The position numbers and the translations under genes were made by a program. From the IMG/VR virus record IMGVR_UViG_3300048854_000064, positions 1-44,174 of that record: a DNA stretch of 44,174 bases; one strand, given 5' to 3'. This document shows positions 1 to 44,174 of the stretch, one piece after another. Each line of letters starts with the position of its first letter. The first letter of the stretch is position 1. The DNA is from a virus (taxonomy: Duplodnaviria; Caudoviricetes). The notes beneath the pieces are model-generated. The model did no database searches, had not been told where the DNA came from, and worked only from the letters and a program-made list of their open reading frames with translations.

Positions 1-244
1 GAACAATGACCGACTTATCCACAGGCGCGGGGGCGCTGAACGTCTGTGGCTGGATTTGCTCGACGGCGCCGAATTCCCACTTGACCGCCTGATCGACGCG
101 AAACAAACCCTCGCGAAAGCGATCGGCTCCAGCACCAATGAGGACTGACACGATGGACAAGCTACTCGCTTCATTTCAGAACGCCACGCAAGCCGGATTG
201 CGAGACATCGCAACCGCGCTCGAGCAATTTTCGTCTGGCGTCGC
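1..244 (+). repeat. Terminal direct repeat, left copy
   Basis: Matches 43931-44174 except at pos 7 (t vs c) and pos 117 (a vs c). It covers the end of PRTRC B and the start of PRTRC A. Confidence 0.97.
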
Positions 245-944
245 CGACGAGCTGGCCCGCGCAAAGCCGCGAGCGATCGCAGCTACCGAGGATGACGAAT
301 CCCTACCGCTCGACATCGCGTTGTTCGACAGCGCTCCGACCGTCGCCGTGCCAAAGCACGCCAAGTTTGCGCCGTTGCTCGAAGTCGGCCATCGCTTTTT
401 GATGACCGCCGAAGGCGTCTTTGTCGAGGTGCGGCGTCCATGGCTGCACGTCATCCAGCGCTTATCTGCTCATGCCGGCGCAAGCCCGCGCCCGCCGTAT
501 GGCGACATTGAGCCGAAGATCGAACTGGCATTTGGCCGGCTTGGCGTCGCTCTCCCCTTTGTCCAGGCGTTCGCAGAGGAAGCGCGCAGCGCGTTGCCAA
601 ATGAGCACGCCGCGTGGATCGTATGGGACCACGACAAGCAAGAGCTTGCATACAAGGGGCTTCATGTATCACAAGCCACACCGGGCGCGATCACGTTCGA
701 GCGGCCAGTGCTCGCGCCGAATGAGTCGCTTGCGATCGACATTCACAGTCACGGTGCTGGAATGGCTTACTTCAGTCCGCAAGACGACACAGACGACGCC
801 GGCGAAGTAAAGATCTCCGCGGTGCTCGGCAGCCTTGATGCCGATGGCACGCCAAGCGTTGCATTCCGCCTTTGCGTGCTCGGCATGTTCATTCCGTTGA
901 AAGTGCCCGCAGCAGCAGTCTTTAAGGTTCCGGAGCCGGCATGA
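153..944 (+). CDS. PRTRC system protein A, JAB/MPN+ metalloprotease
   Basis: JAMM motif: PNE...IDIHSHGAGMAYFSPQDDTDD (E, HxH, S, D). ATG at 153 follows GAGGA. It lies between the E2-like gene and ThiF. Confidence 0.9.
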   Translation: MDKLLASFQNATQAGLRDIATALEQFSSGVADELARAKPRAIAATEDDESLPLDIALFDSAPTVAVPKHAKFAPLLEVGHRFLMTAEGVFVEVRRPWLHVIQRLSAHAGASPRPPYGDIEPKIELAFGRLGVALPFVQAFAEEARSALPNEHAAWIVWDHDKQELAYKGLHVSQATPGAITFERPVLAPNESLAIDIHSHGAGMAYFSPQDDTDDAGEVKISAVLGSLDADGTPSVAFRLCVLGMFIPLKVPAAAVFKVPEPA

Positions 945-1669
945 CGCACATAACGCCTGCGCATTTCCTCGATCGGCGCGTGAACATTGCGCTGATTGGG
1001 TGCGGCGGAAATGGCTCGCAGATGCTCACTGGCCTGGCGCGTCTCAACCACGCGCTTACGGCACTCGGTCATCCGGGTCTGCACGTGACCGCTTTCGACG
1101 GCGACACGGTCAGCGAGGCGAACATCGGTCGCCAGATGTTTAGCCCCGCAGACGTCGGCCAGTACAAGAGCGTCGTGCTCGTGCATAGGTTGAATGCCTT
1201 CTTCGGTCTCGACTGGCACGCCCGGCCGATTCCGGCCAGCACGCAAGAGGTGATTCACGCAGGGCCGGGCATCGCAATAATGTGCGTCGACAGCGCAGCT
1301 GCTCGAGCGAAGCTTGAGCCGGTCCTCGCGCGCGCAGCTGTGTATGTGATGGATCTGGGAAATCGGGCGAGCGATGGCCAGGTGATATTCGGGCATAACA
1401 AGTCGACCGCCGAGGCTGGCAGTACGCCACTGCGGTGGCCTTATGCGGTGCTGCCGGAATTGATCGATACAACGATTCCAGAAGACGACACGCCGAGTTG
1501 CGGGCTGGCCGAAGCGCTCGAGCGGCAAGAGCTTTTCATCAATCAGGCGATCGTGACGCCGGCGCTCGGGATCCTGTGGGAGTTTTTCCGACATGGCCGC
1601 CTCACCTGGTGCGGTGCCTTTGTGAATCTCAAGACCGGGCACGTTCGCCCGCTGCCTGTGGATAACTAA
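941..1669 (+). CDS. PRTRC system ThiF/E1-like activating enzyme
   Basis: IALIGCGGNGS nucleotide-binding loop, DGDTVSEANIGRQ, CVD, DLGN and a candidate catalytic Cys in TPSCGLAEAL. ATGA overlap with protein A. Confidence 0.93.
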   Translation: MTHITPAHFLDRRVNIALIGCGGNGSQMLTGLARLNHALTALGHPGLHVTAFDGDTVSEANIGRQMFSPADVGQYKSVVLVHRLNAFFGLDWHARPIPASTQEVIHAGPGIAIMCVDSAAARAKLEPVLARAAVYVMDLGNRASDGQVIFGHNKSTAEAGSTPLRWPYAVLPELIDTTIPEDDTPSCGLAEALERQELFINQAIVTPALGILWEFFRHGRLTWCGAFVNLKTGHVRPLPVDN

Positions 1670-1670
1670 T

Positions 1671-2030
1671 ATGCCACTTGATCTGATCGGCGGCCACCAT
1701 GCCGGACCGTTGTTTGTGCCGATAAAGCGCCGCGCTCCGCTCATTGTTTCCGGTAAGACCGCCGGCCGGCGTCGACGCATGCGTGAGCGACGCGCGATGC
1801 CGCCATGGGTTCGACTTGCCGATATTCGGCCGTTCTATAGCGAGGCAAAGCGCCTCACGCGGGAAACGGGAATGCTGCACGTCGTCGATCACATCGTGCC
1901 GCTCGACGGAAAGATCGTTTGCGGCCTACACGCACCGCACAATTTTCAGGTTATCCCGTGGCGCGAAAACGCCATCAAAGGCTGGTTTGTCTGGCCTGGA
2001 ATGCCATTTGAACAAATGGAGCTTTTGTAA
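1671..2030 (+). CDS. HNH endonuclease-like protein
   Basis: VDHIVPL...GLH..HN.QV...EN..K is an HNH-type motif. It starts 1 nt after the ThiF stop. Confidence 0.75.
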   Translation: MPLDLIGGHHAGPLFVPIKRRAPLIVSGKTAGRRRRMRERRAMPPWVRLADIRPFYSEAKRLTRETGMLHVVDHIVPLDGKIVCGLHAPHNFQVIPWRENAIKGWFVWPGMPFEQMELL

Positions 2031-2099
2031 ATGCCCACATCCTCATCAATCTCGGATCAGGTGGCACGTGAGTTTGTGCATGTTGGCGCGATGAATCCT

Positions 2100-2609
2100 C
2101 TAATGGCTGAGCTGATGTGCACTCGCTTTCACGATTGCACGTTGAGTTGCAAATTGCTCGGAAAACTCTTGCGCGTGATTAACCCGACGGTTCTCCATTT
2201 CAATGATGGTCCGGGAAGAGATCTTGGCAACGGCTTCGTTAATGAGCTTTTTGCATGCCAAAAACGCGGCAAGGGCAGCATATGGCTGTATCAAGTGCAT
2301 GGGTATTTCGTTGAGGGCCGACAACGCCTGCAGCAGTCGTTCTCTCTCGCTCATAAAGTTCTCGCTGACTGGGTTGCGAGACGCTTCCCATCTGCTCGAT
2401 ACAGAATTCAGGGCGCGCTCCGCGTCTTCCAATATGCCGAGAACTCCATTCAGCAACGTGACCTTGTCGGCATTTCGTTGGCGTCGAAACTGCCTGTTTT
2501 GATACATGAAGATGCAGATCGTGACAATGATCGCTACGAGCGCACCCACGGTTTGGGCCCATCCGGAAAGCTTGTCATGCTGTTCGAGCCAACAAATAAT
2601 CGACGCCAT
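2100..2609 (-). CDS. Hypothetical membrane-anchored protein (counter-oriented moron)
   Basis: N-terminal hydrophobic helix WAQTVGALVAIIVTICIF followed by a helical soluble domain. AT-richer than the flanks. Start inferred at ATG 2609. Confidence 0.7.
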   Translation of the reverse strand: MASIICWLEQHDKLSGWAQTVGALVAIIVTICIFMYQNRQFRRQRNADKVTLLNGVLGILEDAERALNSVSSRWEASRNPVSENFMSERERLLQALSALNEIPMHLIQPYAALAAFLACKKLINEAVAKISSRTIIEMENRRVNHAQEFSEQFATQRAIVKASAHQLSH

Positions 2610-3192
2610 GCGTGAACTCCCGATCTTATTTTCTGGCGCGATGGTACGTGCGTTGCTGGACGGCAGCAAGACGCAGACGAGACGTGTCGTCAAAGGCTTT
2701 GCGCTCGATTTGCTGCAGCCGGACAACTTCACCCCGGAATTCGTCGCACTCCCTGAGAATGGAAACAGTCCCTACGGGTTCGTGGGCGATCATCTGTATG
2801 TGCGCGAGACATGGGCACAGCCAGCCGCTCTTGATCCTGGCCCAACTGTCTACCGCTCCGACTACCCTGCGTGCGTGCCAGCCGGCTTTGAGAACATTCC
2901 GCCGGCGGACGAGGTCACATGGAAACCGTCCATCCACATGCCGCGCTCGCTTTCGCGGATCACCCTCGAAGTCACAGGCGTGCGCGTCGAGCGGCTGCAG
3001 GACATCGGTGAGGCCGACGCATGGGCCGAAGGCTGCCCGGAAGACGCCACTTGGGCGCTCGATTGGTACCGCTCGCTATGGGACAACCTCAACGCCGCAC
3101 GCGGGTATGGGTGGGACGTCAATCCGTGGGTTTGGGTCGTCGAATTCGCAAGAGCAACTTCGGATAACCCCATATCAAGGCTATCTGAATAA
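2608..3192 (+). CDS. Phage ASCH/PUA-like hypothetical protein
   Basis: MRELPILFSGAMVRALLDGSKTQTRR...LYVRETW...WKPSIHMPR...NPWVWVVEF is a widespread phage family pattern. Confidence 0.8.
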   Translation: MRELPILFSGAMVRALLDGSKTQTRRVVKGFALDLLQPDNFTPEFVALPENGNSPYGFVGDHLYVRETWAQPAALDPGPTVYRSDYPACVPAGFENIPPADEVTWKPSIHMPRSLSRITLEVTGVRVERLQDIGEADAWAEGCPEDATWALDWYRSLWDNLNAARGYGWDVNPWVWVVEFARATSDNPISRLSE

Positions 3193-3565
3193 TCCAACCA
3201 ATGAATCCAGCAAGGACGCTCTGACAGATGCTCCCTACCCAGCTTTTCAATGATGAGTTCGCGTCTAGTGTCACCGTATTTTGGTCAACAACGACTCCGG
3301 ACGAGTCCTCTAAATCAGCTAGGCCTATGCCGTTGACGGTATTCCTCTCGATTTTCCCGCCGTGCATTCTGGGAGCATATATGGCGTATGAAGGAGCGGC
3401 CCTTGTAGGGTCAATCGCCATTCGAATGAAGAGGAGAGAACCGATAATTATCAATAGAGGAACGACAAGAGTCTTTGCGATTTTGATCCATGTGTTTTCG
3501 GGCCGTGGCGCGAAATCTTGGTTTGCTACGCCCTTCTTATTCCGAGCCTCTTTTTTCGTAGACAC
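3119..3565 (-). CDS. Hypothetical two-TM membrane protein (counter-oriented moron)
   Basis: Two hydrophobic segments (TLVVPLLIIIGSLLFI and VLAGFIGWIIQIALIWG). GTG at 3565 follows GAGG. AT-rich. Confidence 0.6.
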   Translation of the reverse strand: MSTKKEARNKKGVANQDFAPRPENTWIKIAKTLVVPLLIIIGSLLFIRMAIDPTRAAPSYAIYAPRMHGGKIERNTVNGIGLADLEDSSGVVVDQNTVTLDANSSLKSWVGSICQSVLAGFIGWIIQIALIWGYPKLLLRIRRPKPTD

Positions 3566-3663
3566 ATTCGCCTCTGATCGAAAATATCGAGGAATCCTAG
3601 CATGACGCTGCACATAGACGCGCTATTGCGCATCACTCGTAAAGACTGGCTCGGGGAACAAGC

Positions 3664-3870
3664 ATGAAAACCGGAGTGATGACCGTTCAAGACTTAATTG
3701 ACCTGACCGGCGGCCTGAAGCAAGGAGCCGCGCAGATCCGATGGATCGAGCAAAACATAGGAATCAAGTGCCCGCGCAAGATCGACGGGCACCCGCTCCT
3801 GACGTGGGAGCAGTATCACAAGCCCGCAGAGGCTAGCCGCAAGGCCAACATAAATTGGGAAGTCGCATGA
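3664..3870 (+). CDS. xis: Probable excisionase (DUF4224-like small DNA-binding protein)
   Basis: 68 aa with DLIDLTGG..Q..QIRW pattern. Its stop overlaps the integrase ATG (ATGA). Confidence 0.7.
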   Translation: MKTGVMTVQDLIDLTGGLKQGAAQIRWIEQNIGIKCPRKIDGHPLLTWEQYHKPAEASRKANINWEVA

Positions 3871-4886
3871 AACGCAGGGACGGCTTGTTGCCCCGCATGG
3901 AGGCAATCAAGCGAAAAAAAGGAATCAGCTACCGCTACCACCCGGTGGGCGCCAAGCCGATCAGCCTAGGGATGGACAAGACTGCCGCCGTTCGGAAGGT
4001 TCTCGATCTGCTCGGCGCCAGCGGCGATCTTGGAACCATCGGCAAGCTGTGGGAGCAATTTCAAGAGACGGCACAGTGGAAGCGCTACGCGCCGGACACC
4101 CGCACTGACTACACGCAGTGCAGCCTCATGATCCTGAAGATTTTCAACAAGGCGCGCGCATCCGACATCGAGGCGCCAGACATCGCGCGCTATCTCCGCA
4201 AGGAACGTGCAGACGCGCCCGTCCGAGCCAACCGCGAGGTCGCGCTGCTTTCAAACTTGATTGGCTTGGCGATCGAGCGCGGAGAGGCGAAACATAACCC
4301 GTGCCGCGAAGTGCGCCGGAATGAAGAACAACCTCGCACGGAGGCACCGGACCCGAAGGAGTTCGCGGCGTTCTCCGTTTGGCTGTCCGCCAAGGGCGGC
4401 CAGAAAGCAGTCATGGGCATGGCTGCAGAATACGCCGCGCTCGCTGGTAATCGGAAGGTGGAATTTCTGGACCTGGCGTGGCCGCAGGTCGATCGCGCGG
4501 CCGGCGAGATTCGCACGAAAAGAGCGAAGCAGCGGGGGAAGAAACGGGGCGAAGTTATCGAAATTATCGAAATCACTCCGCGCTTAAGCGAACTGCTGGA
4601 TCGCCTGGAAAAGCTGCGCACTGCGCGCGACTGTCTCTATGTGTTCCGCAATCGATTCGGGAACGCCTATACGAGCAGCGGCTTCAAAGGCAATTGGGGA
4701 AAGCTGATGAACGATGCGCTGAAGGAGAAGGTTATCAGCCGCCGTTTTACGTTCCACGACCTGCGCGCGCACTACGTCACGCAGCACAAATCGGAGCGCG
4801 GAACCCTGCCAGATCTGCACGCGAATCCCGCGACGACCGCCCGCATTTACGATCGTAACAAGACGGTCAACCGCAAAGGGCTGTAA
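3867..4886 (+). CDS. int: Tyrosine recombinase (phage integrase)
   Basis: Catalytic residues visible in GNRKVE (R), FHDLRA (HxxR) and LHANPATTARIY (H, Y). Adjacent to attP. Confidence 0.93.
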   Translation: MKRRDGLLPRMEAIKRKKGISYRYHPVGAKPISLGMDKTAAVRKVLDLLGASGDLGTIGKLWEQFQETAQWKRYAPDTRTDYTQCSLMILKIFNKARASDIEAPDIARYLRKERADAPVRANREVALLSNLIGLAIERGEAKHNPCREVRRNEEQPRTEAPDPKEFAAFSVWLSAKGGQKAVMGMAAEYAALAGNRKVEFLDLAWPQVDRAAGEIRTKRAKQRGKKRGEVIEIIEITPRLSELLDRLEKLRTARDCLYVFRNRFGNAYTSSGFKGNWGKLMNDALKEKVISRRFTFHDLRAHYVTQHKSERGTLPDLHANPATTARIYDRNKTVNRKGL

Positions 4887-4921
4887 AGAAGAAATTCCAT
4901 TTTGTGGAATATCCAATGAAA

Positions 4922-4951
4922 ACGGGCACTGTAATTTCTTACAGTGCCCGT
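4922..4951. terminator. 13-bp perfect inverted repeat between int and the att core
   Basis: ACGGGCACTGTAA-tttc-TTACAGTGCCCGT. On the minus strand it is followed by T residues, so it could terminate the tRNA restored after integration. Confidence 0.65.
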
Positions 4952-4982
4952 CGATAAACCATTGAAACACATACCAATTCGT

Positions 4983-5032
4983 TGGGGTGGCTGATGGGGC
5001 TCGAACCCACGACAACAGGAATCACAATCCTG
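4983..5032 (-). other. attP core = 3' half of tRNA-His(GUG)
   Basis: Reverse complement is CAGGATTGTGATTCCTGTTGTCGTGGGTTCGAGCCCCATCAGCCACCCCA: anticodon arm with GTG, T-arm GGTTCGA, and CCA end. The 5' half is absent. Confidence 0.92.
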
Positions 5033-5045
5033 TATATCCATACAT
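5030..5045. promoter_or_regulatory. Near-perfect LexA (SOS) box overlapping the att core edge
   Basis: CTGTATATCCATACAT is one mismatch from CTGT-N8-ACAG, and 15 of 16 bases are identical to 6131-6146. Confidence 0.5.
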
Positions 5046-5210
5046 ATCAATCAAGGGTTCCCGACCGTTTTGTGGAACTGAATCCCTGAACTGGCCTTTG
5101 ATTTCATTGGTTTTTTCCGACTCTGTTCCACAAAGGCTACGCCTTCTAAAGGTTTTGCTTATAATGGCCGATAAAGTGTTTTTGTTTTGTCAAGTCAATC
5201 AGGGGGATGT

Positions 5211-5762
5211 ATGTTGGCAGTGACGATGGAGACAGCCGCTGAAGGCGTTGAAGCGTCCCTCGCTAGCCTGGTAAGTAAGCATCGCGGCGGCGCGAGCGCA
5301 TTGTATCGGGTGGAACTGTTTTGGCTAACCAGGGTACGGCTTCCTTGGCTTCAGCGGTTGATGACGCGAGGCGCAAAGTCGGCGAATCGCGCCACCGCAC
5401 GATTGATCATGTCACTTCTAAATATTGGTAATGTGGCGGACTTCTATTCCACTAAGCCGGTGGATCTTGATCTCAGACTGCGAGACGTACTCGAAAGGGT
5501 GAAGGAGGATGCGATTGAGTCCCGCGATAAATCCTTGGAACGAATTTCCGCTCTTCAGCAACGTAGCAGCGAGTTGAAAGTGTACGAGGCTGAGCTCAGG
5601 CGGGGCGTTTCGCTTGCCGTCGAGATGTTCAACGTGGCAAACCAAATTCAGTGGAAACTTGCCGAACATGATTCGGACGTTGCCGCCCGGCTCGACGGGT
5701 TTGTTGCGTCAAGCTACGAAGAAACAAACGCAATCTTGGACCGAATCTTAGCCGGAGGCTGA
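5211..5762 (+). CDS. Hypothetical alpha-helical protein, candidate antitoxin
   Basis: ATG at 5211 follows AGGGGG, with TATAAT at 5160-5165. It lies directly upstream of a RelE-like gene and has an acidic C-terminus. Confidence 0.65.
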   Translation: MLAVTMETAAEGVEASLASLVSKHRGGASALYRVELFWLTRVRLPWLQRLMTRGAKSANRATARLIMSLLNIGNVADFYSTKPVDLDLRLRDVLERVKEDAIESRDKSLERISALQQRSSELKVYEAELRRGVSLAVEMFNVANQIQWKLAEHDSDVAARLDGFVASSYEETNAILDRILAGG

Positions 5763-5766
5763 TTGC

Positions 5767-6102
5767 GTGGAAGGTTTCATAATAAAAAAAGTCGACTACG
5801 GCTCACCAATTTTTCAGAAAACGTTCGCAAAGTTAGACGTCCAAGTCATCAAAGAAGCCCGTAAGGTTTTCGGAGAGCTTCCGCTCCTAGACGTTTCTTG
5901 TGCTCCTGCAAAGCTGCATTTGCACACCTTGAAGGGGTTGACTGTCCGTTCCGCTGTGGATCCGACGCGAACTGTTGCCGTCTACACAATCCACATCACC
6001 ACCAATGATAAATACAAGGCCAGCTTCACTTTTGAAGACGGCACGGCATACATGCGCGTCTGCGGAACACACGACTGGGTTGACAAGAATCCTGGCGGGT
6101 AA
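5767..6102 (+). CDS. RelE/ParE-superfamily toxin-like protein
   Basis: 111 aa with FQKTFAKL...LHLHTLKG...YTIHIT..YKASF...MRVCGTHD, a RelE/HigB-like size and pattern. Confidence 0.7.
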   Translation: MEGFIIKKVDYGSPIFQKTFAKLDVQVIKEARKVFGELPLLDVSCAPAKLHLHTLKGLTVRSAVDPTRTVAVYTIHITTNDKYKASFTFEDGTAYMRVCGTHDWVDKNPGG

Positions 6103-6130
6103 ATCGGCGGACGGCGCCTAGTCGTCTACA

Positions 6131-6146
6131 CTGTATATCCATACAG
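6131..6146. promoter_or_regulatory. LexA (SOS) box
   Basis: CTGTATATCCATACAG is a perfect CTGT-N8-ACAG, 14 nt upstream of ATG 6161. Confidence 0.85.
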
Positions 6147-6160
6147 CATAAAGGGCTTTC

Positions 6161-6365
6161 ATGCATCACCTCTATCCACACGGCGAGAGTCACCCATGAC
6201 TGGGAATGTGAGCATTGGGGCGGGTGGGATTCGTCGGGGTGCTACGCTGTTTGCCTGTACGACAATCACGTCCTGATAAAGCAATCGCCTAAAGACGGAT
6301 GTGCAATGTGGGTGCGCGCGACTGATGCGGATGACGATTTTGGATTAGGATCGGTGGCAAAATAG
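6161..6365 (+). pseudogene. Frameshifted small Cys-rich SOS-regulated gene
   Basis: MHHLYPHGESHP stops at TGA 6197-6199. Deleting one base (TGAC to TGC) gives ...PCWECEHWGG...VC...GCAMWVRATDADDD... open to TAG 6365. Confidence 0.6.
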
Positions 6366-6427
6366 TTCCTGCGGGATGGCCCGACGGTTGACGGCCGACG
6401 GGCCAACAGAGTGCGAAAGCAAATCGT

Positions 6428-6973
6428 CTAGGCGAAGCGTCTCGCCTTCATAACAGAGATGATCTGATCGCCAGTCATCTTGCCCATATGAAGGTTGGCG
6501 CGAATCGGTAAGAACACATCGAGCATCCGAAGATGTGCAGGAACCGACTCACTGTGCGAGTTAATATCGCGACCCGCGAAAGACTGAAATCGCTTCAGGT
6601 CATCAATCATGAAAGTCGCGACACCGTAATGCTCTTCGTTGTTCGCGTCGAATCCGGCAAAGGTAATTTCATCGCCGTACACCTCACCTTCGGCCAGAAC
6701 GCGCTTCTTCTCGCCATCGTCGAGACGTGCAAACGCGCTCTCCAGAAATGCCCACATATCAAGAATATCAGCAGTCTCCTTCACAGCCGGCGGGTTTGGT
6801 TGTGTGTGATCGTGATCTTGCAAAAAGTTGTACTGCCATTCAAATGCCCAGAGTTGGTCATTATGCAGAGCCGATTGGACAAATTTGTGATCGATTTCGT
6901 GATCTATTTCAAGCTTCTCATACACCTCGCAAAGCATCTGCAAGATTAACTTCTCAGCGGGGGACACTTTCAT
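6428..6973 (-). CDS. yfbU: YfbU family protein
   Basis: EKLIL.MLCE...ILDMW...FAGFDANNE...RF....INSH...ML pattern. Start at ATG 6973. Confidence 0.85.
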   Translation of the reverse strand: MKVSPAEKLILQMLCEVYEKLEIDHEIDHKFVQSALHNDQLWAFEWQYNFLQDHDHTQPNPPAVKETADILDMWAFLESAFARLDDGEKKRVLAEGEVYGDEITFAGFDANNEEHYGVATFMIDDLKRFQSFAGRDINSHSESVPAHLRMLDVFLPIRANLHMGKMTGDQIISVMKARRFA

Positions 6974-7074
6974 TTTTATCAACCTCGGTTTGAGCGGAGA
7001 GAAAGTGTAGCGCCGCTGACACCGAGAATCCAATTGCCACTTGATAAATAATCAACAAGCTTGCGACCACTGCT

Positions 7075-7338
7075 TTATTTCAGTTTCCATCCGCAATGCT
7101 CAATGCCAACTTTCAGATTATTGGTGATCTGATCGACCAGGCCGCGTGACATAACCTGCACATCGTTGTCGGTCGGCGTCTCCGGCTTGAACCAAAGACA
7201 CGAGTTATCCACGACCCGGGTCGGTCCCGGCACTTCCTTTACCGGAGCCAGGGTTGACTGTGGCGGAGCCGTGAAGCAACCCGATAAGCTGCTCGCGAGC
7301 AGCGTCGTCACCGAGAGCAGCTTGAGCGTTTTCAACAT
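7075..7338 (-). CDS. Rz1: o-spanin (Rz1-like outer-membrane lipoprotein)
   Basis: Signal peptide with lipobox LSGC. Pro-rich. Overlaps the 3' part of the Rz-like gene in another frame. Confidence 0.8.
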   Translation of the reverse strand: MLKTLKLLSVTTLLASSLSGCFTAPPQSTLAPVKEVPGPTRVVDNSCLWFKPETPTDNDVQVMSRGLVDQITNNLKVGIEHCGWKLK

Positions 7339-7588
7339 TTGTCCTTTCCTTCGCGGCTGTGGCCGCAGTCTTTGACGCATCCGCGTCGGCCTGCACGTCC
7401 GCTGTTTTGCGAGCGTTGAGGTTGTCGAGGGCGCCCTGCACGTTGGCATTTGCCGCATTCACTTTGTCGCTCGCCTGTTGGGTGACAGTAGCCACCTTGG
7501 CGTTTGCCGAGTAATGCTTGATGACCCCATAGACGACGCCGAGTGCGCCAACGATCCACGGCCCAAATTGCAAAAGAAGTGCGATCAT
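7205..7588 (-). CDS. Rz: i-spanin (Rz-like)
   Basis: N-terminal TM helix and Ala/Gln coiled-coil. Follows the endolysin with an overlapping start/stop. Confidence 0.8.
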   Translation of the reverse strand: MIALLLQFGPWIVGALGVVYGVIKHYSANAKVATVTQQASDKVNAANANVQGALDNLNARKTADVQADADASKTAATAAKERTNVENAQAALGDDAAREQLIGLLHGSATVNPGSGKGSAGTDPGRG

Positions 7589-8199
7589 TTTCCGTCCCTC
7601 ATCATGTTGGAGAGCCGCAGCGCCCGGCCCGGATTCGCGGGGGTGCCGACACCGACGTCCGTCGCCCACTTCGAATCGAGCATCTCAAGCGCGGCCTTCG
7701 AATAGTCCGCGGTGCGCGCCGCGGCAAGCGTGTCTACGAAACCAAGCAACCGACTAATACCCATGTTGAAACACATGTTCGCGATGACGCGCTGCCGAAC
7801 GTCGTCTAATGAGCGCCACCACGGCAGGTTGCGGTCGAGGTCGGCGTACACGTCGTCCAAATCGTTTTCTAGAAGCTGGTCGACCTGGCTGTCCGTCAAC
7901 GGATAGGTCCAGCCGGCCGGCAGAGGCTTGGCCTGTAGGTTGTGCCCCACGCCGGTAGTCGGAATGCCCTTCGAGTCAAGGTATCGGGTGTACCGAACGG
8001 CCTCGTCACGACGCAGCTCGTCGACAAGCACCATCTCGTTTTGCGGATTTATGGCAAGCGGCTTTACCGCAAGCGATGCAGCAGCCGGCATAGGTGCGGG
8101 CGCCGGCGGTGGAGTCGGCTTTGGAGTCGGCGAAGGCTGAGCGCCGTTGACGGGCTGCTTCGGTTTGAGCAGCGAAAGAACTGCGTCGAGCCAGCTCAT
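7585..8199 (-). CDS. Endolysin, T4-like (GH24) lysozyme with Pro-rich N-terminal extension
   Basis: E-x8-D-x5-T triad (DEAVRYTRYLDSKGIPT), plus GVGHNL, NMCFNMG and EMLDSKWA. Confidence 0.92.
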   Translation of the reverse strand: MSWLDAVLSLLKPKQPVNGAQPSPTPKPTPPPAPAPMPAAASLAVKPLAINPQNEMVLVDELRRDEAVRYTRYLDSKGIPTTGVGHNLQAKPLPAGWTYPLTDSQVDQLLENDLDDVYADLDRNLPWWRSLDDVRQRVIANMCFNMGISRLLGFVDTLAAARTADYSKAALEMLDSKWATDVGVGTPANPGRALRLSNMMRDGK

Positions 8200-8480
8200 T
8201 GCACACCACCATCGCCGCCAGGGCGCGCGCGTTGGATAGTCGTATAGCGCACGCCAAGGAAACAGCAGAACAGGATCGTGTACGCGATTGCCTGTTGTGC
8301 GTGCGCGGGGATGACAGCCTTAAGATCGTCAGGCAGGTTGCGCCACGTCTCGCGGATCTCCGGACCCAGCGCCGAGACGACAGCCATGCTCGACGAGAAC
8401 CAGAACGTGCCGCGCTTGTGCATTTGGCGCCAGTCGTCCGCCAGCTTCAGCTTCAGATTTGTGAATGGAATGAGTTTCAT
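8196..8480 (-). CDS. Probable holin
   Basis: Two hydrophobic segments, immediately upstream of the endolysin. Start at MKLIPF. Confidence 0.7.
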   Translation of the reverse strand: MKLIPFTNLKLKLADDWRQMHKRGTFWFSSSMAVVSALGPEIRETWRNLPDDLKAVIPAHAQQAIAYTILFCCFLGVRYTTIQRARPGGDGGVQ

Positions 8481-8806
8481 GATGTGATCTTCGCTTTTAA
8501 GAAAAACCAAACTGCTGTCGCCAGCAGGATCAGCACGGCCCAGATGCCCTTCTTTGCCAACTCGGTTCGCAGGTCTTCGTAGAGCTTCGTGCGCGCTTCA
8601 ATCCGCTTGACCATCGCGTCGTGGTAGCGACGATGGCCGTCCGGATCTTCGTCTGGGAACGCGTGGTAAAGCCCATCAACGCGTCTGATCAAGTCGCCCA
8701 GAAGCTTCTCGTTGATCTCCGCACGCGTGACGTTTTCACCGTGTCGCTGATCCAGATCGGCCTTGATTGCCAGAATCGCTTCGGCAATCTCGTCTTTTGG
8801 TGGCAT
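8477..8806 (-). CDS. Second holin/antiholin-like protein with C-terminal TM helix
   Basis: Soluble coiled-coil followed by GIWAVLILLATAVWFFL. First gene of the lysis cassette. Confidence 0.6.
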   Translation of the reverse strand: MPPKDEIAEAILAIKADLDQRHGENVTRAEINEKLLGDLIRRVDGLYHAFPDEDPDGHRRYHDAMVKRIEARTKLYEDLRTELAKKGIWAVLILLATAVWFFLKAKITS

Positions 8807-8825
8807 CGGCCTTTCCTGTGGGCAT

Positions 8826-8848
8826 AAAAAAGCCGCCTTGTGGGCGGC
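8826..8848 (-). terminator. Rho-independent terminator after the tail genes
   Basis: GCCGCC-cacaa-GGCGGC followed by TTTTTT on the minus strand. Confidence 0.8.
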
Positions 8849-8868
8849 CTGCATTGCGTGTGGTGCTG

Positions 8869-9183
8869 TTACTCGACGATCGTCCCGCCGGCGAATGCGT
8901 AGCGGTTCGCGTATGGCACAACCGTGGCTCCATCGGGCATCGGCTCGACGATCCGGCCTTCGGCATACGCGAGGGCATCCTGAGCTGCGGCCGGAAGCCC
9001 ATCAACCGGGATCTGCTGCGTGTACATCGGAAACTTGCCCGCGTCCTTGGCATCTTTCGACAGGTACGAAGCAACGGTTGAATTCGTGATCGACGAAACA
9101 TAATCGAGCGTGATTTGCTGAACGACGTGATAGGTCGCCGGGGCGCCGGTGTTCGGCGTCACGTAGTTGATTGCGATGGGCAT
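8869..9183 (-). CDS. Hypothetical tail-associated protein
   Basis: 104-aa ORF with GGAG RBS, last in the tail operon. Confidence 0.7.
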   Translation of the reverse strand: MPIAINYVTPNTGAPATYHVVQQITLDYVSSITNSTVASYLSKDAKDAGKFPMYTQQIPVDGLPAAAQDALAYAEGRIVEPMPDGATVVPYANRYAFAGGTIVE

Positions 9184-9191
9184 GCTTGCTC

Positions 9192-9953
9192 CTACAGAAA
9201 AGAAATGTCGACCGCCAGATACGACCAGCTGATGGCCTCTTTGAATCCGGTGTAGTTATTGAAATTGCTCGTGTCGCCGAACATCACCATGTTCGTGCTG
9301 ATGGTGCCGCCGGACGTTTTGAAGCAGGACATAACGACACCGGCATTGCTCGCGCCGCCGGATGTTCCTCCGGTACCGAAAGCAGGCTGAACGCAAGCAA
9401 TACCCACGCGCTGCGCAACCGGGAATGCCTTGGAGCCCTGGGCAACTGGCCAGGTGCCGCTGTCGGTTGTGTAGCCCGTCGAACCGTAAGCGTATTTCGG
9501 ATTGCCCTGATTTGATCCAACGAGGCGCGGGAAAGGCTTCGTGACGTCGGCCACCAAGACGCCGGAAGCATTGAACACCTGCAATCCGAAATTGCTGCCC
9601 GCGCCGATCGCGCTGACCTGGTCGAACACGTAGCACGTGACAGGCACCGAGCTGTCACCGACAACTATCACCGACCAGTTCGCGCCGGATTTCGTCCACG
9701 TCATCGGCACGCAGCTTCCAGACGGACATTCGAAAACGACGAACGGATTGGTCGCGGCAAAGGTAAATGTGGTCTGGTTTCCCTGCGAGCTGTAACGCGT
9801 GCCGTCCGAAATCGTATAGACCAGAAAACCAGCGAACGCCATTGTCTGCGTTATCTTCTGGCGAAATTGCATGTTTCCTAAGCCAAGGTCGCTATCGATC
9901 TGCGCCACACTTGACCCGTCCTGAGCAAAGCACTGGAATCCGGCTGGCATCAA
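9192..9953 (-). CDS. Tail-tip-associated beta-rich protein (possible receptor binding)
   Basis: Gly/Ser/Thr/aromatic-rich and downstream of J, with an internal repeat of a GxQxF..xG motif. Confidence 0.7.
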   Translation of the reverse strand: MMPAGFQCFAQDGSSVAQIDSDLGLGNMQFRQKITQTMAFAGFLVYTISDGTRYSSQGNQTTFTFAATNPFVVFECPSGSCVPMTWTKSGANWSVIVVGDSSVPVTCYVFDQVSAIGAGSNFGLQVFNASGVLVADVTKPFPRLVGSNQGNPKYAYGSTGYTTDSGTWPVAQGSKAFPVAQRVGIACVQPAFGTGGTSGGASNAGVVMSCFKTSGGTISTNMVMFGDTSNFNNYTGFKEAISWSYLAVDISFL

Positions 9954-10255
9954 TAAACCCCGAAAAACAAGGTGCCGATGATCTGCAGGTTATGGATTCC
10001 CGACGCGGCTGAGTAAGTCCAACTGATCGTCGTGCCCGACACTGAGAAAATCGGCCTACTCACATCCATATTAATGAAGCCCCAAATCTGCGACGGCTGA
10101 AACGCATACCAGACCGTGCCGGCTGCTAGGCTGGAATTCGACACGCTGCTGTTGCCACCGAGCAATTGCACGGATCCAACAAACCGAGGAAGCCGCGACG
10201 TGATGTCGACGACGAGATTTCCGGACGCATCAAAGCACTGGAGCCCAGCCGCCAT
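9950..10255 (-). CDS. Small tail-tip-associated protein
   Basis: MAAGLQCFDASGNLVVD. Translationally coupled to J and to the next gene. Confidence 0.7.
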   Translation of the reverse strand: MAAGLQCFDASGNLVVDITSRLPRFVGSVQLLGGNSSVSNSSLAAGTVWYAFQPSQIWGFINMDVSRPIFSVSGTTISWTYSAASGIHNLQIIGTLFFGVY

Positions 10256-13200
10256 TACCAGAGCCCCAAGCGCACGCGCAACGTGCCGGCGCTGTCATAT
10301 ACCTGCACAGTGCTGTCGCTGATCGTCAGGTATCCAGAGCCGGCATTCGAGCCGTTCATGGTCAGCGTGCCGTTCTTGTCCAGCTTCCACCGCGGCTGAC
10401 CGTTCGCGCCGACCGCCGTCGCCTGAATAATGTCCGCGATGTTCGCGTTTCCAATCCATGCGGTGCCGATCAACGCCTGGCTGATGAACACCTGGCCGCC
10501 CTGCACCACGAACGGCGCCGTGACAGCGCCGCCATTCGGATCAATGATCGCAACGCGGCTTGCAGACAGCAGAACAGTAGATTCGATAACACCGCTGCTG
10601 TTGTCCACGCCTACGCCGATACCAGCGATGTACGTTCGCCCGGCTGACGTGACCTGCGTCTTGATGGTGTACGAAGCAGCCACGCGACCGTTCAAGTCTG
10701 CATAGGCGTTCGCGTTCGTTTGAACACTCGCGGTGATCGCCGGAAGTTGATTCGCTACATCGGTGACACTCGCCTGCACGGTCGTGATCTGCGAGGCCTG
10801 CGCGCTATCTGCATCGACACGCGCTTGCGTTTCGGTTTGAACGGCCGCGATCAGTTGCGTACTGCTGCTCGTGATCTGCGCGGTGACGGTATCAACGTTC
10901 TTTGCAATCGCGAGATCGGATTCGGCGCGGGCGCTTTGCTCTGACCACACGCCGGCATAAATCTGCGTCGAGCCGGCGTGGTCACCGGTGCTTCCAGCGA
11001 GCGACGGAAGCAGCACTTGCGCACTGACAATGTCGAGCCTTTCGGAAAGCGCGGAATCGCCGTCAACTCGGCTTTGAGTTTCCTGCGTGAGCGCCGCACT
11101 GGTGTCGGTGACGTCTTGCTGCAGATCCGGAATCAGGTCAATCTCGGATAGCAGTTCTTGTCCAAGAGCTGACTTCTCAATCAAGCCCGCGAAATAGACG
11201 TTATATTCGCCGTCCGCGTTGGTGAGGGTAGCGCCTTCCACGCCTGGATCTGCGGCCGGATACCACGGGCCGATGTTTCCAGACGTGTCGACCAGACGAA
11301 CCCAGAAATAGAAGACTTGCCCAGCAGCCAATCCCATCAGGACGGCTTTCGCCTGCGGAAAAGCATAGTCAGATTGCTTCACTGCATCGGCGCGCGCCGG
11401 CGTGCGGCTGTACCAAAGCTCAGTGCGCTGCGTGTCGCCGGCGGATCCGTCAGCGGGAAACGTCCAGTCGATCTCGATGCCGAAGATTTGCGCCGACGTG
11501 GTGAGCGACGTGACGGAAGGCGGCGGGCTCGTCTTGCCCGTGAGCTGGGTGAGGACGCCGTACGCCGGGATAGACGTCACGCCCAAGCCGTTCACGGCAC
11601 GCACACGCGCGACATAGCCGCCCTGGTAAATGCCGAGCACTTCCGCCTGCAGGCCGCCAACGGCATTCATGGAAATCCATTCGCCGTTGTCCTTCTGCCA
11701 CTCCGGAATATACGAGACCGCTTTATCGGCCGAGTCCCACGCGATCACCATCGTAGTCTTCGAAATACCCTGGTCAATCACGGAGTACGACGACAATCGC
11801 ACATTCGTCGGCGGCGGCTGCACAGACGGCGGAATTACCGTAATTGGCCGCACCTGAATGGCTGCGCCGTCATCGATCGCCGCATATTTACCCGGCTCGT
11901 ACTGCGTGGCGTTCACCACATAGGTGATCTGGCCATCGTCGGAGTTTTCCTGCACGCTGACCACGCGAAACAACTGCGAAGCGAGGTCCGCGCTTTCAAG
12001 CATCCACACCGCGCCCGGTACCGGCGCCGTGTCATACGCTGCGGTCAGGTTGATCGTGTCGCCCGCGATCGATTGCACAGTGCGCGCCTGCGCGACGCCA
12101 GACGGCAAAATAGCCGTGAGCACGTCGCCGGCCGCAGCCGCCGGCGCCTTGTCTAGCGTGATACTCGCCCCGACGACCGTGCGCACGCGGCCACCGATCC
12201 GCCGGCCAGCCTTGTCAGGATCCGCAACTGCAATGATCTGACCCGGCGAGCAGCGCGTGCCGTCCAAGCCGACTGAGAACGAAACCGTGTTCGTCTCATA
12301 CCGACTCGTGAGTAGGGTCCACAGCCCAAGCCTGTGCGCCTGGCCTTGCGACGTCGTACCGAACGCCGTGATCTGCGCCTTCGTCACGCCGTAGCGCGAA
12401 ATACCGTCGTCGTCAGAAACATACTCAACCGCTTGTTGATAGCCGTTTGCCGGATCGTTCCAGCTTACGAGCGCGACCGTGTAGCGAGTCTTCAGCGCCG
12501 AACCAACGTATGTGAACGGACCATCGGCGCAACGGTTTGCGGCGGTGTACACATAGACGGGATCGGCCGGCATGTCGGCACAAGCAACGACAGAACCCGG
12601 ACCCCAGTAGGAAATGCCACGGAACACTGACGCTAGATCCTGCAGAACCTTGTACGCATCGGCTTGCGACTGAAGATATGCATTGCACGTGAAGCGCGGC
12701 TCTTGCCCACCCTTGCCGTTTGACACCATGACATCGCAGTAGCGGCCGATGTCGTACAGCCCCCACTTGTCGATCATCGAGGCGTCGATTCGCTTGCCCA
12801 GCCCGTCCAAAGGATTGAGCACCAAATCGTAGTAGATCCACGCCGGGTTATCGGTCCAAGCCTGCTTAAAGGTACCGTCCCACGTTCCGGAATAGGTGCG
12901 CGCGACCGGATCATAGTTCGACGGCACGCTGATGATGTTGAGATACAGGTCGTATGCGCGCGTCGGCACCGAACTGAACGACTGCGCGTTGAACGACAGG
13001 CCGAACAGCGCGCTCATCGGGTACCGTAGTTTCCGGTCGATAACCTCGGTGATCGCCTCGATGGTCGTCGTGTCAGCAATCAATGCGCTATGGGCATTGG
13101 CGGTAAGCCGGCGCACTCGCACCATCCACCCAGTCGCGGCCGCCGGCAACTCGATTCGGACGGTACGTTCGTACAGCGATGTCGTCTTACCATCGAATGC

Positions 13201-13680
13201 GCCAGTCAGCACCTGAGCATATGAGCCGCCGTCGGTCGCAAGATCAACGGCATATTCGATGCGGTAGCCGTTTACGTCTCCCGTGGTCGCATCCGACTTT
13301 TGCAACGCCGGCAAACCGATGCGCACGCGCACGGCGGTGAGCTGCGTGTTCTCGACTTGGCGAACCCACGGCGCGTCCGAGGTAAGCGCCACGTTCACGG
13401 CGATCTCGTTTTCAACCGCCGGGAAACCAGACATGAAAGTCTGATCCTGCGTGCCCAAACGGTAATCGACTGTGTAGTTCGTGAAATTCGTCGATCCGTC
13501 TGAATTCTGAATCGGCGTGTCGTCGAGGTAAATAGACTGCAGGCCGTTCACGAGCCCCTGAATCGGGCCGCTAGAAACCAGATCGAGCACCCGCGCATAG
13601 GCGATCGAATGCAGGCTATCGGGCGATTCCGTCGGCGTGCTGGCCGAGTCGCCGCCCTTCGATCCCGAGATGAGGCGCAT
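10255..13680 (-). CDS. J: Central tail fibre / host specificity protein J
   Basis: About 1140 aa: GSKGG...ESPDSLHS start, WTDNPAWIYYD, EPRFTCN, FN3-like region, coiled-coil and C-terminal LRVRLG. Confidence 0.95.
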   Translation of the reverse strand: MRLISGSKGGDSASTPTESPDSLHSIAYARVLDLVSSGPIQGLVNGLQSIYLDDTPIQNSDGSTNFTNYTVDYRLGTQDQTFMSGFPAVENEIAVNVALTSDAPWVRQVENTQLTAVRVRIGLPALQKSDATTGDVNGYRIEYAVDLATDGGSYAQVLTGAFDGKTTSLYERTVRIELPAAATGWMVRVRRLTANAHSALIADTTTIEAITEVIDRKLRYPMSALFGLSFNAQSFSSVPTRAYDLYLNIISVPSNYDPVARTYSGTWDGTFKQAWTDNPAWIYYDLVLNPLDGLGKRIDASMIDKWGLYDIGRYCDVMVSNGKGGQEPRFTCNAYLQSQADAYKVLQDLASVFRGISYWGPGSVVACADMPADPVYVYTAANRCADGPFTYVGSALKTRYTVALVSWNDPANGYQQAVEYVSDDDGISRYGVTKAQITAFGTTSQGQAHRLGLWTLLTSRYETNTVSFSVGLDGTRCSPGQIIAVADPDKAGRRIGGRVRTVVGASITLDKAPAAAAGDVLTAILPSGVAQARTVQSIAGDTINLTAAYDTAPVPGAVWMLESADLASQLFRVVSVQENSDDGQITYVVNATQYEPGKYAAIDDGAAIQVRPITVIPPSVQPPPTNVRLSSYSVIDQGISKTTMVIAWDSADKAVSYIPEWQKDNGEWISMNAVGGLQAEVLGIYQGGYVARVRAVNGLGVTSIPAYGVLTQLTGKTSPPPSVTSLTTSAQIFGIEIDWTFPADGSAGDTQRTELWYSRTPARADAVKQSDYAFPQAKAVLMGLAAGQVFYFWVRLVDTSGNIGPWYPAADPGVEGATLTNADGEYNVYFAGLIEKSALGQELLSEIDLIPDLQQDVTDTSAALTQETQSRVDGDSALSERLDIVSAQVLLPSLAGSTGDHAGSTQIYAGVWSEQSARAESDLAIAKNVDTVTAQITSSSTQLIAAVQTETQARVDADSAQASQITTVQASVTDVANQLPAITASVQTNANAYADLNGRVAASYTIKTQVTSAGRTYIAGIGVGVDNSSGVIESTVLLSASRVAIIDPNGGAVTAPFVVQGGQVFISQALIGTAWIGNANIADIIQATAVGANGQPRWKLDKNGTLTMNGSNAGSGYLTISDSTVQVYDSAGTLRVRLGLW

Positions 13681-14258
13681 CAGGCTTGGTCCTCGGCGTA
13701 GATGCCGGCGCTGATCACCTTCGAGCCGACACGCATGCGGCCATAACCACGCGGCACGCAATCACCCTGAGCATTGCTGTTCACGGCGCCATTGAAATAG
13801 TAGGAGGTGCCGTTGTCCGGACCGCTGTTAGAAGCAAGGCCGCTTTGCTGCGGGCTAAGCATTTGCACGATGCCGCCGAGCGCCATCGATGCACCGATAC
13901 CGATCAGGAAGCCGCCGCCGAATTCGCTGGTCACAACACCCACGATGGCCAGCGCCGTGCCCAGAATGGTCGTGAACAATCCACTGTTCTTGCTGCCGAT
14001 AATCACCGGCGCAATACGAATCTCGTCGTTGCCGACGGGGTGCGCCAACTCGTTTTCGCTCAAGTTGCGCTTGCCGTTGAACACAGCGAACGTCAGCCCG
14101 TTGTCGCGCGCGTTCATCATGAATTTTTCGAAGCCCGGCAAAAGCACGCGCAGCGCCCGCATCGCCTCGGCAGTCGAACCAACCGCGAGACAGTGCTCGC
14201 GCCCGAACAAAAATCCCAGAATTCCGTACAGCCGAATTACGCGAAGTTTGTCGTTCAC
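13680..14258 (-). CDS. I: Tail assembly protein I (ubiquitin-like fold)
   Basis: IRLYG.LG..FGREH...EA.RAL....PGF...IRIAPVIIGSK and VP.GYG.MRVGS.VISAG. GTG start at 14258. Confidence 0.92.
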   Translation of the reverse strand: MNDKLRVIRLYGILGFLFGREHCLAVGSTAEAMRALRVLLPGFEKFMMNARDNGLTFAVFNGKRNLSENELAHPVGNDEIRIAPVIIGSKNSGLFTTILGTALAIVGVVTSEFGGGFLIGIGASMALGGIVQMLSPQQSGLASNSGPDNGTSYYFNGAVNSNAQGDCVPRGYGRMRVGSKVISAGIYAEDQA

Positions 14259-15007
14259 GACTTTTCCCCTACATATCGAAGCACGCCGCGCAGGCACTGC
14301 GCCCACATGCCGCCCCATACCGTGCGGCCGGACAAGTGCCCGTACATGTGATGCATGAAAACGCCGTCGCCGAGATACACGCCGGCGTGATTGGGAACGC
14401 CGTTCTTGCTGCGGATCTGCATCAGCAGGACGTCACCGGGTTCAGGCTCGACATCCGGCCCTAGATTCTCGAAACCGGCCGTCTCGTAGTTGTCGATGTA
14501 CAGATTCGATGCGCCGTCCTCCCACCACTTATCCGCGCGCGCGAAGTCGGGCAACGTGATGGCGCGCTCGAGCCGGTAGAAATCACGGATAAGGGTGAAA
14601 CAATCCAAAGTGCCGTGCGAGAACTCGCGACCGAGCAGTGGCGGGATATATCCGGACGGGCCAAACTCGCACCATTCATCTACGGCAATCGATCCGTCGC
14701 CCTGGACGCCGAGCGCGACAATCACCCAAGTGTTGACGCCACTGATTTCACACATTGCCTTGTCGGTCATGCTCGGTCGCGCCGCGGCGCCCGGATGCGA
14801 ATGCACGATGGCCACAACCTGTCCCATGTCCTCGGCCACCGCATAATCTTGCGGCGACATCACAAAGTGTTCGGTCGGTTTCTCAGCGAGATTCCGGCAC
14901 CGAACATAGGTCTCTTCGCCATCGCGCACGACCACCAGCCCGCAGCACTCGCGCGGGTACTCCGCGAGCGCGTGATCCGCGATCGCGTTTTTCGTCGTTT
15001 CGTTCAT
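14255..15007 (-). CDS. K: Tail assembly protein K (JAB + NlpC/P60)
   Basis: YPRECCG...IVHSHP.....S..D followed by DCFTLIRD...NHAGVYLG...HH. Confidence 0.93.
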   Translation of the reverse strand: MNETTKNAIADHALAEYPRECCGLVVVRDGEETYVRCRNLAEKPTEHFVMSPQDYAVAEDMGQVVAIVHSHPGAAARPSMTDKAMCEISGVNTWVIVALGVQGDGSIAVDEWCEFGPSGYIPPLLGREFSHGTLDCFTLIRDFYRLERAITLPDFARADKWWEDGASNLYIDNYETAGFENLGPDVEPEPGDVLLMQIRSKNGVPNHAGVYLGDGVFMHHMYGHLSGRTVWGGMWAQCLRGVLRYVGEKS

Positions 15008-15014
15008 GGGCTTG

Positions 15015-15695
15015 TTACGAAAGGTTGTCGCTTAGAAAGCCGCCGAATGGCAACGGCTCATTGACACCGAAGCGGCACTCGCAGCCGCTGGTTTTCATGC
15101 TGCAGCGATCAAGCGCCGGATCATCGGTCGCAACATCTTTGATCGTGAAATACGCGGTACCGGTGTATCCGCAATTCGCATCGCGGTACTTGAACTGACA
15201 CGTGCTGGCAATCTGACGCGAGGGCAATTGCTGGCCACCGAAGTCGAGCGCTGACGACAGGGTGAATTCCACCTGGACGTTGGTTTCGCTAGTCTTCTGC
15301 TCGATGTACCAGAGCTCTACCGCCATTTCCTCGCCCGGGTCTGCGGTCGGATTGCCAGCCGGGAAATTGACCGCGTCGAGATACTTCGAAAGCGTGCGGT
15401 GCCTCGTGACACGCGCGCCGACCATGTCAGCGAGAAACACGCACAGCGCCGAAATCGTGCCGTTGACGTTTCCTACTGTGAGCGTCGGCTCCGGCTGCTG
15501 GGCGTCCGATGTGTGCTCGAAACCCGCGCCCTGAATCGGCCAAGGCTTGTATTCGTTGCCCTGCCAGAAAATCGACGTCGATTGAAGGTGCCCATGGAAC
15601 CGCAGCATGTCGCCACCGATCGCCGTGCAATCGACTTCGAATAGCTCGATCAGCGCGCCCGGCTCAAGCGCCTGAATATCCGCTGAGATCGGCAT
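15015..15695 (-). CDS. L: Minor tail protein L
   Basis: IELFEVD...WQGNEY.PWP and a C-terminal 4-Cys cluster ending LPFGGF. Confidence 0.93.
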   Translation of the reverse strand: MPISADIQALEPGALIELFEVDCTAIGGDMLRFHGHLQSTSIFWQGNEYKPWPIQGAGFEHTSDAQQPEPTLTVGNVNGTISALCVFLADMVGARVTRHRTLSKYLDAVNFPAGNPTADPGEEMAVELWYIEQKTSETNVQVEFTLSSALDFGGQQLPSRQIASTCQFKYRDANCGYTGTAYFTIKDVATDDPALDRCSMKTSGCECRFGVNEPLPFGGFLSDNLS

Positions 15696-16615
15696 TACGC
15701 AACTTGCTCAATCGAGAAGCGACTAGAAGTCGTGCTAACGCTGGTAGTAACGGATGCGGTGGGGCTAATCTGTAGGTAATACCCTGTTGCCGCAGTAAGT
15801 TGTTTGACTAGCTCAAACCGCACCTGGAAAAATGACCTTCCGTCGCAGATGAACACCTCGTTATAAACCACTGAGTTATCCGCCGACTTAGCTAAGCCAA
15901 ACGTTATTTGCGTTCCACTAGCTGGAGCGGATGAAATTAACAGATTCGCTTGAATTCGATAAATGCCGGTAACCGGCGGAACAAACGTATTACTTGAGCC
16001 CCAGCTCGATGTCTGATCGACCTCAGCAGCGAACACGACTGGAGCGGACCCGGGAAAGGTGGCACCTGCATGGAAACCTGTAATCAACACTTTTCCAGCA
16101 GCAGCGTTTTGATAGGCCGACCGCGCAACTGGAAGAGTTGAATATGTCGGCGCCGCGCTGAATACACCGCCTGAAAGTGGCATATATGCCGGTTCGTTGT
16201 TCGCGCGCCCGCGAAGCAGCGCACGCCAAGCATGAACGCCGTCAGTATCGAAAACCGCAGACTCACCAGCAGCGAGCGTAGTCAGTCCGATCGTATCGCC
16301 CGACCCGGTCGCGATCGCGAGCGTGATGAGGGTTGTTCCGAGATTGCGCAGATGGACTACCTGATCCGCAGCGCACGCGCTAGCTGCTGGCAGATTGACC
16401 GTGCCAGCCGCAGCTAGGTTGATATTGACGCGGGTACCAACGTGAGCAACCGTAAGCGCCTGCGCGGCAGTGATCAGCGCGGCTGTGCTGGTGAGCGTCG
16501 CTTGCTTATTGAGCACGTCGACGTTCGCGTTTCCCTTCGAGAAACCGTCGCGCGAGGTATCGCCGTCGACCGCGGTAGGGGGAGTACCGAGGTCGACCTT
16601 TTGGAGTGCAGTCAT
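15695..16615 (-). CDS. Putative side fibre/adhesin inserted between M and L
   Basis: N-terminal LGTPP...DGDT.R.GF.K.NAN attachment-type motif and a beta-rich, AT-richer C-terminal domain. Confidence 0.65.
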   Translation of the reverse strand: MTALQKVDLGTPPTAVDGDTSRDGFSKGNANVDVLNKQATLTSTAALITAAQALTVAHVGTRVNINLAAAGTVNLPAASACAADQVVHLRNLGTTLITLAIATGSGDTIGLTTLAAGESAVFDTDGVHAWRALLRGRANNEPAYMPLSGGVFSAAPTYSTLPVARSAYQNAAAGKVLITGFHAGATFPGSAPVVFAAEVDQTSSWGSSNTFVPPVTGIYRIQANLLISSAPASGTQITFGLAKSADNSVVYNEVFICDGRSFFQVRFELVKQLTAATGYYLQISPTASVTTSVSTTSSRFSIEQVA

Positions 16616-16618
16616 TTT

Positions 16619-16957
16619 TTAGGGTGCGAAGGTTTGATCAAACGTCGCTGTGATGGTGTAGACCGCGCCGTCTTTGACCGGCTCCGAATACGTCTCACAA
16701 GTGAATAGCGATTGCTGGCGCAGCAACGGGGTCCAGAGGAACGCCGTCGCGCCAGCGTGCGCATCGAGAAAGGCAAGGATCGCGGAGATGGTCGCCGCGT
16801 CTTTCACAAACTGAAGATTGAACGACGACGAGCGGTTGTTAATGCCGTCGGCCGCCCGCTGCGCATAGCCGTCGCCGAACTGCGCTTTCCGGACGAGCAG
16901 CGTCGCGGTGCCCGACAGGTTTGCGACTGTCGGCACCCAGATGAATGTATCGGCCAT
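16619..16957 (-). CDS. M: Minor tail protein M (distal tail)
   Basis: VRKAQFGDGYAQR..DGIN...FLDAHAG..AF.WTP...ATF.Q.F.P. Confidence 0.93.
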   Translation of the reverse strand: MADTFIWVPTVANLSGTATLLVRKAQFGDGYAQRAADGINNRSSSFNLQFVKDAATISAILAFLDAHAGATAFLWTPLLRQQSLFTCETYSEPVKDGAVYTITATFDQTFAP

Positions 16958-19878
16958 TAAGCGATCCCGTTCTTCATCTTCCAGAGCGCACCACCCTGCT
17001 TGCGCTCGTTCACGACGACCGCGCGCACGGCCGCCGTAATCTTCTTATTCAGGTCCGCGCCGTTGCTCTGATTTGCCGCCGCGCTCGTGCCGCCTTCGAC
17101 GGTGACGTTCGGCGCAATGGTGATACCGGCCGATCCACCGCCGGTGGACGCAGCCGCAGCCGAGCCGACATAGCCGCCGCTCGCGAAGCGCAACATGCCA
17201 TGCACATTTCCATGATTCAGGGCGTTGAGTGCCGGCACACCCAGCTTCTTCATGGCGCGGGCATTCAGAACACCCTCTCCATCGGACAACCACGCGGGGA
17301 TCGAATCAGACGTTGAAGTTCCAGCGCCCGACACGGCTCCGCCGCCCGCCAAATGAAATCCGTACGAATTGCTGCCCACACCGTATGAGCTCGACCCACT
17401 ACTTACAGAGCTGCCAACACTGGCAGATCCGGATCCAAAGTAAGAGCTCACCGCGCTGACCGCATAATTAAACAGGCCAGAGATCGCGGCACGCACCTGC
17501 ATGCGCGCGATGTCGGCAACAACACTGGTCGCAAGACTTGTGAAATTCAGCTTGCCGGTGGTCACAAAGGTGGCGAATGCATCCTCCATGCCGCGGAATG
17601 CATCGGTGAAGGCCGAAGCGGTCGAGGCCGCGACGTTGTTCGCTTGGTCGCTGTAGTCAGCGATCGCGCGCTTCGCGCCGGTCGTCCAATCGGCATTTGC
17701 CGCACGAATATCTGCCGACGACTTCTGCGCAATTGCCACAGACTGGTTGTAGTAGTCCTGCGTCGCCGCGAGCTCGTCCGCGTATTGCTGCGGGCCGATT
17801 TTGTTCTCGGTGCGCTGCTTCGCGAGATCAGCAACCTTCCGGTCATAGTCCTGACGGATCGCGATCTGCTTATCGAAGTCTGCACGATCGTTCCCGCCCA
17901 GGCTCAGACCCGCAAGCGAGGTGTCGGCCGCCGATTGCTGCGTCGCGAGCTGCTGAGTCAGCGCTGTCGTGTAGACCTTCAGGTCGGCGACTCGCTTCGC
18001 CGCAAGCTTGGCTGTGTCATCCGTGTATTGCGCATCGTTCTCGACGATCTTTTGCTGAACAGCCACGATGTCAGCCGCGTATTTTTGATACGCCGACTTG
18101 TTCTTTTCGCCCTTCGCGATCTCTTCCTGCTGCTGATAGGTCGAGATCTCGTCTTTCAACTCAGCCGCCCGGGCGTCGTGAGCCTGTTGGAGCGCATTTT
18201 CCTGAGTGATCAGACCTTGGTCCTGCAGCGATTTGATGTGGTCGAGCGTTGTCTTGAGGCCGTCCTCAGCCTGCTTGCGCACCGTGTCAAGACTCGTAAG
18301 TTGAGCCTGAATTGCCTGCTGAGCCGCAGTCGCCGCGGCGCTTGCGGCCGCCTTCGATCCGTTCCGGTTTGCGTATTGCTTGTCGATCTCGGTCAGATTG
18401 TCCGCGTGCCGCTTTTCCGCTGCGACAAAGTCGGCGGACGTCTTGTCGACGTCCTTCGTCGCCTTCGCGTACGCGGCATTCTCGCTCTGGATTGCCAACG
18501 TCCGCTGTTGCAGCGGCGTCGCATTCTTGGGATCGTTGAGGTAGCTGTTCACGGCTATTGCTGCATCACCGCCGGCCGCCCGCTTCGCTTGGGCTGCTGC
18601 CAATTGCTGCTGCCCGGCCATCGTGGCTTGTATCGCGGCGAGCGATGCCTTGGCTGCGTCCAACCCCTTCTGCGCAGACTGCGCGCCGAAGCTATTCGGC
18701 ATTGAGGCGGTCTTCGCCACATTCGCCTGCGCATCGGCGATGCGCTGCGTTGCGTCGGCAAGCTTCTGTGCGTCGGATGTCGCCGCGCCCAGGCCGTTGA
18801 TGTGATTGATCGTGTCGATGACATCAGCTTTGAGCAGCTGCCAGGCCTTCTGGATCACGCCGATATTTGTCTGAGCCGAATCCTTGAAGCGCGCATGCGC
18901 CTCGTCCATGCCCTGGAGAATAGCCTTGTATGCGGACGCGCTATCGCCGGTCTTTATGTAGTTCTCGATGACATCGACCTGAGACGCTGAAAACGTGTGG
19001 TATTGGGCCTGCAGGTCGTCCAGCGCTTTCTTCGGATCCTGCGCAAACTTGATCATGGCCTCCGCGGCCTGCTCCGCCGACATGCCCGTATCGCTCGCAA
19101 ACTCAGCCGTCACCTTCGTGGCAAGGCTGAGTTGATCGGCCGCAATCTGCCCGCTCGACACAAGCGCGGTCATCGCGGCCTGCACGGCCGTGATGGACTG
19201 GCCGGACCCGGCGATGCCGATCGACATCTGCTCGAGTTGATTTGCCGTCAGACCAAGGTATCCATTCGTCACCTGCGCGGATTTCGCCAGCGCGTCGAGC
19301 GACATCGCACCCTTAAGCACCTCGTACGTGAAGCCAATGGCGGCGCCCGCGACAACACCGATTGCGATGCCCGCCGGAGACATGATCTTACCCATCAGGT
19401 CAATCTTCTCGCCGAACACCTGCACAGAGCCGGCAAGGTTCTTCCAGTTGCCTTGCGAGGCCTCGTGAATCATCACGAGAATTTCGCGGCGCGCGCCGGC
19501 GCTCTTGACGCCGAGCCCTTCGACAGCTTCGCCGCTCGCGGACGATTCTTTCTCGAAAGATCGGAGCGCAGCAATCGACGACGCCGCGGCATCAGAGACG
19601 CCCAGTTGCGCCGCCTTCATTTCCAGCAACTGAGAGCGCGTCTTACCGGCGGAGTCAGCAGCACGACTCAGTGACGATACAAACGAATTTATGGCGCTCG
19701 CGCTCGCCTTGCTGCCGTTCGCGGCCGCTTCGGCGATGGCCTGCTGCGCAAGCGCGACGCGCTGCGCCGCCTGGTCCTGCGTTTGCATGAACGCGGCTGC
19801 GGACTTGCGCGCCGAATCCAGCTCGGCACGGTACCCGCTAGCGTCGGCTGTTACACGAGTGACGCTGTCATTTGCCAC
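16957..19878 (-). CDS. H: Tape measure protein
   Basis: 973 aa, Ala-rich and helical, with lambda-type C-terminal F..TGKLNF.SLA.S...DIARM and GTSTSDSIPAWLSDGE.V. Confidence 0.95.
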   Translation of the reverse strand: MANDSVTRVTADASGYRAELDSARKSAAAFMQTQDQAAQRVALAQQAIAEAAANGSKASASAINSFVSSLSRAADSAGKTRSQLLEMKAAQLGVSDAAASSIAALRSFEKESSASGEAVEGLGVKSAGARREILVMIHEASQGNWKNLAGSVQVFGEKIDLMGKIMSPAGIAIGVVAGAAIGFTYEVLKGAMSLDALAKSAQVTNGYLGLTANQLEQMSIGIAGSGQSITAVQAAMTALVSSGQIAADQLSLATKVTAEFASDTGMSAEQAAEAMIKFAQDPKKALDDLQAQYHTFSASQVDVIENYIKTGDSASAYKAILQGMDEAHARFKDSAQTNIGVIQKAWQLLKADVIDTINHINGLGAATSDAQKLADATQRIADAQANVAKTASMPNSFGAQSAQKGLDAAKASLAAIQATMAGQQQLAAAQAKRAAGGDAAIAVNSYLNDPKNATPLQQRTLAIQSENAAYAKATKDVDKTSADFVAAEKRHADNLTEIDKQYANRNGSKAAASAAATAAQQAIQAQLTSLDTVRKQAEDGLKTTLDHIKSLQDQGLITQENALQQAHDARAAELKDEISTYQQQEEIAKGEKNKSAYQKYAADIVAVQQKIVENDAQYTDDTAKLAAKRVADLKVYTTALTQQLATQQSAADTSLAGLSLGGNDRADFDKQIAIRQDYDRKVADLAKQRTENKIGPQQYADELAATQDYYNQSVAIAQKSSADIRAANADWTTGAKRAIADYSDQANNVAASTASAFTDAFRGMEDAFATFVTTGKLNFTSLATSVVADIARMQVRAAISGLFNYAVSAVSSYFGSGSASVGSSVSSGSSSYGVGSNSYGFHLAGGGAVSGAGTSTSDSIPAWLSDGEGVLNARAMKKLGVPALNALNHGNVHGMLRFASGGYVGSAAAASTGGGSAGITIAPNVTVEGGTSAAANQSNGADLNKKITAAVRAVVVNERKQGGALWKMKNGIA

Positions 19879-20272
19879 TGATGCTCGCCTTTATGTTGGT
19901 GTCGACGACGTCGGCAACCGCCTGCGCAGCTGCCGTTTTTTTCGCTTCGAATGCTGGCCGCTTAAACGGCTGCGCGGCCATATGTGAGCGGCCGTACTCG
20001 ACGAATCTGAGGTAATAGGCCTCTTTCGTCCACGTGACGATATAAGACGCAATCTTTCCTGCTACCGATGCCTCTTCGTCGTACGCGATGATCAGTGAGT
20101 CCGCCCCCTTGCCGGTATCACGAGGGATGCGGATCTTCTCTTCAGCGAGGAATATCCGCGCGCCGGCGAGCGCACCCTTGCGCAAGGTCGATTCGCTGAC
20201 CGCGTTATCCAACGCATTGAGCTGCGCCGTCAGCGCTTCCGGATTTGCCATCTCGAAGGCTTTCTTAGCCAT
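19868..20272 (-). CDS. HK97 gp10-family tail component
   Basis: AYYLRFVEYGRSHMAAQPFKRPAFE motif. Confidence 0.85.
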   Translation of the reverse strand: MAKKAFEMANPEALTAQLNALDNAVSESTLRKGALAGARIFLAEEKIRIPRDTGKGADSLIIAYDEEASVAGKIASYIVTWTKEAYYLRFVEYGRSHMAAQPFKRPAFEAKKTAAAQAVADVVDTNIKASISGK

Positions 20273-20621
20273 TACTCGCCTTCCCGAAAAGTGCTGCGCG
20301 CAACATGTTCGACTGAGCCTTTGCGTCGTCGAGCAAGATCGGCGCTACCTCTTCAGGTGGCGCCTTCGACAACCACGGCACGACGTCAACCGGACCGAAC
20401 GGCTTGCGTACTTTCTTGGTATCGCGGTTCACGTTGTAAATGGCTGCTGTCGCGAGCCCGCATCGAAGGTCGTCCATTTCGTCGGATAGTCCTTCCATTC
20501 CTGAAAACGCCATCCACTCGACAAACTCGGCGCTGTCGACTTCATGCTGACAGCGCCGAACCGACATCTTTAGCTCGCGGGCGAGTCGGAACCAGAAGAG
20601 CCGCTCGGGGCGGCTTCGGAG
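20265..20621 (-). CDS. T: Tail assembly chaperone T portion (expressed as GT by -1 frameshift)
   Basis: The -1 frame from the slippery site reads LRSRPERLFWFRLARELKMSV...SAEFVEWMAF and is open to 20265. Confidence 0.85.
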   Translation of the reverse strand, partial: LRSRPERLFWFRLARELKMSVRRCQHEVDSAEFVEWMAFSGMEGLSDEMDDLRCGLATAAIYNVNRDTKKVRKPFGPVDVVPWLSKAPPEEVAPILLDDAKAQSNMLRAALFGKASNG

Positions 20622-20956
20622 TTTTTTTCCGCAGTCTCCACAGCCTTTAAACCGAAACCGTTCAAGCGTTCGGCGACCGTGACAACGAGCGTCACAGCTG
20701 CAGCTGATTTCGCACTCAACGCGACCATGTCCGAAGAAGTGAAAAGCTGTGCTCCGTCTTCGCCAACAACTGTCGCCATCAGCAAGCTATTCTGGTAATA
20801 GCTGATAGTTTTGTCGGTGACCGCCATACGCTCTTGAAACGCGTCCCGCGCGGTGCCGGTCATAGCGATGACACGCACCGAGCCACCCCATTCCGGAACG
20901 GCCACTTCTTCGGACTTCAGGTCGTCTGCCGCAAGAATCTGTTCACGTGTCAGCAT
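20570..20956 (-). CDS. G: Tail assembly chaperone G
   Basis: MLTREQILAADDL..EEV.VPEWGG.V. Lies between the major tail gene and the tape measure gene. Confidence 0.88.
   Translation of the reverse strand: MLTREQILAADDLKSEEVAVPEWGGSVRVIAMTGTARDAFQERMAVTDKTISYYQNSLLMATVVGEDGAQLFTSSDMVALSAKSAAAVTLVVTVAERLNGFGLKAVETAEKNSEAAPSGSSGSDSPAS
20621..20627 (-). other. Programmed -1 frameshift slippery heptamer A AAA AAC
   Basis: Minus strand reads GCG GAA AAA AAC TCC near the end of G, and the -1 frame joins T. Confidence 0.88.
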
Positions 20957-20960
20957 GCAA

Positions 20961-21398
20961 TTAATCTCCGCCGCCGGCCGGCACATCCGTGACCGCGCCG
21001 GTGATTGTCATTGCCACGGTCGTTGCAAGGATCGCATCGACACCACCAGACAGCGGGAACGTCTTGACGAAGGCGTCGAACGTCGACGCACTGCCGTCGG
21101 GCAACGTCAATTTGTACATCTTCTTCGTGCTGGCCTTCTGGGACGCCTTCATGGCGAGTTGTCCCGGATCGGCCATGTTCACGTTGATGTCGATGGAGAA
21201 CGAGCCCTCATCGATGAGCCCGAGCAACTTCTCTTTCGCGACCGAATCGAGATCCGTCGCGTCGAGTTCAGTTGCCGAACCATCGAAGCCGGTGAATGAC
21301 TTCACGTTCGCGACCTTTGTCCATACCGGGACCAGATCTGTGCCGGTGTCATTGATCGAGAAGGTTGAGCCTTGTGCGCTGATTGCTGTGCTGGACAT
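20961..21398 (-). CDS. Major tail tube protein
   Basis: MSSTAISAQGS...E.DATDL.S.AKE...GL.D.G. Position after the tail terminator. Confidence 0.9.
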   Translation of the reverse strand: MSSTAISAQGSTFSINDTGTDLVPVWTKVANVKSFTGFDGSATELDATDLDSVAKEKLLGLIDEGSFSIDINVNMADPGQLAMKASQKASTKKMYKLTLPDGSASTFDAFVKTFPLSGGVDAILATTVAMTITGAVTDVPAGGGD

Positions 21399-21405
21399 GA
21401 TTTCC

Positions 21406-21759
21406 TCAGACGGTGTACCAAATTGAAATATCAAGGCGACTGCCGTAAAGCTTCGTGTCGTCCTCGTACACGCTCACTGGCGCGCCGATCGGAGTTCCAC
21501 GAACAGGCGCCGCAGTCAGCGCCTGAAGAATTTGTTGCATGATGGTTGCGGCTTCCGGCCGGTCCAACGACCAGACAGCGACCTGCATGCGGCTGTTTTG
21601 CAATTCGTTAAGTCCGTCGAACGTCGTTTCGTCGACGCCCCCGACGGACTGAAAAACCACATGCGGTTTAGCGGCGCCCGCCGGCGCGACGTCCGGATAG
21701 ATGCGACCGCCGGCGATCTGTGAAAGCGCGGCATCGACGATGGATTCAGCGCTAGCCAT
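21406..21759 (-). CDS. Tail terminator / completion protein (DUF3168-like)
   Basis: GRIYPDVAP....P..VFQ.VGG...RMQV.VW...YE.DTKLY...D..IW. Confidence 0.85.
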   Translation of the reverse strand: MASAESIVDAALSQIAGGRIYPDVAPAGAAKPHVVFQSVGGVDETTFDGLNELQNSRMQVAVWSLDRPEAATIMQQILQALTAAPVRGTPIGAPVSVYEDDTKLYGSRLDISIWYTV

Positions 21760-22099
21760 TATTCGAGAAGGCCGAGCAGGCCAAATCCGTGTATTCCCGG
21801 CTGCCCAGATTCGGGAGCGGCGCCAGGATGTTGAAAACGACATCGTCGACAGGAACGTCGTCGACGAACTTGAGCAGGACAGCACGCATGCCGTTCGTGA
21901 TGTCCGTTCGGTACCGAATGCGGATGCTCGCCGACGCGGTGCTGACATCGCTATCGGCAAGCAAGGTTTCCTTGCCATTGAGCAGCAACACGCCACACCA
22001 AAGAGTCGCGAGCGGCGCCCAGGTCAGCGGATCGTTGAGCGTTCCGGCGCCCGCGCGCTGATCGATGCGCACGCGGCGATTAAGGGAACCGGCTCGCAT
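21752..22099 (-). CDS. Head closure (head-tail joining) protein
   Basis: MRAG.L..RV.I...IRIRYRTDI..GMR. Confidence 0.88.
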   Translation of the reverse strand: MRAGSLNRRVRIDQRAGAGTLNDPLTWAPLATLWCGVLLLNGKETLLADSDVSTASASIRIRYRTDITNGMRAVLLKFVDDVPVDDVVFNILAPLPNLGSREYTDLACSAFSNNG

Positions 22100-22440
22100 C
22101 AGATGCCTGGCACGATGCGATGCGGCCGCAACAGGGTCCGCGCATTGAACGGCAACTCGACAGTCTTGCTGCTTACTGAATCCTCTCGGTTCGCATACAG
22201 CTCGCCGGTCGTTTTGAGAATGGCCGCTTTAATCGCGCCGTTGACGACCATCGGATAGTCGCCGGCCGTGCCTGCCGTCACCGCTGCAGCCATCGCTTCG
22301 TCGTCTTCGAAAACCTGACGATTCAGATAGTCGAGCGCCGACTGCGTCGCGCCGTCTAGCAGCGCTTGCACGACGTCATCTTCAACGCCGGCGTCCTGCC
22401 GCAAAAAACCCAGCGCCAGGCTGATTTCGACGAGTGCCAT
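22099..22440 (-). CDS. Head-tail connector (HK97 gp6-like)
   Basis: A..FLR.D...ED......A......YLNR...IKAAIL...G.LYANRE...LL.P.R. Confidence 0.9.
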   Translation of the reverse strand: MALVEISLALGFLRQDAGVEDDVVQALLDGATQSALDYLNRQVFEDDEAMAAAVTAGTAGDYPMVVNGAIKAAILKTTGELYANREDSVSSKTVELPFNARTLLRPHRIVPGI

Positions 22441-22443
22441 GGT

Positions 22444-22602
22444 TTACTTGGTCGCCTTCGCCGGCTTCTCGGAGCCTTCGAGCGCGCCAAGTTCCTTCGC
22501 GCCAGACTCGAGTTCGGATGGACACTCGTCGCCCGCTTCAAATTGTTTGGGATAAATCTCGCCATTCGGCGCGCCGCGGAACGGCTTGATGAACTTCGGC
22601 AT
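22444..22602 (-). CDS. Small hypothetical protein after the capsid gene (52 aa, not in the ORF track)
   Basis: MPKFIKPFRGAPNGEIYPKQFEAGDECPSELESGAKELGALEGSEKPAKATK, with AAGGTGAG RBS. Fills the gap exactly. Confidence 0.75.
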   Translation of the reverse strand: MPKFIKPFRGAPNGEIYPKQFEAGDECPSELESGAKELGALEGSEKPAKATK

Positions 22603-22613
22603 AACTCACCTTC

Positions 22614-22643
22614 AAAAAGAAGGGGCGCCGCTAGGACGCCCCT
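22614..22643 (-). terminator. Terminator after the major capsid gene
   Basis: AGGGGCG...CGCCCCT stem followed by TCTTTTT on the minus strand. Confidence 0.75.
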
Positions 22644-22672
22644 CAACCCACACTCGCCTACGGAGATTCGAA

Positions 22673-23947
22673 TTACGCGTTCACTGCCACCTTGAGTCCG
22701 CGCAGCGGTTCCGGATTCACGACACCGCCGCCCACCCGCTTGGTCGTGTAGAACGACACGAACGGCTTGTTGGTGAACGGGTCACGCAACACCCGGACGC
22801 CGATGCGGTCGATCACCAGGTAACCCTGCTTGAAGTCACCGAACATGATCGGCGTGGCGTTGGCGGCCACATCCGGCATATCGGGAACTTCCGTGATCGG
22901 AAAGCCCGCCAACGTCGACGGCTGTCCTGCCACATACGACGGCTGCCACAGGTAGTTGCCCTGACCGTCCTTCAGCTTGCGGATCAGGCCCTGCGTGGCG
23001 CGGTTCATGATGAAACGCGCGTTGCCCGTGTATGCGCTCGGCAGGTCATAGATCAGATCGACCACGCCGTCCGACGTGATCGCGGCCGCGGCGCCGCTGT
23101 TCACCAACTCGATCGCGCCGAACGGGTGTGTAGCGGCGTTCGTGCCGCCTGTGACGTACGTCAGAATGCCATTCGGCTTGTTCGCGCCGTCGCCTGCGAC
23201 GAAGGCAGCGCCCTCTTGACGCGCAAACTCGATCTGTACCTCGTTGGCAAGCCACGTTTCCAGGTCGATCAGTGCGTCATCGAGCAACTGTTGCGTCGCC
23301 GCCGGGTTCGCGTACAGCTCGCCGGTCGTGAAATTCAGCGACGCAAACTGCGGGCCATTGGTATTAGGCCGCGCAGCCGCTTCGCCGACCCACCCGCTCG
23401 CGGTGCCACCAAGGTTGAACAGCTTGCTATAACCGTTCGTCGAGATCGGCTGAACACCGGAGATAGCGCGCATCGGCGAGATGAGCACCAGCTTGTCGGT
23501 CACGGTACGGTCCCATTCCACCGGCGCCAGATAGCCGCCATCGGTCGACGTGCCCTTGCTCATCGAAGCCTGGACGTCGCCCTTGCGCATGTGCGATTTG
23601 AAGGCCTCGGTATATTCCTTGTCCTTCAACTGCGCGCCGCCGGCCATCTGCGCGGCAGCCATCTTGACGTTGGTGTCGTCGATGGCTTTCTGCAGGACGT
23701 CCATGTCCGCGCCGATCTTCTCGACCTTCGCCGTGATGTCTGCGGTCGGCAGGCCCGCCTTCACAGCATCGAGCTGCTTCGTGTGCTCGGTTTTGTACTC
23801 GGCAAACGCCTTCTGCAAGTTTTCGATCAGCGCCTTTACCTCGGGCATGCCGACGTCTGCGCGTACAGCGACGATGCCTCGCGGCACGAAGCCATACGAC
23901 GCGCCAAAGGTTGCCGCAATAGCGGCGATCAACAGATTTTTGCTCAT
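22673..23947 (-). CDS. Major capsid protein, HK97 fold
   Basis: Coiled-coil delta domain, DGGYLAP.E, LKD.QG.YLWQP, FGDF and RVGG. Confidence 0.95.
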   Translation of the reverse strand: MSKNLLIAAIAATFGASYGFVPRGIVAVRADVGMPEVKALIENLQKAFAEYKTEHTKQLDAVKAGLPTADITAKVEKIGADMDVLQKAIDDTNVKMAAAQMAGGAQLKDKEYTEAFKSHMRKGDVQASMSKGTSTDGGYLAPVEWDRTVTDKLVLISPMRAISGVQPISTNGYSKLFNLGGTASGWVGEAAARPNTNGPQFASLNFTTGELYANPAATQQLLDDALIDLETWLANEVQIEFARQEGAAFVAGDGANKPNGILTYVTGGTNAATHPFGAIELVNSGAAAAITSDGVVDLIYDLPSAYTGNARFIMNRATQGLIRKLKDGQGNYLWQPSYVAGQPSTLAGFPITEVPDMPDVAANATPIMFGDFKQGYLVIDRIGVRVLRDPFTNKPFVSFYTTKRVGGGVVNPEPLRGLKVAVNA

Positions 23948-23949
23948 GA

Positions 23950-24792
23950 TTAACCTTGAATTGCGTTGAGGAGGTTTTGCAGCGATGCTGCAACGTCTTC
24001 GCCAGCGCTCGGCATGGCAGGATTCCCGGTAGCGCACGGCGTACCGGTGAAAAGGGCTTTGAATGCATCGCGGCGCTGCGAGCGTGAGTAACCCGCCTTC
24101 GCCATTGATGCTTCAATGAGTGCAAGCGCTCTTTTGTTGCCGCTGGCACTCGTGTTCTTGTCAATCTGCGATCCGTCGATAAGCCCGGTCGCAAAACCGT
24201 CCGCTACGGCCTGGTCGGAGCCGATCCACGTTTCCCGATCCATCAGCGTTGCTGCTGCGTCCTGGCTAATACCCGTGCGTTTCGCGTATAGGTTCGCCAT
24301 GGCTGCATCGAACGGCTCAAGTGTTTGCGCCGCTTGCGCCAGGTCGTGTCGATTGCCGATTGCGACCGTCCACGCGTTGTGAATCATGAGGAATGAGCCC
24401 TCGCCCATCAGAATTTCGTCACCGGCCATCGCGATGACCGACGCGGCCGACGCGGCAAGGCCAAGTATCTGAACCGTAACTTTCGCCTGATGCTGACGAA
24501 GCAGGTTAAAGATCGCGACCCCTTCGAAGAAGTCGCCGCCTGGTGAATTCAAGTTCACAGTGACGGCTTGATTTGCGCCGATGCTGCGTAGCGCCGCAGA
24601 AATACGTGTCGCCGTCACACCGGTACCTTCCCAGTTGTCGCCGATCGTGTCGTAGATCGAGATCGACGCCGAGCCGTCGTTCGCGGCACGCACCTCGGGC
24701 TCCCATCGCTCGAGCGCATCCGGCCGCAAATCGAATTGCGCCGAATTCAGGCGGTGGTCGGCCCGGATCTCAGGAAGCTGCAGGAGGCTCAT
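23950..24792 (-). CDS. ClpP-like prohead maturation protease
   Basis: NSPGGD.FEG.AI.N, GLAASAASVIAMAG, FLMIHNAW and ETW. Confidence 0.95.
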   Translation of the reverse strand: MSLLQLPEIRADHRLNSAQFDLRPDALERWEPEVRAANDGSASISIYDTIGDNWEGTGVTATRISAALRSIGANQAVTVNLNSPGGDFFEGVAIFNLLRQHQAKVTVQILGLAASAASVIAMAGDEILMGEGSFLMIHNAWTVAIGNRHDLAQAAQTLEPFDAAMANLYAKRTGISQDAAATLMDRETWIGSDQAVADGFATGLIDGSQIDKNTSASGNKRALALIEASMAKAGYSRSQRRDAFKALFTGTPCATGNPAMPSAGEDVAASLQNLLNAIQG

Positions 24793-26050
24793 TGATCGGT
24801 CCTTTCTGGGTCATTGGGTTCTTCAGGTCGTCCGCGGTCGGATCGTCCGATTTCGGCAGGTCCGAGCACTCGCGCACTTCGTTTTGGCTCATCCACGGCT
24901 TTTGGCCGCCGGCGCCGAGCGCCTTCGCGAAAAAGTTGGCTTGATCGTTCAGCGTCCCGCGCAGGAGCGCCCCTTCGTTGACCTTGAACTTCATGGTTTC
25001 CAGTTCTGCATCGGTGAGCAGCACGCGGGCGCATGCCTGTTCCCATGCGGTGAACCAGTGCGAAAGTCCGTATTGCACGAAGAAGATGGCTAGCTGCTCG
25101 ATGCCACTGCCCCAACTCGTGTCGTCCATCATCAACAGCGGACGCGGCACGCCGTATGCGCGAGCGGCCTCTTCGATTTGGTGGTTTCGAGTCTCGAGCT
25201 GCTGGGCATCTTTCCCCGTGTTGGCCCACTTACTGGCCTTCGCGCCCTCTTCGAGAATCATGAATTTGCCGGTGTTCTCGGAACCGCTGTAGTTGTCGCC
25301 AAGCGAATCCTGCATGCGCTTGTAGGCGTTGTCGGAAAGCTCTTTCGGCACTTCGATAGCACCGCCTGCCATTACGCCAGTCTGGAACGTGCGCGAGGCC
25401 GCAGTCTCCGCATGTCGCGCAAGGTCCAGCGCGTCATGAGCGAGCCTGATGCGCGAAATGCCGTGCACGCCGTCTAGCGATAGGTCTCGAAGATGCAGAA
25501 CCTCCTTAGCCGCTAACGTCGTCGTCGAGCCGCCTGGCGCCGTGTATTCGTACGTCATCTGCCAGTCGAACGACAGTTTCGGCATCGTCGCGAGCGGGTT
25601 CATGGGAATAAGCCGAATCGGGCGAGCGCCCGACCAGATCACGCGCGCATAACCATTCCCGTGCAGCAATGCGTGGAGCTGCAGCAGATTCTTAAATTCG
25701 TAAGGCGTCTGCCAGTCATTCGGTTTGCGCTTCAGCAGTCGATAGGCCGGGTGTGCGGTGGCATATTCCTTGTCCGAGTCGTTCTGGATGAGGTTTAGCG
25801 GCAGCATGCCGATCGACTCGGAGATCAGCGTGACGCAACGCAGGATCGCCATGTTGCGCAGACTGCGCGACGCTGGCGAAAATCCCTCTATCTCGCCGCG
25901 CCGGATGAACTCCAGGAGCCGCGGATCATCCATCCCAGTGAACGTCGTCGACGCGCCGGGGCCGACTGCTGCGCGCGGCATGGTCGGTTCTTGAGGGCGA
26001 GTTTGGGCCGCCGCCGGTGCACCGCGCCGGAGCAAATCGAACAAACTCAT
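24770..26050 (-). CDS. Portal protein, HK97 family
   Basis: LL..KPN.WQT..EF...LLHGNGY...VLHLR....DG..GIS...S.NEVR. Confidence 0.95.
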   Translation of the reverse strand: MSLFDLLRRGAPAAAQTRPQEPTMPRAAVGPGASTTFTGMDDPRLLEFIRRGEIEGFSPASRSLRNMAILRCVTLISESIGMLPLNLIQNDSDKEYATAHPAYRLLKRKPNDWQTPYEFKNLLQLHALLHGNGYARVIWSGARPIRLIPMNPLATMPKLSFDWQMTYEYTAPGGSTTTLAAKEVLHLRDLSLDGVHGISRIRLAHDALDLARHAETAASRTFQTGVMAGGAIEVPKELSDNAYKRMQDSLGDNYSGSENTGKFMILEEGAKASKWANTGKDAQQLETRNHQIEEAARAYGVPRPLLMMDDTSWGSGIEQLAIFFVQYGLSHWFTAWEQACARVLLTDAELETMKFKVNEGALLRGTLNDQANFFAKALGAGGQKPWMSQNEVRECSDLPKSDDPTADDLKNPMTQKGPINEPPAAS

Positions 26051-26061
26051 TAATTAGTCTC

Positions 26062-27735
26062 TCAAAGGAATCGAATGCCGCGCGACTCGTACACGGACGG
26101 GCCTTGCGCCGCCGGGTTGAGCGCCATCAGCGATACTGCGTCGAAAGTAGCCATAAGCGGATCGATTTTTGCCGTCCCGCTGACCTGTTTTGTGATGTTC
26201 ACCGCATTTCCGACCGGCACGACGCGCGCATTGCCGACGCACCAGGCCATCATTCGCTGGCCGCCGTGCACGAGCACGCCCTCAGCCAGTTTCCGCTCGG
26301 CTGTTTTTATTGCGCCGGACAACTTCCAGCCCTGCGAAATCCCTATCACCTGCTCTTCTGGGATGCCGGCTTCAGAAAGTGCATCTAGCACGCCGCCAAT
26401 GCCAGCCGGGTCGCACCCGATCTTATCCAGCAGCCCCGCTGCATAGATTCGCGCAAAAATGTCAGCGACCTCCTCTACGTCATCGCCCATCTGGGTGACA
26501 ACGGTTAAATCGCCCTCTTTTTCGAAGTCACGCAGCATTGGCGCGATCTCTTTCCGACGCTCAAACACTGATAAATGTGCCCACGCGTGTGTCCAGAGCA
26601 ACCAACGCCGCGTCTCACGTTCACGACCGAGCGCCGCGACGCCGAGCAAGTCGTCTAGCCCGCCGCCGTCGATGCCCCCATCTATGACTTCGCACCTCGC
26701 AATCAGGTCATCGACAGTGACACGCTCGGCTAACGCTGCCGCCTCCCAAAATTCCGCGCCGGCCCATCTGTCGGATCGCAGGTTAAGGCCGATCTCGACA
26801 TTCAGGTGCTTCGCGAGAAACGTCTGAAAGCCACCGTCAGTTTTCGACTTGTTCTTCTTCAGCTGGTCTTCCAGCCACTCAGCGCTCACCGAGCGACCGA
26901 TATTCGGGTTCGTGATGTAGAAGTTGGCCGGGTCGAGGTACGCCTTAGACTTGATCATGGCCTCGGGGAATTCGTAAATCACTCCCAGCGACTTTTTGTC
27001 GTCAATCTTCCCGTCCCGCACATCACGGTAGTAATTCAGTTTTTCCCTGAACACGCCCGCGGGCGGTTCATCGCTCTGCGTAGTCAGGTAGATTACCCAA
27101 CCTTCCTCGCGAGAGATCTGGCCGCCCGTTGCCTCCATGAACATGCTTTCCGCATTGGCGCGGCTACCGAATAGCCAGTGCTCATCTACGAGGATTCGCC
27201 CAGACTTCTTTCCCGAGACCGTATCGGTGTCCGCCGCGACCACCTTCAGGGTTGCGCGCGTGACTCGATGCGTGATCGTGCGAATGTGATCTTGAATATG
27301 GAAGAGCGCCGACAGCTCTTCGTCGGCCCTGATCATGCCGGCCGCCGGTTTGAAGCTGTTGTCGGCAACTTCCTTCGTCGGGGCGAGGATCAAATGCTCC
27401 TCCTCATCCCGCCAACACAAAATGACGGCGGTGAGCATGATCCCGGCCGCGATGGTCGACTTCGTATTCTTCTTGCTGATGAGCAGGAAGTATTCGCGGA
27501 TCAGTTGCTTCCCAGCCTCGGCGTCATACGCGCCGAAGATTGCGGCAACATAGTCAAACACCCACTGTTCACTGCACTCGCCAAACGTCGGCTTGCCCGG
27601 CAGGTCAACGACGCGCAATTCCTTGAAGATCGCGAGCGCCTGCTCGGCCTGGTCCGGAAAGATCGGCGCAGGAATGATCGACCGTCCCTCTATCAGCCGC
27701 TTTTCCCAATCCGGACAGGCAGTGGTCCACTCCAT
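26062..27735 (-). CDS. terL: Terminase large subunit
   Basis: LISKKNTKST Walker A-like motif, ILVDE Walker B, and GIDGGGLDDL plus KIDP nuclease motifs. Confidence 0.95.
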   Translation of the reverse strand: MEWTTACPDWEKRLIEGRSIIPAPIFPDQAEQALAIFKELRVVDLPGKPTFGECSEQWVFDYVAAIFGAYDAEAGKQLIREYFLLISKKNTKSTIAAGIMLTAVILCWRDEEEHLILAPTKEVADNSFKPAAGMIRADEELSALFHIQDHIRTITHRVTRATLKVVAADTDTVSGKKSGRILVDEHWLFGSRANAESMFMEATGGQISREEGWVIYLTTQSDEPPAGVFREKLNYYRDVRDGKIDDKKSLGVIYEFPEAMIKSKAYLDPANFYITNPNIGRSVSAEWLEDQLKKNKSKTDGGFQTFLAKHLNVEIGLNLRSDRWAGAEFWEAAALAERVTVDDLIARCEVIDGGIDGGGLDDLLGVAALGRERETRRWLLWTHAWAHLSVFERRKEIAPMLRDFEKEGDLTVVTQMGDDVEEVADIFARIYAAGLLDKIGCDPAGIGGVLDALSEAGIPEEQVIGISQGWKLSGAIKTAERKLAEGVLVHGGQRMMAWCVGNARVVPVGNAVNITKQVSGTAKIDPLMATFDAVSLMALNPAAQGPSVYESRGIRFL

Positions 27736-27737
27736 CG

Positions 27738-28214
27738 TCAGACTTTCTTGCCGCCGTTAGCCACCAGTTTCGGCGGGGCGCCAGGCGAAAACCGACTCGC
27801 CACCTTCTTCGCGTCCGCTTCGCGCTGTTCCTTCTTGCCGCTGTCGCCCAGCTTCTGATGAACGAAGGGCATCAACGCTTTCGCCGCATCGACCCGAAGC
27901 TTCGGCTCTGTCCGGCAGTCGTTCATCGCGGCAATGAGGAATGCCTTCGGGTCGGTGAAGCTCGTCATCGCGTCGATGTCGAAATCAGCAGGCGCTCTCG
28001 AACCACCGGTCGATTTTCCGGCCGGCGCAGGCTTGGATTCCTGCTGAATCTTGTGCGCGGCCATGTACAGCACCACGTCCTTGTCTTTAACAAGACGTGA
28101 GCCTGCTGCCGACGCCGTCGCGGCGCTGTAACCCGCCGCGATTGCCGCGTCCTTATTAGCTTTGCCGGCTAAAACAGCGTCGGCGAAAAGCCTCTTTTTC
28201 GCTGTTAAAGCCAT
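27738..28214 (-). CDS. terS: Terminase small subunit
   Basis: LT.KKR.FA......AAI.AGYS..TA...GSRL HTH, directly upstream of terL. Confidence 0.9.
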   Translation of the reverse strand: MALTAKKRLFADAVLAGKANKDAAIAAGYSAATASAAGSRLVKDKDVVLYMAAHKIQQESKPAPAGKSTGGSRAPADFDIDAMTSFTDPKAFLIAAMNDCRTEPKLRVDAAKALMPFVHQKLGDSGKKEQREADAKKVASRFSPGAPPKLVANGGKKV

Positions 28215-28393
28215 TAACAAAAACCTCAAAAGGGGAAATTTTCTGCGCGTGCGGGAACTGGCGGTCTAGACGGTAAATAGTCACAGACTTTCGACTACCC
28301 CCGCCTATCGCTTCATTCTATCGGTACATTTTACAATATACGCCCTTTATTGGTGCATTTCGTGGAACATTTCAATGTTTCACAACAACCATA
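28215..28393. other. Probable cos/packaging region
   Basis: Non-coding gap between HNH and terS, where HK97-like phages carry cos. The exact site was not identified. Confidence 0.45.
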
Positions 28394-28786
28394 TCAACCC
28401 TGCGCTTCCTGTCTCTGCTTCTCCGCGCTGTGGTGGTGTGCGCACAGCGACTGCCACCTGCCCGTGTCCCAGAACAGCTTCATGTCGCCGCGATGCGGGT
28501 CCATGTGATCGACCACAGACGCATACGGCGCTGCCACACGTCGCTCGGCGCACTCAAGGATCACGTCCTCAATGCTCGTTGCGACAATGCCTGCATCGCG
28601 CAGGCAGAACACACAAAACGGTTGGTTACGCAGATGTCCGGCGCGCGCTTTCTGCCAGGCATATCCGTAACCACGTGCTGTGCTCGATTGCTTGTCGGTG
28701 CGCCATGATCCGGGCTGCATCACAGCGACACGACCAACAGCAGGTTGCAAGCGCGCTCTCAGCGTCTGCAACCTGACCTTGCTCAT
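28394..28786 (-). CDS. Packaging-associated HNH endonuclease (HK97 gp74-like)
   Basis: RGY...W.KAR...L...P.C..C...VVDH..PHRGD..LFWD...WQSLC..HH. Upstream of terS. Confidence 0.88.
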   Translation of the reverse strand: MSKVRLQTLRARLQPAVGRVAVMQPGSWRTDKQSSTARGYGYAWQKARAGHLRNQPFCVFCLRDAGIVATSIEDVILECAERRVAAPYASVVDHMDPHRGDMKLFWDTGRWQSLCAHHHSAEKQRQEAQG

Positions 28787-28791
28787 GCCTA

Positions 28792-29142
28792 TCAGACTGC
28801 CGGATACAGCGCGGCAAGCGCGGCGTTGGTTGCTGCCTGCACTGCGTCGACCGACAACGATGCGTCGATTGCCTTCAATGCAAGCGCGATCTGAATGGCG
28901 GCGTTGACGTTGCTGGCCGTGGTAGCCGGTGCTGCTGCGGGTGTGCTCATGATTGCTCCAGTGAGTTCTGCTGCGAGTTTGGTGGGAACGAGCTGATTCG
29001 TGAGATGCGCCAGGACCGCACTAAAGTCGGTCGACACATCGAACTCAACGTGCGACACGATCGCTTCGGCCTGCTGCTCAACGGCTTTTGCCTCGCCTTT
29101 GAACCACGAGACAACCTTCGCGATGATGGCTTTCAGGTTCAT
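28792..29142 (-). CDS. Hypothetical Ala-rich protein
   Basis: 116-aa ORF with a possible internal start at 28950 (GGAG RBS). Confidence 0.6.
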   Translation of the reverse strand: MNLKAIIAKVVSWFKGEAKAVEQQAEAIVSHVEFDVSTDFSAVLAHLTNQLVPTKLAAELTGAIMSTPAAAPATTASNVNAAIQIALALKAIDASLSVDAVQAATNAALAALYPAV

Positions 29143-29201
29143 GGTGGAGGCGTAGAATTAGCGCGCCGGATGGGCCGGCACAGGATAAAAAGGAACTAAG
29201 A

Positions 29202-29396
29202 ATGTCTAGCGTGAACCACTACAAAGCTCTAGAACTTGCTGCACAGGTGATCACAGCGGCAGCGGCTGCCAATAGCCTGAAACTGCACGGGACACCGATG
29301 GGCGATGCCACTGCGGCGAAATCCAATGGTGAATTAGATGGCGCTTACATCGCCGCCCTGCTTAACACCATTGCTGAAAAGATCAAGACCACCTGA
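29202..29396 (+). CDS. Hypothetical protein (counter-oriented moron)
   Basis: AAGGA RBS, 64 aa, with its own downstream hairpin. Confidence 0.65.
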   Translation: MSSVNHYKALELAAQVITAAAAANSLKLHGTPMGDATAAKSNGELDGAYIAALLNTIAEKIKTT

Positions 29397-29401
29397 AAAC
29401 G

Positions 29402-29435
29402 GAAAGCCCGCGCGGCGCGAACCGGGCGGGCTTTC
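29402..29435. terminator. Bidirectional terminator-like hairpin between convergent genes
   Basis: GAAAGCCCGC...GCGGGCTTTC. Confidence 0.65.
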
Positions 29436-29466
29436 TAGTATCTCTGGGCGCGACTTCGCTGTCCCG

Positions 29467-29925
29467 TTATGGCTTCAGCCTGAACCTCGAAGATTCATCC
29501 TCAGTTTTTTCAGTCAGGACAGTATCAAACTCATGAAGAACAGTGTCCAGATTGAAGGCGCCTCCCGACGGAGAGACGACAAGATGGCTCTCGCGACCAT
29601 CAACGCGCGCAAATATGCCTTGCTGCGTACGTTGAACCTCCACAGGCAACCAAAAGACCCAATGTGGATCGGGCTCGTAGGCATCCAAAAGAACTCGAAC
29701 ATCAAATTCGAGGCGCTGCTGATCGTCAGCATCGCGGAATTTGTTTTCAAAGAATGTCCCATCCTCCTGGGTACCTAGCTTGCATAGGTCTGGATCAATA
29801 TCCCAACGACTTCTAACGGCGTTAACAATCGCGCGCGCGGTCTGGGTAAGCTGTTTTTGATGCGCGAGCTGCAGACGATGCCCGCTTAGCAGCACCGAAG
29901 TCCGTTCTTCAATAAAGGTCGGCAT
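29467..29925 (-). CDS. Hypothetical protein (moron downstream of the late terminator)
   Basis: AGGAGG RBS before ATG 29925. 152 aa, acidic. Confidence 0.7.
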   Translation of the reverse strand: MPTFIEERTSVLLSGHRLQLAHQKQLTQTARAIVNAVRSRWDIDPDLCKLGTQEDGTFFENKFRDADDQQRLEFDVRVLLDAYEPDPHWVFWLPVEVQRTQQGIFARVDGRESHLVVSPSGGAFNLDTVLHEFDTVLTEKTEDESSRFRLKP

Positions 29926-29971
29926 GTAGCCTCCTACGTTGTGGAGGGCACATTGTATTGACGACCAACGC

Positions 29972-30001
29972 AAAAAGCCCGCTGCTTTCGCATCGCGGGC
30001 T
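29972..30001 (-). terminator. tR'-like terminator
   Basis: AGCCCGC...GCGGGCT followed by TTTT, about 30 nt after the predicted late promoter. Confidence 0.75.
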
Positions 30002-30037
30002 CTTCTCTCGTAGTTGTCCTACGGTATATGAAACGGG

Positions 30038-30066
30038 ATGATATGGCGGTGTTTTCCGCCAGTCAA
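30038..30066 (-). promoter_or_regulatory. pR'-like late promoter
   Basis: TTGACT-17 bp-TATCAT directly after the Q-like gene. The spacer holds GGCGG-N6-CCGCC. Confidence 0.75.
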
Positions 30067-30647
30067 GCGTTTTGTGAGAACAGCATGCCGGCGACGTCGA
30101 GTTGCCCGTACCATTCCGTCCATGCGGTTTTCTCAGTGTCCTTCAGGTAGGCATTGATAATCGACGCGTGCCGCTCGGCTGTGCGTGGCGGGATATTCAG
30201 ATCTGCCGCGACGTCTTTCATTTTCAGCTTCTCGCCGAAGTACTTCTCGATCGCAGCCAACCGAAAACGACGGAGCGTGAAAACCCCACCGAGAGCCGGT
30301 ATCACTAGATCACTTAGCTGACTCACTGCATCGCGATACAGCGGATTCGGTTTCCAGCCACCACAACAGCTATGGTTGCATTCGCAGCGCTCTTTTCGCG
30401 GCGCGCAACGCGCAACGAGCACGAGCATCTGCACGTAGTCAATATTGCCGAGCTCGGCCAGCACCATGCCCGATTGCGCTGCACCATCAAGCCCGATTAA
30501 GCCTCGGCCGCTGCCGCTCGATCCACGCTGCAAAAGCTTTGCCATTGGCGACATGGCGTATTGTTGGGCCGCATAGTTGCACGCAAACACCACAGCCTCG
30601 TGTGCGCTTCTGAAAATCCCTTCATGCTTGACCGATTCCATGTTCAT
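30063..30647 (-). CDS. Probable late antiterminator (Q-like)
   Basis: Last gene of the early-right arm, with a Cys cluster and C-terminal HTH. Followed by a promoter and terminator. Confidence 0.65.
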   Translation of the reverse strand: MNMESVKHEGIFRSAHEAVVFACNYAAQQYAMSPMAKLLQRGSSGSGRGLIGLDGAAQSGMVLAELGNIDYVQMLVLVARCAPRKERCECNHSCCGGWKPNPLYRDAVSQLSDLVIPALGGVFTLRRFRLAAIEKYFGEKLKMKDVAADLNIPPRTAERHASIINAYLKDTEKTAWTEWYGQLDVAGMLFSQNA

Positions 30648-30693
30648 CCTTTGATAATCGTTTTTCTGTTTGTTGCCGCCGCCGCGCTACGCG

Positions 30694-30930
30694 TTACAGC
30701 ACTACCCGAAAGCAGATTCCCCAATGCACAAGCCACGAGACAAGCGATTCACGGATCTCGATCGCACGCGGAAAAGGAAACTCAACCTCATCATCACTCT
30801 CGACACCTACTAGCGGACAGCCGATGAATGCGACCAGGTTCGCTTGAGTGTGGGCATCAATGCGGCGCGCCGCGGTATCGGTCAGCGGACGGGGAATGTC
30901 GGCGGTTTGGATGTAGGCGAATGCGCTCAT
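30694..30930 (-). CDS. Hypothetical phage protein
   Basis: 78-aa ORF starting MSAFAYIQ, co-oriented in the nin-like region. Confidence 0.6.
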   Translation of the reverse strand: MSAFAYIQTADIPRPLTDTAARRIDAHTQANLVAFIGCPLVGVESDDEVEFPFPRAIEIRESLVSWLVHWGICFRVVL

Positions 30931-31003
30931 TGCTTCGGCGCCTCGACGGGCTTTGTCCAATCTCGCGAGCGAATACCAAGCGCGTAATACAAGGCATCGA
31001 AAC

Positions 31004-31348
31004 TCACAGCACCACCTCCATGGACCCAGATTCGAGCGCGCCGCTATCCAGAATCGGACGCAGTGTCGTTCGGTTGTGGTTCACGACAACATTGAAACGA
31101 TAGTTTCCGTCCGGCAGCTTCGTGAGCGCCGGCGCGAAATCGATGTAACGATCGGGCAGCTGCGCAACGGCCCAAATCTCTGCAGGCTGATTTCTTCCTG
31201 GATAGCGGATCGGGCCGATCAGCTTCGACGGCGAGATTTGGAAAATCGCCTCACGGCCGCTTTGCTTAAGATTCCAAAGAAACCGCGACCGATGCCGGTA
31301 GACCGGACTCGGCAGCAGCACGCTGACCTCTAATTTGATTCCGTGCAC
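31004..31348 (-). CDS. Hypothetical phage protein
   Basis: GTG start after GAGG, overlapping the upstream gene. Confidence 0.65.
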   Translation of the reverse strand: MHGIKLEVSVLLPSPVYRHRSRFLWNLKQSGREAIFQISPSKLIGPIRYPGRNQPAEIWAVAQLPDRYIDFAPALTKLPDGNYRFNVVVNHNRTTLRPILDSGALESGSMEVVL

Positions 31349-31710
31349 TCGACCTCCTCAACCATTCCCATTTTCTTGGCCCGTACGAAACGCCACTCCT
31401 CATAAGCTGCGTCCCACACATCGAATTTCACCTGCCTCGGTGTGCCGACGCGGTTCTGGTCGATCCACGCGTGACACGGGCCGCAACCGGGCACGGTGTA
31501 AATGTTGTCGGCGCGCCGCCCGCCGGCCTTGCCATGACGCGATTGGTTCGAATGGCAATCGACAACTGAGTCATGCGACCAACCACGACTGACACACACG
31601 CCGGGCACGCGGAGATAGCACTCCTCACCTCGGCACGCGTCGATGTACTTCGAACCTTCGGCGACTGTCGGCTTCCGCTTCGCGCGCTTTTTCATCTCCG
31701 TGCGCTTCAT
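31330..31710 (-). CDS. DUF1364/YbcO-like His-Me nuclease
   Basis: CRGEEC.LR.PGVC...CHSN...GK.G...GC..CH.W.D. Confidence 0.8.
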   Translation of the reverse strand: MKRTEMKKRAKRKPTVAEGSKYIDACRGEECYLRVPGVCVSRGWSHDSVVDCHSNQSRHGKAGGRRADNIYTVPGCGPCHAWIDQNRVGTPRQVKFDVWDAAYEEWRFVRAKKMGMVEEVECTESN

Positions 31711-32126
31711 GCGCGTCTTCGGAGTTGCGAAGCTGCTGAACGGCGAGCCTGGTTTGCGAGCGAACGTCGTGCTGCCGCCATCAGTTCAACCAACGCTTTA
31801 TCGGACAGCACGACCAAGCCCGCGATCAGGTCGATAATGTGCGCCGACGTGTACACGCAGAATCCGAGCTGCCGCGCTATGCCCTCTTCGATGCGCGCGC
31901 CCTTCGATTTTTCCCATCCTGGCAACAGCGCGATGCCTTCGCACGTCACCAGCTCGCGAATGTCGGTGCGCATGCAGGTTAGCCAATCGCCATCACTGCC
32001 CACGTTGAGCTCGGCCGGATTAACGACCTCGAATCCGAGCGCACGCAGGCGAGCCGACTCCGCAGCGAACGCGGGAAAGTTGAATTCCGGATACCCCGTC
32101 ATCGGGCCGGCGAGATAAAGCTTCAT
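31707..32126 (-). CDS. DUF4406 (nucleoside deoxyribosyltransferase-like) protein
   Basis: LYLAGPMTG.PEFN.PAF...NPAE...W..CMR.DI..L..C..I.LLPGWE.S.GA..E. Confidence 0.88.
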   Translation of the reverse strand: MKLYLAGPMTGYPEFNFPAFAAESARLRALGFEVVNPAELNVGSDGDWLTCMRTDIRELVTCEGIALLPGWEKSKGARIEEGIARQLGFCVYTSAHIIDLIAGLVVLSDKALVELMAAARRSLANQARRSAASQLRRRA

Positions 32127-32671
32127 GCCGACGCTCTCCCGAACAACGCGTTAGACAGCGCGTCAGGGCGCACACGGCCGAGCTTGATCTTCCTGTTGAG
32201 CGCGTATTTCCGGCGCTTGAATGCATACTCAACAGGGTCCACCTGCATCCGAAATTTACGTGCGCGCTCCGCAAGAGTCATCACAGTGGCGCGCCTTGCG
32301 TTCCGGCCTTTGCCCTTCCTGAAAACCGGCGTCGGCGTGCCGTTGACCGGCCGTGGCCGATACTTAGCGATATGGAATTCACCCGAATCGCAGGCCTTTC
32401 GCAATAGCTTGTTGGTCCGCGACTGACTCGCGAAAAGCGCGGCGGCTATCTCTTTCACGGTCCGCGCCTCCTTATCGTCCATCAGCACGCAAATGCGCTC
32501 ATAAAGCGGCGACTCGGAATGGTTCTTTGGGCCGAGTTCGAGCACCGTCGCTTGGCGTTGTACGCTCCATGGCGTGCGGCCTGGCAATCTGTCCATCTGC
32601 TGCTTCAACAAGACGGGCGAAGCCCAGATCTCGCGAACAATCTGCTTTTCCTCTTCCGAATAGCGGCGCAC
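32123..32671 (-). CDS. Hypothetical basic DNA-binding protein
   Basis: Myb/HTH-like N-terminus and a winged-HTH-like segment. GTG start. Confidence 0.65.
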   Translation of the reverse strand: MRRYSEEEKQIVREIWASPVLLKQQMDRLPGRTPWSVQRQATVLELGPKNHSESPLYERICVLMDDKEARTVKEIAAALFASQSRTNKLLRKACDSGEFHIAKYRPRPVNGTPTPVFRKGKGRNARRATVMTLAERARKFRMQVDPVEYAFKRRKYALNRKIKLGRVRPDALSNALFGRASA

Positions 32672-32673
32672 TC

Positions 32674-33231
32674 CTATATCTCCTTTACCGTGATGTCGTG
32701 CTTCACAAGCATCAGCTTTCGCTTCTGGATGTACGTGCGGTTTTTCCGGGTGGCGATCGACTTCACGTCCTCGACCACCAGCTTGCCGTCGCGCATGTAG
32801 GTGAAATCAGCAACGTATTTCGATGCGCGCTCCCACGTGCCGTCGTCGCGCTGCTTGCGCTCGGTCAGAACAAACGGGACCTGCAGCTGCAGGTCACGAA
32901 TGAGTCCCGCCGCCTGCTGCTGGATCAGAAAGAACCAATGCGACCGCTCCTTCTCGCTGTCGAACTTGATGCCCTGGTGTTCGCACCTGGTGTTGCGGTA
33001 CTTCGGAGGCTTCTTTGCCGCCAGCGCGACCGGTAGACGTCGAATCAGCGACGGGTCGAATGGGTCAGTCGGATCGTCCAGCGCGCTCGACTGCGGCGGG
33101 TTTCCATTCATCTCGTAGATGAGGCGCTGCGCGGTCGTCATGCGCAGTGGCGATTCGTCGTGAACCGTTGCCGTGCCGACGTTCTTCGTTCCTGCCGGGA
33201 CCACCATCGGCCAAGATGCTCGCTTGGTCAT
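32674..33231 (-). CDS. DUF1064 family (PD-(D/E)xK) nuclease
   Basis: KY.N....GIKFDS.KE...L.LQV.F.L...YVADF.Y...VVEDVK. Confidence 0.88.
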   Translation of the reverse strand: MTKRASWPMVVPAGTKNVGTATVHDESPLRMTTAQRLIYEMNGNPPQSSALDDPTDPFDPSLIRRLPVALAAKKPPKYRNTRCEHQGIKFDSEKERSHWFFLIQQQAAGLIRDLQLQVPFVLTERKQRDDGTWERASKYVADFTYMRDGKLVVEDVKSIATRKNRTYIQKRKLMLVKHDITVKEI

Positions 33232-33389
33232 TGCTTCTGTTCCCATTTCGGCGGATTAAGACGGCACTCGGCGTTTCCCACGACGTATTGGTACGTCGGC
33301 AGGTGCGCGCAATTGCGAAAGCCGCGGTTGTAAATGGCGATGTGGCCGGGTTTTGTGGTGGTGTGCTTGCAGGTTGCGCAGGTATTCAT
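33228..33389 (-). CDS. Small Cys-rich hypothetical protein (53 aa)
   Basis: MNTCATCKH...NC...EC. ATGA overlaps with both neighbours. Confidence 0.7.
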   Translation of the reverse strand: MNTCATCKHTTTKPGHIAIYNRGFRNCAHLPTYQYVVGNAECRLNPPKWEQKQ

Positions 33390-34561
33390 GCGCCCTCCGA
33401 TTTCGCGATTGCGGCACGCACACGCACGGCGATCGCCGGAACCGGCTCGTCGTCGCTGAATGCGATGCCCATGGATTTCGCTTTCGCTTTGATGCCGCTC
33501 GCGGTGGTGTGCCACTCGCCAGCCGCCTTCGTGCCGTCGGCGTTGCGCGGTACCGCCATGCGGCCCTTCACGTCGCCATAGCCCTTGGCGCTCACCAGAT
33601 AATCGAAGCCGGCGTGCGGCGGCAGGTCGACCTTGTCGCGCACGGCTGGGAAATACCGCTTCCATGCGTCCGGATCGGCCTTCAGGTGGTTCAGGAAAAA
33701 TCGGATAGCGCCGGCGCGAGCCCCAACGAAAACAGCCTCATCCACCTTTCCGATACGCTCCCCGAGTGCCTCATTGAAGGCTCGGATCACGGCAAGTTCG
33801 GAATCGGTGTACGCGGACTGGATCTCGTCCATCCATCCGCCAGCGTTCAGCCATGTGCCGGCGTGCGGGATGAATTGCGGGTTCTGCCACTGCTCCGAAG
33901 TCATGGCACGCTCAAGACCTGCCATCAGGTCGTTGAAGAGCTGCTCGTCCGGATTGCGCCTGGCAAAAGCCTTCTCTGCCGTGGTCTTCGATTTTTTCTT
34001 CGGGTACAACGCCCAGAAAATCTCAAAGCGTTCGCGAAGCGAGCGCGAAAGGGTTTCTTTTGGAGTTGTCTTTTGGTTATGTATTTTGGAGTTGTCTTTT
34101 GTGGTTATCGTTTCAATAACCTCAGAGTTATCGTTTTGATCACCCGAAACAATCGTTTCGATAACCTTAGGGTTATTGTTTTGATAACCCCAAACCTTGG
34201 AAGCATCCACTTTCGCTTTCCCGGTCCACTGCTGGAACGCCTTGTTGATTGCCAGGCAGGCAGCGTGCTTGCCTGGCGTACGGAGCAAGACGTTCATCGA
34301 CACAAGCTCATCGATCGCACCCGACATGTTCGCCTTGAAGACATTGGTTTTCTCTTCGAACTGGGACAGGCTGATTTCATCGGATTTTTTGTTGAAGCCA
34401 TACGTGAGGCGGATTAAGACGAGCATTGCCTTGTATTGGCGCTTGCTCAGATCAGCCAGCGCAAGCGCCTCGACAATGCCGTGAGCAACGCGAGTGAAGC
34501 CCTGCTCGACCTGCAGCGTGCGCGGCTGCTCTGGCATATGAATGACGTCAGCGAGCGCCAT
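33386..34561 (-). CDS. Replication initiator, lambda O-like N-terminal domain
   Basis: GFTRVA......L..ADLS.RQ......R.TYGFNKK.D.IS.SQ and FE.FW..YPKK..K..A.KAF...W....FIPH..TWLN..GW.DE. Contains internal iterons. Confidence 0.9.
   Translation of the reverse strand: MALADVIHMPEQPRTLQVEQGFTRVAHGIVEALALADLSKRQYKAMLVLIRLTYGFNKKSDEISLSQFEEKTNVFKANMSGAIDELVSMNVLLRTPGKHAACLAINKAFQQWTGKAKVDASKVWGYQNNNPKVIETIVSGDQNDNSEVIETITTKDNSKIHNQKTTPKETLSRSLRERFEIFWALYPKKKSKTTAEKAFARRNPDEQLFNDLMAGLERAMTSEQWQNPQFIPHAGTWLNAGGWMDEIQSAYTDSELAVIRAFNEALGERIGKVDEAVFVGARAGAIRFFLNHLKADPDAWKRYFPAVRDKVDLPPHAGFDYLVSAKGYGDVKGRMAVPRNADGTKAAGEWHTTASGIKAKAKSMGIAFSDDEPVPAIAVRVRAAIAKSEGA
34058..34189. other. Replication origin: four 19-bp iterons plus AT-rich repeats
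   Basis: GGTTAT-N7-ATAACC-like units at 34103, 34126, 34148 and 34171. TTTTGGAGTTGTCTTTT occurs twice at 34058-34100. Confidence 0.8.
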
Positions 34562-34562
34562 A

Positions 34563-34844
34563 TCAGGCAGATGCCACCTCGATCGGCAGACCGACCGTCT
34601 GATTGCTCTGCCCCGTCGCGATGCATTTGCGAGAGCCGCGAATCACGAGCACTTCGGCGTCGAGCAGCTCGCGCACCCGGCCGCACACGCTGGCGAGCGG
34701 GAGTTTCGCGCGGGTGGCAATCTCCTGGCGCGTGAGCGTAATGGCATGGCCCGCGAACAGGGCAAGCACCATCTGCTGACTGGCCGAGATCTTCGGCGCG
34801 GTGAGCGCGTCGTATGCAGCAAGTTGGGTTTGGGCTGTTCTCAT
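34563..34844 (-). CDS. Winged-HTH hypothetical protein
   Basis: LTRQEIA.R..LP..SVCGRV.EL. Confidence 0.75.
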   Translation of the reverse strand: MRTAQTQLAAYDALTAPKISASQQMVLALFAGHAITLTRQEIATRAKLPLASVCGRVRELLDAEVLVIRGSRKCIATGQSNQTVGLPIEVASA

Positions 34845-34851
34845 TGTTTCC

Positions 34852-35058
34852 TCAGTGGTCGCACGGCAGCGAGCCGTCGAGTGACTCAAGGGCGCCGCAC
34901 GAAAGGCAGATCCGTGGATAGTTCGGGTGACGTTTCAGCGCGCCGGTCGCAACTTCACGGATGACAGCGCGCGCGATCGGGCCAAGGAAGAAATTGCCGC
35001 GGCACAATGAATCCAGCGCGGCGCGATCGATGACAGGGATGGCGGTCGGCATGATCAA
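34852..35058 (-). CDS. Small hypothetical protein with C-terminal CxxC...C.H
   Basis: RICLSCGA...LPCDH. Coupled to cII. Confidence 0.65.
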   Translation of the reverse strand: MIMPTAIPVIDRAALDSLCRGNFFLGPIARAVIREVATGALKRHPNYPRICLSCGALESLDGSLPCDH

Positions 35059-35534
35059 GCCGCCTTCACTACGGTCCGCGCAGTTGGTGCGCGTTTATAG
35101 ATACGCTTTGTCAGAGCGTTGATCTCTTCGACCGACCGATGGATAGCGGCGCCGATGCGTTCGAGGTCCGACATTTCCTGATCGTCGACTTCACCGTCCT
35201 GCGTCGCTTCCTGGTGACGTCGCGCGAGCTCACCGTACTGCATGGTTAGCTTCAGGAATTTCTCGAGGATCTCTTCGTTGTCTGGCTCGTCGCTCGCGGC
35301 GGGCAGCTTCACCAACACGGAATTGCGCTCTGTCGCCCACGCTTCGATGATGCGTTCATCGTTCGTCACGTCCGTGATGCGCACAGCGTCTTGGATCGTG
35401 AGCTTGTGAGTGTCCGTGTTCGGGTTGACCTTGCTGCGCAGAACGGCCGGCGACATCCCGATACGAGGCGCAAGTGACTCACAACCGCCGGGATAATCGT
35501 GTGCAACTGCATGCGCGGTATCGAGGATGTTCAA
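35055..35534 (-). CDS. cII: Phage regulatory CII-family protein
   Basis: NILD.AH..AHDYPGG.ESLAPR.GMS..VLR.KVNPN..TH.L...DG.VD..E. TTG start after GGAG. Confidence 0.82.
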   Translation of the reverse strand: MNILDTAHAVAHDYPGGCESLAPRIGMSPAVLRSKVNPNTDTHKLTIQDAVRITDVTNDERIIEAWATERNSVLVKLPAASDEPDNEEILEKFLKLTMQYGELARRHQEATQDGEVDDQEMSDLERIGAAIHRSVEEINALTKRIYKRAPTARTVVKAA

Positions 35535-35707
35535 TTCAATCTCCAGACAAACGTGTTTCTGCTGCGTTGCGGAACGTATATTTCGGTCAACAACAAAAAC
35601 AACACGGGGTAAAACAAAAATGAAAAACGGAAACCTCGGACCGCAGGGGCGGCGACTTAGTAGTCCTTCAGAAGATCGGGTGAACCCGGCCGAAGGACCT
35701 TCGTCGA

Positions 35708-35869
35708 TTACTTCGCTGTTGCTGCTGGCTTCGCTGTCGCCGCTTTCAACGCAAGAAACTGATCGATCAAATCCTTCTTGGCTCGATCCATCTGCGCGCC
35801 GATGCAACCTCGCGCAGCCATTTCGCACAGCACCGCGCGAATCTCTTTAATTTCTGTTGACGTGAGCAC
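35708..35869 (-). CDS. Small hypothetical protein after cro (53 aa, not in the ORF track)
   Basis: GTG overlaps the cro TAG. Sequence MLTSTEIKEIRAVLCEMAARGCIGAQMDRAKKDLIDQFLALKAATAKPAATAK. Confidence 0.55.
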   Translation of the reverse strand: MLTSTEIKEIRAVLCEMAARGCIGAQMDRAKKDLIDQFLALKAATAKPAATAK

Positions 35870-36063
35870 TACGCCGCCTCGGCCGTGCTGAGCAATTCAG
35901 CGTGAAGGGCAACGAGGCTGTCTTTGGTGGTGGCGCGCACGTCCTTGCGGCGGCCCGTCTCGATGTGGCTGATCGCGCCTTGCGTCATTCCAACGCGCTG
36001 CGCGACCTGCTCTTGAGAAAGCCCAAGCTTCCGAATCGAAACGACGAGCTGTTGCGCGTCCAT
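35869..36063 (-). CDS. cro: Cro-like repressor
   Basis: 64-aa XRE HTH (LSQEQVAQRVGMTQGAISHIETG), divergent from cI. Confidence 0.9.
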   Translation of the reverse strand: MDAQQLVVSIRKLGLSQEQVAQRVGMTQGAISHIETGRRKDVRATTKDSLVALHAELLSTAEAA

Positions 36064-36095
36064 GTTTTGCCCTAGGCATCATTGATAATAACTTC

Positions 36096-36124
36096 AGAAT
36101 AATACTTATGTATTTGGATGTCAA
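36096..36124 (-). promoter_or_regulatory. pR promoter
   Basis: TTGACA-17 bp-TATTCT upstream of cro. Confidence 0.8.
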
Positions 36125-36170
36125 TACCAATGTAGTTGGACCATCGGGCACAATCCAATACATGAGTAAT
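36101..36170. promoter_or_regulatory. OR operators, three copies of AATAC-N4-GTATT
   Basis: AATACTTATGTATT at 36101, AATACCAATGTAGT at 36123 and AATACATGAGTAAT at 36157. Confidence 0.8.
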
Positions 36171-37061
36171 ATTGGAAAACGCCTCATCGAGGCCCGTTCA
36201 AAGCTCGGCTGGTCGCAAGAAGACCTGGCCGCGAAATCTGGCGTCAGTCAGGGGACGATAGGTCACCTCGAAAGCGGCCGAAACAAGAGCTCGACCCTGC
36301 TCCCAAAAATTGCGGGCGCCTTGGGCGTAACTGTCGAATGGCTTACCGGAGGCGGCAAAGAAACGGGTAAAGTTGCCTCTGTTCTCGGCATGGGTGATGC
36401 CGGGTTGGCTGATAGGATTAAGTCACTGATCGATGAGGCTGACGGCAATATCTCGAAAGTGGCCGCTGCGGCGAAGACCACGGACGAAATTGTCGCGGGC
36501 TGGCTCTCAGGCAAGACTAATCAAATAGGCGTGGATCAAGCCGTGGCGTTGCAGGAAGCATTCGGCATCAACTCTGTATGGTTGATGCTGGGCAAGGGGT
36601 CTAGAAAGACAGCTATCCGCCACAACGATGCGTTCGATCCAATACCTATAACAAACTGGAAACCGATCCCCGTGGTAGGAATGGCACAGCTGGGAGACAA
36701 CGGGCACTGGTCGGATTTGGAATACCCCGTAGGGCAAGGAGACGGTTTCGTCGACTTCCCTACTCGCGATCCAGACGCGTATGCCTTGAAATGCGAGGGA
36801 GACTCGATGCGACCTCGCATCCAGGCGGGCGAGTTTGTCGTAATCGAACCGAATCAGCCGATCGAACCGGGCGATGACGTCCTGCTGAAATCGCTCGACG
36901 GACGCGTAATGATCAAGCGCTTTCTTTATAAGCGGGCCGGAAGAACACACCTGATTTCAGTCAATGATGCGCATCCAGCGATGTCATTTACCGACGATCA
37001 GATTGAGAAAATGCATTTTGTTCGCGCGATTTGCAGGCCGTCGGCGTGGCGCCCAGATTGA
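36162..37061 (+). CDS. cI: CI-like repressor with two XRE-HTH domains and an S24 peptidase
   Basis: HTH1 WSQEDLAAKSGVSQGTIGHLESGR, HTH2 NISKVAAAAKTTDEIVAGWLSGK, and GDSM plus MIKR catalytic Ser/Lys. The start is probably leaderless. Confidence 0.93.
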   Translation: MSNIGKRLIEARSKLGWSQEDLAAKSGVSQGTIGHLESGRNKSSTLLPKIAGALGVTVEWLTGGGKETGKVASVLGMGDAGLADRIKSLIDEADGNISKVAAAAKTTDEIVAGWLSGKTNQIGVDQAVALQEAFGINSVWLMLGKGSRKTAIRHNDAFDPIPITNWKPIPVVGMAQLGDNGHWSDLEYPVGQGDGFVDFPTRDPDAYALKCEGDSMRPRIQAGEFVVIEPNQPIEPGDDVLLKSLDGRVMIKRFLYKRAGRTHLISVNDAHPAMSFTDDQIEKMHFVRAICRPSAWRPD

Positions 37062-37078
37062 GACGATGCGAGCAAGCG

Positions 37079-37660
37079 ATGATAAGAAAAAGAGCTGTCT
37101 GTGCCGCGTTGCTGATCGCGCTCTTCGGTTGCGACAACAAGCCCACTGTGCAAATAGCCGCGAAGCCGGCACTCACGCCCGTACAGCGCTCGGCCGCCGT
37201 TCTATCGGCTACACAGGGGATGGTGCAGGAGCGCGACAAAATGGAGTCGATCTCATTTTTTAGCGCGAAGGGCGAGCCGTGGATAGGCGATGGAATCACA
37301 GTCTACGTAGCGGTTCCTGATGATACTCATGCCTTCCTGCGCATCGCTCCGCACTATCAGGGTAGTGAGTGGATTTTCTTCAAACGCATCAAGGTCATGG
37401 CAGACTCAAAGATTGTGTACGAGAAAGACTTCAGCGCTCTTAGGGTGAAGCACGACAACAACTCTTCAGGCGTGTATGAAAGTGTCGACTATGCTGCCGA
37501 AGGGATCGACGTAGACGCCATGCGTGCGATAGCGGCTGCAAAATCAGTCACGGTCAGGCTCTCAGGCGACGATAAGCGCGACGAGTTTGATTTGACCGAG
37601 AAAGACCGCGCACGAATTGCCCGCTCCTTAAGCGCGTTTGATGCGCTCTCGGCTATCTAG
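37079..37660 (+). CDS. Lipoprotein (candidate superinfection exclusion)
   Basis: MIRKRAVCAALLIALFGC lipobox, immediately downstream of cI. Confidence 0.75.
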   Translation: MIRKRAVCAALLIALFGCDNKPTVQIAAKPALTPVQRSAAVLSATQGMVQERDKMESISFFSAKGEPWIGDGITVYVAVPDDTHAFLRIAPHYQGSEWIFFKRIKVMADSKIVYEKDFSALRVKHDNNSSGVYESVDYAAEGIDVDAMRAIAAAKSVTVRLSGDDKRDEFDLTEKDRARIARSLSAFDALSAI

Positions 37661-37787
37661 TCAGCTTTAAAGCAGGGTTTGATAACCGGACCGGACCGAA
37701 TGGGGAATGCACGCTGGTTACGAGCGATACCCGCGTACGCGTCAAAATTATTTAGGGTTCGATACCTGGATTTTGTGACCTGCTAGA

Positions 37788-37991
37788 ATGAATTCCATGA
37801 AAAAGCAATCCGAAACCTTCGTTGAAGCGCTTCTTGCGGGCGAAAGCTCCGCTGAGCGCGTGCGCGACGCGTTCCGCGAGCTTGGACAATCCATCGTGCA
37901 GTCGCAAAAATCCCTCGAAGAAAAACGAACAAAAATTGAAAGGGAAATGAAGGATGGCGCGCGAGTCACAAAGCATCGATTCCATCTATGA
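37788..37991 (+). CDS. Small coiled-coil hypothetical protein
   Basis: 64-67 aa, overlapping the next gene by 38 nt. TGnTAGAAT at 37781 suggests the start may be ATG 37797. Confidence 0.6.
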   Translation: MNSMKKQSETFVEALLAGESSAERVRDAFRELGQSIVQSQKSLEEKRTKIEREMKDGARVTKHRFHL

Positions 37992-38823
37992 CTTTTTATA
38001 CGCAGACACAGAACGCTTAAGGTCCTGGCTTGCGCAAGTCGTAGACGATGGCGTGCCCATAGGGCACAAACATACCTCCCAGACTGGCGAGACGGCAACT
38101 AGCGAGGTAGGTGGCGGGGTCGACGCCTCGGCGAAAGCTAACGCGCTAATAGCCAAAGCCGATATAAAGGGCGGGGTCAGTGGCAAGATTGGCTCTCAGC
38201 AGAGCGCCAATTTATCGTACGAGCGCAGCTTTGACTCTTCTTGGTCGTTGCCTCTGAATGTTCTCGATCGGCTGGATGAACTTGATTTCATCGAGCGCGA
38301 CCTAAGTGCCGCAAAAATTGGCTCGCTAGTACTCGTTACGGGTACTCCTCAGCTGCTCGATATTAAGCTCCTTCAGGATGTCTGGACGCCTGGCACGTCT
38401 TACATGGCAGCCGACGCAAAGGTTACGCACCAGAACAAAACCCAATTGACCTCAGCCAAGGCCATGATGAAAGGCATCGGCGAAATCCTTAAGGTAATGC
38501 CGCCCGCGCCGCAACTCACGATGGTCGACCATGCCGGCAATAATGTGTGGGCTTGTTTACAGGACCAACATCTGATCGTTAGTGCCGCGTCCCTTGCGCT
38601 GACTCACGGAAGTACGATTCGAGGTGTTTGGCACGTGCTCGCGGTCCTAGATGCAACCCCGGACGCAGAAGATGATGATGATACCGGGGAGGTCGTCAAC
38701 AGCCAGCTAATGTCAGCGGCTTCAACGCTGCTCGGCGCCATTCGAGAGCTGATGGGTCGGTCCCCAGCGGCATACGGAGTCACTCCCGTACTAATATTTC
38801 GTGCAGTTTCGTCACGCGACTGA
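37954..38823 (+). CDS. Hypothetical protein (289 aa, DUF6414-like)
   Basis: IYDFLY.D..R..S.LAQ N-terminus, Gly/Ser beta-hairpin segment, and C-terminal YGVTP.LIFR. Confidence 0.75.
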   Translation: MARESQSIDSIYDFLYADTERLRSWLAQVVDDGVPIGHKHTSQTGETATSEVGGGVDASAKANALIAKADIKGGVSGKIGSQQSANLSYERSFDSSWSLPLNVLDRLDELDFIERDLSAAKIGSLVLVTGTPQLLDIKLLQDVWTPGTSYMAADAKVTHQNKTQLTSAKAMMKGIGEILKVMPPAPQLTMVDHAGNNVWACLQDQHLIVSAASLALTHGSTIRGVWHVLAVLDATPDAEDDDDTGEVVNSQLMSAASTLLGAIRELMGRSPAAYGVTPVLIFRAVSSRD

Positions 38824-38957
38824 CCGGATGAAACTGGCGAAGCGACAGCTCCGGGAGCCTGCCCCAAGCAGGGCTTTTTATTGTCAGAGCGACATAGCGA
38901 AAGCTTGGCGTGCATAATATTGACGTCGCGTCTCAGCGCGACGCAGTGTCCAACATT

Positions 38958-38982
38958 AGCCCGCCTCGTGCGGGCTTTTTTT
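38958..38982 (+). terminator. Rho-independent terminator
   Basis: AGCCCGC-ctcgt-GCGGGCT followed by a T tract. Confidence 0.85.
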
Positions 38983-39080
38983 GTCCCATGTGACGTGTGA
39001 GGTGAATTCGAACGTTGCGCCCGTAATCTTCTGATGTTAACTTGAAAGCTCAATTACAAAACCTTTCGGGGACCATCAGA

Positions 39081-39869
39081 ATGAAAAAAGCATTTCTCCC
39101 GCTGTTCGCGGCTCTTTCGCTGGCTGCGTGCGGCGGAGGTGGAGACGGTGGCTCTCCAGCATCAACATCGAAAGTCGCCAACATCTCGTTCTACGGGAAT
39201 CCCCTGCCGAGCGTGACCGGCGGTGCGGCTGTCGCAAAGGTTGCGATCGTGCATGCCGCGTCGGATCCCGCTGCATCGGATGGCGCAGCGACGACGGTTA
39301 AGACCCTCACAGATGCGCTGGCGGACCAGGGCGTAACTGCGACCGTCACGCCTCAGGTGCTGAACGGTACAGGCCTGCATGCGCTGATCCTGGGCGAAAA
39401 CAACGGCCTCCCCCCGACAAACGACCAGTTCAAGACTGATCCGAACGGGTTCCTGGTCATCAACTTCCAGATTGACGACATGGTGACGCCGATGGATGAC
39501 TCGAGTCAGCAGGCTGCCCTCGCCACGTTCCAACAGGACATCTACACCTTCATCCAGCGGGCGCACGTTAGCGGGAAGCTCGTGTACGCGATCGTGCCAA
39601 TCCCCACCTGCGACGCGCCGGCGGGTCACAGCGCGGCAGATGGGGTGGCTGCGGCCATTGCAACGGCCGCAGGCCAAGCCGCAGGATTCCCGGTGGGGAT
39701 ACTTCCCTCGAATCTCGTTGCCGGCACGGATGGCGTGTACACAAATACGTTCACGGCCGGCCACCTGGGCGCTGATTGCCGAACGCCCGACGCGTACCTC
39801 TTGAACGCCTGGACGCAGTCAATCGCCGAGCGCATGGCGCCAGGCCTCAAGAACGGCCCGGCTGGCTAA
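39081..39869 (+). CDS. Lipoprotein, possibly with a degenerate SGNH/GDSL-like fold
   Basis: MKKAFLPLFAALSLAACGGGG lipobox, ISFYGN, VINFQIDD and ADCRTP. The canonical GDS and DxxH residues are not conserved. Confidence 0.75.
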   Translation: MKKAFLPLFAALSLAACGGGGDGGSPASTSKVANISFYGNPLPSVTGGAAVAKVAIVHAASDPAASDGAATTVKTLTDALADQGVTATVTPQVLNGTGLHALILGENNGLPPTNDQFKTDPNGFLVINFQIDDMVTPMDDSSQQAALATFQQDIYTFIQRAHVSGKLVYAIVPIPTCDAPAGHSAADGVAAAIATAAGQAAGFPVGILPSNLVAGTDGVYTNTFTAGHLGADCRTPDAYLLNAWTQSIAERMAPGLKNGPAG

Positions 39870-39894
39870 CGAAAAGACGCGCACTTTTCAACCG

Positions 39895-39921
39895 TCCCGC
39901 CACACCGGCGGGATTTTTTTT
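39895..39921 (+). terminator. Rho-independent terminator insulating pL
   Basis: TCCCGCC-acacc-GGCGGGA followed by T8. Confidence 0.85.
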
Positions 39922-39930
39922 ACTACCTCA

Positions 39931-39971
39931 AATACTTTTGTATTTACATCCGGCAAATACTTTCGTATTAT
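39931..39971 (+). promoter_or_regulatory. pL promoter with two OL operators
   Basis: TTTACA(39943)-17 bp-TATTAT(39966), overlapped by AATACTTTTGTATT (39931) and AATACTTTCGTATT (39956), the same palindrome as OR. Confidence 0.85.
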
Positions 39972-40020
39972 TCATCTCAGGCACTCACCGAACACGGCGA
40001 GATTCGAATCAAGGGGATGA

Positions 40021-40170
40021 ATGATGAACCGCGCACCATGCGACAACGCCCTGCTCCATGCATGCGACCGCGTACACGCAAAGCTTCCGCTGTACGTTGC
40101 CCTGCTGGGCGCCGGCGTCGGCTGCTTCTGGTACTTGCTGGTTTGCTTCAAAGCGGGGTTGATCGGATGA
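40021..40170 (+). CDS. Small single-TM protein (49 aa)
   Basis: MMNRAPCDNALLHACDRVHAKLPLYVALLGAGVGCFWYLLVCFKAGLIG with AGGGG RBS. Confidence 0.65.
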   Translation: MMNRAPCDNALLHACDRVHAKLPLYVALLGAGVGCFWYLLVCFKAGLIG

Positions 40171-40289
40171 AACTCTGGCAAATCTGGGGCGTAACGCTCA
40201 TCGTCGCTGCCTTGTATCTCCTGGTCGGTGCCGAAATGGACTACCGCGCTGCACGCGCCGAACGTTGCGCTGTGATGCATTGCATCTGA
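40167..40289 (+). CDS. Small single-TM protein (40 aa)
   Basis: MKLWQIWGVTLIVAALYLLVGAEMDYRAARAERCAVMHCI. ATGA overlap with the previous ORF. Confidence 0.65.
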   Translation: MKLWQIWGVTLIVAALYLLVGAEMDYRAARAERCAVMHCI

Positions 40290-40317
40290 ACTGATCAACC
40301 TCCCGTAAAGGCTCACC

Positions 40318-40473
40318 ATGCATGCAAACCTGATAGCAGTCCTTATGGCCTTACTGTTTCTGTTTTGCTTCGCGGCGTGCTGGTTAGTTCGCGGTGGTGC
40401 GATCAACGAGCGCGAAGAGTTGAAGCGGATCAAAGAGGCGCATCGAAATATCAAGTGGCCCGTTTCGCACTGA
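40318..40473 (+). CDS. Small single-TM protein (51 aa)
   Basis: MHANLIAVLMALLFLFCFAACWLVRGGAINEREELKRIKEAHRNIKWPVSH with AAGG RBS. Confidence 0.6.
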   Translation: MHANLIAVLMALLFLFCFAACWLVRGGAINEREELKRIKEAHRNIKWPVSH

Positions 40474-40486
40474 AGGAAACACCTGT

Positions 40487-40866
40487 GTACGGGACGCCGC
40501 GGCGGATCTAGGCGTGACACTCGGCAGAGACCGGGATGCTTAAGGGTGGCGAATGCGCAGGCTGATGCGCTATTCCAGTGCGCCGAGGCCAGTCCGTAGA
40601 ACGGGCCGCCTCAGACCCATGCCGGAGATCAGTGCCGGCCGCCACCCTTAAGCAGTAGCTAGTCAGAGCGCGTACGGAACGCCGCGGGTATGTAGAACCA
40701 GGCGTGACAGGTCGGAGAGACGGCCAATGAACAGCGGGAAGCGATGAGCAGCGGGAAACCACTAATACCCAGCATGAGTCGCGAATCTACTACCTGCGCA
40801 GGCTTTGGCGGAGGAGCGGCAAGCAACAGTGCGAAATGCGGTGGTGACAGCTGGGAATAGACCGGC
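40487..40866 (+). repeat. Three copies of a GTGACA + 5-bp hairpin module
   Basis: GTGACA-CTCGG-cagaga-CCGGG at 40514, GTGACA-GGTCG-gagaga-CGGCC at 40704 and GTGACA-GCTGG-gaataga-CCGGC at 40844. The first two are also preceded by GTACGGRACGCCGCGG. Confidence 0.7.
40537..40654 (+). ncRNA. Putative structured RNA: cloverleaf with complementary loops
   Basis: A perfect 15-bp closing stem encloses three hairpins, and loop GCTGA can pair with loop TCAGT. Confidence 0.7.
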
Positions 40867-41085
40867 ACTGAATTGATGGGTGGCGCATTCCTCCCTTAAC
40901 CGTTGGCCTAGTAATTAGGGAACCTGAATCTGTCGAGTCTTGCAAGGCGGTAGCCCCGGGCACGGGACAGACAGTCGAAAAGCAGAGAAATACGGATCGA
41001 ACAGTGGGATGCCGACCGGCCGCCGTAAGCGGCTCCAAATACTCCGGCGCTGCAACTGCATCGCGCGCTAACTAAGGATCTTGAT

Positions 41086-41376
41086 GTGTCGCGTTATCAC
41101 TGTCGATGCCGCAAGTGCGAAAAGCGAAAGGTGCTACGGCTGAAGCCCGAAGAATACACCCGGCCGCCGCGCTGCAGTGACTGTGGTTCTTCAAGTTTTC
41201 GCATTGATGCATGGATGACCAAGCGCAACACGCGCGCCATGGGTTGCACGTGCGCGGGCTACCACTTCATGCATCGTCGCGGAAGCTTGTTTTGTTGGTA
41301 TCGCGCCGATGGGTCTGATCGATACCCCGGCGATCCCGATTTCGCCGATCGAAATTATGACGGCCTTGCGGCCTGA
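41086..41376 (+). CDS. Cys/His-rich putative zinc-binding protein
   Basis: CRCRKC, CSDC and CTC..YH..HR.GS..C. GTG start after TAAGGA. Confidence 0.75.
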   Translation: MSRYHCRCRKCEKRKVLRLKPEEYTRPPRCSDCGSSSFRIDAWMTKRNTRAMGCTCAGYHFMHRRGSLFCWYRADGSDRYPGDPDFADRNYDGLAA

Positions 41377-41403
41377 TTCAACGCAGCACAACACGAGGTG
41401 ACC

Positions 41404-41931
41404 ATGTCCCTGTTCGCATCACTTTATCCGCTGGCGCAAAAGACAACGCTCACGCTTTTGATCACTGCTGAAGGCGATCAATTGCGCGTGAATGTAACTC
41501 CGCGCGCCAACGACGACGCCAAAGGCGAAAAAACGCTCTACCCGCTTTCAATCCTCGCCAAGCCAGACGAGTTGGACCGCGACTTCGCGGCGGCGGTTGA
41601 GATTTACGAGCCAAGCACGTTGTCTGTGCTCGACCAGGCGCGCGCCGCCAGTGCCGCAAATGGAAATGCGTCGACGCCGCCGGCGCTTCCCGCTCCTTCG
41701 TCGAAGGGCAAGGGCGGCCGCAAGCGCGCCACCGAAACGCCGGTGCCGACCGATACGAGCGACAGCGCTGGCGATGCCGACGCGCTGCCGGTCGATCCGC
41801 GTCAAACGCAAATTCCCGGCATCGATCCTGACGCCGAGCACATCACACCCGAAACGCCCGCGGAGCCCGCTGAGCAGGATTCCAGCAACGCGCAGCCCGC
41901 CGCCGAAGACGACGGCGTCGACCTTCTCTAA
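41404..41931 (+). CDS. PRTRC system protein E
   Basis: MSLF..L.PL.....L.L.I..EG..LRV.V.P...PL.....P.ELD..F, followed by a low-complexity acidic tail ending DLL. First gene of the cassette. Confidence 0.82.
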   Translation: MSLFASLYPLAQKTTLTLLITAEGDQLRVNVTPRANDDAKGEKTLYPLSILAKPDELDRDFAAAVEIYEPSTLSVLDQARAASAANGNASTPPALPAPSSKGKGGRKRATETPVPTDTSDSAGDADALPVDPRQTQIPGIDPDAEHITPETPAEPAEQDSSNAQPAAEDDGVDLL

Positions 41932-41942
41932 GGACCCACACC

Positions 41943-42155
41943 GTGAAAACCGAAACACTCGCTCGCGAGTTTCGCTACAACGGCGCGAAGCTCACCGATC
42001 CGTCGCCGGGTTTCTCCCTTCAGCAGGTTCGCGATTTCTACGGCAACACGTATCCGGAAATCGTCAACGCCGAAATTGAAGGTCCCGATGTCGTCGGCAA
42101 CAAGAACGTCTACACGTTCCGCCGGGCCGTTGGAACGAAAGGAATCGCGCTGTGA
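41943..42155 (+). CDS. PRTRC system protein C, prokaryotic ubiquitin-like protein
   Basis: 70 aa: L.REF.YNG..L.DP.P......VRDFY...YPE..NA.IEGP.......Y.F.RAVGTKG followed by IAL. Confidence 0.92.
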   Translation: MKTETLAREFRYNGAKLTDPSPGFSLQQVRDFYGNTYPEIVNAEIEGPDVVGNKNVYTFRRAVGTKGIAL

Positions 42156-42334
42156 CACTTGACCAGATTCGCGTCGAGCTCGAGCGCGGCCCGCTCTCAC
42201 CTTCGACGACCCATCGCGTCGATATGCACCTGGTGAACGATCGCGTTGCGACGAAGCTCCATGCAGTGGCGACGAAGCGTGCCGCCGGCGTGCGTCTGCA
42301 GTTACCTGCTTCTCATATGCCGGTGTTGCCATGA
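42152..42334 (+). CDS. Small hypothetical protein inside the PRTRC cassette
   Basis: 60 aa. GTGA overlap with C and ATGA overlap with F. Confidence 0.6.
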   Translation: MTLDQIRVELERGPLSPSTTHRVDMHLVNDRVATKLHAVATKRAAGVRLQLPASHMPVLP

Positions 42335-43368
42335 CCTTCTCTGCTCTCGCGCTGCCGTCGCTCGCTGATGTGCCCGCCGCCTACACGATTCGGTCTAACG
42401 AGTCGTTCGTCCACCCGCTTGCGCTCTCCTTGCTCGACTCGGGCGTGATCACTGAGGCGGACGTGGTCAAGCGGCCGAAGTCCGATCTCGCGCTTGCTCA
42501 GGCAGCGATAGTTCGCCGATGGGAGCGAGTCACCGCGGGCATGAGTCTGTTCGATTGGCATCTGCGGCTCGAACAGGCTCCGGAGCATGGCTACCCGCAA
42601 CACCGGGACGATCATCTGTGGGCGCTAATCCAGACGGCACACGGGCCAGTGTCGTGCTCGGAGGTTTGCATCGGCGGCGCCATGAAAAAACTTGAAAGTG
42701 TGCGCGTCGGCCTCGGGCAGACGGTACTTGCCACGCTTTACGATGCCTTCCGGATGCTGCCCACTGTCTGCACGCCAAGGTATGTTTTAGGCGTCGCGGA
42801 ATACCTTTACTGGTATGGCGAAGCGGACGAGGATGAAGCAATAAAGCAAGCGCTCGACATGACCGGATACGACACCATGGAGGAACTGCTTGCTTCCGAA
42901 GATTTTTTTACGCGTGACGAGTTTTTCAGCGAGATGCCGGAATGGGCAGCGCTACCGCGTCGCACGCTCACGCGTCGCCAGATTCAGCTAGCTGCCGGCC
43001 GGGATTCATTCGCCCGCGAGATCGTAGATGCGATGGATGCGGTTTGGAACATTGTGCGTTTTTACGGGCCTTTCGCTGACGTGCGCAGCGAAGACGTGGG
43101 CGCAGACATGATCGACTTCGGTCTGATCGTCCGATGGAGCGCAGACGACATTGTCGGGCGCGTTCTGGATGATTTCCTGCACCACGCCAGCGAAGGCGAC
43201 AACATCATCGCGTCGTCAGTCACTCCTCTAAAGATCGTCGGCAACGATATTGCGGAATGGCTTAAGAACATGGAATCAACGGGAATGCTCGCGAAGTCTG
43301 TAGAGCGCGTCCTGTCACTGCTAAGTGAATTTCAAGAGCCGCGAACACTTGTGCGGGTGCTCGTATGA
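42331..43368 (+). CDS. PRTRC system protein F (alpha-helical)
   Basis: ALALP.L..VP N-terminus, LE....GLGQTVL..L, YWYGE.DE, MP.WA..P and R..DD. Position between C and B. Confidence 0.82.
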   Translation: MTFSALALPSLADVPAAYTIRSNESFVHPLALSLLDSGVITEADVVKRPKSDLALAQAAIVRRWERVTAGMSLFDWHLRLEQAPEHGYPQHRDDHLWALIQTAHGPVSCSEVCIGGAMKKLESVRVGLGQTVLATLYDAFRMLPTVCTPRYVLGVAEYLYWYGEADEDEAIKQALDMTGYDTMEELLASEDFFTRDEFFSEMPEWAALPRRTLTRRQIQLAAGRDSFAREIVDAMDAVWNIVRFYGPFADVRSEDVGADMIDFGLIVRWSADDIVGRVLDDFLHHASEGDNIIASSVTPLKIVGNDIAEWLKNMESTGMLAKSVERVLSLLSEFQEPRTLVRVLV

Positions 43369-44078
43369 CTACAGTCACGATCGCCCAAGAGAACGATGTG
43401 GAACTCGAGCTGGACAGCGCGCTGCTGTTCTACCGTGCGCAGCGCACACATCACATTTACGCGACCCAGCATAGCGCTCGCGTGGTCGACGGCAAGCCTA
43501 CCCTGCTCGCCGGCGTGCCGATAACGCTCGACCAGTTGGCCGACATCGCCGACCTTGCGGCTCGGAAAACGAGTTGCCGCGGGTTTATCCACAATCGCGT
43601 GGTGTATCTCGCGCCGAACCAGCTCGCCTGGTGGGTGCCCGCATGCACGCGGCGCGTGTGGTTCAACACAAAGGACAAGATCGGCGAACGTGCCGGCGAC
43701 GCCACGCACCCGCCGCTAGTGTTCATCGTCAATCGCACCAGCTGGTCCGTGTTCGCTTTACGCGATAACGCGCGACCTGGCGCGGCAACGAAGCTCTACA
43801 CGGCTCCGTATTACAACGTTTGGGAAGGCGGCGAGATCTGCGTGGGCAACGTGCAAACGCCTGATGCAATCAATACGGACAGCATCAAGCCGTATGAAGA
43901 CGCGTTCTTTCGCAGCCGCTTCACTCACACGAACAACGACCGACTTATCCACAGGCGCGGGGGCGCTGAACGTCTGTGGCTGGATTTGCTCGACGGCGCC
44001 GAATTCCCACTTGACCGCCTGATCGACGCGAAACAAACCCTCGCGACAGCGATCGGCTCCAGCACCAATGAGGACTGA
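43365..44078 (+). CDS. PRTRC system protein B, E2-like conjugating enzyme
   Basis: WW.PA..R.V.F, P.LVF, RP...T.LY.APY.NV...G.ICVGN (candidate catalytic Cys) and FF.S.FTH.N. Confidence 0.9.
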   Translation: MTTVTIAQENDVELELDSALLFYRAQRTHHIYATQHSARVVDGKPTLLAGVPITLDQLADIADLAARKTSCRGFIHNRVVYLAPNQLAWWVPACTRRVWFNTKDKIGERAGDATHPPLVFIVNRTSWSVFALRDNARPGAATKLYTAPYYNVWEGGEICVGNVQTPDAINTDSIKPYEDAFFRSRFTHTNNDRLIHRRGGAERLWLDLLDGAEFPLDRLIDAKQTLATAIGSSTNED

Positions 44079-44174
44079 CACGATGGACAAGCTACTCGCT
44101 TCATTTCAGAACGCCACGCAAGCCGGATTGCGAGACATCGCAACCGCGCTCGAGCAATTTTCGTCTGGCGTCGC
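43931..44174 (+). repeat. Terminal direct repeat, right copy
   Basis: Duplicate of 1-244 with two substitutions. Includes the start of protein A at 44083. Confidence 0.97.

Follow-up and report, generated by a model that had tools for sequence, protein, structure and literature searches.

Ubiquitin-like conjugation operons of the type designated 6d by Iyer, Burroughs and Aravind in 2006 (PMC1779556) correspond to the PRTRC cassette of NCBIfam (TIGR03734-03742). They have been catalogued since then under labels that vary, in the accessible part of the literature, between partitioning and pilus-related, and no functional test of the cassette was found in the literature searched. Phage-borne forms are already known: the genes are annotated in Ralstonia phage Dina (NC_055026) and have been published for Burkholderia gladioli phage AB2 (PMC13366799), in a paper whose available text lists ParB, interprets the genes as forming a partitioning element or a moron and does not mention repressor control. 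The Bil (6C) and Bub systems likewise consist of E1, E2 and JAB proteins with a ubiquitin-like protein (Ubl), for which the available text of the reports describes a demonstrated pro-form with a removable tail; they are presented there as host-side systems of different families, often adjacent to CapH/CapP or WYL regulators, whereas the phage cassette analyzed here lies behind a predicted lytic promoter. Lambdoid phages lacking Rec proteins also form a published class (LLS; PMC12315714), which shares with the present phage the cI/cro switch, a left operon ending in xis-int and the lack of a recombinase, and for which no ubiquitin-like genes are named in the accessible part of the report.

The window, namely the whole 44,174-nucleotide stretch of IMG/VR record IMGVR_UViG_3300048854_000064, derives from a temperate soil phage carrying the cassette on the arm that ends in xis-int. 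The contig closes on itself, 43931-44174 being a copy of 1-244 apart from 2 mismatches, so that the cassette spans the contig ends and its last two genes are found at 138-1669. All six PRTRC families represented here exceed their TIGRFAM cut-offs, in the order E-C-F-B-A-ThiF and all on the plus strand. Protein E (41404-41931; TIGR03741, 63.9 bits against a cut-off of 37.95) precedes the ubiquitin-like protein C (41943-42155; TIGR03738, PF14454), which ends in GTKG plus three residues. A 60-residue reading frame, ORF X (42152-42334), follows, relatives of which are fused behind the GTKG of the Ubl in other phages. Next come the helical protein F (42331-43368; TIGR03742, 133.2 bits against 58.4; PF14456), which has the conserved charged residues characteristic of operon 6d (invariant acidic E122 and D280), and the Prok-E2_D protein B (43365-44078; PF14460), whose Cys159 and His188 are invariant across 29 aligned sequences. 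After the circular wrap lie protein A (138-944; DUF2016 plus Prok-JAB), a JAB peptidase with an intact HxH-S-D motif, and the E1-like ThiF protein (941-1669; TIGR03736, 304.6 bits against 144.75), with its nucleotide motif and crossover cysteine. The key motifs are retained in the GTKG of the Ubl (30/30), JAB (21/21), ThiF (19/19) and the cysteine region of B (27/28). The tails after GTKG vary among Ubls, which in sequence terms fits a pro-form.

This gene content reproduces operon 6d as described in the available text: a Ubl, a JAB protein with an extra N-terminal domain, an E1-like protein, an E2-like protein with cysteine followed by histidine, and a helical protein. PRTRC ParB (TIGR03734) had no match in the window, in a search that matched below its cut-off in 8 control genomes, and we therefore file the set as the ParB-less phage form; protein D had no match either, as was equally the case in the controls. 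Three plasmids that we inspected, out of 109 plasmid records matching ThiF, have the same E-C-F-B-A-ThiF order together with ParB, whereas the phage cassette has a Cys/His-rich, zinc-finger-like gene in that place (41086-41376, plus strand; phrog_17384), which is situated ahead of the cassette in 40 of 60 viral loci. The same genes in the same order occur in Dina, Burkholderia phage BgVeeders33 (OK665841) and AB2, on the arm opposite the CII or replication genes as here, and the ThiF protein is 64-74% identical to those of this group. When 17 proteins were compared by PADLOC with Bil, Bub and CBASS-type profiles of E1, E2, DUB and Ubl, only ThiF matched, weakly and over a short stretch (best E 2.8e-7).

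The phage cassette also differs from operon 6d and PRTRC at large in its probable wiring to the phage repressor. Divergent genes for CI (36162-37061, plus strand; two HTH domains plus an S24 peptidase domain) and a Cro-like HTH protein (35869-36063, minus strand; from Pfam and PHROGs scans) are arranged as in phages with a lambda-type left operon. Between them, palindromes at 36101-36114 (perfect arms) and 36123-36136 (one mismatch) form the putative right operators on a predicted pR, a divergent promoter-like site at 36124-36096. As the initial annotation had reported, a TTTACA-17-TATTAT site (39943-39971, plus strand; 10/12 consensus bases), the predicted early-left promoter pL, is overlapped by two perfect copies of the same AATAC-N4-GTATT palindrome, one abutting the -35 hexamer (39931-39944) and the other covering the spacer and most of the -10 hexamer (39956-39969). 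The left-site pattern, allowing up to 3 mismatches, has 6 matches against 0.49 expected, two of the six being the source sites themselves. Directly upstream, a hairpin with a T run resembling an intrinsic terminator (39894-39924, plus strand) would close the preceding genes and insulate pL. The first genes of the operon are three small hydrophobic ORFs without a named family (40021-40170, 40167-40289 and 40318-40473, plus strand).

Repressor control is supported by co-variation of the operators. In 27 loci representing 16 repressor types, the palindrome at the left promoter was scored against that between cI and cro: a 12/12 score was obtained for 8 of 16 own pairs against 3 of 240 crossed pairs (1.25%), and a score of at least 11 for 14 of 16 own pairs against 22.5% of the 240 crossed ones. 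Left and right palindromes thus change together across repressor types; the left palindrome sits on a -35/-10-like pair in 23 loci, while in the other 4 of the 27 the best shared palindrome lies off any promoter. The cassette keeps the same strand and place in every locus examined, a position common to prophages of Caballeronia, Ralstonia, Janthinobacterium and Massilia, and of the 26 full cassettes in bacterial genomes, 18 are preceded by cI on their own strand or by CII/O on the opposite one. Since palindromes of the cI-cro type cover the promoter-like site, CI very probably represses the left promoter and keeps the cassette off in the lysogen. The proposal that the cassette belongs to a CI-controlled early-left operon is thus strengthened, and so is its corollary, because operator co-variation and conserved position argue against a constitutive defence role. 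The initial annotation had further noted no obvious terminator or counter-oriented gene between pL and ThiF. Between pL and gene E, neither a strong terminator nor a promoter-like site scoring at least 9/12 was detected; one 9/12 site lies inside ThiF. Beyond ThiF, a promoter-like site at 2572 (10/12 consensus bases) and a counter-oriented ORF of uncertain reality (3119-3613) mean that a single transcript through to the excisionase and tyrosine integrase genes (3664-4886, plus strand) is not assured.

We propose, with a probability of about 0.5, that this cassette, probably silenced by CI in the lysogen, is switched on early after infection or induction and attaches its Ubl to a protein, most probably one of the host's that stands in the way of establishment. 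By analogy with the chemistry of Bil and Bub, protein A would probably trim C after GTKG, whereupon ThiF would adenylate the newly exposed end and transfer it via its crossover cysteine onto Cys159 of B. Structure prediction places protein F on the N-terminal arm of B, with an interface formed by B 2-16 and 38-47 and F 53-82, where it may act as an E3-like adaptor picking the target. The modelled B-F complex scores 0.68 against 0.00 for the best of 3 controls, on a scale whose reference mark is reached by 116 of 157 solved pairs and 2 of 215 mismatched ones and which is only roughly valid for the alignments built in this analysis; separate runs share at least 53% of the contacts, with partner pLDDT of at least 79. 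The model suggests that F binds the E2-like protein, hinting at a target adaptor. The B model (pLDDT 84.5) has no Foldseek match at E 0.001, ubiquitin E2 appearing only at E 0.57, and an E2 fold is consequently assigned from the profile match. For F (pLDDT 86.7), Foldseek returned no PDB match and one weak row for an uncharacterised viral protein (E 1e-3), a wider structural search gave a best Z of 4.0, and an atlas search only scores of up to 0.80; the absence of matches is no proof that the fold is new.

In our estimate, a host protein with a defence or housekeeping role is as likely as not to be the target. More tentatively, a broad Burkholderiales clade of lambdoid phages might possess a repressor-controlled ubiquitin-like ligase, with F as an E3-like subunit of new fold on the E2, that tags host proteins in the first minutes of infection. 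Such a ligase would be an offensive counterpart to the Bil and Bub defences and a shared entry tool that explains the presence of PRTRC on plasmids and ICEs. Placement under CI would also allow conjugates to be caught at a defined time, upon induction, and in a simple setting, the lysogen; the B-F model points to F as the likeliest selector of the target.

Operator co-variation and the lack of an internal promoter-like site fit equally well with an early, CI-controlled cassette directed against rival elements or acting on proteins of the phage itself. It would tag phage proteins, or shield them from host ubiquitin-like defences such as Bil through a decoy or JAB de-conjugation. According to the accessible text of the respective reports, Bil tags a phage tail fibre protein, and the B gene of a gut prophage undergoes diversification jointly with the receptor-binding protein (10.64898/2026.10.01.756045), a pattern indicating an arms race whose side is not named. 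We nevertheless consider this rather unlikely, because the plasmids with the same gene order (3/3) build no virion, which favours a need common to all incoming elements. Expression in the lysogen, as a defence or partitioning moron with an internal promoter that escapes recognition, has been proposed for AB2, as its available text indicates; related bacterial Ubl operons are described as antiphage systems in the portions of the literature accessible, and the roughly 600 non-coding bases ahead of the cassette could conceal a promoter. Yet about 530 of these bases are missing in the two closest relatives, the phage has no ParB gene, the G+C content of the cassette (0.60) is close to that of the genome (0.58), the PADLOC matches to E1 profiles are weak, and neither a promoter-like site of at least 9/12 nor a terminator was detected between pL and gene E in 23/23 loci, by a scan that recognizes pL itself at this threshold in only 13 of the 23 and may miss weak or non-sigma-70 promoters. 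Together with the invariant strand and place of the cassette, these features make a moron improbable. There is similarly little likelihood that the Ubl serves as a carrier for modification of DNA, RNA or a small molecule, even if DNA-modification genes occupy the same stretch in relatives, F has its invariant acidic residues and, in the available text of PMC1779556, F was once suggested to be an enzyme; the absence of a clear match of the F model to any solved enzyme is neutral in this respect. Protein conjugation is typically marked by a JAB peptidase and by an E2-like protein whose cysteine is invariant, and both are present here.

The initial annotation had also placed the cassette in the slot normally used by recombination genes. 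Its observation that the genome has no recognizable recombinase was reproduced: RecT, ERF, Rad52/22, AAA_24 and YqaJ had no match in six frames, nor did any of the 83 ORFs scanned with Pfam or the 57 scanned with PHROGs receive the name of a recombinase, of Gam or of N (N proteins being short and divergent, and a dedicated Mu Gam search being uninformative, as it matched no control genome). Protein F was considered as a hidden recombinase and rejected; its confident model has no PDB match by Foldseek and a best Z of 4.0 in the wider search. In 51 records, comprising 26 with the cassette and 25 cassette-free relatives, the five families occur in 0/26 and 4/25, respectively (Fisher p 0.051, the records not being independent); RecT, Erf, Sak, Sak4 and YqaJ are all absent from the 26 cassette phages. 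These counts, and two relatives with RecT and YqaJ in this very arm, speak for a functional replacement of a Red-type module by the cassette. Such replacement is, however, most improbable: 21 of the 25 cassette-free relatives likewise have none of the five families, RecT with YqaJ occupies the arm in only those 2 of 25, the two AAA_24 matches are located some 4 kb ahead of the anchor gene and on the opposite strand, and F pairs with B in the model. Moreover, 71 of 325 lambdoid phages are reported to be without Rec proteins in the accessible text of PMC12315714. The recombination slot and the suggested alternation of PRTRC and recombinase modules among related phages are therefore not borne out, and the idea of a recombinase substitute is removed; recombinase absence is a trait of this phage group, unrelated to the cassette. 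In a point of difference from the LLS class, no strand-skewed Chi-like octamer stands out here (the E. coli octamer has 0 and 2 copies, and the top over-represented octamers all have 8 copies or fewer). After the same anchor gene, cassette-free phages carry DNA methyltransferases, a ParB-like gene, a diversity-generating retroelement, a queuine tRNA-ribosyltransferase, a Mu Gam-like gene and unknowns, and other occupants of the stretch include a Mom-like gene. DNA methyltransferases, Mom-like and Gam-like genes represent counter-defence functions, which speaks for the early, host-directed role proposed above.

The non-coding stretch ahead of the cassette also contains an RNA element (40537-40654, plus strand), which in relatives is not part of the cassette. 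In Rfam, nothing in the window reached the gathering score, the rows at 39850-41500 being at chance level, and nothing matched over 20 other copies of the element; a literature search with its core words and keywords returned nothing on it, and no antisense target was conspicuous across 51 loci. A function as operon antiterminator was rejected, since just 4 of the 158 sequences examined contain the full element and none of the other cassette loci does; it is thus not required for the cassette. The element itself is supported by covariation and is widespread in phages.

The promoter-like site of the early-left arm, hereafter pL (39943-39971, + strand), the two left operators overlapping it (39931-39944 and 39956-39969) and the copies of their palindrome between cI (36162-37061) and cro (at 36101-36136) all lie where the initial annotation had placed them, ahead of the PRTRC ubiquitin-like (Ubl) cassette. 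If such a palindrome is a CI operator, it is expected to change along with the repressor. The loci compared in this respect came from a set of 35 bearing the cassette, namely the window and 34 viral loci anchored on the zinc-finger-like gene that precedes it, from which we left out five in which the repressor or cro HTH was not located (L031, L033, L043, L047 and L058) and three near-duplicates (L030, L035 and L082); the 27 retained loci comprise 16 repressor types, and their cI-cro windows were placed by hand using HTH positions. When the best palindrome in the interval from cI to the anchor gene was compared with the cI-cro region of its own locus, all 12 outer positions agreed in 8 of the 16 types and at least 11 in 14 of them, vs 1.25% and 22.5%, respectively, of the 240 crossed pairs. 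Operators are wholly unlike between repressor types, and in L040, the sole phage whose first HTH is near-identical, the operator is nearly that of the window. This covariation sustains the CI-controlled placement proposed previously, and CI control of the cassette is likely on these sequence comparisons.

The shared palindrome sits on a -35/-10-like pair, with a short leader after it, in 23 of the 27 loci, and off any such pair in the other four (L032, L057, L059 and L079). Between pL and gene E, none of the 23 loci shows a terminator or a promoter-like site scoring at least 9/12, yet the same scan scores pL itself this high in just 13 of them. The leader, at 39972-40000 in the window, is kept across several repressor types and is a candidate regulatory element; since it is present also in cassette-free relatives, pL appears to be the general early-left promoter of the group.

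The window represents a temperate siphovirus with a circular genome laid out as in lambdoid phages, in which the minus strand encodes the head, tail and lysis genes and the O-like, CII-like and cro genes run leftward. Its final 244 bases (43931-44174) repeat bases 1-244 with 2 mismatches, so that the arm begun at 39943 runs on at base 1; these mismatches are unusual for a pure assembly overlap and may reflect strain variation. The interval from pL to E contains three small hydrophobic ORFs, ~600 non-coding bases and the zinc-finger-like gene (41086-41376), after which the cassette follows in the order E (41404-41931), C (the Ubl, 41943-42155), a 60-aa ORF (42152-42334), F (42331-43368), the E2-like B (43365-44078), the JAB protein A (138-944) and the E1-like ThiF (941-1669). 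All six named genes pass NCBIfam cut-offs, and a profile search of the window found PRTRC ParB to be absent. The terminator-free path to ThiF claimed earlier stands, for no strong terminator was found en route in the window, whereas the claimed continuation to xis and int (3664-4886), at the end of the arm, is less certain because beyond ThiF lie a promoter-like site at 2572 (10/12) and what may be a membrane-protein ORF in the opposite orientation (3119-3613).

Other parts of the window deserve mention. Genes between cI and pL (37031-39869), including two lipoprotein-like ORFs and DUF6414, have their own terminators, and these are likely to be the lysogen-expressed accessories, rather than the cassette. 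Adjoining int, the minus strand at 4980-5030 resembles the 3' part of a tRNA gene and is likely attP; ARAGORN called no full tRNA gene there. Between att and the lysis genes lie a two-gene unit of no named family (5187-6102, +) and a YfbU-family gene (6428-7033, -), both candidate morons, and the variable region beyond the attachment site also holds a strong LexA-box-like palindrome (6131-6146), to which no clear gene could be assigned. The gene at 30063-30647 is Q-like in an atlas search. The best named match of ThiF, with 97% identity, comes from a Caballeronia genome and suggests the host group.

Among 60 viral loci anchored on the zinc-finger-like gene, E lies within 700 bases downstream in 40 and all six genes are present in 37. 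The full set was also found in 26 of 31 bacterial genome loci retrieved via ThiF. A phage marker is present in 23 of these 26, and in 18 of them cI precedes the cassette on its own strand or CII/O lies upstream on the opposite one; the records are from Caballeronia, Paraburkholderia, Trinickia, Ralstonia, Janthinobacterium, Massilia and Telluria. Four of 50,697 GenBank phage records match and represent the three phages Dina, YO105_4 and BgVeeders33, the genes of Dina carrying PRTRC annotation in the record. ThiF has matches in 109 plasmid records, and the three plasmids inspected all show the order ParB-E-C-F-B-A-ThiF. The placement of the cassette is real; the family, and its occurrence in phages, were known already. 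The cassette of phage AB2, reported in 2026, was termed a partitioning element and its function called unstudied (PMC13366799); protein B is reported to be diversified in a gut prophage (preprint 10.64898/2026.10.01.756045). No functional study of the cassette was found in a literature judged mostly from titles and abstract starts.

The initial annotation had further considered that the cassette occupies the slot of recombination genes, with which it might alternate. The alternation is not borne out among 51 records, i.e., the window and 50 of 91 distinct records picked for length and variety (26 with the cassette and 25 without), which were searched in six frames with five profiles, a fast first look that remote annealases could escape. 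RecT and YqaJ were each found in 2/51 records (the same two) and AAA_24 in 2/51, all of them cassette-free, while ERF and Rad52/22 were found in 0/51 (Fisher p = 0.051 for cassette vs recombination families, with non-independent records). In both records the RecT-YqaJ pair is encoded on the cI strand, 4-6 kb downstream of that gene, indicating that the arm is able to hold a Rec module; the AAA_24 matches are on the opposite strand and upstream of the anchor. A link to recombinases was nevertheless rejected, because 21 of the 25 cassette-free records likewise have none of the five families. In 20 cassette-free anchor loci, 75 of the 77 protein cluster representatives were scanned and none bore an annealase name; the occupants include DNA methyltransferases, ParB-like, Mu Gam-like and Mom-like proteins, Avd with reverse transcriptase, queuine tRNA-ribosyltransferase, helicase, polymerase and many unknowns. 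Rec-less lambdoid phages have been described in a 2025 study, with 71 further genomes among 325 (PMC12315714). Together, these data indicate that the cassette is one module of many in a variable early arm. In L067 (11268-12966), a diversity-generating retroelement, represented by its Avd and reverse transcriptase genes, takes the place in the early-left arm that the cassette has in others.

The cassette corresponds to operon 6d of Iyer et al. (PMC1779556), and its catalytic motifs are retained in de-duplicated relatives: GTKG of the Ubl in 30/30, the JAB motif in 21/21, the nucleotide and crossover-cysteine motifs of ThiF in 19/19 and the cysteine motif of B in 27/28. After GTKG, the Ubl is tail-less, short-tailed or fused to one of two domains, variable ends that are as expected if A trims the Ubl after this motif. 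Bil and Bub peptidases trim their Ubl (10.1101/2023.09.26.559546; PMC11601596); tail removal was shown there, and is proposed for A by analogy. The 60-aa ORF, a separate gene in the window, forms the fused Ubl tail in L014, L137, L140 and L145, and most Burkholderia copies carry the second tail type.

F has a confident predicted fold and, in the alignment of its relatives, no invariant cysteine. Its predicted complex with B scores 0.68 (best control, 0.00), with contact agreement of at least 53% and a partner pLDDT no lower than 79; the score mark, roughly valid here, is reached by 116/157 solved and 2/215 mismatched pairs, and blindly picked neighbours pass in 7/44 cases by the tool's own account. 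Structure searches with the predicted models retrieved no clear solved relative for B or F, and memory of a like complex is therefore unlikely. The modelled interface involves the N-terminal arm of B, distant in sequence from Cys159, which fits a role of F as an adaptor that would dock on this arm. From the timing, from neighbouring modules that are counter-defence in character and from the presence of the cassette on plasmids, we infer that the target may be a host protein; enrichment of anti-defence genes is described for plasmid leading regions in general (PMC11541004).

Possibly the most novel item observed in the window is an RNA element at 40537-40654 (+), which folds well above shuffled sequences (z -5.6) into a four-way architecture of closing stem, hairpin, variable insert and second hairpin, the two hairpins being near-invariant and having complementary loops. 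With a pattern of the two hairpin cores, 26 of 64 collection parts yielded 120 viral stretches, about 310 overall. The closing stem lies outside the search pattern; across 107 distinct copies it is paired in 735 of 856 cells vs 461 plus or minus 14 with shuffled partners, relatedness being uncorrected, and each of its columns shows four pair types. Its usual place is behind Q or ahead of the lysis genes: of 34 loci with named neighbours, 17 have Q or lysis genes there, 3 have terminase and 2 have cI. The HK620 copy is bracketed by pR' and the late terminator, that of phiEt88 is directly ahead of a tRNA, and D3 has the element too. Neither the window nor the 20 other copies searched gave an Rfam match for it, and our best guess is a small RNA resembling a tRNA and belonging to phage leaders. 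The element is flanked by a short hairpin-like module present in three copies (40487-40534, 40672-40724 and 40844-40865); the two nearest relatives keep one copy and lack ~530 bases here, as if recombined between copies.
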